Assembly (NCBI RefSeq): GCF_009914755.1
Contig: NC_060941.1
Reading direction: 5' to 3' (one strand)
DNA from: the human T2T-CHM13v2.0 reference genome, Homo sapiens
Length of the DNA: 64,000 nt
Every line of letters starts with the position of its first letter. Within the stretch, counting starts at the first letter, position 1. The notes below the pieces were generated by a model. It was not told where the DNA came from, did no database searches, and saw only the letters and a program-made list of their open reading frames with translations. Both the position numbers and the translations under genes were made by a program. Shown one piece after another: positions 1 through 64,000 of this stretch.

Positions 1-174
1 CGCATTTCCTTCACCGAGCTCCTCCGGAGTCCTTGCTGGTTGCTTCTTGGGACCCGCGAGCGTCTGGCCGAATCAGGCAGCCTTCTCTGGACTCCTGGGG
101 CGCCCTTGGTGGTCCTTCTCAGTGCCTTTTCCTTTGAGATTCTCCTTTTTCAAGTTCCGTGTCTCCTTCTGCAG

Positions 175-283
175 CAGAAACAAGCTCAAGACACAGCCTC
201 CGACCCCTCCGGGTGCCCCCCACCAAGCTGGCCAGATGGGTGGGCCGCTGCGGCCGGCAGCTGAGTGGGGGCTGGGTCCAGCA
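175..283 (+). CDS. ENGASE: ENGASE antepenultimate coding exon (..ETSSRHSLRPLRVPPTKLARWVGRCGRQLSGGWVQ(H))
   Basis: Pyrimidine tract then tandem CAGCAG acceptor (172-177), with donor CA|gtaagt at 284. Phase 2 joins the 561 exon in frame. Confidence 0.88.
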
Positions 284-560
284 GTAAGTCCCTCTGCTTC
301 TTCACGTCCTTCTCCCTCACTCAAGTCTCTGTTGGGAAACCCCAGAGCTGGAGGGATGGAGGGGCCCTGGGCTGGCCCCCAGGTTTTGGGCAGCTCTGAG
401 ACAGAAGCCCAGGACAGCTGCTGGGAGCCCTGCTGTCGGCCTGGGGTCCCCCATGACCCTGGGATGCATCTCCCTTCTGCTGTGGCTTGGGGCCTCTGGA
501 CGGCTCACCCTGGAGCCTCTGGGCTGAGCCCGGCCAGTGATCAGCCCTTTCGCCCCGTAG

Positions 561-675
561 CTGCTACGAGGTGAGCCTGCGTGGGTGCCTGCTGCTAGAC
601 CTCCTCGTTTGCTTCTCACGGCCGCCGGGTAGTCGGGAGGAGGAGAGCTTCACCTGTCGGCTTGGAGAGATCCAG
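561..675 (+). CDS. ENGASE: ENGASE penultimate exon (CYEVSLRGCLLLDLLVCFSRPPGSREEESFTCRLGEIQ)
   Basis: Acceptor ccccgtag|, donor CAG|gtgatg. Same frame as ORF 571..1290. Confidence 0.9.
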
Positions 676-873
676 GTGATGCTTCCCAGAGGGGCTCGGG
701 CTGGGCTGGCTGTTTGTCCAGCTGGAGTGGGGGTGGAGGCCGCCCCAGGCCGCCCCCTTCTTGGGTTCAGCGGGGAACTGGGGTGGAGGAGTCAGGGAGG
801 GGAAATGTGTGCGTGGGGGCACCCTCTCCCCGCCCCCGGGCGTCCAGCCGTGCTGAGCCTTCTCTCCTGCCAG

Positions 874-1290
874 GTGGTGGACGCTGCCAGCCTGCTGGCC
901 CCTCTGCCCCAGGTGCAGGCCGTCACCATCTCTCACATCCGCTGGCAGCCATCCGCCTCTGAGCGGGAGGGGCCCCCTGCTCTGCTCCAGCTCAGCTGCA
1001 CCCTGCACTGGTCCTTCCTCCTCTCACAAGTCCGTTGCTTCCGAATCCACTGCTGGGGAGGGATGAGTGATGACTCTCCGGGCAGGGAGCTGCCGAGGCC
1101 AGAGATGCCCATGTTCCTGGGGTTGGCTTTTGCCACCCAGTACCGGATAGTGGACCTGCTGGTGGAAGCCGCCGGGCCCGGCCAGGATCGTCGCATGGAA
1201 TTTCTGGTGGAGCCTGTCCCCAAGGAAGGGTTCCGGGTACCTCAGGCCGAGTGGGGCAGGGCAGTTCTGCTTTATTCAGCCCCTGCATGA
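874..1290 (+). CDS. ENGASE: ENGASE last coding exon, C-terminus of cytosolic endo-beta-N-acetylglucosaminidase (VVDAASLL...VLLYSAPA*)
   Basis: Acceptor tctctcctgccag|GTG and TGA at 1288-1290. The translation is recognisable as the ENGASE C-terminus. Confidence 0.92.
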   Translation: MVDAASLLAPLPQVQAVTISHIRWQPSASEREGPPALLQLSCTLHWSFLLSQVRCFRIHCWGGMSDDSPGRELPRPEMPMFLGLAFATQYRIVDLLVEAAGPGQDRRMEFLVEPVPKEGFRVPQAEWGRAVLLYSAPA

Positions 1291-2998
1291 GCGGATGCTA
1301 AGGCCGGGTGGTCTCCTGGCCTCGGGCTGAGGCCTCTTCCCGGCTGTCTGCCCCTGGCCTGCGCTGGACCTGCTAAGTGCCCACAGTGGCAGCGAGGTCC
1401 CGGTCCCGGGGCTGGGGTGGGAGACCCCGGGCTGAGTGCTGTGGCTTTCTGGTGGGGGGCGATGGAAACAGGAAACCAAGCAGTGGGATCGCAGCGTTGG
1501 TCACTGCGAGGCGAGTGGCGGGCTTTCTGTTTCTGCCTTGTCCCTCCCCACGGTACCTGGTTCCCAGGTGAAAATGAAAGGAGGGGAGAAGTTGAGAACA
1601 GAACATTCCATAAAGGATATTTCCTAATAGGCTGCAAGATGCTGATGCCGAGAATGATGATTTTCTTTCCTGCAGATGAAACTATTAGAAAGGGTCTTAG
1701 ATTGTGGCAGGTAGGCTTTGGAGCAGGCGCCGAGACATTTCTGAGCATGAGGACGAGCTACAGCAGCTCCTGGGGTGGGGCTGCCTGCGGGATGGCGGGA
1801 GAGGATGCCCTGGAGAACCGTCCTCCCAGTGTGGAAGGCCCTTTTCCCTGAGGAGTGGGCATTCTGGGCCAGCCGGCGCTGGCTTCGTGCCTCCACGTGG
1901 GCCAGCCCCAGCTGCTCCGTGTTTCCTGGCGTTGGCAATTTACTGTGCTGCTGAGTGTGAGGTCATCTCCGGAGCGTTTTCAGCAGCCCCTGGCTCTGCG
2001 GCGTCTCTTCCGGGCTGTGGGCATGCAGGGAAGTGGCTCTGAGGCAGTCTGCGCTGTGGCCCTGCCTCTGCCCAGCGAGAGGCCGTGGGCTCTGGACAAG
2101 CCGCCCTTCAGGCTGGGGTAGCAGGTCAGTCCAGGCAGGAAGCAGCACCTGCCCCCCGCGCCAGCCCAGCCCCAGCCTGAGTGCAGGAGCTGCAGGACCC
2201 GCGGGGGCTTTTCCAGCTACTCTGTTCCTTCACGTCCTCCCTTCTCAGCCTCGTCCAAGCACCGGGAAGACCTCCAGGCTGACCCCTTGAGCAGCAGTCA
2301 GCACAGGTGCGTGGGGGCGTGAGGGAGGCAGGGTCTTCACCACAGGCGCCTTCCTCTGTCCTTCCTGCTCTTTCTTCTCTGCCCAGGCCGCTGCAGCTGC
2401 ACAGCCTCTGCTACACCTGGGCTGCCTGGGAGGCTTCCTGGTGTGGTGTCTGGACCCCACGGCCTTGGGTCATCCTGTGGCTGGTCTGGGGTGGGGTCTG
2501 TTGTGGTCCTTCCACGGTGTCAGTGGCCTGAAGTCCCTCGCTTTTGGGGGGGGGGTCTCTCACCCCCAGGCCACATAGGGCCAGTGGTAGGGGTTCCCTC
2601 TATGTCGGGCAGTGCTGAGGGCTGGGATGCTCTGTGACCCCAGCTGGAGCCCACACCTAAGGGCTGGCATCCACATCATTTCACCCTGCAGTGAGGGAAG
2701 AGGCCACCAGGTGGCAGCACAGCCACACCCGTTCCCACGTCAGAGGAGGGCAAGGCTGGGTACTCAGCAGCCACTCTGAGCCGGGGCTCCTTCCAGGAGC
2801 TGAAATCCACCTGTCTCCATCTTCCTTGCCTGCCTGGGTACTCATGCCAAGCAGAGACTGGGATTAGGGGTTCTGTGCTCTTGCCTAATTAGGAACATTC
2901 TCCCATGTCTCTTGTGTGGTCCCAGAAGGAGAAGTGAGTTTGCCAAGGATATGGGGCAGGAGGCTCCCTCTGCTGACCCCCTGCAGCCTGGAGCCAGC

Positions 2999-3089
2999 CC
3001 GGGGACTGTCCTGGGTGGAGGGCAGGTGAACACAAGCTGCTGCCGGGGACTGTCCTGGGTGGACGGCAGGTGAACACAAGCGGCTGCCG
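2999..3089. repeat. 44-bp tandem duplication (2 copies) in the ENGASE 3'UTR
   Basis: ccggggactgtcctgggtgga(g/c)ggcaggtgaacacaagc(t/g)gctg starts at 2999 and at 3043. Confidence 0.9.
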
Positions 3090-3517
3090 CATGTAGCCAC
3101 TCACTCGACTTTTTTTCAGCTGTGACCATTCCCGGGAGCTCTTTGAGCCTTTCTGTCTCATTTGGAACCAGGGGGAACCAGGAAGGGGCTCCTGGCCTCT
3201 CTGTGTCCTCTGCAGTGGGGGTTGTGGGGGGCGCAGCATCCACGCCTTGCTGCCCTTCTTTCATGAAGTCTGTTTTTTAAGTGCTGGTTCCCCCGAATAT
3301 TTTATGCAGAGGAGGGAAAATTTATAGTGGCAATTATTTTCTCACAGTCTGGTGAGCAGGCAATTAATTAGGAGTAAGGGGGCCTAGTAGAGCGTGGCGT
3401 GTGGCAGAATCGCACCGCCCCGGCTCCCCAGCCCACCGCCATGCAGGGCTCGCGTGCGGGAAAACTAATATGCCGGCGTTTAAGCCTGTGCCCCTCTGCT
3501 GGGTGTAACTGCGCTGA

Positions 3518-3523
3518 AATAAA
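3518..3523 (+). terminator. ENGASE polyadenylation signal AATAAA
   Basis: Canonical hexamer with downstream ggtgtgatgg GU-rich element. Confidence 0.8.
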
Positions 3524-4307
3524 TGATCTGACAATGTGAAGCGTGCAGTCGAGTCCTGGTGTGATGGGGCGCGGGCAGCACCAGCCCGGCCCTGGATGCT
3601 GGCTCCCTGTCCAGCCCTGGCCCCAGCCCCAGGCTTCTGAGCTCTGGGTTCAGGTTCTGCCACTCGTCTTCCCATCTCCCCGCTCAGCTGAGCCTTTGCA
3701 GCTGTGCTCTAGCTCCTACCCACCTTCCAGGAGGGGTGACTGGGGCTGGCGAAGTGGGTTTACCTTGAAGCAACATGGCTCCTTGTGGGCCCCAACAACT
3801 CAGGCTACACCAGGCGTGCAGAACTGGCTGGAGCACCAGCCATCTATGCCTCTGTGCCATGTCCCCCCACCCTCCCAGCTCCGTGCTCTTTGTTGCACTG
3901 GGTCGACCAAGCACAGCTGTGTGGTCACCAGTTCTAACCTTTCTGCTTCCTGGGGTGCATTCTGCTCTGAGGTCACGCTGTGTCCAGCACATGCTGTAAC
4001 CAGGAAAGAAGGGTCCAGGGCTGGCCTCGACCTGAGTCCGAGAGGCAGGCCAGGCAGCACAGATATGCCATGAGCTGCCACCCACCCAGCCTATCCTGGG
4101 GTGGGATGCAGACGACCAGCCTGGACTTGAGGATTGGGACTGGAAAGTCTAGGGCCTTCTGACACCATTGCCACCTGGCTGTAGGCCAAGGCAGGGCTGC
4201 ATCCCGTCCTGGCCCCCGTCCTGCACCCTGGGCCGCTATGCCCTCCACCCACCATGCCCGGGAGCTGCCAGAGCATACAGAGTTGTCCTGGTTTGAAGAA
4301 AGAAATC

Positions 4308-4313
4308 TTTATT
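4308..4313 (-). terminator. RBFOX3 distal polyadenylation signal AATAAA
   Basis: tttatt on the + strand at the end of an AU-rich 3'UTR block. Confidence 0.8.
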
Positions 4314-4729
4314 AATAATCTTAATAATACTGTTAGTTTGAATGGTCACACCTTGGAAGCATACAGAATGGTAAGAAAGGAAGCCCGGGGCTCGGCTGCA
4401 GTCCTGGGGATCTGAGTGAGTCGGGGGGTTGAGCTGCTGCAAGAAAAGGGTCCGGAACAGCAGAGGGGACAGGGGGCTCTGTACAGAGGACAAAGCCGGA
4501 GGCAGGGCGTGGGGCTATGTACAACGGGAATAGAAAAGGAGAATTCCATTTCAATAGCTGATGCTGAATAGAAAGTGAGGTGTATTTTTAAATTTTTGAC
4601 ACTTCATGAGACAGTGGAGCCACGTTGGGAGCCTGTATTTTTTGCTGCTTCCCTACTTCAGTGCTCCCTGCCTCGCCAGGGGTTCCTCCCTGCCACCTGC
4701 TCTGCTCCTGCTCCTCCCACCGGGTAAGC

Positions 4730-4750
4730 CTGGCTGTCCTTGGTGCTGCT
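4730..4750 (-). promoter_or_regulatory. Candidate RE1/NRSE (REST site)
   Basis: AGCAGCACCAAGGACAGCCAG carries both core half-sites (CAGCACC and GGACAGC) with the canonical 2-nt spacer. Confidence 0.55.
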
Positions 4751-6901
4751 CCCGCCACCTGGACACCTGCCTTGGGAGCAGGGAAGGGGCCGGCCCAGGC
4801 TTCCCCATCCCTTGCCCTTCCCATGGGCCCCTGCTCTGGCTGTGCCCGTCCAGGCCCACAGCCACTGTGACTCCCAACCTCGCGATGCAGCCGGGCGCTG
4901 GCCCGTCCCTGGCCCTGGGCGCCCACGGTGGACTGGGCTCACAGGGGAGCGGCAGGGAGGGCTGGGTCCCAGCAGGCAGCACGAGGTCAGCCTTGGTGTA
5001 CACAGGCCCCGGGCCTCCTCCAGAAAGGGAGAGATGGCCAGGAAGAGCAAGTAAGTCCTTGGCCTCAGGGCCCACTTGGCCACACTTGGAGGTGTGAGGA
5101 GTGGCTCCTGGCTGGCTGGGCTTCCTTCGTCCTCCCATGGAGCGCCCCTGAGTCCTGGAGCCACGTCAGCCCTTTCTGTTGGGAGCTGGCCCCGGGGCTA
5201 CTGTTGGACGGCTTCCTCGCCAGGCTGGGGGCACGGGCGGGACTGCCGGGCAGGAGGGAGGTGGGACGCAGGGGACGCGACAGGAGGGTGACGGGGCCCA
5301 GTGGAGCCCCTGGGATGAAAGCTGCCCGCACCCCTCAGCCCCGCCGGCCCCCTGGCACAGCTGGCCACAAAGATCAAGTCTTGCTAGCAGCGCCTGCCTG
5401 CTCAGGCCCGGGCCTGCTCCGCCGCCGCTGGGCTCCACACTGTCTGTCTTGGGAGTTGGGGGCTGGGAAAGGAAGACTGGATGGAAAACAGAGCCCCCCA
5501 CGGGTCCCACAAGGGAGGCCCCTTCCCCTCCAACTCCCCCACTGCCTGAGACGGAGGGGCGTGTTCCCACTGTGCTGCCAGCCAGGACGCGGTGGGGCCG
5601 TCCTGTCCTGGGGCCGCTCCTCGGCGCCCCTGCCGGCGTGCTCCCTCGGTGCGGGCGTGTGGCCAGGACGCGGGACTTGGACTTGGTTGGATGCCTCTTG
5701 GTTTGGTTGGTTTTTTTTTTGTTGCTTGGATCTTAACATCTTTTTTTGTTTTTTTTGTTTTGTGATTTTTTTTGTTTTTTTGTTTTTGCCCTTCATGGTC
5801 CGAGAAGGAAACGGTGGAAGGTTTCACTACAACAGAAACAGAAAGGCAGGACTTGCAGCTTCTCGGGGGAGGCACAGCAGGTGTGAAGGCGACAGGACCA
5901 CGTGGCACGGGGCCCCTGGCCTAAAGTCCTGGCGCCGCCACACCTGCCCCCCAGGTTTCCAGGACCCTCATCTTCCAGGGCTGAGTGTGGGTGGATCCCA
6001 GGATGGGGCCCAGGCAGCCCAGGATGGGAGGAGACACCTGGGGCCCTGAGGAGGAGACAGAGCTGAGCAGGGCAGGGTGAGTGGAGAGGCTGGGCCAGCA
6101 CAGGCTTCGAGGCGGCCTGGATGAGATGGCAGAGGGTGATGGTCTGGCCACGGGAGGTGGGGGAGCCGGGCCCCCCACGGCAAGGGCCTGGTGGGCGGCA
6201 GGACTTCAGCCCTCACTGGTGGGGAACCCACACCCTCCAGCTGGCCTTCCAGCCCCAGGAGCCCAGCCGTGGCACACTCAGAACCTGAGGCTACTTTTCC
6301 CTGTCATGGAGGTACAGATCTGTGTGCCCCAGGCCAGTGCCAGGAAAGGACTGTGCCTGTCTTGGCTGGCTTTTCCTAGGCAGGCCAGCAAGCTGCCCAC
6401 GGCTGTGCTCAAGTGAGGTCCCAGCCAGTGTCTCCCCAGAAGCGCCATGCACCGGGCTGGCCAGTCCCAGGGCTGAGGAAGGAGTGGCCCGCAGGCCACA
6501 GGGCCCTGCCTGCAGTCTCCCTAATGCAGGGAGGGGACTGACCTGGGGCTGACCGGCCTGCGCTCAGGGGAGGGCCTGAGCAAGGGTGCATTCTGCCCCT
6601 CATCAGCTCTCCTGCCTGCTGAGGACCCCTCCTTCCGGAATATACCCCAATAAAGACATTTCGAAGCTTGGGGACAGGGAAAGTAGGCTGTGCCTCCAGG
6701 ACAACCCCCTTGCAAGGCTGGCCTGGCCTTGGCCCTGCGGTGCTAAGGGGCTCCCTGAGGAGCGACCAGGACGTGCCTTTCCACATTTCCACTTTCTGCT
6801 GCAGCAGTGCTAAGGAGTCGCAGAGACTGGCGTGACCACAGCAGTTTGCACACCACGCGACACGCTTGTGACTACGTCGGCAAGAAATATCGTCAATAAA
6901 A

Positions 6902-6907
6902 TTTAAT
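6902..6907 (-). terminator. Candidate proximal poly(A) signal ATTAAA for the NLS-exon isoform
   Basis: ATTAAA in an AU-rich patch, followed about 35-55 nt later by GU-rich gcgtgtcgcgtggtgtgc. Confidence 0.55.
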
Positions 6908-7537
6908 GAAAAATATTAGTTTCAGCTGAATGGGGCGAGGAGGGGCAGTGGCTACTCCTGTGGTTGGCTGGGTGAAGGCCTGCGGGAGCACCCTCAGGCC
7001 GGGGAGACCCACACTGGGTGCCTGGAGCCCCTCCCTCCCTGCGTCAGGGTGCTGGACACTAGGGCCATGGCACGGGGCTGGTCGGGTGGCTTTGGGGGAG
7101 GCCCTGCCAGGCGTTTCTGTTGTTCTGTGCAGCCTGGGAGGCCAGGAAATGTGGCTCTTGCCCTCATAGGGCGCTACCGCTACTCCCAGGTTGGGGGCTG
7201 CCTGGTCTCCTGGCCCAGCCTGGACCCCACGGTGTGCACACCGTACCTGCAATGGCTTGGGTAGTACAACATCAACAAAGTCAAAATAGGAAATCACGGT
7301 TGCAGACATACAGGAAAAACCAGGGTCAAAGACACACACACCAGCACAGGTGGGGTGGGGAGACCAACTGGCTGGAGAGAAATAATCTATAGATTTTAGA
7401 GTTGCAGGGGGCCAGCCGTGCGTGTCGCTGACCGGGAGGGGTGCACTGTCTTCTGGTGGCTGTGCCTGGTTTTGGGCTGTTGGGTTTGGTGTGTAATAGG
7501 CAGTCAGTGTGAATGCTGTTAGGGGCTGGGTCTCTTG

Positions 7538-7582
7538 CTAGTAGGGGGTGAAGCGGCTGTACCCTCCTCGGCAGAGGCTAGC
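7538..7582 (-). CDS. RBFOX3: RBFOX3 alternative terminal coding segment ASLCRGGYSRFTPY* (PY-NLS)
   Basis: Acceptor gatgttgcag|GCT is phase 0, matching the 9386 donor. The peptide matches the RBFOX-family RGGYxRFxPY C-terminus. Confidence 0.88.
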   Translation of the reverse strand, partial: ASLCRGGYSRFTPY

Positions 7583-8731
7583 CTGCAACATCAAAGATGA
7601 AAAACAGCCAATCAGTACCGTCTTTTGGAAGAGGGGAAAAAGCAAAAAGAAAAAAAAAAAGGAAAAACAAAAAGAGAAATAGCCAAGTCTCGATTTCTTT
7701 CCCCCTATATTCCTTGGGGAGAAAGGAGTTGGGTTGTCATGGCAACAGGAAGAGTAGGACCTGCCTCTGACATAGTGGTCTTGGGCCAGTGTGGGGTGCT
7801 CTGGGGTCATGGCCAACAGTGCTTCTAGGTCACAGCTTGAGTTATGTCTGGGTCACTTCTCTGGGCTCAGGCCTGGCCTCTCACTGTCCTTATGCAGAGG
7901 GGGGGTCCCAGCTTGAGCCCCACCTCCTCGCACCCCAGCAGGGTGGCACGGGGCATCTTCAGAGCACTGAGGGACCTCCTGGCGGGTTCCTGGGCCTTGG
8001 CTCAAGAGCCTGGGGCCACTGAAGCCAGCTACGCTGGGAGAGGCAAGCCTGCTGGGCATAGTGTTCAGAGCCTTGCTCTCTGGGGGGGTCTCTGGGTCCT
8101 CCTGGGCCCACCTGAGGCCCAGCCCTGTCCTACTGGGGAGAGCGGGTCCTGGATGCTCCAGCTCTCCCATGTCCTGGGCTGCCTCCAGTCAGGGAAGGCT
8201 CTGAAGGGGCCTCCCACCCTCCCACCACCCAGTTTTCCCAGAAAAGAACAACACAGCAAGTGCAAGAGAAGAAAAATTGGGGAAAAATAGAAAATCTTAA
8301 AAATACAAAGTGAAAACACAAGAGGGAACCCTCCGTGCGTTAATGAAAGCTTTTAGCTTGCAGCTGCACGGAGGGCCCAAGAGCCAGGGTATCACACCTC
8401 CATCCGGGTGGGGCCGCACCAGACCCGCGCCTGTGGCTGCCCACAGCCACCACAGGCTGCTGGGGGTGTCTGAGGCTCGTTAAAAATTGAAAAAAAAAAA
8501 AAAAATTGGAGGGAGTCATCAAAACCAAGAAAGATGGGAAAAATCCATATTGCCTCTGAACCTCCTCCCTCCTCACTCTCCCAAGATGTTTTCATCTTTG
8601 ATGCTGGATGCCAAGCTAGCTAAAACCCGTGTTCACACCCCGGGGCTGGGGCCAGTGGGTACAGGAGGCAGGTGTCTGCTGGAAGCAGCTCTGGGTGCAG
8701 AGTGAGCTGGGCTGCACGTGTCAACAGCTGG

Positions 8732-8732
<1 letters not shown>

Positions 8733-8762
<30 letters not shown>
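8733..8762. repeat. (CA)n microsatellite
   Basis: About 15 CA units. Confidence 0.95.
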
Positions 8763-8765
<3 letters not shown>

Positions 8766-9385
8766 ACACGCCACGCCGCGCACCTCCCCGCCCCGCCCCT
8801 TCCACCCCACAGCCTGAGGGAGGAGGCTGGGGCAGAGCAGGCACTGTTTCCCCAGGACGCCAGGAGCCCCCAGGAAGCCAGGAGCTAGAGCCTGGTGAGA
8901 AGCAACCGGTAACCCACACTCCCCTCTCGGATGCGATGCGAGGGGGCTGCAGCAGTGCGGGTGGGCCGTGGGTATGCGGTGTGGGCAGAAACAGCCCCGG
9001 GGCCTTGGGAGCCTCTGCTGGGAAGGAGAGGCGGCCCTGGTTTGGTTTCTGAGGTTTTCCTGGTGGAAATGGGAATGGAGGGGCCTCAACGGGACTTTAT
9101 TATAGTGAGGGAGCTCAGGGAAACGGATCAGGCACATTGGGGTGCTTTCCAGAGGACCAGATGGTACGGTGGGCTGACCAGCCATTCAACCTGCTTCCCC
9201 GCAACTGAGAGGGCGTGAGGGGCCAGCCCTCCCCTCACCCTAACTCACATCCAGGCCGTGGTCCTTCCAAAGTCTCCGGGACCAAGGCATTGGTCAGAGG
9301 GCTCGGCCTCTCCCCCAAGGGCCTCACCACCCATGCCCAGCTGTTAGGACTGGCACCCAGGGCTGGGCGGGCCTGGGCTCCTTAC

Positions 9386-9464
9386 CATGGTTCCAATGCT
9401 GTAGGTCGCCGCGGGCCCGATGGTGTGATGGTACGGGTCGGCAGCTGCGTAGACTCTGCCGTAA
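9386..9464 (-). CDS. RBFOX3: RBFOX3 exon, 79 nt ((S)YGRVYAAADPYHHTIGPAATYSIGTM)
   Basis: Acceptor ttccctag|, donor ATG|gtaagg. Confidence 0.95.
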
Positions 9465-10447
9465 CTAGGGAAGAGCGTGGGAGGGGGAGTGGGAGGAGGG
9501 TGGGGGAGGGGGGCAGGTGAGGGGCAGCAACGGCCTCCCACCTCCTCCCAGACACTACATGGGCACCCTGTACCGAGGTCCCATCTGCAAGGCACCCTCC
9601 CCTCCTGCAAGGCCTGCAAGGCCTACCCCTCCTTCTTGTTAAGAAGGAAGCTTCTGGAACACAACAGGCAACCCTCTCAATATGCCCACAGTGTGCTGAC
9701 CCTGACGGGGTGGGGGGAGGGGGTGTGTTCCACTCAGTGCTACGTGGAGGGGGATGGTGTCCTCATGGAGCTCGTCTGCAGGGAAAACAAACTTCCACCC
9801 CAAAAAGAATGTGGTAAATACTGGGGAGGGTTTCAAGAGAAGAGAGAGGGTCAACGAGGAGGGACCAGGAACACTGCCCCCAAGAATGTGACACTTGTGT
9901 CCCTCACGACTTTCCCTTCAGCAGTTTGTCTGTGCAGGGAACTCTCAGCTCCTTAGAGAGCAGAGCTGGGCCACGGCACCCTGTACACCACACTTCAGGG
10001 AGATGGAGCCGGGGCTGCCAGGAGGGAGGGGGTACAAGCGGTCCCCAGACCAGAGTGGTGGAGCTCAGCTACCAACAGGCCAGATGTCTGAGGGGAAAGG
10101 CACTAGGCTAGGTTGCTCCAGGAGGAAGCACTCAAGCGTCTGCCTCCAAGACAGACAGCCACTGTGGGCACGGGGCTTGCGGGGGGCGGTGGGGGGACTG
10201 GGAATCAGAGATGCGGTCTCCACCTGGGGTTTCCACAGCCTCCCCATGGGGTAAGCAGGAAGTGACTGAAGTCAGGGGCTCACTGGCTCAAGGGCCACAC
10301 TCAGACCTGCTCCCCTGTCCCGACCCTACTCCCGCCAGGCCTGGAAGAGTGGGTTACGCCTCCTGCCTGTCTGGGCCCAGCTCCCCAGGGATCCTTGTCC
10401 ATCTTCTCCCCACCCTGCTCCAGAACAGTGCTGGCCCCCGGCCTCAC

Positions 10448-10509
10448 CTGTCGCTGTAGGCTGCCGCCGCTGCAGCGGGCTGAGCGTATCTGTAGGCTGC
10501 GTAGCCTCC
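10448..10509 (-). CDS. RBFOX3: RBFOX3 exon, 62 nt (GGYAAYRYAQPAAAAAAYSD)
   Basis: Acceptor ctgcag|GGA, donor AG|gtgagg. Confidence 0.95.
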
Positions 10510-11587
10510 CTGCAGGGTAAGTGGGAGGAGAGAGAGCAGAGGGACTTAGTGGGGCTCCCCAGGGAAAGGCTGAGTGGGGAGAGGAGACAGACCCTGTGCG
10601 GGTGGGGCCCTGGGAGGGACTACAGACCTTCCCAGCCTCCCAGCCTCGGCTGGGTAAGGATTAGGTGGTACCTGGCCTGGGCACCTAGTTCTGGTCTAAC
10701 ACAGGACCGAGGACTGCAGATGGCTAGGTGGCACAGTTCAGGGCGAGGCAGGTCTGCCTGTCCACTCCATTCATTCACTCATTCATTCACACATCCATCT
10801 GTGCACTCCACACACATTAGCGGGTACCCATGACTCATCTGGCTGGGTGCTAGGCCTTGGCAAGGAAGAGGTGCTCACAGACCTGCCACCAGGCCACTGA
10901 GGCCTGACTTGGATGCTGAGGGGCTGGGAGAACCCACAGTGACTCTGGATAGTGTCCTGGACACCAGGAAGGGTCAAGGGTAAAGGGCACAAGAGGACGT
11001 GAGCTCAGATGATGTCCTGGCCTCAAATGGGCAGGTAACTGAATTGTAGGCAGCTGCCCAGGACTGAAGGGTGGCTGGGTACATGGGGTGTGGCCGTCAG
11101 TGAGTCTGAGACAGAGGAAGCAGCACATGTGGCCCCATGAAGGGGGAGAAAGGCCACCGGACCCCATCAAGGGGGGTAGGCCCTGGAGCACAGGCACCCA
11201 GGGGCCCTGCCTCCTGGCCCCTCTTGCAGCCCGTGCTGTGGGTGCCTTAGGGGCTCACTCACTGACCGCAGCGTGGTTAGGGACGTGGCAGAGTCCCACT
11301 GCCCCCATTATATGAGGCCTTGCCCACAGGAAGATGGTTTCAGCTCACAGGGCTGCTGGGCGGCCCATTAACTGCTCCCTTGATGGGTACCAACAACCAA
11401 ACTGTGCCATGCTGGGATTCTCAGGGATGCCATACTCTGGGCAGACGTGGCACCCTCGCCCTCCTGGCTTCAAGGGTGGGATGGGATGGGATGGGAGGAG
11501 CGGGCAGTGAGAGAGGAGACGCCGACTTCTCATTGAGACCCACAGAACGCCTGATCCCACCCTCCCTCCCGGCGGGGCTACACTTAC

Positions 11588-11627
11588 ATAAATCTCAGCA
11601 CCATAAAATCCATCCTGATACACGACC
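11588..11627 (-). CDS. RBFOX3: RBFOX3 40-nt exon core (VVYQDGFYGAEIY; B40-like)
   Basis: Acceptor cttccag|G, donor TAT|gtaagt. Confidence 0.95.
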
Positions 11628-11768
11628 CTGGAAGCAAACGGACAAGAAAGTGGTGGGAACGCTGGAGAGGTGGGGTAGGCCGGCTCCGGTGTCTGCTGAG
11701 GAGGGAGGGGGCACGGTGCCAGCCCCGCCCATGGGACTGGCATTTTAACAAGCGTTTGCTCCAGTGCC
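11628..11768 (-). CDS. RBFOX3: RBFOX3 141-nt (47-aa) alternative 3' splice-site extension ALEQTLVKMPVPWAGLAPCPLPPQQTPEPAYPTSPAFPPLSCPFASR
   Basis: Upstream aaaacag| acceptor exactly 141 nt from the proximal one with an open frame. Matches the known long NeuN isoform. Confidence 0.85.
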
Positions 11769-12226
11769 CTGTTTTGGTATAACAATAGAGTAACACCCTT
11801 GCTGATCAGCAACTTTCTCCCACAAACCCCGGGGCCCATAGCCCACCCGACCCCAGGCAGCTGTGCCCCCCACCCCTTTAGTGATGGAGGGCACCAGACC
11901 CCAGGGAATGGGAGCAGAGAGGGCTCAGAGAAGCCCCTCGCTGACCTCAAGAGTGGACAACGGCCCCATTAAAGCATCCAGACAAGGTTCTGGGGCTCTG
12001 AATGTCCCCCTAAATGCCAGTGACCTCCGCGATGCCCGCCGTGGTGGGGATAGGGGTGAAGATAATGGAGGCAGCTGCAGGGCTGAGTTCTGGGGCTCCC
12101 ACGATCCTCCCCCCCCCCAGGTCTGGAAAGGCTGCCTAGCCCCTCGCACTGCGCAGGGCCTCCCCATTTCCCTCCTCCCCGCCGTCCTACCCCCTCCTCC
12201 ACGCCTCCCCCGGCCCAGGTACTCAC

Positions 12227-12359
12227 GCTCCGTAAGTCGGGATGGGGGGTGGGGGTGGCGCAGCCCGAAATGTATTATACACGGCCCGGCCCCGGCCCCG
12301 AAGATGTGCGCCCCGGTAGGCAACGGCTGTGCCGGTGGTGGGGTAGGGGAACCCCGTCA
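12227..12359 (-). CDS. RBFOX3: RBFOX3 exon, 133 nt ([10 protein letters not shown]...PPPIPTYGA)
   Basis: Acceptor ttcctgcag|, donor GC|gtgagt. Confidence 0.95.
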
Positions 12360-12626
12360 CTGCAGGAAACGGGGCCCGAGACACGTGTGAGAGGCACAAG
12401 GGGACCCACCTGGCACCCCCTCCCCGTACACCTAGCCCCCCCGCGCACCTAGCCCCCAACCCCTCCCCAAGCCCCGCCCCCGGAGCGCTACTCAGTCAAC
12501 ACGGCGACGGGAGGGCGGGGACGGCCCACCTGGCCCCGCCCCTCATGCCCCGCCCCCAGAGCCCCCGGAGCCCCACGGGGCCAAGTAGCTGGTCTCATCC
12601 CATCCCCGCCCCGCCCCAGCTTTTAC

Positions 12627-12680
12627 CTGCATAGAATTCAGGCCCGTAGACTGCGCCGACCACTGGATTTAGCTTCCAGC
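12627..12680 (-). CDS. RBFOX3: RBFOX3 exon, 54 nt (GWKLNPVVGAVYGPEFYA)
   Basis: Acceptor tttgttttag|, donor G|gtaaaa. Confidence 0.95.
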
Positions 12681-13389
12681 CTAAAACAAAGGCACAGAGA
12701 CCTAGTCACTGCCTTCCCCGACCCTTTTCCCACCAAAACGTATGCCTGGGAACCCCAGCGACACCGGTGGAGCCCTTGGGAACATTCCCAGGGCGCCTCC
12801 CCGCGCCGGGCCCCCCTTTCCCACACTGCCCGGACAAGTGCTGAGTTCAAAACACCAGGGTCTACTCCTTCCTGACTCTTCTGCCTGGGGGTCTGCTAGG
12901 ATTCTTTCCCAATTGTGATCCTCCTCAGCCTGCCCCTGAGCAACCCTCACCCCTGGGCGTCATCCCCCGAAGCCTGGGGTACCCACCTCCCAGAAGAGAA
13001 CTGGAGAGGGAAAGTGGAACTTGTTATCTACCCCCCTGAGCACAGCTGGGATGAGGGTTTCTGGAGTCAGACTCAGCACAGCCCCACCATCCGAGCTCCA
13101 GGTGGCCAGAGGCTGCAGGAAAGGCGCTTGGACTCTGCCCATAAGCTCTCCCCACTGCCTGCCAAAGTCCCCGTCCTGCTCCCTCTTCCCCGTGCTGAGT
13201 CCTGCTCTCACTTTCCTCCCGTCCTCATCTTCCCCCAGAGCGGCTGTCCGGGAGGGTGGCCTGGGAGCAGGTCGAGGAGGAAAGGGCATTTGGACTGGGA
13301 ATGATAATAAGGATGGGCTGGTTTTCCTCAACACTGTGTGTGAGCCACACAGACTGTTCGAAACTCACGGGGTCCTCCCTGCCCAGTGA

Positions 13390-13500
13390 GCCACCACACC
13401 CTCCCCATTTTGCAGATGAAGAAACAGCCCTGGAGAGGCACAGCAACCTCCCGTCAGCAGCTGGGGAGTGGCAGAGCCAGGGATCCCAGCCTGTAATCGG
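13390..13500. mobile_element. MIR fragment
   Basis: ccccattttgcagatgaagaaac...ggcagagccaggga MIR core-like sequence. Confidence 0.6.
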
Positions 13501-14059
13501 CATCCCAGCCTCTCCCTTCCTGCAGGTGGGCCAGTCTTCCTCTCCCCGGGGGAACCCAGGAGCAGAGCAAAGACCTGCTCCACCTGGAGGCCTCTGCGGG
13601 GGACACCAGCTGCCTTGCAGTGGGCTCCGGCTCCAGGCATTCCGACAGGTTGGGCAGGAGGGCTTCTTGACGAGGCCCAGCCCCTTACCCCTCCTCAGTG
13701 TACCCAGGTCTTATCTCTACAGCATGCCCCGTGGGCCCGGCTCCTTGTCCCTTTGCACTGGGTGGGGAGGAACAGCAGGGACGAGAGCCCACTGGCCAGC
13801 TGGGGAGATACATCTGGAGAGGGTGGCAGTGGGCCCAGGCCATGTGTGAACCCCTGACCCAGATTCTAACAACCCCACTGCAGGGCAGGCAGACTGGAGG
13901 CAGTGAGGACGGAGGGTCGGGGTATGTTCCTCCCTCTGGCCAAGTCTTCACCCCACCCCGCATCCCCGGCCCACCATCACACAACCTTGTGTCTGGACGC
14001 CATTGCTGGGACTTTGGAATCTTCCAAAAAGATAAATCCCAGGTTAGGAAGGAAGAAAC

Positions 14060-14419
<360 letters not shown>

Positions 14420-14566
14420 TAGAAGGCCCATGATGGAGCAGAGTCCTGGAGACCCTGACCCCAAGCCCAGACTCCCCGGGGCTCCATCCAGTGACTCTTC
14501 TGGGTCCACTCTGGGCGAGTGAGACTTGGAGGCTGCATGTGTGCTTCAGATGGCCCTGGGCACCTT

Positions 14567-14668
14567 CACCTGTCAATTCTGGCTTCCTGGATGCCTCCAC
14601 CGGTGATTCTGGCTTCCTGGGTGCCCTCCCCTGTCAATTCTGCCTCTCTGGGAGCCTCCACCTGTCTC
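14567..14668. repeat. About 31-bp degenerate tandem repeat (about 3 copies)
   Basis: cacctgtcaattctggcttcctggatgcctc-like units. Confidence 0.7.
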
Positions 14669-16518
14669 TGCTGCCTCCATTTCACTGTCTGGAACCCCAG
14701 ATGGCAGAGACAGCCTGAGACTGCCTGGCTGGCCTGTTTCTACCGTAAATAGTTAACACCTGGGCAAACCTGGTGGGTTTGTTTTCTACAATGGAAACCT
14801 CCACCCCCAACTGATGAATTCCAGAGTGTTGGGTAGTGTTGAAGCCAAGTCACGCAGCACTCGCCACCAGAGCCCATGGGTTGGCTTCGGTGCCAACCTG
14901 CAGAGAACCCAGGGCCGTCCCACTGCAGCCCTCTGTGCCCAGGCTGATGAAGAGATTGAGATGAAACGGCTCTTGCTGCAAAGGTGGGCAAAGGTTCCCA
15001 CCTCCCTCCATTCCCTGATGTTTCACTGGTGTAGGTTCCGTGCCCCTCATGAGCCGCATAGCCCGAGGCCATTCAGAGATGGGTCTGTTCTGATTTCCAT
15101 GCTCCCCTGAATTCTCACTTCTGCCCAGACAGCGGTGGGTGTGGCCCTTGGGTGCAGAGTGGGCAGCTGGTTCCAGAGATTTTGCAGCCCCGCTGGTTGA
15201 TCACCTGTACCCTATAAAAATGTCTACCGCTTTTACTTCCTGTGCCAAGTGCCAGATCACAGAAGAGTCACACCCAGGACGCACTCGGGATGCTTGCAAA
15301 GTGGGAACACTCCCAAATTTTTAAAAAGAATTTGAGATGTGTAAGTCCTCAGAAAAGCAGGATATGAGGCCATGAGAATCAAGTCTAACTTGGGCCAGGC
15401 CAGAGGCCCGGCCCCACCCCAGCATCGGACACCAGGAGAAGAGCTCGGGGGAGAGGTGGCGGATCGGGCGGTCCTGTCCAGGCTTCCATGCTGGTTGTCA
15501 CCTGACTCCACGTATGGCCGATCACATGGGGGGCCATGAGAGGCTGGGGGTGACACCGTCTGAAAGTCCACGGCAACAGGGAGATCCATCCCGTCTAGGG
15601 GCAGCGCTGAGGCTTCTAAGGGGTCCGAGTGGGAAGCTGCTCCCTGGCAGGAATGAGCGGAGGCCCCCAACGTACGCCTGCTCTGCTCAAAGCAGGCCCC
15701 TTGCCGGATGGAGTTAAGACTCGCAGTGGCCACCAGTGGTCCCCCTGCTTCTCCAGAGCCAGCACTTAGCGTCGGCAGATCCATCTCCAAGGAAGACCGG
15801 CCACCTCCGTTTGCAGTGGGGTGCACACACACAAGATTCCTCAGTCTCCCCTTGCTGTGGACAGCAGGGCTCAGCCTGGGGCCTCAGGGCCACCCATGTC
15901 AAAAAGCCCCAGGAAGGCAGTTACTGTAATCACATCCTCCGAAATCTGAGCACCTCCCCCCGGGCCCTTCCTCATGGTGCTTAAAGGTGTCATTTGTCAT
16001 CGAACAGCTCTGGGGGATGGTGTCACTATTCCTGTTTTGCAGATGAAGAGACTGGAACTCAGAGAGGTCTAGAAGCTCATCCAAGGCCCCCCGTGCCCCC
16101 ACTGCCCTCCCTGAGCCTGCTTACACTGGGAATCGGTGCAGCAGGTCTCAGCACAGAAGCCTTCAAACTCTGGCCCTGGGGGAAAGTCAGTCCTAATCCA
16201 GGAAGGCACAGCTATCCCCCTGGATCAGAAGCCTGCACGTGTGGCCTCTGGGGGCCAGGCACGCCTGGGAAAGTGAGACTCCAGCTATGGCTGACTGTAT
16301 GGGGCCATGAGAGGGGTGAGTGGCCCCCAGCTCTCCTCCCGCCTCTTCTGCCCCACCCGCTTCTGACCGGGAGCAGAGCGGCAGCCCCAGGGCTGGGACA
16401 CTGGGGACGGAGGCTGCCTAGGATCCAGGAAGGTCAGCCTGCAGCAGCCTCAGCTCCCCCAGGGCCTCTGTCCCAGCCAGTGACCCCAGCAGCCTTGTGG
16501 GGGGACCCAGCCCCTTAC

Positions 16519-16579
16519 CGTTGGTGTAGGGGTTCCCCGTCTTCTTGTTGGTCATCACTCGGGCCGTGGCATTATTGAC
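16519..16579 (-). CDS. RBFOX3: RBFOX3 exon, 61 nt (VNNATARVMTNKKTGNPYTN; end of RRM)
   Basis: Acceptor ttgaacag|GTC, donor G|gtaagg. Confidence 0.95.
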
Positions 16580-18096
16580 CTGTTCAAAGAGGGAAGGAGA
16601 GAGAGGAAGAGGGAGGATTAGCCTCCTGGAAGACCCACTGGCCACTCCTCCCCGCCCTGCTCCGTTAGCCCCCGGCACCCCCCGCCCCAGCCTCCTCTCT
16701 CCACCATGCTGCCTGCCCTCCGGGAGCCTTGGCCCCCACTGCTCCCAGCACGGGCTAAAGCCCCGCCTGGCCCAGGACCCCAGACCCAGGCCTGCTGGCC
16801 TGTATCCTTCATGTGGCTGTTCCCATAAACCCAGCCCCAGGCTCCCAGGCACCCCAGGACAGCTGGAGCAGCTCCCTGGTGGACTCTCCACAGAGTGCTC
16901 TCTGACCAGAACCAGCTAAGAGGCTGGACTCCAGGATGCCCCCTCCTCCCTGAGGCTGCCAAGGCCCACCTAGGCATGGGTACCAAGATGGCCACATACC
17001 CCTCCTGGATGATGCCCCCCTCCCCCGAGGCCAGAGTCCTCAATGCTGCAGAGTACAGAGGTCTCTGATGGGGCCCGTGTGCCCCTGGAGGACGAGGCCG
17101 ACAGGGAGGGGGGCTCTGGGCACGAAGTCACCTATTTTCCACACATATGCCTGGGTGAGGCTGTCCAGGGGCAGCCTGGGATGGAGAAGACGAGGCATGT
17201 GTGGGAGGGAGTCGAGAATAGCAGGGGTGATGGGTCCCAGGAAGGGGTCTGGGCTGTTCTGCCTCCCCTGCGTCCTCCATTGAGCCCCGAGGGCGTGGGG
17301 CCGCAGCCTGGCCAAGCCAGTGCCTTCAGAAGTCTGGAAACCTCCTCTCAGGCCCTTCACTGCCTGCCTGAGGGCTCTGTCATGGTGGCTGGCCCCAGCC
17401 CTCCTCCAGCCACCCTTTGGCTGCCCTGCCTGTTGGGGTACCCAGCTCCAGACACCCAGGCCGCAGCAAGGGAACACAGCCCACTGGCACTCTGGACCCC
17501 TGGGGAGCAGGGAAGGAGGGGACAGAGCGGGATGGGTGTCAGGGAGGGACCCAGGGCCCCTCTCCCTGCTCCTCCTTGGGGCCTGGTCTCTTCCTCTGCC
17601 CTGGCCATTGCCACTGCTGCCTCTGCTTCTACCCAAACAAGGGGTGGAGTGGGGCCAAGGTGGGGGCAAACTGCAGGGCCCAGACTGGGCCATGTGGGGA
17701 CAGGTTGGGGACAGCCGCTGCTCCATGGTGAGCAGGGTCTGGGGATTAATGGCTCCTTGGCCGGGTGGGCTGGCCATGGTCCTTGAAGCTGCCAAGCCCC
17801 AAATACAGGATTTCTGGGGCTCCTCCAGTGTCTGGTTGGGGACAGCGCCTCTCCTAGGAAAAGGAGGGAAGAGGCAGGGGAGAGGGGACCTCGGGTGAGC
17901 CTGAAGGGGTGACAGGTGATAGGGCTCAGCCGGCAGCTGAGCACCCTGGCCTTAGTGCGACCCTTCCTGCCACCCCAGGGAACCCTGGCCAGGCTCTCTG
18001 AAGGGTGCGGCAGTGGCAGGGCTGGTTGGTTGGGGGAGCTGGGGGGCAGGTGGGCGATCTTGGGGCATCCCTGCCGCAGCACACTTATCTGAGCAC

Positions 18097-18189
18097 CTCA
18101 ATTTTCCGTCCCTCTACGATCGTCCCATTCAGCTTCTCCCGGGCTCGGTCAGCATCTGAGCTAGTTTCAAAAGTTACAAACCCAAAACC
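18097..18189 (-). CDS. RBFOX3: RBFOX3 93-nt RRM exon ([31 protein letters not shown]; RNP1)
   Basis: Acceptor ctcacag|GGT, donor GAG|gtgctc. This is the frame-preserving cassette typical of RBFOX genes. Confidence 0.95.
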
Positions 18190-19007
18190 CTGTGAGCAGA
18201 GGAGAGGGAAGGACAGGCACGGAGAGGAGGACACAGGGCGAGAAAGAGGAGGAAGACGAGGAAGAAGAGGAGTGGGAGGGGGGCAGGGGAGTGGGGAGAG
18301 AGAGAGAAGGGGTTGAGTCAGGTGAGTTGAGGCAGAGACGCAGGCAGCCCAGAGGTCTGTCCTAGGGCCACCGGCAGGATGCCAGGAGGGGTATGGGCCC
18401 CAGGGGGGCAGCTGCTGACCCAGCCTGAGCCCAGCCTGAGCTGATCACCCGGCATCTCCAAAGGGACAGGCCAAAGCCACATAAGAGACGCCATACCTGA
18501 CCACAGGCCAGGCCTGCCCCCTGAACCCCACCTTGGGGTAGGGGGCCCAGGCTGGGCTTCAGGACCTGCAGGGGCAGCCCACCCATCTCCACCCTCGGAG
18601 CCCAGGGTAGAGGGTCGTGCCTTCCTGGAAGGGGAGTAGGGCTTGTCTCCGCCGGACACCCTCCCCAGCCTGCCCTCTCTGTAGCCCCTCCCTCAAGCTT
18701 CAAGGCCAGTGGTCCCCTGGGGTAAGTGTTCAGTGGGGGTGGGGCCCGGACCTGGGGCCCAGGGCTCTGGGGTGCAGGCAAGAGGTCCTGGTGGCTCAGA
18801 AAGAAAAAGCGGCAGCGGCAGCAACAACACAGACAGCTGGGGTGGGGGCGGGGCGGGTGGGGGCGGAAGAGCGGGGAATACAAGCACCCGTGTCGCTCAG
18901 GGGTCCTCGGGCGCGAAGCTCTCCAGGAAGGAAACGCACATTTCACACGTTAGCCTGGCGGGACCTACAGCCGGCGCTGTAAGGCGGCAGCTCCGTGCGG
19001 CACCCAC

Positions 19008-19061
19008 CTTGGAGCCCCGCTCGTTAAAAATGATCTCCACGTCTAAAATTTTTCCGAATTG
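19008..19061 (-). CDS. RBFOX3: RBFOX3 exon, 54 nt (QFGKILDVEIIFNERGSK)
   Basis: Acceptor ctctgcag|CAA, donor AAG|gtgggt. Confidence 0.95.
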
Positions 19062-20202
19062 CTGCAGAGACAGAGACAAAGAGGGAGTGGGGCAGACAGG
19101 AAAGTGCGGGTTAAGACTGCTGGCCCAGCTGCCCGCTCCACTCCTGAGACGCTCATGCCTGTGCTCTGCCCTCGGCCCCCAGCTTGGGAAAGGAGACCGG
19201 GGACCCCCTCCCACCCCTGGCCATGGAGCAGCTGGGACTTGGCCACTTGGAGAAGGCGATGGTGGGGATAGGGTGCCCAAGGCATCACCAAGAGGGTCCT
19301 TGGTGTGGTGTGGGGACAGGGACAGCTCTCCCAGCCTCTCCTGGAGGCCCGTGTCTCCCTTCTGCCTTGGGGAGCTTTTACTGCCAGGACACTAACTCCA
19401 GCTGCCAGCTGGGCATGGGGGTAGGCACATCACCAGTGTCCCCTCCTCACCCTGCTAGGACATGGCCACTTGGAAAGGGTTACAGTGGGGATAGGGTACC
19501 CAAGGCATGACTGCCCCACCCCTAATTCACACTAAAGGGTAAAGGTCTGCTTTGAGACCCTTCTCTAAAGGATAGGGGAGAGGGAGACAGAGGGACATGA
19601 GTGTCCATTAGGGACAAAGTGCCACAGAGAAGAGAAAGTGCTGGGGTCAGGAAATGGAGACTGAGGCCACCGGAGAGCAGGACCCCTGGTTGGGAAATGG
19701 GACCCTCAGGCCTCCCTGAGATGGGGAGGAGGTTGGGCAGGGGGAAAATGGGGTTGAGGGTGTGAGGGCAAGAGGGAAGCATAGGAGGGTCTTCCGCCCA
19801 GGCCCCCGGGACCCTGCACAGCCTGTCATGGGGCTGTGCTGGCGTGCGGTGCTGAGCAACGGTGACCTGAACCCAGGCCCTGCCTGTGCAGGACGTTTGG
19901 GCCAGCTGGGCCATGACGCTCTAGCTGCCTTCTTCCCTCCCATTGTTGGCCATAGTCCCCATGGGGCAGCCCTGTCTCTCTCACTGGTACTGAGACCATG
20001 AGCCTGTGAACAGCCCCGAACAACACTTCTGAGGTCCCCAGGGCCTGTCCTGAAGCCTGCAGTGCAGGCAACTGATGGGGGTTTCCCAGTCACCTCCACA
20101 CAGTCCTGGAGGCGGGGGGTGCAGCAAGCCCCAGTGGGGCCAGACAGCAATGAAATCCCAACTCTGCCAGGTGCTGAAAAGAGGGGGACAGTAACCTCCG
20201 TT

Positions 20203-20338
20203 CTGCAGGGACCCAGGGAGCTGATGGGGGACAGTGTCCCCATCCTGCAGGGACCCAGGGAGTTGATGGCGGATGGTGCCCCTGTCCTGTAGGGACCCAG
20301 GGAGCTGACAGGGGATGGTGTCCCCGTCCTGCAGGGAC
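20203..20338. repeat. 42-bp minisatellite (about 3.2 copies)
   Basis: ctgcagggacccagggagctgatgggggacagtgtccccatc units start at 20203, 20245, 20287 and 20329. Confidence 0.9.
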
Positions 20339-21609
20339 TGAGTGTATGTAAACAGGTCCCCTGCAGGGGGCATCCAGCCAGAGCTCCAAAATGTCAGCTG
20401 CTATTAAGGGGCAGCCCCAGGCCCAGAGAAACCTGGCAGCTTGCTCAGGACCCAGAGTCGAGAAGGGACAGAGTCCTTGCCATCTGATGATTCTAAGTCA
20501 TGCCAGCCCTCCAATGAGTCTAGACTGCAAATCCAACCAGGCCGGGCTCCTGAGACGGGGAGTGGACTTCTAGGGATCACGTCAGGGGGTAGGTGAACGG
20601 GGACCTCTCCACCCTGGGGCTGCCAGAGGTGCTTCCAGTCTGCCTGACAAATCCCAGCTGGGTCAGGGTGGCATGAGGGGAGAGGCTGGGATTCAGGAGC
20701 CAGAGGCTGTCTACCTGCGCAGCAGAGGTGGGGTGGGCACCGTGGCAGGCAGGCGGAAGAGAAGTTTGGAGGGAGGGAAGAAACACGGCCGGGCTGCGTG
20801 GTCCTCTGTGGCCAGGGCAGGCCTGGGAGCCTGGGCTGAGCCACCCAGCTGCTGCCGCTCACCCACCACTCGGCAGCCCCAGCCCCCTGCAGGCATCAAC
20901 ACCTGCCTGGCGCATTCAAGTCCAATAACAACAAAGTGACCCAGGACCCAGGGGCAGCCCTGCACGTTCTCACGGTGACCCCACCACGGGGCTGAAGCCT
21001 ACAGTGCAAAACCCGGAACAGGCCCTCGGAGTCCAGCAGGGGCTTCACTTCCCATTGACTGTGCATCCGGTTCCAAGTTCCCCACCTGGGGGCCCGGGGG
21101 ACACAGGCCCGGAGAGGTTGACTGCCCGGCCCCCGGGCACACAAGAGAGGCCAGGGCTGGGGCTGCTGCTCTATGGGAGGTTGAGCTGCCCCTCCAGGTA
21201 CCCTCTTGCGAGGAGACAGGAGCCAGAATGTGGGAACAGGGCGGTCATAACCAAACTGGCTGCGAGGTCCCAAGGTACTCTAGGAAACCCCTGAGCTCAG
21301 GTGGTCTGGGGGGCATGGGTGGATTTCTGGCTGGGAGCAGGAGGGGTGGGGTTTGAGGGGCAGCCGCAACAGATCCCCCTACTCCTCAGCTTGAGGCCTT
21401 CCTCTTCCCCGCCACCGTCCCAGCAGGTTCAGGTCAGGGCAGGGCTGGGCCCAGGAGGGAAGGAATCCTGGGGCCCCGGAGGCTCCCTGCGCAGTGGGAG
21501 GCAGGAAACCCGGGGGAACAGGTGTCGGCAGGAAGGCAGGGCCTGTGGGCGCCACCCTGGAGCTGGGGCAGGTGTGGAGGGCAGGATGGGTGGGGCCGCG
21601 CACACTCAC

Positions 21610-21747
21610 CCCGAACATTTGCCGCAAGTCGGGGTCCCTGAACCGGAAGGGGATGTTGGAGACGTGTAGCCGCTTGGGCTGCTGCTTCTCTGTAGGGTCG
21701 GAGGGGTGGAGCGGCTGGCTGTCCGTCTGTGCCGCCTCGTCTGTCTG
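21610..21747 (-). CDS. RBFOX3: RBFOX3 exon, 138 nt (QTDEAAQ...[22 protein letters not shown]; RNP2)
   Basis: Tandem cagCAG acceptor, donor GGG|gtgagt. Confidence 0.95.
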
Positions 21748-22799
21748 CTGCAGGGAGAGGACTGGGCTGTGGAGGCTGCCTCTGTGTGCGGGGTTGCCCA
21801 TCCCCTCTGCTAAAGGGTCGGCAGAGTCTAAAGGCCAGATTCTCCCCCACCCTTCTGGGCCTCTCCCCCATCCCTGGGCTGGGATCCTTGGCAGAATCTG
21901 GGCAGACGGTTCCCATGAGATACAGCACAGGGGCACCTCACACAGAGAGGCCCCACCTCTAGGCCTTCGCCCAAACTGTGCAGGTGAGGCCGCCTCCCTC
22001 CCGCCATCCCAGTGCAAGGCCTCCTGGCCTGCTCTGTTCCCCGCTCCCGCAGCCCAGGCCTGTCCACAGAGGCTGAACCTCCACGGTCTCTTAGCCCCAC
22101 TGACATCTCAAGGCAGTTCTGGGAGCCTGAGGACCCCACTGTCTTTCAAGTCCTGATGATGAAGTGGTGAACTGCAGACAGATGTCGGCCTGGCCCGAGG
22201 GTCCGCCTGTCCGAAGGTGCTGCCCTTCGTGTCCCCCATCCCTGCCATGCTCCTGCTTATTCCAGCCTGCTGCTGCCACTCAGAACCTTTGGGGTTCACC
22301 TCCAGAAGCCTCTCCCAAGGCAGGGCGTGGCCAAGTCCAGTCCTCTATAGCCCCCATTTGGACCCAAATACTGGTGGGCAGATGGGCTCCCAAAGACTTG
22401 GGTCTCAGGAAACAAAAGCCACCTGGCCCCCAGCTCGCTGTGAGAAGGCAGGGGTGTCGCCCGAGGCAGCGCAGTGTGGCCTGTGTGAGGCTTTTCCTGC
22501 GTGGTCTTCTCCAGTGGACTGGCCGTGAGCTCACGGCAAGGCTGGCCTTCAGTCTGGCTTGGTCCTGGCTGTATCCACAGAGCAGGAACTCCAGGCATGT
22601 GGCAGGTGCTTCATCAGCATCGGCCGGGTGGATGCACGGGTGACTGTCCGAGGTGGCCATTAGCTCATCACGACCTAGGCCCAGGCCCAAGGGCCTCTAC
22701 AGGCCAGTTCCATGGATGCAGCCAAACCGCAGGTGCCAGCCTCGCAGGCTGTTTGTTTTCCCGCTCAGCCCACTGGCAAGGCGGGTGGGTGGCACAGGA

Positions 22800-23075
22800 G
22801 CACCAGGGTACAGGAGAGTCCCTCGGTGGCGACAGGCACAGGTGGTGGGTGCACGCTCCAGCTCCCGCGGGGTGCCCTGGAGGGGTTCTCACTGTCCACA
22901 CTTCCTCCAACAATTTAAGCTCAGCTGCCCATGGGAACAGCAGGCTGACAATGTGCCTTTTATTGGCTTCCTTCGCCTTCCCGCCTCAATTCCATGCTGC
23001 CCCTTAGGGGTTTTGGGAGATCATCTCCCAAATACACCCTGTGCATTTGAATCTTTGGCTCTGGGCCTCCTGACA
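22800..23075 (+). mobile_element. Degenerate ERVL-type LTR fragment (LTR16-like)
   Basis: ccttttattggcttcc...gatcatctcccaaata...gaatctttggctctgggcctc resembles the LTR16 3' end. Confidence 0.45.
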
Positions 23076-25927
23076 CTCCCAGTGGACAGCTGGAGACCAC
23101 ACACGGAGAACCCCTCCTCAGAGGCCATGTGGCTTCTGGGACAGGACGCCAGCCGAAGGTAGGAGGGTCTTGGCTCCAGCCGTCTGGATCCTTTCTGGAG
23201 CGGCCGTAGAGGAGACTGGGGTCCCTTAGAGGCCTACACGGCAGCCGGTACAAATGGAAGGCTGGTAGCATGGTCTCCCGTGTGGCCTGCGGAGCAGAGG
23301 CAGCCAGCCTGCGAGCAAGAGGAGGAAAGCCAAGAAGAGAGGCTCCAGAGAGCCATTCCCACGCATCTCCAGCTAGGCGAAGCACCTGGCTGCTGAAGCC
23401 ACTTTCCGGAGGGCATCTGTCGCGGGCAACCAAAGGAGTGCTGAGTTAGGACGGTGAGTGGGGAGCCTGGGGTCACAGGGCTGGAGGCCTCGGCCCACGG
23501 CAAAGGAAATGGAGCCAGGGAGGCAGAGCCGTGCCAAGGTCACACTACAGCTAAGTGGCCACAGCTTGGTCCCTCGACTCCTGTCTGAGTGGCTGTCCGG
23601 CTGTCGCCGCCCCCAGCACGGCCACCCTGGTTGTCCTTTCTGGAAGGACAGGCTGCTCCCCTGCATTTCCGCATGTAGCCAGAAAGCCTCTGACCAGGCT
23701 CCAGGGCAGCAGGTGCCGCTAGGTGACCAGAGGGGAAGTCACCACTTCCTGGGCTGCGCAGGGTGGTGGAGGACACAGCCTCCCCCGTACCACAGCTTCT
23801 TCCCTGGCGACAGCCCCTGGCACTGGCAGTGGGGCAGGCTGGGAGTGGGGTCTCAAGGGCTGTAGGGCTGTGGAGCACACGTGTCCACGTTCCTGATGCA
23901 GCTCTGTCCCCTGCGTTGAACAGCGAGGATGCAGCACACACCCCACAGCGTGGGAACCGCTGTCCCGATGCTCACCTGGGCATGCGCTGCAGGACCTGTC
24001 TCAGCAGACGCGCCATGTGGTATGCTGTCCCAATTCCGACAAGCATGTGTTCTGAGCTGTACGTGTTCCCAAGGTGTGAGGCTCCGGGTGGATCCTGCAT
24101 CTCCCTCAGGACCCCAAGAGGTGGAAAATGGCCATGGCTCTCGGAGGGCATGAGCCCCCAGGCTTGGGCAAGCTGGGCGGCTGCTCCTTGGGGTTCCCTG
24201 ACATGTGCCACCCCCATCAGTGGGGGCTGAGCTTTGGCACGGAGGCATCTGTGGTGGGCACAGCTGGCAGGGCCAGGAGGGTGGATGACAGGCCTCCGGA
24301 GACTCCTGGTCTGGCTGGCATCACGTCCCCAGTGACGGGCAATGCAGGGCAGCTGACTCTGGCTCGACAGGGGTATGCGGGAGGCTCCTCCATCCAAGCC
24401 TGGGGAACTGGAGATGCCCAGCAGCCCAGTTTCCCAGTTCTGCTGCCATCCTCCTTGGTCCCAAGTTTTCTTGCAGAAAGCAAGCCTATGCTAGACCTCC
24501 GGAGGGGACGACCTTACCCCTGAACCAAGGCGAGACCGTCCAAACATCCACCGATCTTTATGGAGGTCTGAACCCCACCCTCCCATTGGACAGGCGTGGG
24601 TCTTTCCTCCTCGGTGGACAGGGATGTGCCTGTGCCCTCTGCTGCTCTTGGGTACAGGTGACTGAGTCATCCCAGATTCAGGAATCCAGCCTGGAGAGGG
24701 GCACACAGCTCTGGCCTCTGAGCAGCAGAGGGCGATGGTGGGAACCAGCCCCGCGCCCACCCACAGGCGCTGGGGCATCCACCCCAAAGTCCTAAAGGGG
24801 AGCAGCCGAGGATGAGGCGGGAGGAAGGGGGTGATGGGGTGTGAGTGGGAGGAGCCATGAGTGGGGCCAGGACACAGGTGAGGAAGAAGCCATTCTATCC
24901 CTGCTCAGCCCCGGGCAGAGGCTAAGTGGGTTCAATGGCTGTGAAACCGTCAGGTGTGCAGGGAAGCCCTCGCATGACTGCACACGGACTGCCCCAGGCC
25001 GGGGGATGGGGGCCTTCCCACACTGACTGTAGCGGTCCAGCAGCCTCCACCGCCTTTCCAGCTTTCTCAGGGGCTTTCTTTCCCCCACTCAAAAAAAAAA
25101 AAAAAGCCGTCTTTGCTTCTTGTTCTCAAATGCAGGGAAAGAGAAAAGGACAGGACTGCCCTTCCCTCCCGACTGGGCTGGGGGTCCTGCTTCTGCATCC
25201 TTCCCCAGCTCTGTCTTGGCCCGGCCATTATGGACACCTCCCCAGCCCACTCAAGTTCGGGGTGGGGGTCTAGTTGCCACACAGCACCTCCCACTCTCCA
25301 CATCCTCTGAGGAGCCTGCACCCACTTTCGCCTGGGGCCCCCAAGCTTGGCACGGAGACAGACAAAGGGAATGAGCCCCAGGCAGGGTCTGGTAGACCTA
25401 GGCAGACCCTGGACAGCAGGTGGGACCCGGTGGCTGTTGTTGGCACGGAACCAAGCTGTGCTGCTGTGGCACCACATGAACCGGTTTTTGGAAATCCCTT
25501 CCTCGACAGCGCCGTCTCCCTTCGTTCCTCCAAAGACCTCCTAGGCACTCAGGCAAGGACCTGCCTTGGTGAGCCGCTGGTGGGCAGCCAGTCAGCCTTG
25601 GAGGAGGGGTTCTCTGCGTGTGGTCTCAACCTATCCACTGGGAGTGTCTGCTTCAGAGCCTGGTGGCACTGGTGGCCCCTCCTTGGGTGAAGCTGTTGGC
25701 TCCCACGTGGCATTTGAAGAACACAGGATTTCAAGCCCCTCCTGATCTGGCCTCTGCACCGTGGCACGGGCAGCCGACTGACGCCTCATCCACTCCCACC
25801 TCCCAGCCTGGGTAGGGGCATCTCAGCTGAGCCTCACTGTGGCGTTGCTTTGGGGACCAGCGCCTCCTCTCTTCCGCCCTTCTCAGGCCAGTGGCCAGCC
25901 ACGGCCTACCCCTCACCCCTTCCATAA

Positions 25928-26691
<764 letters not shown>

Positions 26692-28759
26692 CGTTAGCAA
26701 GCTGAGGGTCCCTTGAGCACAAAGACTCCCAAGGGCCCACAGTACTGGCACCTGCGTGACCCCGAGTGAGTGAATACATGCTCCAGATGGTGACCCCTGC
26801 TGGGGAACACAGACCCTGGGGGTGGCTCAAGGTAGTGAGATGGGGTCCCCCGGTCCTTCCGCAGCCCCTCATCGCACTCTGTACCCTTTGCTGCTTTTGT
26901 CCAGAGAAGGCAGGTGATGTCGTGGTGAGCGGTGAGAGAAACGGAGCCTATGTGCAGGTGTGCGTGCCCCTTGTGGGTTCTTGTCACATGTCCCTTCCCA
27001 TCACGGATGAGCAGAGACGCCCCTGCCCCACCAGGAAGGAGCCTCCGTATTTCTGGACGGTGAAAAGAGGTGTCCTGCTCAGAGGGGAGGAGCCTTCCTG
27101 GGGAATGATGTAGCTGGAAAGTCACTGGGGGTGGTCGGGACCCACCCGAGGGTATCGAGACCACAAAAATCAGTGCACGCTCCGCCTTCTGTGGGAAGTC
27201 TCAGTGTCGGTGAGGGACCGGTGGCCCCCAGGAACCCCATGTTTCTCTCTGCAGGGTCAGCTGTGCTTCTGTGACTAGGGGTTGAGGGGTGCATCCCACC
27301 TGGGTGGTGGAGGTGTCGGGAAAGGCCCTGAGTTGGATGAACACGGACTTCCCACCAATTGCTGGCTGGAAACCCTCCTCGGGGGAGGAGGAGCAGGAAG
27401 AGGCCTCGTGGTTCCAGAAATTCCAGGAAGGCCTTTCCGGAGCTGGGGCCCAGGCTGTCTTTGAGGATCCTGGGGTGGAGGAGACGGAGAGGTCTGAGGC
27501 ATGGGGATGGGCTGCAGGGGCCACTGCTCTCTCCCATCGACGCCATCAGCCCCAGGTCCTAGAACGGAACAGGCTGCCTGTGTGGGCCCCCGGGCCTGGA
27601 CAGGACCCTGCCGTCTAGGGGCCGGCTCTGCCACAGCTACCAGTGGGGTGGGTGATGTGGGGGCTGGACAGGCACTCCAAGCTCCCCCTCTCCACTGCCC
27701 TGGCCACACCAACTGCCAGGGCAGCCCATGCTCACCAGCAGAAGGAAGTCCCCTTGGGCGAGAGGGCGGGAAGCCCCAGTGGCCTCTGGGTGGCATCTGG
27801 GTCCAGGGAGCGTCCAGGGGGTTGTGTGCCCTGACCTGGTGCCAACCTGGGCAGCAGGCTCTCGGGGGGGGGGTGGGCTGGGTAGGACTTCAGGGATGGT
27901 GGGGAAGGAAGAGACCAGGGTACTTGGTGGCTGCACACGGGCCCTCGAGTGCCCCGGGAGCTCAGGAAGACACTCTGACCTAGGCAGGTCTGGACCAAAG
28001 CTCTGAACTCATCCCACTTCCTATCCCGAAGATCTAGACCACAATACCAGGCTGCTTGGGGCAGGGCCAAGGGGAGGCTCGAGTGAGCTGAAAGGGCCCT
28101 GCTGATGACCCAGGGACAGGGTCTGGGGACACCTGAGCCAGCAGGGAGGCGTTCGGCCTTCAGCTGTGAGTGCCGGGCAGCCTCTGGGAGGAAGGAGCTC
28201 CTGGAATCTAGAACACCCTCTCCAGCTGCCTTCCAAGGTAGGAAGGCTCTGCATGAACAAATACTCCAAGGTTGGGGAGCGCATGGCCTCTGAGGAGGCC
28301 CAGGTCTTTGTTCTTCGTGGGGCACCACGCCGATGCCGTAACTTCTGCCTGCAGCCCTGCCCTGGGTGCAGGTCATGGAGGATGACTCTCTCCTCTGGGT
28401 CCCTGGATGAAAGATCTGCAGACCATGACCCTGAACCCTCTGCCAGACCTGAGAGACCCCAGCCTGAAGAAAGGAAGGTCAAGGCCGTCTGTCCATCCTC
28501 TGGGCTCTGGGTGCTTCCCACCTGGACACGCTTCCTGGGAGGCTCTGGAGGCTAATAACTGGGTGGTGAGACTCCCATCCTCCTGGTTGGAGAGTACTTC
28601 ATTGGATGCAGCATTCACCTTTTCAGCAGCTGCTGCTCACTCGGGGATTCTCTCCATGGTCTGTGGCCTCTCACGGGCAAGCCAGACCCAAGCCAGCCTC
28701 TGTTTCTGACTTTCCTGTCCTTGCGTGGCAGGAACTAGGGGACAGGGCTGGGTCCTTTC

Positions 28760-28835
28760 TTCTTTGTAGCCTCAGTGCCAATTCAGTGCCTGGAACACGG
28801 CAGGTGCTCAGCAAATGTCTGCCGAGTGAAGGAAG
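28760..28835 (+). mobile_element. L2 3' end fragment
   Basis: gtgcctggaacacggcaggtgctcagcaaatgtctgccgagtgaa. Confidence 0.55.
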
Positions 28836-30452
28836 ACTTTATGTGTGTCCTGGTAGGCTGTGTCTGGTGGCCCCAGGTGTCCAGGAGGCATCTGGCCTCG
28901 GTTCTGTTGTTCAGTTAGAGTGCTAGGTCCGTCCCCAAGCTGTGTTATCTGTGTGTCTGACCCTCCTGCTTCTGGTTTTCTTCTGGGACGAACCCCTGAG
29001 GCTCACCATGAGAGACCCCCTCGTCTGTCCATAAGGTGGCTGTCAGAGGTTTGAGCAGATAAGCTGTGTCTACTGGAGTCAGTCAGAAGGAGACCCAGCC
29101 TGCTCTAGCGTGACTTGTTTATGGTGAACCCGGCTTGGCTCCTGGGATCATCTCTGTCTTTTCTAAGCACACACAGGGCGTGGGTTTGATGAATAAGAAC
29201 CAGAGCAGACAGGGAAGCTTGGCCCCTGCTTCTACCACCCTGGGGCCTGGCCTTTTCCATGTGTGTCCTGTGGCTGTAGGAACCCTGGGTATCAGGATGC
29301 TGGGGGCGCTGGAAAGGCTGATGGTCTCGGGGCAGATTCGGGCTGGGCGGGGCTCCAAGCAGGGAGGAAAGGCACCGCCTGGGTGCCAGATGAGGGTCGG
29401 GTCCAGCCCAGGAGGTGGCTGGGTGGGCTCTCTCGGCAGAGGGCCTGGGTGACGCTGGAGGAAGCCCCTGCCCACACATGCACCGGGGGAAGGCTCCTAT
29501 CTGCGTCCACGCAGCACGCTGGGAGCCAGGCTGGACGGCAGGAGGGCTGAGGCAGTCGGGAGGGGGACCCCCATTGGGAGCCGCCGGGGCGGTGCCACTC
29601 CCGGGCAGTGCAGAGAGCTCTGGCCTCCTGCCCAGCCCCGCCAGCTAGCACATCCAGCGGCTGGGACAGGGCCAGCGGGGACAGTTGGATGAACCTGGAG
29701 CCCCAGAGCAGGGGCAGGGGAGGCACATGGAGATCTCAGTGGAGGGGACCAGACAAAAGGAATAGGCCGGCTGGGGCTCTGGGGGGTGGGTGGAGGCAGG
29801 GCCTGGTTTTTGTACCCAGAGCCCACTCCAGGCCAGCCGCTTGGCCACTCCCTGCTGGCTCTCTTTGCTCTCAGGAAATCTGAGAAGTGAGGGCTCAGCA
29901 CTTTTGCCTGGGAGCTGCATTACAACCACATAATTGAAGCTATCTGATTGGAGGCCAGCCAAGCAGGTAGATTACAAGTGATTAGAAATGATAGGAGGGC
30001 CTGCAACCCGAGGCAGCTCGGAGGGCCCTGGGCCACCTCCACGGCTCTGCCTCTGCCCTCCGCCCGTCTCCTTCACTTTCCACTAACAGGTCTCTGGCAG
30101 CGAGGACACCTCCCAGCTGGGGTGAGTGTTTGCTCGAAGCAGGGAAGCCAGGCCCAGGCGGCTGGAGGACGGTGGCTGCCACCCCACCCCTAGGTGCCCG
30201 GCCATTCCTCCAGATGCCTGCTCATCACAAAGCTCCTTGGCGCCGGGGGTCGAGCAGGGGCTGGAAATGCCTTCACTGGGGGTGACTTCTGGCCCAGGAG
30301 CCCCGTAAAAGGCCTGCCCTCCACACACAGAGGCCCTGCCCAGGCCCCTCGCCCACCTGGTACACCTCATGCCCTTCTGGGCCACCCTTCTTCTGGGTGG
30401 GTGCTCCTCCCTGAAGCTCCAGGGCTGGGCCTGGGGTCGTGGGGGCCCTTAC

Positions 30453-30674
30453 CGGCACTGTCTGGGTCCCGGCGATGGGCTGTGTGCTGGCCTCGGAGCC
30501 TGGCTGCTCGGGGTGGGTCTGTGCTGGTGTGTACAGGGTCATGCCATGCTCTGTGGGGACCGGGGTCTGGCCGGAGTAGTCCTGCGTGGGGTGCGGTGGG
30601 GGCGGGGCGTACTCGGCAGGGATGCCGTTCTGTGGCGGAGGGGGGTACTGGGCGGGGGGGTAGGGCTGGGCCAT
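30453..30674 (-). CDS. RBFOX3: RBFOX3 first coding segment ([10 protein letters not shown]...GTQTVP, 74 aa). The exon extends to the acceptor at 30707.
   Basis: ATG at 30674 in good context (GCGATGG), donor CCG|gtaagg, acceptor ctccttccacag| at 30708. Confidence 0.96.
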
Positions 30675-31242
30675 CGCTTCAGGCGGAGCCGTGGCGTCCT
30701 GATCGCTCTGTGGAAGGAGAGAGAGCAAGGCCTGGTTAGAATCTTGTCCCCTTCCCGGAGCCCCTGAGGATGGGGCCTTGTGGCTGAGCAGAGCTTCTCC
30801 AGCAGTATTTTCAGCAGCCTTTCCCCGGCCCCTCCAAGGGGGGCTCGCCGGCATGGGCACCAGCTCAGAGCAGGAGGGGGTGCTGCGCTGGGAATGCCGG
30901 GGAGCCTGGCTCTGGAGTCAGACACCCCTGGAGTTCAGCCCATTTACTCACACTTGTCAGACCTGGGTACAAGAACAACTGAAGGGTTTTTGTAAACTAC
31001 CTGATTTTAAAAAAATTAACCATTTTAAGGTAACTGTAGGCTCGTGCAGCTGTAAGAAGTAACACAGTGATCTGTACACCTTGTAACCAGGGTCCTCACG
31101 GTAACATCCATAAAACCACCACCAGCAGGATACTGACATGGATTCACACAACACACAGAATGTTCCAGCAGCATGAGGACTACTGCTCTTCCCCTTTTAG
31201 AGCCAACCCATCTCCTTCCCACCTCAAGAATTTTAAGCCTTG

Positions 31243-31478
31243 ACAGGTGGATCACCTGAGGTCAGGAGTTCAAGACCAGCCTGGCCAACATGGTGAAACC
31301 CCATCTCTACTAAAAATACAAAAATTAGCGGGATGTGGTGGCACGTGCCTATAATCCCAGCTACTCGGGAGGCTGAGGCAGGAGAATCACTTCAACCTGG
31401 GAGGCAGGGGTTGCAGCGAGCCAAAATCGCACTATTGCGCTCCAGCCTGGGTGATGAGAGCGAAACTTCATCTTCAAA
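31243..31478 (+). mobile_element. 5'-truncated AluS with target-site duplication
   Basis: Starts at caggtggatcacctgaggtcagg. aattttaagcct occurs at 31229-31240 and 31480-31491. Confidence 0.9.
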
Positions 31479-31804
31479 TAATTTTAAGCCTCAGTTTTGT
31501 CATTGGAAAGCAGAAGTGAGAGGGCGGCGCTGCCCAGCCCGCACCTGGATCCCTGGAAGTGACTGTGCAGAAGCTGAACTCAGGGCCTCCTGCCTCCCCT
31601 GCCAGTGATGGCCATGACAGTGAGGTGTGTCGGGGGGCAGGGAGGGTTCCAGCCTCTGTGTCAAGGATCTCTGAGGAACTCTCAAAGATCTGTCTGTGCC
31701 CCCTCAAAGGCCTGCTGCCCCAAGCGGGGAATACTGCTCCTGCAGCCACTCTCAGAGGCTCTTAGAAGCCCAGGCCCTTGGGCAGGACCCCAGCAGCAAT
31801 ACAG

Positions 31805-31935
31805 GGCAGTGGTTGTCAAAGTGGCCTGGGCCCACAGCATCAGCAGCACCTGGGAGCTTTTTGGTGGGCAATGCGGGTTCCAGGGCGCACCCCAGGCCTC
31901 CTCCAGCAATCTGCGTGCACTGAGAACCACTGACC
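31805..31935. mobile_element. MER5-like hAT-Charlie fragment
   Basis: cagtggttgtcaaagt...agcatcagcagcacctgggagc...tgagaaccactg with inverted ends. Confidence 0.6.
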
Positions 31936-33649
31936 TAGGGCCTGAGAAGCAGCCCTGGTGGGGAGCCCTTATGATCCCAAGAGGAGGGCTGGGGTCTTTC
32001 ACAGTGCCAGAGAGCAAGGTGCAGGCGGAGGCGGCAGAGGGAAAGGGGCTCCGGCCTCCTCCACTCGCTGTCCTCCACTGCAGACACAGCCTGGGGCCCA
32101 GGACCCCCTGAGCAGGCGAGGCACTCGCCCCCCCAGGAGTCTGCGGTGAGGAGGCCCCACTGCCTGGAAGGACAGATGCCGCCTCTGCCTGGAGCAGCCC
32201 AGTGTGTTAGGACCCCTGCTCAGATGTGGATGGGTCTGACGCTCAGCCACCCTGGCAGGGACAGGCAGGAGTCCGCGTCCTTGCTGAAGGTGGGCTTTGC
32301 GGTGGGGAGGAGGAGCGCCCAGCAGGGAAGTGGCTGCTCACCTCCCTCACCTGCGCCTCCACCCCACGCTCCCATCACCCGGGGCCACGCACGCTTTGTT
32401 CACACCACACACGTTAGTTCAGTGAGCACCTACTAGGTGCAGGCAGAGGCTGGGGGCTGCCCCCGCAGGGCGGTCTTTCTCCCGCTTCCCTCCACACCCA
32501 CACATCCCCCTCTGCCGGGCTCCTGTGTTCTCGGCCTCTGGGCAGTGCCTCCCCTGGCTAAGGAGGAGCCCCTCATGTGCCCATGCTCCCTGCACAGGTG
32601 GATCTGGCATGTCCACCTCTGTCCTGCCTCCCCCACCCCTAGCCTGTCCTCTGCATCCTTCATTCAGTTCCTACAAATCCACCCAACAACTGTTGATGGG
32701 GTACCTGGGGTGTGCCAGGCCCATGCCAGGGCAGGGGCTGTGTTGACAGCAACCCCGACAGCCCCTGCTCCCTGCTGGTGGGGCCTGCAGTCCAGCGGGA
32801 AAGGAAAGCTTCAGAGAACAATGACCCGATGTCAAACCATTGTTACAGCACTGAGGGCTGCAAGGGACCTGGCTGCACCAGGGAGGTGGCCCCAAGGGAC
32901 GGTCCAAGGCTGGGTGTTCTGCTTCAGACCCGGCCACCCCCTCCTTCTGTTTATGGCCCCAAACCCTCTGCCTGGGGGCCCAGCAACCTAGGGTGGGTGC
33001 GCATAGCTGGAAGGGTGGAGCCTGGGCAACCCAGCCGTGCCCTGCTCCCTGAAGCCCCCAGTGCCGGCCGGCCCTGGGCTCTGCAGCGGGGGCCGTCTCG
33101 GTGCTCGCCACCCTGCGACAGACTCGCTGACTGGGAACCTAAGGAGCAGAAGTGCTGTCCTCCTCCCATCCCCACCCCTCCACAAAGCCAGCTGGCTCCT
33201 TCCCTCTCTCTGCAGACTCTGAAACTGGGGCGACATTCAAGCTCCTCAGCCACGGGAGGGAAGCACACACGTGTGCATGCGTACACACTCGTGGGAGGTT
33301 CCAGGCTCATTGCCCCAAGGTAGCTGGTGAGGCCCCATCGTCCGTTGTTAGCAAACGTGTTGGTGACGGAGTCCAGTGGGAAGGGGTGGATCCATGAGGG
33401 AGGAGGAGGGGGAAGGAGAGTCAGGGCACCCAGGAGGGGTGGAGAGCATCTAGAACCCAGGATGGCCAGAGGCAAAATCAGGAAAACAGGAGCAAGAGAA
33501 AGTGTGGAAGGCACAGCGTGAGGGCCCTGCAGACACAGGGGAGATGAATTTGCTGATAAATATTTGATTAGAGCCTTCACCGCCTTGCACTGTCTTCCCA
33601 GCAACCCCCTCCTCCACCTCCTCCAAGGCCTGAGAAAGAGTGGGCTCCT

Positions 33650-33972
33650 GGTTGGGTGCAGTGGCTTATTCCTGTAATCCCAGCACTTTGGGAGGCTGAG
33701 GTGGGAGGATTGCTTGAGCCCAGGAGTTCGAGACCATCCTGGACAACACAGTGAAACCCTCTCTACAAAAAATAAAAAAAAAAAAAATAGCCAGGTGTGG
33801 TGGCACATGCCTCTAGTCCCAGTAATGTGGGAGGCTGAGGCAGGATCATCACTTGAGCCTGGAGGTTGAGGCTGCAGTGAACCAAGATCACACCACTGTG
33901 GTCCAGCCAGGGTGACAGAGGAAACCCCTGTCTCAAAAAAAAAAAAAAAAAATAAAGAAAATAAAATAAAAA
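33650..33972 (+). mobile_element. Alu (AluJ-like) with A-tail
   Basis: gtggcttattcctgtaatcccagcactttgggaggctgagg ... tctcaaaaaaa. Confidence 0.93.
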
Positions 33973-35235
33973 AGAAAGCGCAGCTCCTGTCCCATCTGCT
34001 TCCTTCTCACCCTACCTCTAACCCTCTGCAGGGCTCTAATCCCTGTCATTCAACTTGGGGCTGAATGACAGCTGCCAATCACTCTCACTTGAGGTTCTGC
34101 AGGGCTGAAGCCCAGAGCCCTGAGCTAACAAATGACAGGCGAACCCGCCAACATAAAGGGGGGAGCTCCGGCAGTAGGTGCCAGATCTGAGGGCATCTGT
34201 GGTGGGCAAGAGGTCCCTAGCAGATGGGGACATTTTAGGGACATTTGTGACACTAGAATAAAACAGCATATTTGAGCCCACAGTGCTCCCTGCTTTTACA
34301 GACGCTCACTCATTGAGTGGACACTTCCCCCTTTCCCAGCTAATAAAACCGAGGTGTAGAGACAAAGTGATTTGCCAAACTAGTATGGGAGGACCCCAGA
34401 GAGCAGCACTGGCAGCCAGGATCCCAAACCCACCATATGCACCTCCACATGGAAGTGTAGCCCTGCCCAGGGTGGTTTGCAAGGGAGAGGAGGTTTCACA
34501 GCCAAGCATCGGGGTCTAGACCCTGCAATGCACGGGGATGGGCTCCAATGTCCCCTCTTAGCCACCAGGTGGTCCTGGTGACTGTCTGTCCTCTCTGCAC
34601 AGGTTTCTCCATCTGCAAATGGTCACAATAGAGCCTGGACAGAGGAAATGCAGAATGAAAGCCAGCCAGCGTGACTCAGGGGGTCTTAGGGTGACAAGCA
34701 ATATCCCTGCCCTGTGTGTCCTCCACAGCTGTGCTGGTGTGGCTGTGGTCCTGCAAGCGGCTCTCAGAGCTGGCTACACATCCCAGTCACCTAGAGAAGT
34801 GTCCACACCTGGGCCGCACTCCTGAACAACAGAGGCCACTTACAACCAATGTTTCCCAGGAGACTGACATGCAGCCCTGGTGGAGAGCCCCAGACCAGAA
34901 AAGCAAAGTGTATCAGGCCCATCCTGATAGGGTACGTGAATGCCCAGCACACAGAAGGCTGTGCAGCCAGTATCTGTCCCATTGCTTCTCTTCTTCCCAG
35001 GTCTGCTAGGGTCAGAGTCAATGAGGGCCTGGGGTTGGGTGGTGTGAGCGGAGGAGTTCCTGCTGGGCTATGGGGCTTATCTCAGATGACCTCATGTTGG
35101 ACCAGCTTGTGGAAGGATCTGGTTCCCCAGGGGACTGTACATTCTCAGAGAATGGGGACCACTTCACTCACCCTTTGTCCCCATATCCCTGCACTCAGCA
35201 CAGCACCCTGTTCTACTCAGAAGAGTCTCAGCGTA

Positions 35236-35745
35236 CATGAACGGGTGGATGTACGTACGTATGTATGTATGTATGCATGGATGGATGGATGGGAGGGGTA
35301 CATGGGTGGGCAGGTGGGTGGATGGAAGGATAAATGGATGGTTGGATAGATGGGTGGATGGATGGATTAAAGGGTGGGTAGATGAGTGGATGGATCAGAA
35401 GGTGGGTAGATGGATGAGTGAATGGATGGATGGAAGGGTGGATAAATGGGTGGATGGCTGAATGAATGAGAGGGCAGATGGATGGGTGGGTGGATGGATG
35501 AGTGCATGGATGAATGGATGGGTAGATGGATGGGAGGGTGGATAAATGAGTGGATGGAAAGATGGATGAATGGATGGAAAGAAGGGTGGATGAAAGATTG
35601 GTGGGTGTGTGGATGCATGGATGAATGGATGGGTGGATGGTTGGATGGATAGATGGGTGGGTGGGTGGGTGGATGGAAGGGTGGGTGGGTGGATGGATGG
35701 ACAGATGGATAAATGGATAGATGGGTGGATGGATAGACGGATGAG
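35236..35745. repeat. (TGGA)n simple repeat
   Basis: About 500 bp of degenerate tgga/tggg units. Confidence 0.95.
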
Positions 35746-35949
35746 TTTAAAGACCATGGATAAGTTGTTATCCTCCCTTCCTCTACAAACTTGCCCCCCT
35801 CTTCTATCATCACTTGTGCCTGGCAAAACTGGTAAGACCCAGCTCTTCCTGCTCTACTCCACAGCCCACACTGAGGCAGATAAACACAAAATCACCCTGA
35901 ATGATTCATTCAGAATCCAGGACCACCCCCTGCCATGGGCCAGGCACTG

Positions 35950-37390
35950 CCATTCAGCTCTCACGACCTGAATGTTGATTTCACCCTTCCTCCTCAACCT
36001 TCCAAATATTCTCCTTTATCCTCACTCTTGGTGAGACCTTGCTTCCTGTTTTCTAGGAAACAGGAGACAACATCCACATTCACCTGCCCACCTCCCTGCC
36101 TCGTCACCTACACCAGGCCCTCCCTTCTGTCCCCAGGGATGAGCATCGTGCTCCCAGACATGACCAACCACGTCACCTGTACACTAGAAACCAGCCCTTC
36201 TCACCATCATATGCTCACATCTCTGGCAATTCGCCCCTTGCACTCCACAGCCATCAATGTTTTCCTCCTGCCAGCACCCTGACAGGCTGCAGTCTCTCCC
36301 GTGACAGGGAAAGAAAACCCTCCTTGACACCATGGCTCCTTCATCCTACAAACTCAATTCACCACCTCCCTTAGAGCAAAACTTCCCAAATGAGTTGTCT
36401 ATACCTGTGGCCCCAATTCCCTCACTCCCATTCTCTCTTGGTCCCACTCCAAGCCAGCGTTCCGAGGCACCATTCCCTGAAGCCACCTTTGTCAAGGTTT
36501 TTACATCCACCATACTGAAAATGCAATGTGACCATTGCAATGTGACTGATGTGTCCAGTCCTTGTCTGGTCTGGGCCCTCAGCAGCATTAGCCATAGTTG
36601 GTGGCTCCTCTATGTGGAGACACTTTTCTTGGCTGCACTGCCCCACTCTCAGTTGGTTCTATTTTACTGGAAGCTTCATCTGCATTGCTGATTCCTGTCT
36701 ATCTCTCCAACATCTGGATACTGATGGGCCCCAAAGCTCAGAACTCGGACCTCTTTCTTCCCTGTCTATGCTGACTTTCTGAAGGTTTTGATTTAGTCTC
36801 CAAATTAAAAAAAAACATCTGTATGTTGACAATCCCAAAGTTTTATCTCCATCCTGGACTTCTCCCCAGAATCCCAGCTGCCCCTTGCAGTCTCCACTTG
36901 GACATCTGATACACTTTGGGGGTTTGACGTGCCCCCAAAGGGACCTCTGACCTCCTCCGCATTGCCCCCATCAAACCCATCTCTGAGGTCTTCCCCATCT
37001 CAGGAAACACCTGCCCCCCAGTCCAGCACGTAGTCCTAATCTGGGGGTCACCCTTGACTTGGCTCTTTTGGCCCACACCCCACAAACAGTCCAGTAGCAA
37101 ACCCCACAAACAGTCCAGTAGCAAACCCCACTGGCTCCGCCTCCAGCCGCCCTGAACCGCCCACTGCTCCCGCCTTGGTCGGGCCGCCATCATCTCCTGT
37201 CTGGTCCTCCTACTTCCTCCCTGGCTCCTACACTCTGTCCTCTGCACAGTAGAACCCAAAGTCCTGAGACGGCCCCTCCCCCACCAGGGTCCTGCGCGAC
37301 CCCTGCTCCTGCTTCTCTCCTCTTGCTTGTCTACTCCAGCCACAAATGTCTCCGCTGTTCCTTGAACGTCTAGCTGCCACCTAAGGAATT
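35950..37390 (+). mobile_element. Degenerate L2 element (interrupted by L1)
   Basis: L2-like motifs such as atctgtatgttgacaatcccaaa, ctccacttggacatct and ctccagccaca. Boundaries are approximate. Confidence 0.6.
37078..37130. repeat. Perfect 24-bp tandem duplication
   Basis: ccccacaaacagtccagtagcaaa x2. Confidence 0.9.
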
Positions 37391-37396
37391 TGGCAC

Positions 37397-38337
37397 ACAG
37401 GTGTATAAAAAGGTGCTCACCATCATTGATCATCAGAGAAATGCAAATCAAAACTACACTGAGATATCATCTCACCCCAGTTAAAATGGCTTAAATCCGA
37501 AAGACAGGCAATAACAAATACTGGCGAGGATGTGGAGAAAAGGGAACCCTCATACACTGCTGGCGGGAATATAAATTAGAACAACCACTACGGAGAACAG
37601 TTTGGAGGTTTCTCAAAAAACTGAAAACAGCTGCCGTAGGATCCAGCAATCCCACCTCTGAGTATGTTCGAAAAGAAAGGAAATCAGTATATGGAGGAGA
37701 TATCTGCATTGCTGTTTACTGCAGCACTGTTTACAATAGCTAAGATTTGGAAGCAACCTAAGTGTCCATCAACAGATGAATGGGTAAAGAAAATGTGGTA
37801 CAGATACACAATGGAGTACTACTGAGCCATAAAAAAAAAATGAGGGCCTGTCATTTTCAACAACATGGATGGAACTAGACATCATTTTGTTAAGTGAAAT
37901 AAGCCAGGCACAGAAAGACAAACATCGCATGTTCTCACTTATTTGTGGGATCTAAAAATCAAAACAACTGAACTCACGGACACAGAGAGCAGAAGGATGA
38001 TGACCAGAGGCTGGAAAGACGAGGGGGGTGTGGGCTGGGGGAAGGTGGGGATGGTTAATGGGTACAAAAGAGCAGAAAGAATGAATAAGACCTACTATTT
38101 GATAGTATAACAGGGTGACTATAGTCAATAATAACTTAATTGTACATTTAAAAATCACTGAAAGAGCATATTTGTATTGTGTGTAACAGAAAGGATAAAT
38201 GCTTGAGGAGGTGGACACCCCATCTTCCCTGATGTGATTATCACACACTGCATGCCTGTATCAAAACATCTCATGTATCACATAAATATATACACCTACT
38301 ATGTACCCACAACAATTAAAAGTAAGAAAAACGAAAA
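37397..38337 (+). mobile_element. L1 3' fragment (ORF2 end + 3'UTR, L1MA/L1PB-type)
   Basis: AT-rich. gaaatgcaaatcaaaac...gaagcaacctaagtgtccatcaacagatgaatgg...ttctcacttatttgtggga...A-rich end. Confidence 0.92.
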
Positions 38338-39099
38338 CCCTGCTGGCACTCCCCACCCCCTCTACCCCCAGCTCAGTTCTGCCCTTCCCCCTCTGAGTGC
38401 CTCCAGGTGTCCATGATCACCGTCTGCCTCTGCCCCCAGAACTAGTCAGGAGAACAAGGACTTTGTCCCTCCTGCTGCTGAATCTCCGGCATCCAGAGCA
38501 GTGTGTCACACACAGAGGGGACACGCTAACAACGGCCCTAATGGATGGATCAATGCCCAGATGAAGAAAGACGTCTCGGTGGGCGTGCTCGCTGACCAAG
38601 CTCTAGTGTACCCCACACGTGCCATCTCATCGAATCCCCACAAGCCTGTAAGGCAGGCTCAGATGTCAGCCTTGCTCTGCAGATGAGGCTTGGGCAGCCA
38701 TTCCTATCGCACCTGGCAGGCAGGCGGCAGGCAGTAAAGTTTGGCCAGCCCCCGCCTTCAGGGGCTATTGATGCAGGTGGGGACGTGCAGGAAACCCGGC
38801 TGTGCTGCAGGCCTGCTCTGTGTCCACTGCCTCGCGGCCATCATCTCATCTTTACTTACCATTCCTCCATGTGGTCGGTACCACGAACGCCATTTTTACA
38901 GAGGGGCCAAGGTGCCTGCCCAGGGTCACAGAGCCAAGGTTCTCACATAGACTGCCCCCTCCCACACACTCTACTGCACACACCCTCTTCAACACAGCAG
39001 GCAGGGAAGCGCAAGATGAGTTGGCATGGAGGTGGCGGCTGGCTCATCCCAGCATGTGAGTGCCACTGGGCATGCTCTTTACAACTCCAGGTCTAGTGA

Positions 39100-39240
39100 C
39101 CACACTGGGAGTCTGAAATCAGCCCTGGTGGGAGCATTTACACCACAGGAATCGGCAAAGGCTGCACATCACACATAAGGGCTGGATTGGGATTTGTCAC
39201 AGAAGAGAGGGTTGTTAGACATTTACCGGCACGCCACTGC
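39100..39240 (-). mobile_element. MER63-like hAT fragment
   Basis: Ends ggttgttagacatttaccggcacgccactg, the reverse of the element at 44630. Confidence 0.5.
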
Positions 39241-42200
39241 CCAGCTCCCTTCAATCACACAGCAAGGTGACCACCATGGCTGCCCCGGAGGCCTGAACGT
39301 GTGGCAGATAAATGACACTGAACGAGGCTGTCTGCAAAGACTGCACTCGACATTTTAAAATCAAATGCAATTCAAGCAACAGTTATGGAGCCCCTCCTCT
39401 GGGCCTGTATTTAGAGGTGAACGAGATGGGGCCTTATACACTAGAGGATTTCTGGTACCACAGGGAACTGACCATTCCCAGCCAGCAGCAGCAAGGGCTG
39501 GAAGGTGGTGAGCTCCATAAAGGCTAATGTCCACGTGTCTGGCAAAAGTGAACCAGGGGCCATGACAGAGAGGGATGGCACCAGCTCGGGTGTGGGGGCA
39601 GAGGGAAGGTGTTGCGGGGGTGGTGGCCAGGGCTGGCCTTGTAGGCAGGGCCAGGGCTCTGGGAGTGGCTGGCCTGCCAGGCCCGCTCTCCACCCCTTAC
39701 CCCGCCTCTGCTCCATGAACCTGGCAGCCTGGCCTGGACCTGTAGCCCTGTGGCTTCCTGGTGACAGTGGGGGGTGGGAGAGGAGTGTGGGTCTGGTGTA
39801 TTTGGTCCCCTGGTTGCCCACTGGGAGGCTGTCGTCGGCTGGCTCTGTCCTGGACCATGGTGGACTGACCTTGTCTCGGGGGGAGCCCAGTCCACGACTC
39901 TCCCCACTCCCTGGCTCTAGTCATTGCTTCCTCCACGCGCTCCTCCGGGCCTGGCGTGGTGATGGCTCTGTCGTCGCCAGTTCTGGGGTCCTGTGCTGTC
40001 CCTGGTGGTCCCTCCAACCCTGACCTCTAGACGCCTCCTTGAAAATAAACTCGTCTCCAATTATCCGGGAATGAGCGAGCCACCTGCTGCCTGTTGGATC
40101 CTGATGACATGACGGTGTGGGGCGAGGGCTTCCCTAGCCCAGGACAGGCAGGTGGGGCCCTGAGCAGGTTGGGGCTGTGGCTGGCTGTCTGAGCCACAGG
40201 GCCTCGCCTGGGCTGTGCTCTGGGTGTACATGTCCTTGGTCCCAGGACCCTGTGCACTAGCCCCACCACCACTTTGGGCCTCAGCAACTTAGTTTGTGGG
40301 ATGGGGACAATGACTCATCTGCCTGGAGGCAGGGCCGGGCAGAAGCACCCTCCATCTTCCAGACCTAGAGCTGAGGACCCCCAGAGGTGTCTGCCCACGT
40401 CGCTGGCCCAGTGTGTTCTCTACCCGGCCTATCCCTTGGCCAATGTGCTCTCCGGTCCTGCCTGGTAAGGTCCCCCAGCCTGCGTGTGGGACAACGGGCC
40501 GGCAGGGAGCTCAGGGAGCAGGCGGCAAGGAGACAGGCTGGCCAATGGTCTGGCCGTGGATGGAGCCCCTCCCGCACGGCCTGGCCGCCTTCCCTCGGCA
40601 CAGCCCTTCCTGGCTCCCTCTCCTCTCAGGCCCTCCAGGACAATGAAGCTAATTGCCTTCAGACGGCTCCCGCCTGCGGGAAGGGCGCCGCGTGGCCCTG
40701 GGCCGGCGGGGCAGGCTGCAGTGGGAGTGAGGCTGGTGGCGAGGCTGGGCACCGGGCCATTTCTCCAGCACCTCTGGGCAAAGCCCATTCCAGGCAGAAA
40801 TGGGGAAGGGAGGGAGGGGGAACGCCAGGCCCCATCCGCCGAGCTGTGAGGTGTGTCACAGCCTGTGCCACCCATGCAGGTCACCTGCCTGCCCAAGAGG
40901 TGAGTCCACCCACCTGCAGATCTGTGCTGCCCTCACCCTCATAGCCACTACCACCCCCTGCACATTTAATTCTCCTGCTGACCTGCAGAGGTGGATGTCA
41001 CAAGCTGAGTTTCACAGAGGGGACACCGAGGCCAGCAGCTATGTGTTCCGTGAGCAGGAAAGCCCCTCACCCCCTCCCCACGATCTGGGACACCTCAGAC
41101 TTCCTGGACGCGTCTGCCACATTCCCAGTTTGAATGCGGTTGGAACACAGACGTGTGAAAGTCTGGTGTGAGGAGGGGGCTTGAGGCTGTCAGCCCCACA
41201 TATCCCTGTGATGGGGACCAGAACAGGACAGACGGATGTCCACTTCCAGAGTCTGGGGTGGGGGCCAGAGCCATCTCACCAAGAGCGTGTGGTGCCCTCA
41301 TGTGGCAGGCGGCGATTCACAGGCAGGTACCCGATGTGAGCACCCCTGCCCGGCCCACAGCCCTCCCGAGATCCTGGAGGAATCTGGTGTTGGAAGGGGA
41401 GGCTGGTGACCCGGGGGCTGACCTCTGGCAGGTAGGGGGTGTGGGTTCCAGTCCCTGGGGTCCCTGATGATGGCTGGATCAGGTGACCTCATTACTCTGA
41501 CCTCCCCTGCCTGGAAGCAGGGGTGGTCCTGCCCTCCTCCCTGTCTATACACCCAAGGGCGTGCAAACGAGGCCCCATCTCTCTGCATGGCAGGGAGTCT
41601 ACATCCTCGTCTCTGGCTGCAATTGAGCACCCTGAACACTCCTTCAGTTCTAGAATCTTAGAACAGGTAGTTTCTGCAGGAGACACCCAGCCCAGCCCGC
41701 CAGACAAAGTCTCCTCTGTTCCCTCCCTGACCGGCACCCCGGACCTCTGCTCAAACAAGCCTCCTGACCGGTGCTTTACTAACGAGGAGGCTCCTTCAGT
41801 CCACCTCAGAACAGCTCTGCCACTCACTGAGCTGAAATCTGCCTGCTGGAAACTTCCACCCGGCACCGGGCTTTGCAGGCATCCCACAGCCTCCTCTTCG
41901 CAGGCTGGTCCTCCAAGAACGCACAGAATCCACCTCTCTAGTATGTTTGGCTTGGGTGAAGCCTCCAGTTTCCTGAGTGGCCAACTGCTACCAGCTTTGC
42001 CCATCCTGGCTGCTCCTCAGCACGACTCCAACGCCACATTCACTCCCAACTTACAGGTCAAGAGTCACAGGCAAATGGCTCTGGTTGGATCTGAATCCGG
42101 GCCAGCCTTCCAAATTATCACCCGACGTCACCATCATGCAGGTCCGGGTGCACCCTTCCTTCCTGAGGGGCTGGGAGCAGCTTCACTTCTTGATACCTGA

Positions 42201-44099
42201 GTGCAGAAAGGGGGGCTCCCCAGCTGTGCCTGCCCAGGTGGCCAGTTCAAGAGCAGAGTGGGTAGTTTCCACGAGCCAGAGGACAACCCAGAGATAACGC
42301 ATCAACAGGAACGATGAGAGGGAGACCTGAGGGAGAAGCAGGTGTCCAGAGCGGTGAGGGAGGAGAGGAGGTGGGAAGAACGGAGGAACAGAAGAACAGG
42401 CATTTCTAGACAATGCATTTGCTTCTATTTTCTTGCAGGTGATGCTCCTATTTTCTTTTCTTTTTTTAATGTGCATATTACAGGTCAAAGAAGTTTTAGG
42501 GAAAATAAAAGATTATCTAAAACGGATGAAGATTAAGCTGGAAAACATGATGATGTCAAGGGAAGGCCCAGGTGCCCCCGACCGGCGCCCTTGAGCCCCC
42601 GCATCAGAGGCCGGTTCCTATTGCTGATGTCACATCGTGTGCTGGGGTCGGGTCTGGTTCCAGGAAAGATGTCCTGCCATGATTAAAGCTGCACTGGGCT
42701 GGAACAGCACGAGTTATCTGGATATCTCCGAGGAGGGTGGAGCTGGCCCCACTCATAAGAGACCTGTGACCCCCGATCCCAGGAGGTTCAAGATGAAAGG
42801 CGTCTCAGAGAACATTCTGTCCACTTTGTCAAGGAGAAAATGGGCACCGGAGAGGCTGACTTGCCCCTGTCACGCTGCCCCCGTCACGCTGCTGGTGCGG
42901 GCAGGGAGCCCTGCTGTTCTGCATGTCTGCACCAGCAGGAAAGTGAGCAATGGTGTGCGTGAATCTGCCCCCAAAATACACACCATGCGACCGCTCAGCG
43001 CCAGGTTCTAGATGTCTGGGCACAGCAGCGGGTAGAGTCCTACCCTCAGGGAGCAGACTCCTGGCGGAAGCCCTCCCCAGCATTGGCTAAATTGGAGATG
43101 CATGATTCCATGCTCAGGGGTCCCCCACTTGGCCTCTATTATGTTTGGCTTGGTCGAAACCTCCAGTTTCCTGAGTGGCCAACTGAAGGCTGGGCACGTC
43201 CTCCTGGCATTGAGCATTTGCTTCAGTGACTCCTAGAGAGGATCCCCCATGTGTGGATGAGGGGGGGACTTTGCTTCCCAGAAGCACAAATAAACCATCG
43301 TGAGCGTTTTCTACGACCCACTGAGGTCCCAGAAGCAGGTTTTCCCCAGGTGCTTTGTGGACCCAGGATCCGCCAGGGCTTTCCCAGGATGGAGGTCACA
43401 GGTGGCAGGGGGACAGGAGGGCCCGTGCAGCCACAGCTCTCTCTCCCGCACCAGGTTCCTGCCTTCAGACTCAGCTGCTTCCTCCGCCCAGAAACAGGCC
43501 ACCTCTACAGCTCACAGGCTCCTAACTCCAAGGTCTGTGGTTCCGGCTGGACTGGGAGAGTGAGCATCCCTGCCGGATGAGAGCAGAGGCCCCTGACCAG
43601 CATGGAACACCCCCAAAAGCCAGGTCGTAGCCAGCAAGGTGAGAAGCCTGGGAGCCGGGGCTGCCTGCCCCTGCTCCTGTGGGGACTCCTGCTGTGCCAG
43701 GACGGGCAGCTCAGGAGACCTCTCACTCCAGGGCAATCTCATGCCTCCTTATCAGGAGCTCTTCGGGAGTCATCCCCAAGGTGCAGGATGTACAGAGGGG
43801 TCCCTGCAGGTACTTTAAAGCCAGAGACCTTGGTGCATGGCCCTGTTTCAGCAGAGGTGCTATTGCAAATGCCTCAGGCCAGAGTGAGGCTATGATCACA
43901 GTGAAGAAACCTCTGGTGGTGCTTTGCCACCTGAGCCCACCTGAACTTTCCAGAACCTCAGCAGTGGAGGGTAGCACCCCAGACCCCGAGACCCTGAGCA
44001 CAAGTGCTTGTGCTTCCATCACTGAGTCCCCAGGGGCTGACCCGGTTCAGGCACATGGCAGGTGCTCAGTAAATGCTGAGTGATGCTGCTGCTGCTGAT

Positions 44100-44330
44100 G
44101 ATGATAATTAGAGTAGTGACGGACGGTGGCTGAAGGCTTACGAATGCCCAGCACTGGGTGAAGCACTGAAAGTACATTATTTCATTTAATCTTCAATGCG
44201 CTAAACTGGCATTCTTGATGCAAGGAAAGAAACTCAGAGTGGGGAAGTTACTTGCCCAAGCACACACATCCAGGATGTAGCAGACCTGGGATCTGAACCC
44301 AGGCCTGTTTGATCCTGGAACCACCTGCTG
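44100..44330. mobile_element. MIR
   Basis: acattatttcatttaatcttca...gaaactcagag...acttgcccaag...ggatctgaacccaggc. Confidence 0.7.
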
Positions 44331-44629
44331 CTACCTGACAGGTATGGACTGCTTTCCAATCCGGAGTAAGAGGGTGTGCCCTAGAGACCCAGGGGAGGAA
44401 GGAGGGGTGGGCAGCAGGACAACGCTCTCTCCTTCCCCCAAGCCCCCCAGGCTCCTGCTGAGCCAGTTGTCCAGGCTTCCTGAGTTCATTCTAACCTAGT
44501 GACCAACCAGGGTTTCCTGAGACCCTGATATGCACCCACCTCTGTGCTTGACACTGTCCTTCAAGGTGCAGAGGACACCATAGCCTCTGTAGGGGCTGAC
44601 TCAGGACCTCCCCTGCCCCAATGGGGAGA

Positions 44630-44760
44630 GGTAGTGGTGTGCTGGTAACATTAACAACTGGCTCCGTGGGGAAAAGACTGCTTGTGGCGTTTGCCAATTT
44701 CCCTGGTGTAAATACTCCCACCATTGCTGGTTCTAAACTACCAGCCTGAAATCTCTGAAG
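44630..44760 (+). mobile_element. MER63-like hAT fragment
   Basis: tagtggtgtgctggtaacattaacaactggctc...ggtgtaaatactcccacca. Confidence 0.5.
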
Positions 44761-45914
44761 GTGCAGCTGGGAAGAGATACTTACAGTCCAGAGCTTATAT
44801 GACACCCCAGCCCATGCCAGGGAGGGGAGGAATGGGCGGACCTGCCCCAGTCGGGCTCCAATTCACTCTCCTTGCCCCAGCAAGAGGTCTAGGGAGGCCC
44901 AGGAATGGGGGCTGGTGAGCAAATGGGAGCTCTGCAGGAGGAGGGCAGGGGCTGCCCTGCGGGGACCGGGAGGAGGCTGGGCAGCGCTGCTTGCTGGGGA
45001 AAGGCTCAGGAGGTGCCCAGGCCTGGAGCAGGAATGCACCTGAGTGACTTGCTCCCACCCCATCCAACCCATTCTGTCCCCTGACAGCAGGTTTAATATC
45101 TTTTATTAATTAGGGCTGTCGGACGCCCCGCCACACTGCATATTACTTCATTCAGGGACCATTAGGTCTCCATGTTCCACAGCCACCGGCTCTCAGGTCC
45201 CCTTCCCCCCCGACTTCTCCACGAAGACTTCCTGGAAGGCCCAGGGCAGATCAAGAGCCTGCCCCCGCCCCTCAGACCTAGAGGGGCTTCAGGGATCATC
45301 CAGGCAGAGCCACACTGTGGGTGAGCAGGGCTCCGAGGCCCACAGTCACTTCGCAAGCCAACAACCCGCCACCAAGTCGCATGCTCTGCCGCCTGCTGTT
45401 GGCAGTGGAGGGCGGGCACAGGCTGGGCCGCTGTGGTCCCTGCCACCGCCCTCTGCCAGGAGCGTGGATGTCCCCACCCTCTTTCTCTCCTTTGCTCAGG
45501 TCCACAGCTTCTCATTTCCCCCTAGGGCCTCAGGGCTCTCCCACAGTGGCGTGAGGGCAGGCGGTCCAGCAGGGAGGCGCTGAGTGGGCCATGGGGCAGA
45601 CCTCCCTGCAAACTCCAGGCCTCGGCATGCAGCCTGCTCTCCAGGCCCCGGTGGGGACAAGCCTGGGTCTCACAGAGCCCGATACCGAGCAGTCTTCTGA
45701 CACAGTCCCTGGAACGAGTGGAGTGCCCTGTCCTTCAGCCCGGGCTTGGTGCGGGATGGGGCCTGCCATGCTCTAAGCTCTGGCCTCCCTGCCTGGAGGC
45801 GGGACCTGGCCCAAGCCTCAAAGCCGAAGCACAAATTCCTCATCAGTGAAGATCCAGAGCCGCCGTGGTGCTAGGACACGGTGCGCGGGAATCAGCCCCG
45901 CACCTGCAAGGCAG

Positions 45915-46280
45915 CGTGCTCTGCGTGCCCTGCGTGTGCCCCATGTGTACTGTGTGCCCCGTGTGTGAGCATGTGTGCCCCATGTGTGCTGTGCCCCCAT
46001 GTACTTGTGTGTACCGTGAGCCATGTGCTGCGTGTCCCGTGTGTGCTGTGTGCCCCGTGTGTGCACATGTGCGCCCCGTGTGTGCTGTGTGACCCGTGTG
46101 CTTGTGTGTACCGTGTGTGAGCCATGTGCTGCGTGTGCTGTATGCTGTGTGCTCCGTGTGTTCTGTGCACTGTGTGTGCCCTGCGTGTACTGTGTGCTCT
46201 GTGCCCATGTGTGCTCCGCTCAGTCTCCATGTGCCCTCCGTGTGTATTCCATGTGCCCTCCGTGTGCTGTGCTCTGTGCA
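45915..46280. repeat. TG-rich low-complexity tandem repeat
   Basis: gtgtgctgtgtgcccc(a/g)tgt units. Confidence 0.9.
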
Positions 46281-46539
46281 CGCTGGGAACAGCGCTAGAG
46301 CGTCTGTGCTTCTGGACAGGAAAACAAGCCCCTCGTCTACCTTCACCGTCTTCCAGCTGAACGTTGGTAGCACCTCCACCCACAGACGCGGCTGCAAACC
46401 CCACGGCGTGAGCCCACCTGACGCAGCACCCACCACCACCCGCAGGAGCCTCAGGCCTTCCTGTTAAGCGTCGCCACTCCGCTATCTGCTGACCTTCACG
46501 CTCACTCCAACTCCAAACCTGGGCCTGGTCTCTCACACG

Positions 46540-46720
46540 TTAGGAAGCCACGGATCATGTTTTCATGCACGGGTATTTTCTTTTGGTAACTGTATCTCAA
46601 TACAATTGGTTTCCTTCATAATAATCTGTTTTATTTTATGCATTTAAGACCATTATTGGAAGAAGGGGTCAGATATTGAGGGGTTCAAGGCACAAGACCT
46701 GGTAGAAACCACTGGCCCAG
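46540..46720. mobile_element. hAT-Charlie-type DNA transposon remnant
   Basis: aactgtatctcaatacaattggtttcct...ttttattttatgcatttaa...aaggggtc. Subfamily uncertain. Confidence 0.45.
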
Positions 46721-48342
46721 TGATGCCAGGGGCCTCCCTGCTCTGATGGCTGAGAGATGGCCCCGAATCCTGCCCGGCCACCTGGCCAGAGCCCAACCCC
46801 AGCCCCAGACCAGACTCAGTCCCTCCCTGCTCAGGTCAGCACAGATCTCAGCTGAAAAGCGCCAGACGAGGGGACAGATTTTCACACGATTAAGCGGTAA
46901 TTCTCTCCAAGCTCACTGCATACAAATCATAAATAATGTGGCTCCATAAATCCTCTTCTCCCACCAGCTTCACCTCCACCTACTCTGCGTCTTGCCTGGG
47001 GAAAATCAGCAAGGAGCCAGGTGTCTGGCTGATGGGGCTTGGTCGGCAGGTGCAGAGCGGGGTGCTGGGAGGTGAGTTCACCTCGATGGTCAATCAGACG
47101 GACGGAAACACCAACAGTTCCCAGCTCCCAGGGTGAGGGGGCTTGAGGCTGCTGGCCAGCTGGGGCTGAGGTCAGACTCAGGCACAGAGCCCAGGAGGGG
47201 TCTCTGCAGCGGGTAGACTGGGGTGGGGTGGGGTGGGGTGGGGGGCAGAGGGCGTACGTAGAAGAGCACTGCACTTAGGGTAAGCAAAGGAGCTGAGCGA
47301 CGCGGGCCAATCACTGCCCCGGATGAGCAGCGGCCTACAGCCCTATTCCATGCACGTCCCTGCCGTGGTCTGAGGCTGTAGCTCTGAGTGTGCACGTGTG
47401 TGTACTCACGCAGGTGCAGGCGCCACGGGGGATCAGCACCCGGCACTGGGCGGCTCCCCTCGGAGCCAACAGGAAACAGCGTACATTGCTGGTCTGACGG
47501 GTGAGATTGGCAGGAGTGCCAGAGCTGCTGGGGGCAGAGTCGGGGGTGAGGACAGAGGGCCTGGGTGCAGGGTGTCGCGGTCCTCTCTCCCCCTGCTCTG
47601 CCCTCAAGCCGCAGGCATCCGCCTGACTCGCCCTTGAGCGGCCTGGCTTCCAGCTGCTGCTCACTGGCCCTCCCCTGGGGCTGAGGAGAACCTCGAGAGC
47701 AGCAACACTGGAGGACAGGGAGGGGGTGCAGGCGACATGAGGAAAGCCGCAAGGATTGGGAAGAGAGCACCCAACTCCTCTGAGAGGTAAGGGAGGCGCT
47801 TAGGAAAAGCAAAGCCCTTCCCCTGGGAGCAGGAACCCTCTTCTCCACCCTGGACGGGGCGTGCGGGCCCGTGGGAGGCTCCAGGTCCTGAGGATGATCC
47901 CCTTGCCCTCATCGTGGCCCCTATAACCAGGCTGCTCTCCATTTCACACACGAGCAAAGTGGCCTGAGCCACACAGGTAGGGGGAGCTGCCAAGGCTGGG
48001 TGGGCCTCAAACCCCAGCGTGGGGGTGACCAAAGGCCTCCTTCCCATCCAAGGAGACCTTCTGCCTCCAGGGAGGAGGGGGAGCTCATGGTGGCCTCCTG
48101 CCCCTGCCCACAGGAGCAGGGTGGGGAGCAAGGGTTCTGAGATCCCGGTAAGTTACCAAGGCAGGGGCCAGTGGGAGAAGACAGAGGAGGCTGCAGGGGA
48201 AACCAGAGGAGCGGGTCCCTGAGGAGGCCTGGGCCCAGCCTTGTCCATCCATGGTCACTACCAGCTCCTAGCAGAGCTTCACTGCAGCTCTCATGCAGCT
48301 CCCATCTCACCTTGTACCTTCCCACTCACTCAGCTGAGATCT

Positions 48343-48382
48343 GTTTGCTGAGCACCTACTAGGTTTGCTGAGCACCTACTAG
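48343..48382. repeat. Perfect 20-bp tandem duplication
   Basis: gtttgctgagcacctactag x2, inside an L2-end-like sequence. Confidence 0.9.
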
Positions 48383-49504
48383 CCATCTCTGGGACACCAT
48401 GGTGAAAAACACCACCCCATGTGGTGTCATGGACAGGCTTTGTGCAGAGCTTCTCTGCTGTGACTCAGGTCTTCCCTCCTCTAATCCTCCTCTACATCCT
48501 TGAGGTGTCCAAATACCTCCTCTGGGAAGCCTTCCAGGCTACCCCTACCCAGCTGTGATCTCCACTGTACTCAGTTCCTCCTCCATCCTTGCTCAAGTCC
48601 TGCTGAGATGCTGCTGTGAATTTATATAAGCAGGTGAGTACACGCAGCATCCGTGGTACACACAGCATTTGGCCTACACCTGAGGGTGGACCAGGAGACA
48701 CCAGGTTCCTACTCAGTGGGATGGCAAGAACATCATCCAGGCCAAAGCTCCCTCCCAGGGCCTTGTGAGGACAACGCAACAGGTCAGCTGTCAAGTGACC
48801 CACCAGAGGAGAAGCGCTGGCTGTGAATATCGGAGCAGCCCCTGGGCCTCTCTCCCCCAGGGTTCCAGGGCCGCTTGCTCTGCCAGCTACAGAGGCATCC
48901 TCGTTTCTGTTTTCTGCATATTCATTAAGGAATATTAGCATTATTAATGGCCCATGGTCTTCATTTAGCAAATGGAACAGGATATTAAGCACAGTGCCCA
49001 GGACATGAGGTGGGCAGGAGGGGGTGGAGACGGCGGGAAGGCAGGACCCCACCCTTGCACTCTGCACCCAGCAGCCTCAGGTCTGGGACGTTCCCCTGTC
49101 CCTCCCACGGTGCCCTGGGGCTTCCAGCAGCCACCTCCTAGTTACTGTGAGCTCCAAGAAGGCGGCTTCAAATGAACATTTGCAAAATGTAATTAGGAAG
49201 GTAAATTTCCTGGCAACGAAGATTACATAATGCGTCCCACAGCCAAACACCCACCTGGTGGAATGTGGTTGGAAAACTGGATGTATTCATCACTTGGGAT
49301 CAGTCCCCTGATGATCCCTTCTTTAATGGGGGTGCTTGGGAGTTGGTGGTCCGGGCAGTGGCTCTGGGAGGGAGACTCTGTGGGTACAGAACCCCTGGGT
49401 GCTCACGCCTGGTCGGTCACATGTGGCTGCGCACAGCAGGTGCACACAGCTCTGCAGCCTTGCAGCTGGGACACAGTGAGGTCTGTGTTGCATGGTGAGC
49501 TTTG

Positions 49505-49600
49505 AGACTCTGCTCCTCAAAGTCTGGACTGCGGACCCTGTCATCTGCTAGAAATGCAGATTCCTGGGCTGCACCCTGACCTGCAGCCTCAGAATCACAA
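49505..49600. mobile_element. MER5A-like fragment
   Basis: ctcaaagtctgg...tgctagaaatgcagattcctgggctgcaccc...cagaatc. Confidence 0.6.
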
Positions 49601-52600
49601 ACCACAGCTGTCCCAGGGAGGGGGTCCTGAAGCCAGTTGGCACCCTGACCGTGTCAGAGACACCATGCAGGGGCACAGTTCCCCCTGGGGGAAGAGGCAG
49701 TTCCCCCCTGCGCCTGGGCCCAAAAGGACGCCACTCGGAACATCAGGGACAGCAGCCACCGGTGGACACTGGCATTCCCACCAGTGGTGCTGAAACAGCT
49801 GGTGGGCCTGGAAGAGGGGTCTGGAGGAAGAGCACGGCGGGGCTGGCTTCTGAGTCCATGGGAAAGGCCACCTGGGCACCCTCAGTCACAGCAGAGATTG
49901 AGGAGGGGGCAGAGACTTGGTGAGGGAGGGGGACTCTGAGTGCCGTCCTCTGAGAATCACAGTGAGTGGGACCCCATCTGATCCCACAGATGGTGAGGTT
50001 GAGGACACTCAGCACACCCAGGATGAGGATACGCGGTCACGAGGTGAGGGGCACCACCTGGTCTAGAACCCTGGCCCAGGGGGCAGCAGGTGCTCTCTGC
50101 TTCACCTGTCTGTACCTCTGAGCACCTGCCCAGTCCACTGCCCGGCCACAGCCAGGGAGACTGAGTCAGCGCCGCAGGCCGTCCTGGGGCTGTGTTTCAA
50201 CTGTAAAATGGGACAGGCAAGGGAAGGCGGTGGGGTCCTGGGGAGGTGAGATGGGTGGCGGTGGGGTCCCTGGGGAAGGAGCCAGGCCACCTTAAGTGCT
50301 GTCCTCTCATAAGGAAAACCTTGCTGCCCCAGCCATTAGCCTCTCCTCCAGCAGGACACACCTGCCCTGAGCCATACCCCACCTTTGGAGGGGGTTGCTC
50401 TGGGCTGGACACAGGGATGCTCCCTGGGAGGCCTGAGCCCCTTACAGGATGCCCCCTTCCCAAGAGCAAAAGCAGGGCTTCCAACAGGGGGGCATCTGAG
50501 CAAAGGCCTGGGCTGCCCATGACTGGCCCGACCTTCCTTCCAGGTGCTCCCCAGCGCAGTGGGGGCATCGGGGGAGGGATTCCCTGTGGCATGTCCCATC
50601 CCACCCCCATACAGGATCTCTGTGGGACCATTCCTTGCCAACCTTTCCCCAAAGGACCAGAAACTGTCCTCACCCACGTCCCTAAAATCCACAAGCGGCC
50701 TGGCATCCCAGGGCTCCCTGCCCCCTCTGCTGTGGCTAAGACAGCAGCCAAGGACTCAGAGATAGATGCTTCAGGCTGGGGGACACACGAGGTCACAGAG
50801 TCCCTCCCTAAGACGCCAGCCAGGGCTGCGCTATGAGCTGCTGAGAGCTGAGAGCTTGTGGATTCCACAGCTCCTCGGCCACTTATGCTGGGTGGGGTCA
50901 CAGTTCTTGGCATCAAACCTGAGTCCCCCGGCTGCAGTCTGAACCTACTTCCTCTGGCACTGTTCTGTTCCTAGCTAGGCGGAGGCCTGGGTCTCCCTCC
51001 TGTACATCTGGACGGGTGAAGACTGAGCTCCCTGGCATCCCGTGGGCTGCCTGTTTCTGTTTCCCTTCTCCACACGTGCCGACCTCAGAGACGTGACAGC
51101 ACCTTCGCCCTGGAGAATCTGTTGTGTCCGTCACGCTCTCCCTGGCTCAGCCCTGACAGCCCCCGCAGTACGCGTGCACCCCACACTGCCTTCATCCACT
51201 GCCCAGCCCACGCCTGGGCAAGGCCCACCCCTTCCCTATGACCCCTCCCAGCCAGAGGAAGTGCCATGGGAGCGGCCAGTTGCACCCCTATGTAAGGTGG
51301 TGGAGCCTGGACTGGGAGATGCACTCAGGAACTGCTTAGGATAAGCACGCTCGTGCAGACCGTGGCAGGAGCGTGGGGAGGAAGGAGGACATGCCTGGCC
51401 CAGGAGCGGAGGGGACCCCATGCTGTGAAGAAGCACCCCCCACCGGCCCCAGGCTACCAGACCTCTCACTCAGGGTGGGACAACCTGCACCAAATGGGTC
51501 CATCCTGTGCTGCTGGCCACTCAACTTTCCAGGCACTGGGGCCCCTGGGTCTCTCGCCCAAGCTCTGTTGGTTGGCTCAGCCTGGCGTAGCACTGCCAGA
51601 AGATGGGGAAGGTGCTGGGAAGCACCGGGAACCTGCTGATCCTCACCCGGAACCGAGCTCTCAGCCAGGGTCCCCGACCTGATGTCTCAGTCCTCTCAAA
51701 TGCCTGCCCCAGGGCAGGCGGCAGTGCCAGGCCAGCTCTCATCTGAGCCTGCTCTGCTCCCATCAATCAGTAGCAAGCTCCTCCTGGCCTGTGACAGCCA
51801 CTTCCTAGGAGATAGTCACCACCTGGCAGGGGCCACCCCTCTCACAGTCTTAAGCCAGAGTGGACGATTCACACTCGCTCTAAGAAGGAGGCTCCATCCC
51901 AGGGGCGTGGGGACAGCTTGTATGGTCCTGGGATTCTGCACATTCAGCCACACGCCTCTGACCTTCACAACCCTGGCATCCCCCAGGACTCCCAGAGGTC
52001 CAGGCCCTCCTCCGGCTCGAGATCTTCCCTTCACCAGAGGCACCCCTGTTTGGGTTCTGAACCCCAGCGGGGTAGCCCCTGGATGCATCCTCACAGAGAC
52101 ACACACACGTGCTCACATGCATGGACTCACACACGCAGCCTCTGTGCACACACGCAGGCCTCGTGGACATGTGCTCACACAGACCCTCTTCATGCACACA
52201 CACACACACACAGCCCTGTTCATGCACACTCACAAGACACGCAGTCCCTGTACACGTGTACACACACACACATTCCCAGTGCATTCTCACACAAGCACCC
52301 CTGAATGACAGGAGCACCCTCCAACCCCCAGGCCATTGTGAAATTATCAAATATCCTCAGGCAGGGGGCGGGGCAAAATCACCCCCTGTTGAGAATCACT
52401 GACCCAGACACGCCTTACCCGACCCCTCCACACACACGCGCCTGCAGTGATCGTGCACGCAGCAGTGCACCTGCACACCTACACACATTTCCCACCCCCC
52501 AGTCCACCTGCCTGGACTTGGGCTTGCCCTCCACTGCCTGCCCCCCGGGACCTGAGCGCCTCCTTTCCTCCCAGCCAAGCTGCTGGCACCTGGCCTGGCC

Positions 52601-53099
52601 CGGGCACGCGGGGAGGGTGTCGGGGGGAGGAGGCGGATGGCTTCTTTTCCCGTTAGGCGCCTGGCTCATGGAAGAGGCGAGTGTGGATCTAATCTTCAGC
52701 TGATTAAATGTCCCTCATTAATGAGTTTCTTTAATTAATGAAGTTTTTGGGTCTGCTCCACTTGCTTTATTCCAGCCACACTCTGCCTTCTCAGCACAAA
52801 GCGGGGCCATTTCCTCCCGGGTAATTGAGGGAGCCGCGGCCCGTTCCTGCCGACGCTGCACTTTGCTGATTGCGCCTGTCAACTCGGGGCTGACAACTCC
52901 ATTTTTAAACATCTTCTTCTCTAGAAGCCATGTGCACATGTGTGCTTGCACAGGCGGAGGCACATCCCAGGCAGCCCGCCCCCGCCAAGCACTGTCTCCG
53001 TCACACGCCAGGCACACACACGCCCACTCACGCGGACAAGGCACGCTCGTGGGCAGGTCTGATCTGCAGCTGGGAGCCTCTCCAGGCACCCAGAGGGGC

Positions 53100-54290
53100 G
53101 TGTGTCACCGAGCCTGCGAGGCACACTCCCACCGCAGGAGCAACCTGTACATGCCTGCACACTCACTGCACACATCCGTGTGCAACACGCACACTCAGAC
53201 CGTGCATGCCTCTACGTACCTGTATTCCCCATGTGCATACACACAGTACACACTCGCACACTGTGTGGACTCACCCGAGCACGCTCGTGTGTACCATGTC
53301 ACACGCAGGTGTGAACACCCGCACGCACACACTCCACACATACACAGTGCACACTCTCATACTGTGAACACTCACTCCACACTCTCACACTGTGAACACT
53401 CACTCCCAAGCTCATGCACATACACACCACGTCACAGTCATGTCCAGGTAATACGTACAGCCCACACTGCATCCACACGCATATACACTGTGCATGCTCA
53501 CTCCTGAGCACACACAACCAAAACACACATTACACCTGTATGGTGATGCAACCCCTCACCCACACACACATAGCACGTGTTCACACCTCCTCACCCACAC
53601 ACGCACATACACAGCACATGCATTCACACCCTCACCCATACACATGGACACAGCACATGCGTTCATGCCCCCCTCACCCACACACGCACACACACAGCAC
53701 ATGCATTCACACCCCCTCACCCATACATATGCACACGCACATGTTCATGCCCCCCTCACCCACACATGCACACACAGCACATGCGTTCACACCCCCTCAC
53801 CCACACACGCATGCACACAGCACGTGTTCACACCACCATCCACAAACATGCACACAGCACATGCCTTCACGCCCCCTTACCCACACACATGCGTTCACAC
53901 CCCCTCACCCACACACATGCACACAGCACACGCATTCACGCCCCCTCTCACCCACACACGCAGGCATACGGCAATGCATTCACACCCTCACCCGCACACG
54001 CACACAGCACATGCATTCACACCCCCCTCAGCCCCACACATGCACACAGCACATGCGTTCACACCCCCTCACACACATGCACACAGCACATGCGTTCATG
54101 CCCTCACCCACACACGCACGCACACAGCACGTGTTCACACCCCTCACCCACACACACATGCACACAAGCACATGTTCACACCCACTCTCACCCACACACG
54201 CACAGCACATGCGTTCACGGTCCTGCCTTGGCATGCTCACACCTGGGCTCACACCCATGTCCACACACATTCCAGTTCACACACTCACCT
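53100..54290. repeat. CA-rich low-complexity region/VNTR (about 40-bp unit in 53560-54220)
   Basis: cacacagcacatgc(a/g)ttcacaccccctcacccacacacatg units. Confidence 0.92.
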
Positions 54291-55249
54291 AAGGCACCCT
54301 CCCCACAAACACAGGGCCCCCCCCACCCCGACACAGGGAGACCACAGATACACAGGCATCAGGCAGGGCTGTGCCCACCCCAGAGGAGGAAGAGCTTGCT
54401 ATGGATGCCTGCATGCCAGGTGACTATGTCTCCAGGTCCACCTGTCATCCAGATGACCTGCCCAGCCGCATCTTGGCCCTGCTGGCTGCACTTCCTGCTG
54501 TGACTGGGTGCCAGCTCTGGGCTCCAGGGCCTGGAAGGACGATTTACACCTTCTCATTGGCTCGTGAAGAGCTCTCTGAATTAAAAGCATTCATCTTCTC
54601 CTGCTGACCGGGATGTGGGCTCCTTCCCCGTGAGGCTGGCCGGAACTGGGCAGGCAGGGTCACAGCTCCAGAGCCAGGGAGGAGGATGCACTGCCGGCCA
54701 GACTCTCCTGTGGGTGGGCACGTGGCTGTGATGCAGTGGGGGACCAATGGGACAATTCTTTCCTACCAGGATCTGCCCACCACCAACCGCGAAAAAGGAG
54801 ATCCTTCCCAAAGGCAGAAATGGGCCCTTCTGCCGCTAGGGATCAGCCAGGAGTGGCTGTGCCCAGGGCAGGATGAGCATCTCTGCACTGACGATGCCGG
54901 AGGGGCAGAACCACCGTGTGTGCCCGGGGAGGACGTCTTGCTGACTTCATCCCAGCCAGACGACGTGGGTGTCACTATCCCCATGTTACTGATGGGAAAA
55001 CTGACGCCGAGAGAAGCCAAATAAGTCTCAGGCTTTCCCTGCAGGTAAAAGGGGCAGGGCCAGGCCTGGTGTCCAGCTCTGTCTCACTCCCAGGCCCATC
55101 TCTCCTGGTCCCGCGGCCCTGCCAGGCCACCCCGCCCTGTGGCTTCCCCAAGAGGGTTCTGGCATCTCCATGGGTAGCTCTCCCGCCCAGCAATGACAGC
55201 CTCGCATGTCATTGACCAGACTCTTCCTGCGCAGCCCTTGGCAGAGTCT

Positions 55250-55760
55250 TCACCATACCTGAGGGGAATGTGCTGTGATCTCCATTGTACAGGTGAGGAA
55301 ACTGAGGCTGCGAGAGCTTAGTGGCTATGGGCAAGTCACGCAGCTCAAGTATAACAGCTCAGCTCATCTCTGAGCCCAGGGCCATTTCCATCTCTCCACT
55401 CTGAGCCCCATTTCTGTATCTCCAGCCCTGGCCCTGGAGGGTGAACCCTGTATGATGCCACACCCAGCCTCTGAGCTGAGATGCCACTGCCTCCTGGGCA
55501 CCAATCACACACCTGTCTCCAGGTGCATGTGTGGGCCAGACACAGCGTGTGCCAAGCACCTGCTGCAGGCTGGCACCGGCACCCACATTAGCTGTAAAGC
55601 TCACGATGGCCCAGGCGGTGACAGTCCCTGGTTTTGCAGACAGGGAAACTGAGGCTCAAAGAGAGAGAAGGACAAGCTACAGTCCCACAGCTCGGAAGCA
55701 CAGCATGACAGACCAACCCAGGCGTGTGCCACAGAGCTTTAGTCTCCTAGCATGTTCTAG
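55250..55760. mobile_element. MIR fragments
   Basis: Two cores of type acaggtgaggaaactgaggct and gcagacagggaaactgaggctca. Confidence 0.6.
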
Positions 55761-58700
55761 AAAAGTGCTCCATGGCCAAACTTCTTGGGGAAAATGCCAC
55801 CATGCTGTCTAGAAAAGGCCCGGAGAAGTTCTGCAGTGGAGAGACAGGTTTAACTGTGCTGGGCATGCCATCCATCCCTCACACTTCTCCACCCGGAATT
55901 CTTTTTTTTGCCAAAGACCTATCAGAAGTAGAGATATTTGGGAAACGGAGCCAGATGCCATGCTGAGGGCTGGGGTTGGTCCCTTGAAAGGACACCTGGC
56001 TGTGCTCACAGAGGTCCTCTCCTACCAATGCTGAAGACCCTTGCTGGGTGACAGAGGCAGCCCGGGTGGCTTCGCAGGGATGGTCCTGGGATTTCCTGAG
56101 CACTCTCTGGGGACAAAGCTCTATACTTGGAGAGTGCAGGGGAAGCCCAGGGCCCAGCAGGGTGGCAGCTGCCTGGTAAACGGGGATGCACCGTGGCTCA
56201 CGCGGCTGTCGATACAGGCAGAACGGAGGCCTGAGAGCTCCTGGACTGATGAGCACTGTGGCTGGGGACAGAATTGGGAGGGGTCAAAAGACTGGTCTTT
56301 CTGCAATAAGCGAGAGGGCTGAACCTAAGATTAGTGTGATTGGACTCAGGAGCTGGGGTTGGGGCAGGAATGCTTATGAGCAGGACACTGTTGGGGGCCA
56401 GCCAGGAGCCCCCTTTGCTGCTGGGAGTTACCCAGAGAGCAGGGAAGGCTACAGAGTTCACGCAGGCAGAAGGCAGAGGCCCTGCCTAGGGCTCCGGGAG
56501 GGTCTCTTCTGGGCATCTGATTCTGAAATCTCAGTTCTATCACAAGAAGCCAGTGTTAAATTTCTCTTCTTATAGTGGCTCAGAGGGGGTCAGCATGGGG
56601 CCTGAGGTTACACAGCACATCAGCAGGGGAGGGTCAGGTGGTTGGGGTGGGGCTGGGTCTCCTGATGTCCAAACACTTACAGAAAGCCACAGCCCCTTGG
56701 CAATGTGCCTGGGTCGGGCAGGCTAGAGCTTGAGTCCTGAGAAGTTGGGGGTCCCTCGGTAAGTCCTTCACCTCCCTGGGGGTCCTGTTTCCTCATCTGT
56801 AAAGCAGGCATAAGACAGCCTCCCTGGGCAGGCTGTGTGAGGACTAAAGCTGTTAACACAGGTGAGCGGACGACACAGTGCCCCCCGGTCGCAAGCAAAA
56901 CAGACAGTGATGCCGGAAGTGAGCGTTATCTATGAGAACCCTGCTGCCTGGGCACCCCAAGGGAGCTCTGGAGAGCCAGCCTGGCCTCCCCTACCTGACC
57001 TCACAGGAAGAAAGGGACGCACACAGGTAGGAAAGCAAAGAAACCCTGAGAAAGAGGAGGAGACGGGGCGGGGCCCAGGACGGGATCCTTGCCCGCTGCC
57101 TCTGAGTTTGTGGGAAGGGAGGGAAAAGGTTGGTGCTGCTATCCTTTTACGATGCTTTGAAATACCGTCTGGATGAAGGGAAATTAAATATCGCAGCTTT
57201 TAACTGGAGCCACACCGAAAACACAACCTTGCAGTAAATAAAAAGACGATTTACCACCGTGACACTTTCATTTCACAAAACTCCCTGTGTGCCTTGTCTG
57301 TAATTATTCCCTCCCGGTCCCCGGCCTCTGGCCCGACTGTATTACCTGCCTCTGGGGATGGGGAGGTGGCTGCGGAGCCTCCAGGGGTGGGAGCAGCCCC
57401 GTTGGAGAGGCAGGAGGGGTCTGAACATGGTTCATTATGATTGAGATTAAACTGAAAAATCAATTTTTAATTGAATGTATTCTTCAAACAGACCCTGTTG
57501 CCCACGGCTGAGCACTAATGGAATTTCCATCCTAAGCCGCCCCTTCTCCTTGACGAGCCCTCCCCAGCCTGCTGACCCCAGCAGGACTCACCAGGCCAGC
57601 AGATCTGCCCCTACTGGGGCTGCAACGCTGCAACTAAACTCCGCCAGCGGGGCACGGTGGCGGGAGGCCACTCGTGGGTGTGTGGAGGTGGGGAGGGGCT
57701 GGATGGTGGAGAGTCTGTCTTCTCCACGTAGACTGGCTGGCCAGCTGGGGGGTGCCGGGGGTGCACCTGGGCTCCTCTGAACAGGCCGAGGGCTGCTGCT
57801 TCTTGACCCAGTCTGGGGCTCTTACGAAGTTGTTGAAAGATGGGTCTGGGCTTCTAGGCACAGGGGCAGGGACACAGCCCCCAAGGTCCTCTGGTTCCCA
57901 AGAGACTTTTCTACCAAGAGCCATGTTCAAGGATGGGGGGAGAACCAGGCCCCTGGGAGTAATGCCCCCCATAACCCTGAAGACCACGGCCTCCCACCCA
58001 TGCACGTGGCCCTGCCTGGCATCCCACTGAGTCCAGGTCCCAGGACTAGAAGACGAAGAGGGAGGCCCAGGACAGGGACATCCTGGTGCACGGTGGGCTG
58101 CTGTGTGAAGGATGCTGGTCCCTGCACATCTGCTTCCCATCTGTAAAGGGGACTCACAGCAGGCTGCAAGGGCTGGGCTAACAGTAAGAAGGGTGGGACC
58201 ACCTGCCTGCCATACCTTGGACCCCACAAGAAGGGGGGTCCCTGTGTCTGTGTTTTGGGCAGCCTTGCATCTGACCGTGGCGACTAGCACTGACCGGATC
58301 TTGGCTGTGCCAGCTCGCCCGAGTCCACCCCGTTCTCTGCCCACCCTGCCTCTGTCCTTACAGGCCCCCTGGAGAGTTCCCCAAGCCTGTTCCTGGGGGA
58401 CCTGGATATTCTGGGGACAGTTCTGTGGATGGTGCTGTCCTTGTTGGTGGAGCGGGGGGTGGGGGGGGGTTCTATAAATCCATCTCAGGCATTTCTCCTT
58501 CTCCAAGCCAGCTCCACCTCTGACCCTCTTTTCCTCCACTCCCTGCTGCCCCCACAGCTCAGAAGCCAACCCACCCACAGCGTGGGGGTCTCCTCCCAGG
58601 CTCGCCACTACCCTGTGCAGAGCAGTTCCTTGATGAGGCTGGGCCTTGGCCACCAGAATCGGGGTTCTCCCCACCAGGGACACCTCTGCTCTGGCCACAG

Positions 58701-59479
58701 GTGACCCCCTTCGCTCGGCACCAACGCCACGTGCAGGAGCTCCCTAGGGACAGGAACGGGGTAGGGGACCGTCGTCCTCCAGCACAGGCCCCCACACCTG
58801 GAAGCCACTCTGCATCTGAGGCTGGGCATGTTTTGGGTTGGAAGGTGGGTGGTGCCCTCGGAGCCCCTCCTGCAGGAAGCACTGACTCATGAAGACCCCC
58901 TCCATTTTCAGTCGGTGAGGACCCCCGACCTGCAGTGCCTGGGCTCAAGCCAGGACACCCCAGTGGAGGGTGCTCTTCACGGCCACCCCTGTTCCTATTT
59001 AACTGCAGGCCAGGACGGACACCCCCATCCTTCCACTGAAGGGTGGCCACGAAGGGGGACAGACCTGCTTGGCCGGTGCCTGGATGGTAACAGGCCCCCG
59101 TGCCCAGCTCTGCCCGTGACACCCTCCAGAGGAGGACACATCTAAGCCACAGGCCCGGCACTGGCATCGAGGGGTCCAGAGATCTCCCTGCAGAGGATGT
59201 CGTGTGTGGGTGGAGGGATGCGCTGACCTGGCCAGAGAGGGGGGCCTGCCTCCCCCTGCCTCTGAGCCAGGCCAGGCCCTCCAAGCCGTCCTGGCATCAG
59301 TGGGTGGCCAATGGGCCTGCTCTCGAGGCAGGATCCGTGAGGCCTGAAGAATTGTCCCGCTCTACCCCCGCCCCATGGCTGCCTTGTTTAAAAATGTGCC
59401 AAGATTTTGCAGGACGGCCACGGAGGGTGGGGTGGGCAGAGTAGGCGGGAGACGCCTACCACAGAGGCGTCACATGACC

Positions 59480-59835
59480 CCCAGCTTCCCAAGGTCCCTC
59501 CCCAAGCCTCCTAGCTGCCTCCTGCAGGCCTCACTCAGAAGCTCTTTCCTGGTGTGGGGCAGGTCCAAGTCTAGATGTTTCTAGAAGCTCAAGCATGCTC
59601 TGCGCCCCACTGCTGGGGCCTGGGTGAGAGGAGTTGGTGGGTGGAGGGGGCAGGGCTCATGCCGCAGACCTGAAGCCAAGCCCAGGGTTGAGCCACAGGA
59701 GGAGGAAGAAGCACCCCTCTCCCGGCCCTGGGACCACGGTTCCAATCCTGCCTATGTCCCCGAACGCCGAGTGCCTCCTGAAGGCCAATGAACCTCTCTG
59801 GGTTTCTGTTTCCTAGTCCTAAACTGAGGACTAGG
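59480..59835 (+). repeat. About 350-bp local duplication, copy 1
   Basis: Colinear with 63340-63688, with many long identical blocks. Confidence 0.9.
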
Positions 59836-60339
59836 TGCCCCCCACTCGGGCACAGGAAGGCAGAGCTCAGGTGCCAAAGACCAGCCTGAAGTGTAGATGT
59901 GTCAGAGCTGAGGGCCCGAGGCAAACGCCCTCCCTTCACAGATGTCTCCTGGCCCACAAAAGGGGCAGACGGGCCGCTGCCTACCCACCTCCGAGCTGTC
60001 ACCAGGTTCCGAGTCCAAAGGAGACGAGCGCACCTGTGCTCCCACACGCTGGTTCCCACCTGAGCCAGGGAAGGAGAATCCACAATGATGCCTCGAGGCT
60101 CTCAGCAGGGACTGGCACTGAATCGCAGCAAGGTGGGGGCGGGACAGGGTGTGCGGGGTCCTTAGTCGCTGCCTGTCCTAGGAGATCAGGGGAAACTGAG
60201 AAACTGCCCAGAAAAACAGCTCAGGAAGCCCAGAGCCCGAGTTTGGGCACAGATTCTGTCCCATCATCGAGCTCAGCCAGGACCCCCAACACAGGAGCCT
60301 GCGCACGTCCTATCCGAGTGTGCACCTGCGTCTCCTGGG

Positions 60340-60600
60340 GTCTTGCAGAGATTCTGACTCAGTGGTATGGGATGGGCTGAGTGTATTTCAAATAAGTTCC
60401 CGATGTGCGTGGCGGTTCTGAAACGTGGCCGCACCCTGAAATTGCCTTGGAAGCTTTAAAACATACTGGTGCCTGGGTGCCCTCCCTGGAGAGGGTCTGA
60501 GGCCACTGGCCTGGGGCGAAGTCTGGCCACAGGGACTTTAAAGGCTCCTGTGGTGATTCCAATGTGCAACCGAGTTTGGGAAGCACCTGCTCTCCGTGTT
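60340..60600. mobile_element. MER5-type fragments
   Basis: gagattctgactcagt...; tttaaaggctcc...gtgattccaatgtgcaaccgagtttgggaagcac. Confidence 0.55.
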
Positions 60601-60859
60601 CTCCGGAGCCAGCCCACAGGCCAGCCCAGTCGGCTCTGAGAGGGGGCCCCGCCCCACCGCCCTGGCCTTCCTTCTGGGGGCGCAGAGGCCTGCTGAGCAC
60701 TGGCCCCGCATGTGGTGGCAGCAGGGAGGAAATGGGGCATTCGCCGCTCTGTGGTTGTGTTTTTTCTGCCACCACCACAGGCAAGGCGTTCGGCAAAGTG
60801 AGTGCATAGTTCCCACTCAGCACCTGGACCCACTGACACGTGGATCCATGCGGCCCACA

Positions 60860-61400
60860 CGGGGGCTCTCAGCCGGGCGACGGTGCCCTGCAGGGGACAT
60901 TTGATGACTGCTGGGGACAGGGTAGGTCAGCGTCTCCAACCTTTTTGGTACCAGGGACTGGTTTCATGGAAGACAATTTTTCCAAAGGCCGCCGGGGGCA
61001 GGGGGGTGGTTGGGGAGGGATGGTTTTGGAATGAAACTGTTCCACTTCAGATCATCAGGCATTAGATTCTCATAAAGAGCATGCAACCTGGATCCCTTGC
61101 ACGTGCAGTTCACACGTGAACTGTGCCCCTTTGAGAATCTAATGCCGCTGCTGATCTGACAGGAGGTGGAGCTCAGGTGGTCACGGCAGCGATGAAGAGC
61201 GGATATGAATACAGACGAAGCTTCACTCCTCTGCCCGCTGCTCACCTCCTGCTGTGCGCCCCAGTTCCCACCAAGCCATGGAGGGGTTGAAGACCCCTGA
61301 CGTAGGTTGTCACAACGTGGGGTGTCCCTAGCATCGAATGCAGGGAGGCCAGAGATGCTGCTCCACCTCCTACAGACGCCCATCAGAGTCTGACCCAGCC
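60860..61400 (+). mobile_element. MER20-like element split by the MER1 insertion
   Basis: caggggacatttg on the left. ggttgtcacaac...gaggccagagatgctgct...cctaca on the right. Confidence 0.6.
60928..61299 (+). mobile_element. MER1B-like hAT-Charlie MITE
   Basis: TIRs cagcgtctccaacc / ggttgaagacccctg. Internal ggcattagattctca...tgagaatctaatgcc. Imperfect 8-bp TSD gggtaggt/acgtaggt. Confidence 0.85.
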
Positions 61401-63339
61401 TGGCAGTAGTGCCCTGGGCCAAATGACAGGAGGGAGAGCTTCCCCAGGGGCCGGCAGGCCCCCGTTTCACCACTGCATTAGACCGAGTCTGCAAGAGGGT
61501 ACGTGACTCCATCCTAAATGGGTGTTGCTTGGACTTGAACTCAAGACCTGGGTTTAGTCTTAGCCCTGTTCTTTCCCTCTCTGAATTGTCAGGTTCAATG
61601 TTAAGGGCCTGGAAGAACCCTACATGCCATCCTGGTTCCAGGCAAAGCCAGTCGGTTCCCAGGTGTGTGCAAAGCAGCCAGACAAGCCTTGTGCCTCACT
61701 GGGGAGCAGCTGAGGGGCTGGTCTGTGTGTGACCAGCTGCCATCTGCGAGTCCAGCCCCACCTGGCTCTGGAGCAGAGCTGGTGCCTGCCCAGGGCCCAG
61801 AAAAGCTTCTCCATGGGGGCCTGGGCCTGCAGCCTGCTGGTCACGTGGGTCTGCTGCTGGGAGGTCCTGCAGAAGCTGGGGAAGATGGTGGGTCTCCTCT
61901 CTGCAGGCTCAACCTCACCATGGGGAGGGGGCAGAGGCCTGAGGAGGGCGGGTGCCCCTGCTGTGAGCCCCTGGGCAGGGTGTCTGGCAGCTCCTTGGCT
62001 GCCCCCTTTGGCTTTAGCAAAACATGATCAAAACGGGCCCCCTGCCTGCCTCCTGGACACACCCAGGGGTGAGATCCTTTACTTTGGATCTTACAGGGAA
62101 CAGGGGACAAAATAAGAAACTGCACCAGCCTCCGGGTGTCCCGGGGTCAGCCCCCGGTGCCAGGTTCCCAGCCTGCTGTGCTGCTGTCTGGACACCAGAG
62201 CCAGGACCCTCCAATTCCAAGGCTGCTCCCTTGCCCTCCCGTCCGTGTCGTCCTCAGAGATGGCACGGCCCAAGTCAGGAGGACACTGTGGTCACAGGAG
62301 GCGCTGGCCATGTCTGGCCTTCTGGAGGAGGCAGGAAATCCATTCAGTGCCCACCTCTGCAGGTGGCCGGGAGGACAGCTTCAGTTCACCAGCCCTACGC
62401 AGCCCATTTTACAGAAGCAGAAACCCAGATGTAGAGAAGATAATTAACTAGGGAACATCAGAGTTGGGGTTTGAGCCCAAAGCCTGGAAGAGGCTGTAAA
62501 GGCAGTGAGGCCGCCAGCCTTCCCCCAACCCCTCCGGAGCCTGGCCCATGCTGTGCGCCAGAAGAGGCCTGGGGAGTTCCCTGCTGCCCTGAGAGGCAGG
62601 CCCTGGTCCAGAGATCGGGAGGATCTCATTGGGGAGGGGGGGGGCTCACCTTCTGGTAAGAGGATCCTGGGGGCCATGGCTGTCCCCTGCCCTTGGCAAA
62701 GCCCAAAGCAGGTAGTTGGCAAGACCCCAAAAGGCAGAGCACGTGGAGCCCAATCAGCCTTGCACACCCCTGGTTCTGGGCTGGCCAAGGGCCTTGTCCG
62801 CCACCCACAAGTGTGTCCAGGCAGGCTCTGCGCCCCTGGTGCCCAGTACCTGGCCAGGGCTGCCGGTGGGCGACGAGGCAGTAGCTGGTGCAAGCTTTGC
62901 CAAGCGCCTTCGATCCAGCCTCTCTCTCATGCTAATGACTGTCAACATGAAACAGAGGCTGTGAAGGGGAAGAAAATTACTCCCTGAAAAGGAATTGACT
63001 GATCCCCATCATTTCTCAAGGAATCACTGACCTGTGAATATTTCATTACCCAAAATGCTGCACCATCCATCCAGAGCCGCCGCTGCCGTGGGGCCCCGGG
63101 GGGAGGGCGGATGTACAGGGCCAGGCTCTGGCCTGTGACCAAGATTTCCTCACCGTGGGACCCCAGGGTGCGTGCGGCCCTAAAGACCCAGAGACAGGTG
63201 TCTGGCAGACAGGAACACGGTAGCCTCTCTAGGTTTTGGGAGCGGTCATGGCTAACACTCCTTGCAGCTGTGTTCTGTGCCTGGAGTCTCCATTCTGGTT
63301 GGAGGACTGGGGTCCCGTTTCCCACCCACAGTCCCTTCT

Positions 63340-63688
63340 CCAGCCTCCCAAGGTCCCTTCCCAAGCCTCTCGGCTGCCTCCTGCAGGCCTCACTCAGAAA
63401 CTCTTTCCTGGCTTGGGGCGGGTCCAAGTCTAGATGTTTCTAGAAGCTCAAACATGCCCTGTGCCCCACTGCTGGGGCCTGGGTGACAGAAGTTGGGGGG
63501 TGGAAGGGGCAGGGCTCATGCCACAGCCTGAAGCCAAACCCAGGTTTGAGCCACAGGAGGAGGGAGAAGCACCCCACACCCCCCCAGACCATGGTTCCAA
63601 TCCTGCCTCTGTCCCCGGCCACTGAGTGCCTCCCGAAGGCCACTGAACTTCTCTGGGTATCCGCTTCCTAGTCTTCAACTGAGGCTAA
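63340..63688 (+). repeat. About 350-bp local duplication, copy 2
   Basis: Colinear with 59480-59835. Confidence 0.9.
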
Positions 63689-64000
63689 CAGTAGTTGGGG
63701 CCACCTTACAGGTTGTTGAGAATAAACTAAGACCAAGATCTAATCTCAGTGCCCGACATGAGGCAGTTGCTTCCTGGAAGTGATGAGAGTTGGGCGACTC
63801 TATCCCAGAAGCACAGGCCACAGAGTCTGAGGACGCAGGGGAGGGAGGCCGACCCCGCCGGGGCTCCCTGCAGCCTCCGAGGGCCTCTGCGGGCCTGGCT
63901 GGGGTAGGCTAAGGCCAAAGTCCCCAGAGGATGGGAAAGGCTGAGACCACCCTCGCTGGCACTGATCAGGTCCTGAGTTTGTAAGGTCATGGGGGATGGA

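What the first reader, a model, noticed from the sequence alone, without database searches (positions are those of the whole stretch)
7577..8620. Long-range RNA duplex that would sequester the 3' splice site of the RBFOX3 NLS exon (candidate nuclear/cytoplasmic NeuN switch)
Seen: on the pre-mRNA, the non-repetitive intronic element 8576-8620 reads GCUAGCUUG-GCAUC-CAGCAUCAAAGAUGAAAA-CAUC-UUGGGAGAG. It pairs with the acceptor region about 1 kb downstream in three helices. (1) 8612-8620 pairs with 7577-7585 (CAG|GCUAGC; 9 bp, one G-U), covering the AG and the first 6 exon nt. (2) After a 5-nt bulge, 8589-8606 pairs with 7586-7603 (UUUUCAUCUUUGAUGUUG; 18 bp, one G-U), covering the pyrimidine tract. 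(3) 8576-8584 pairs with 7625-7633 (9 bp, one G-U), leaving the putative branch sequence UACUGAU looped out. Established: this exon encodes the RBFOX PY-NLS, and skipping to 5826 gives an immediate stop and an NLS-less protein. Inference: duplex formation blocks U2AF access and biases splicing to the cytoplasmic isoform. It may also be an ADAR substrate that includes the acceptor A. I am not aware of this being described for RBFOX3.
Basis: partly seen in the sequence, partly recalled or inferred. Interest (0 to 1): 0.9.

Follow-up and report, generated by a model that had tools for sequence, protein, structure and literature searches.

The report
Intron element pairing with RBFOX3 acceptor
A single-copy stretch inside the last RBFOX3 intron can base-pair with, and is predicted to bury, the splice acceptor of the short exon that gives NeuN its nuclear-import signal, which is a plausible and testable brake on the nuclear isoform but has not been shown to be conserved or to work.

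Summary
The letters and coordinates are right. On the RBFOX3 (minus-strand) pre-mRNA, 8612-8620 pairs with 7577-7585 (9 bp, covering the AG and 6 exon nt). After a 5-nt bulge, 8589-8606 pairs with 7586-7603 (18 bp, covering the pyrimidine tract).

These two helices appear in every minimum-free-energy fold I made, from 1.1 to 3.7 kb. In the whole-intron ensemble their probabilities are 0.76 and 0.88. Of 31 sites folded the same way, this acceptor is the most buried. Shuffling the upstream arm frees it. No shuffle of the intron (0 of 20,000) gave an 18-bp helix. Both arms are single copy.

Against it:
- The third helix (8576-8584 x 7625-7633) is predicted at p about 0.015 and is no better than chance.
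- The duplex energy (-37.5 kcal/mol) is ordinary for this GC-rich locus.
- RBFOX1 and RBFOX2 have no counterpart.
- A stronger inverted repeat lies elsewhere in the gene.
- No vertebrate genome, editing table or RNA-contact data could be consulted, so conservation and function are untested.

My reading is that this is a candidate splice-site-masking long-range duplex, a known kind of element, that favours the distal acceptor and so the NLS-less isoform. The ADAR idea is pure speculation.

The parts
8612..8620 (-). Upstream arm, helix 1 half (GCUAGCUUG). It pairs with the AG and the first 6 exon nt.
   Evidence: Read. In the MFE 9/9. Mean pair probability 0.76 in the whole-intron ensemble.
8607..8611 (-). 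5-nt bulge (GCAUC) on the upstream arm, between helices 1 and 2.
   Evidence: unpaired in the MFE.
8587..8606 (-). Upstream arm, helix 2 half. 8589-8606 forms the 18-bp helix. 8587-8588 adds 2 bp across a 1-nt bulge in the MFE.
   Evidence: Mean p 0.88. 0 of 20,000 shuffles reach this length.
7577..7585 (-). Downstream arm, helix 1 half: C-AG (7585-7583) and exon nt 7582-7577 (GCUAGC).
   Evidence: Unpaired probability is 0.006 in wild type against 0.39-0.49 after shuffling the upstream arm.
7586..7606 (-). Downstream arm, helix 2 half. This is the pyrimidine tract between the branch site and the AG.
   Evidence: Unpaired probability is 0.039 in wild type against 0.39-0.45 after arm shuffles.
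7611..7617 (-). Candidate branch sequence UACUGAU. Branch A is at 7612, 29 nt from the G of the AG. It stays accessible.
   Evidence: Unpaired probability about 0.8 with or without the arm. The branch assignment rests on the consensus only (inference).
8576..8584 (-). It is complementary to 7625-7633 but is predicted to pair elsewhere (8569-8585 with 7713-7728 in the MFE).
   Evidence: p about 0.015, 0/9 in the MFE; alternative partner; flank helices are common.
7625..7633 (-). In the MFE it sits in a small local hairpin around the branch region.
6888..7582 (-). Proximal alternative last exon. The CDS 7538-7582 encodes ASLCRGGYSRFTPY*, the second half of the hPY-NLS. ATTAAA lies at 6902-6907.
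   Evidence: Annotation: 14 of 58 RBFOX3 mRNAs use it. Translation, sequence, PMC3126832 passages.
4286..5826 (-). Distal alternative last exon. Its only coding nt are the stop UGA at 5824-5826, which gives the NLS-less protein.
   Evidence: 44 of 58 RBFOX3 mRNAs use it, including the RefSeq Select transcript. Sequence.
9386..9464 (-). Upstream exon whose 5' splice site is joined to either acceptor. The intron to 7582 is 1803 nt, and the upstream arm starts 765 nt into it.
7637..7685 (-). Long U-rich tract upstream of the branch site. It is a possible platform for pyrimidine-binding regulators, which bears on the rival explanation.
   Evidence: family D1.

Best explanation
The last RBFOX3 intron carries a 34-nt single-copy element (8587-8620), 765 nt downstream of the 5' splice site. 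It is complementary to the 3' splice site of the NLS-coding proximal last exon. The element is transcribed about 1 kb before the acceptor and has no dominant partner of its own. It can therefore capture the acceptor as the acceptor emerges. The result is a bipartite helix of 9 bp, a 5-nt bulge, and 18 (+2) bp.

This helix buries the AG, the first six exon nucleotides and the whole pyrimidine tract, and leaves the branch sequence free. While it stands, U2AF cannot bind. That delays or lowers use of 7582, so the distal acceptor at 5826, 1757 nt further on, wins. The distal acceptor gives the stop-only C-terminus without the PY half of the NLS, which is the mainly cytoplasmic NeuN.

Shown: the complementarity, its uniqueness in the genome, and its predicted dominance in the folding ensemble. 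Inferred: formation in vivo, U2AF exclusion, and any effect on isoform ratio. Helix 3 is not part of the model.
For: - H1 and H2 are in the MFE of every context folded: 1121 nt, 1201 and 2065 nt, 1351 nt and 3715 nt (27 of 27 pairs).
- Ensemble probabilities with the whole intron are 0.76 for H1 and 0.88 for H2.
- Shuffling only the upstream arm raises the unpaired probability of the AG region from 0.006 to 0.39-0.49, and of the tract from 0.039 to 0.39-0.45, in 5 of 5 shuffles.
- With identical 1201-nt contexts, this acceptor has the lowest mean unpaired probability of 31 sites: 0.042. The other 12 RBFOX3 acceptors give 0.114-0.678 and 18 random sites give 0.236-0.548.
- In the nascent transcript before the acceptor exists, no partner of the upstream arm exceeds p 0.42. 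Its local fold is unexceptional, z = 0.00.
- 0 of 20,000 intron shuffles reach the helix length.
- Both arms are single copy.
- RefSeq Select and 44 of 58 mRNAs use the distal acceptor. This fits a handicapped proximal site but is weak evidence.
- In the catalogue of conserved complementary regions, such regions are depleted at active splice sites and enriched at inactive ones. 43.2% of those overlapping pyrimidine tracts also cover the acceptor (PMC8052449, passages).
Against: - I have no evidence on conservation or covariation. No vertebrate genome was available.
- RBFOX1 and RBFOX2 have no comparable complement within 6 kb upstream of the homologous acceptor. The best are 13-14 bp, with 3-9 G-U pairs in RBFOX1 and 4 in RBFOX2.
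- The duplex energy is ordinary for this locus.
- A sliding-window accessibility run gave 0.31 for the acceptor, and 29% of windows were lower. Only about a quarter of its 1400-nt windows can hold both arms, so that run dilutes a 1044-nt pair.
- Long-range helices occur in this gene without any splice site, such as the 63-nt, 83% inverted repeat at 23072-23134 / 25586-25648.
- The + strand centroid of the same fragment also shows a long-range pairing between its two ends (I did not map it to H1/H2 coordinates), so strand specificity is weak.
- Thermodynamic prediction of 1-kb pairs in protein-coated nascent RNA is unreliable (general knowledge).
- The scan covers many windows, so a post-hoc coincidence cannot be excluded.
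Confidence: 0.42

Rival explanations
1. The complementarity is incidental. It arose by chance or from a small old inverted duplication, and has no measurable effect in vivo. The choice between 7582 and 5826 is set by proteins on the U-rich tract, by the weak purine-interrupted pyrimidine tract, by RBFOX autoregulation through GCAUG, and by competition between polyadenylation and splicing.
For: - Energy and gapped-score statistics are at background level.
- Helix 3 is at chance level.
- The paralogues regulate their own C-terminal choice without such a duplex.
- Another, stronger inverted repeat in the gene touches no splice site. Two 18-bp helices per 64 kb give roughly a 3% chance that one overlaps any of the 13 acceptors here (my arithmetic).
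- A long U tract lies at 7637-7685. Sense GCAUG motifs lie at 9332-9336 and 6446-6450.
- No paper found describes the structure.
Against: - H1 directly abuts H2, and exactly the AG plus the tract is covered.
- 0 of 20,000 shuffles reach the helix length.
- The folding model gives 27 of 27 pairs in a 3.7-kb context.
- A 27-bp helix whose complement is already present when the splice site is made should form to some extent (inference).
Confidence: 0.4
2. The duplex is mainly an ADAR substrate. Editing of the acceptor A7584 (AG to IG) would destroy the site. Editing of A7579, which sits in a UAG context in the second codon (AGC, Ser), would recode the extension.
For: - It is a 27-bp interrupted duplex with 18 contiguous pairs.
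- Complementary regions below -30 kcal/mol are strongly enriched for A-to-I sites, odds ratio 13.2 (PMC8052449).
- Exonic editing sites commonly depend on an intronic complementary sequence (PMC1920255, passages).
- ADAR2 editing its own intronic 3' splice site through a distant intronic complement is recalled, not seen here.
Against: - No editing data could be consulted, and one search returned nothing specific to this intron.
- The acceptor A is in an A-U pair with a 5' C, which is not a favoured context (recalled preference).
- The duplex is short and AU-rich.
Confidence: 0.08
3. The structure helps the proximal exon rather than hindering it. It would do so by looping out about 1 kb of intron, bringing the 5' splice site nearer, or by influencing use of the proximal poly(A) site. 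Helicases would open the acceptor.
For: - Looping by long-range pairs can promote exon use, and exons after structured introns are more included when polymerase is slowed (PMC8052449).
- The pair removes 985 nt from the effective path.
Against: The pairing covers the AG and the pyrimidine tract themselves. In the same catalogue this arrangement is associated with inactive sites.
Confidence: 0.06

Closest known systems
Pairs of conserved complementary regions (PCCRs), long-range pre-mRNA structures in human genes (Kalmykova et al. 2021, PMC8052449; passages seen)
   Same: There are two intronic/exon-border arms about 1 kb apart in one pre-mRNA. The energy is well below the -15 kcal/mol class. 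One arm covers a pyrimidine tract and its acceptor, which that paper links to weakly used sites.
   Different: Conservation, the defining criterion, could not be tested. I could not see the catalogue (supplement and track hub). RBFOX3 is not mentioned in its main text.
ATE1 competing long-range structures controlling mutually exclusive exons (PMC7797038; search listing and abstract start only)
   Same: Intronic complementary elements decide between two alternative splicing outcomes.
   Different: ATE1 uses several conserved competing elements, validated by mutagenesis. Here there is one predicted pair, with no validation. The only candidate competitor seen was a weak direct quasi-repeat at 8530-8547.
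[quoted passage not shown] 2009 was seen)
   Same: The choice is between alternative 3' ends or terminal exons and is influenced by long-range pairing.
   Different: It is a different organism and architecture. I did not read the primary paper.
RBFOX1 nuclear/cytoplasmic isoforms (-FAPY versus -TALVP C-termini; described in PMC3126832)
   Same: The outcome is the same: splicing decides whether the PY end of the NLS is present.
   Different: RBFOX1 achieves this with a different exon arrangement. Its homologous acceptor has no upstream complement within 6 kb.
ADAR2 self-editing at an intronic 3' splice site through a distant intronic complement (recalled; no call)
   Same: It is a kilobase-range intronic duplex that contains a 3' splice-site dinucleotide.
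   Different: There, editing creates a splice site and is documented. Here editing is unobserved and would destroy the site.

Membership tests
Long-range splice-site-masking RNA structure (PCCR type) | Two complementary regions in the same pre-mRNA, within about 10 kb, forming a stable duplex (-15 kcal/mol or below) | tested here: met
   H1+H2 give -37.5 kcal/mol by RNAduplex. The isolated arms give -50.5 by cofold. The arms are 985 nt apart.
Long-range splice-site-masking RNA structure (PCCR type) | The duplex is predicted to form against all competitors in the native context and to cover a splicing signal | tested here: met
   p is 0.76 and 0.88 with the whole intron. 27 of 27 pairs are in the 3.7-kb MFE. 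This acceptor is the most buried of 31 sites. Helix 3 fails.
Long-range splice-site-masking RNA structure (PCCR type) | Both arms evolutionarily conserved, ideally with compensatory substitutions | not testable with these tools
   No vertebrate genomes are held. The human paralogues RBFOX1 and RBFOX2 lack a counterpart, which shows only that the element is not older than the paralogue split.
Long-range splice-site-masking RNA structure (PCCR type) | Disruption changes splicing and compensatory mutation restores it | not testable with these tools
   Only in-silico arm shuffles were possible.
Site-selective ADAR substrate with an intronic complementary sequence | Documented A-to-I change within the duplex | not testable with these tools
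   No editing table was available. One search gave no paper on editing in this intron. Supplements were closed.
Site-selective ADAR substrate with an intronic complementary sequence | An imperfect duplex of about 20 bp or more containing the target adenosine | tested here: inconclusive
   There are 27 pairs interrupted by a 5-nt bulge. The acceptor A lies in the 9-bp part next to the bulge.
Repeat-derived inverted repeat (for example an inverted Alu pair) | The arms belong to an interspersed repeat family | tested here: not met
   There is no masked repeat at 3541-14081. Each arm hits only itself in the genome at E <= 0.001. No Rfam match at the arms.
Ancestral RBFOX-family regulatory element | Present at the homologous acceptor of RBFOX1 and RBFOX2 | tested here: not met
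   The intron sequence upstream of the acceptor is not alike in the three genes. The longest complements within 6 kb are 13-14 bp, with 3-9 G-U pairs in RBFOX1 and 4 in RBFOX2.

The most novel reading that the evidence does not exclude
RBFOX3 sets the nuclear/cytoplasmic ratio of NeuN with an RNA-structure gate. A pre-made intronic decoy captures the acceptor of the NLS exon as it emerges. Elongation rate, helicases, arm-binding proteins or ADAR then decide how often the gate opens. Because RBFOX1 and RBFOX2 lack it, this would be a lineage-specific addition to an ancient splicing switch. It could be addressed with one antisense oligonucleotide against 8587-8620.
Probability: 0.2. Interest if true: 0.65.

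Novelty: new member of a known kind. Interest (0 to 1): 0.4.

Why it matters
NeuN is the standard neuronal marker and a splicing regulator. Its 14-aa C-terminal extension decides whether it is nuclear or cytoplasmic (PMC3126832). In the searches made here I found no paper on what controls that choice. A defined 34-nt element that masks the acceptor would give a concrete cis-mechanism. It would also give a simple handle, an antisense block of the arm, to shift NeuN between compartments and so test what the cytoplasmic form does. If the pairing has no effect, the case is still a useful caution. Long perfect helices at splice sites arise in real genomes far more often than shuffles suggest, and duplex energy does not separate them from background in GC-rich loci.

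Tried and rejected
- RNAduplex energy as a test of significance gave nothing. The 71-nt acceptor region prefers another, loop-rich partner near 8880 (-58.1), and shuffled introns do as well. The 31-nt core value of -37.5 is matched or beaten by 215 of 700 random windows.
- A gapped Smith-Waterman style complementarity scan of the whole window was also uninformative.
- Sliding-window accessibility (window 1400, span 1150, 4 kb only) took 268 s. It dilutes a 1044-nt pair, so I did not extend it. Its result, 0.31 with 29% of windows lower, counts mildly against the finding.
- The repeat or transposon origin was rejected. There is no masked repeat, both arms are single copy, and I saw no matching flanking duplication by eye.
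- An ancestral RBFOX element was rejected.
- A known RNA family was rejected. The only hit in 5700-9500 is a weak mir-1908-like match at 5871-5952 on the + strand, E 0.64, far below threshold.
- Helix 3 was rejected as part of the structure.
- A matching long-range duplex at the distal acceptor (5826-5848 x 6774-6805) appeared in one context but is absent from the 3.7-kb MFE (0 of 23 pairs). I do not build on it.
- Strand asymmetry was a weak test. The + strand MFE lacks the pair but its centroid shows a long-range pairing between the two ends of the fragment, which I did not map to coordinates.
- Literature searches, and look-ups, found no description of this structure. One search found no paper at all. 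Supplementary tables, including the catalogue of conserved complementary regions, could not be opened.

Full report
**What is in the sequence**

RBFOX3 is on the minus strand. The acceptor region reads ...UACUGAUUGGCUGUUUUUCAUCUUUGAUGUUGCAG|GCUAGC..., with the AG at 7584-7583 and the exon starting at 7582.

All three complementarities exist exactly as given:
- H1: 8620-8612 with 7577-7585, 9 bp, one G-U.
- H2: 8606-8589 with 7586-7603, 18 bp, one G-U, 15 contiguous Watson-Crick pairs.
- H3: 8584-8576 with 7625-7633, 9 bp, one G-U.

The repeat finder lists the core as the best inverted repeat of 6800-9500, with 985 nt between the arms.

**Gene context**

The annotation shows two alternative last exons, both joined to the 5' splice site of exon 9386-9464.
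- The proximal exon is 6888-7582. Its coding part translates to ASLCRGGYSRFTPY*. It has an ATTAAA at 6902-6907.
- The distal exon is 4286-5826. Its only coding bases are the stop at 5824-5826.
- 14 of 58 RBFOX3 mRNAs use the proximal exon. 44 of 58, including RefSeq Select, use the distal exon.

Dredge & Jensen 2011 (PMC3126832, passages) report three things. The 14-aa extension arises by alternative 3' splice-site use. [quoted passage not shown] The variant without it is mainly cytoplasmic, while the matching variant with it is nuclear.

**Is the element a repeat or a known RNA?**

No. There is no masked repeat between 3541 and 14081. Each arm, as a 121-nt query, finds only itself in the human reference. 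The Rfam scan of 5700-9500 gives nothing at the arms.

**Does the folding model predict the duplex?**

H1 and H2 are in the minimum-free-energy structure of every context tried:
- 1121 nt.
- 1201 and 2065 nt.
- 1351 nt.
- 3715 nt, reaching past the distal acceptor (H1 9/9, H2 18/18).

With the whole intron, mean pair probabilities are 0.76 for H1 and 0.88 for H2. H3 is not predicted: p is about 0.015 and it is 0/9 in the MFE. Its upstream half pairs instead with 7713-7728 in the MFE.

Shuffling only 8576-8620 raises the unpaired probability of the AG region from 0.006 to 0.39-0.49, and of the pyrimidine tract from 0.039 to 0.39-0.45, in 5 of 5 shuffles. The branch sequence stays about 0.8 unpaired throughout.

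Before the acceptor is transcribed, the upstream arm has no dominant partner. The best partner probability is 0.42 or less, and its local fold is ordinary, z = 0.00. The complement therefore exists, uncommitted, when the splice site emerges. This order favours capture (inference; an older experimental literature on hairpins and splice sites is recalled, not read here).

**Controls**

Folded in the same 1201-nt frame, this acceptor has the lowest mean unpaired probability of 31 sites, 0.042:
- The distal acceptor 5826 gives 0.114.
- The other 11 RBFOX3 acceptors give 0.253-0.678.
- 18 random sites give 0.236-0.548.

In 20,000 dinucleotide shuffles of the intron, the longest helix with the 31-nt acceptor core never reached the observed length. 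The maximum was 13 Watson-Crick pairs against 15 observed, and 16 bp with one G-U (once) against 18 observed.

**Results against the finding**

- By duplex energy the pair is ordinary. The 71-nt acceptor region finds a better, loop-rich partner elsewhere (-58.1), and shuffled introns average -55.4.
- The H1+H2 energy of -37.5 kcal/mol is equalled or beaten by 215 of 700 random 31-nt windows.
- A gapped complementarity score is near the window mean.
- A sliding-window accessibility run gives 0.31 for the acceptor. That method can hold both arms in only about a quarter of its windows.
- Real sequence has far more long helices than shuffles. Two 18-bp, one-G-U helices lie within 3 kb on the sense strand of this window. 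One of them belongs to a 63-nt, 83% inverted repeat at 23072-23134 / 25586-25648 that touches no splice site.
- From that empirical rate, I estimate about a 3% chance that such a helix overlaps one of the 13 acceptors here. The abutting H1 lowers this by roughly a thousand-fold (my arithmetic). Against that, the scan examined many windows.
- Flanking helices with loose bulges are common (28 of 114), so H3 adds nothing.
- The + strand centroid of the same fragment also shows a long-range pairing between its two ends (not mapped to H1/H2 coordinates), so strand specificity is weak.

**Relatives**

At the homologous acceptors of RBFOX1 and RBFOX2 the exon start is alike, but the intron upstream is not. 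The best upstream complements within 6 kb are 13-14 bp, with 3-9 G-U pairs in RBFOX1 and 4 in RBFOX2. The element is therefore specific to RBFOX3 and arose after the paralogues split.

**Literature**

Searches found no description of this structure.
- The main text of the conserved-complementary-region catalogue does not mention RBFOX3. Two follow-up papers have no occurrence of the name either. Their supplements and track hub were not visible and may list the pair.
- That catalogue reports that complementary regions covering splice sites are enriched at weakly used sites.
- It also reports that 43.2% of those on pyrimidine tracts cover the acceptor too.
- Pairs below -30 kcal/mol are strongly enriched for editing sites.

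**Verdict**

Those two helices are robustly predicted to bury the acceptor of the NLS exon. I think the most likely mechanism is a splice-site-masking long-range duplex that favours the distal, NLS-less end (confidence 0.42). An incidental complementarity without effect is almost as likely (0.40). ADAR involvement is unsupported speculation (0.08). If real, this is a new member of a known kind. Its value is that it makes the control of NeuN localisation directly testable.

Noticed in passing
window 5826-5848 and 6774-6805 (minus strand): In a 1201-nt context the distal acceptor is also predicted to pair about 950 nt upstream (13 bp with 3 G-U, plus 10 bp with 2 G-U). That makes it the second most buried of 31 sites (unpaired 0.114). 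The pairing is absent from the 3.7-kb MFE (0 of 23 pairs).
   Followed up: partly
window 23072-23134 and 25586-25648: A 63-nt, 83% complementary inverted repeat, 2451 nt apart, inside the intron between exons 21747 and 30453. It is stronger than the finding and is not at any annotated splice site or masked repeat.
   Followed up: partly
window 53551-54218: A degenerate minisatellite (periods of about 41 and 80 nt). It puts about 25 GCAUG motifs, the RBFOX binding word, on the sense strand of an RBFOX3 intron.
   Followed up: partly
window 9332-9336 and 6446-6450 (minus strand): Sense GCAUG motifs, the only one in the last intron (7583-9385) and the only one between the proximal exon end and the distal acceptor. 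One is about 50 nt downstream of the 5' splice site of exon 9386-9464. The other is between the proximal exon end (6888) and the distal acceptor. They could allow RBFOX autoregulation of the same choice.
   Followed up: no
window 8733-8762 (minus strand): A (UG)15 run in the pre-mRNA, about 115 nt 5' of the upstream arm. UG repeats are the recalled binding sequence of TDP-43.
   Followed up: no
window 7637-7685 and 8490-8505 (minus strand): A long U-rich tract just upstream of the candidate branch site, and a U16 run in mid-intron. These are possible sites for pyrimidine-binding splicing regulators.
   Followed up: no
window 8530-8547 versus 7593-7610: A direct quasi-repeat (14 of 18 identical) of the pyrimidine-tract core lies about 45 nt 3' of the upstream arm (family D3). 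It could act as a local decoy for the arm, but the local fold does not use it.
   Followed up: partly
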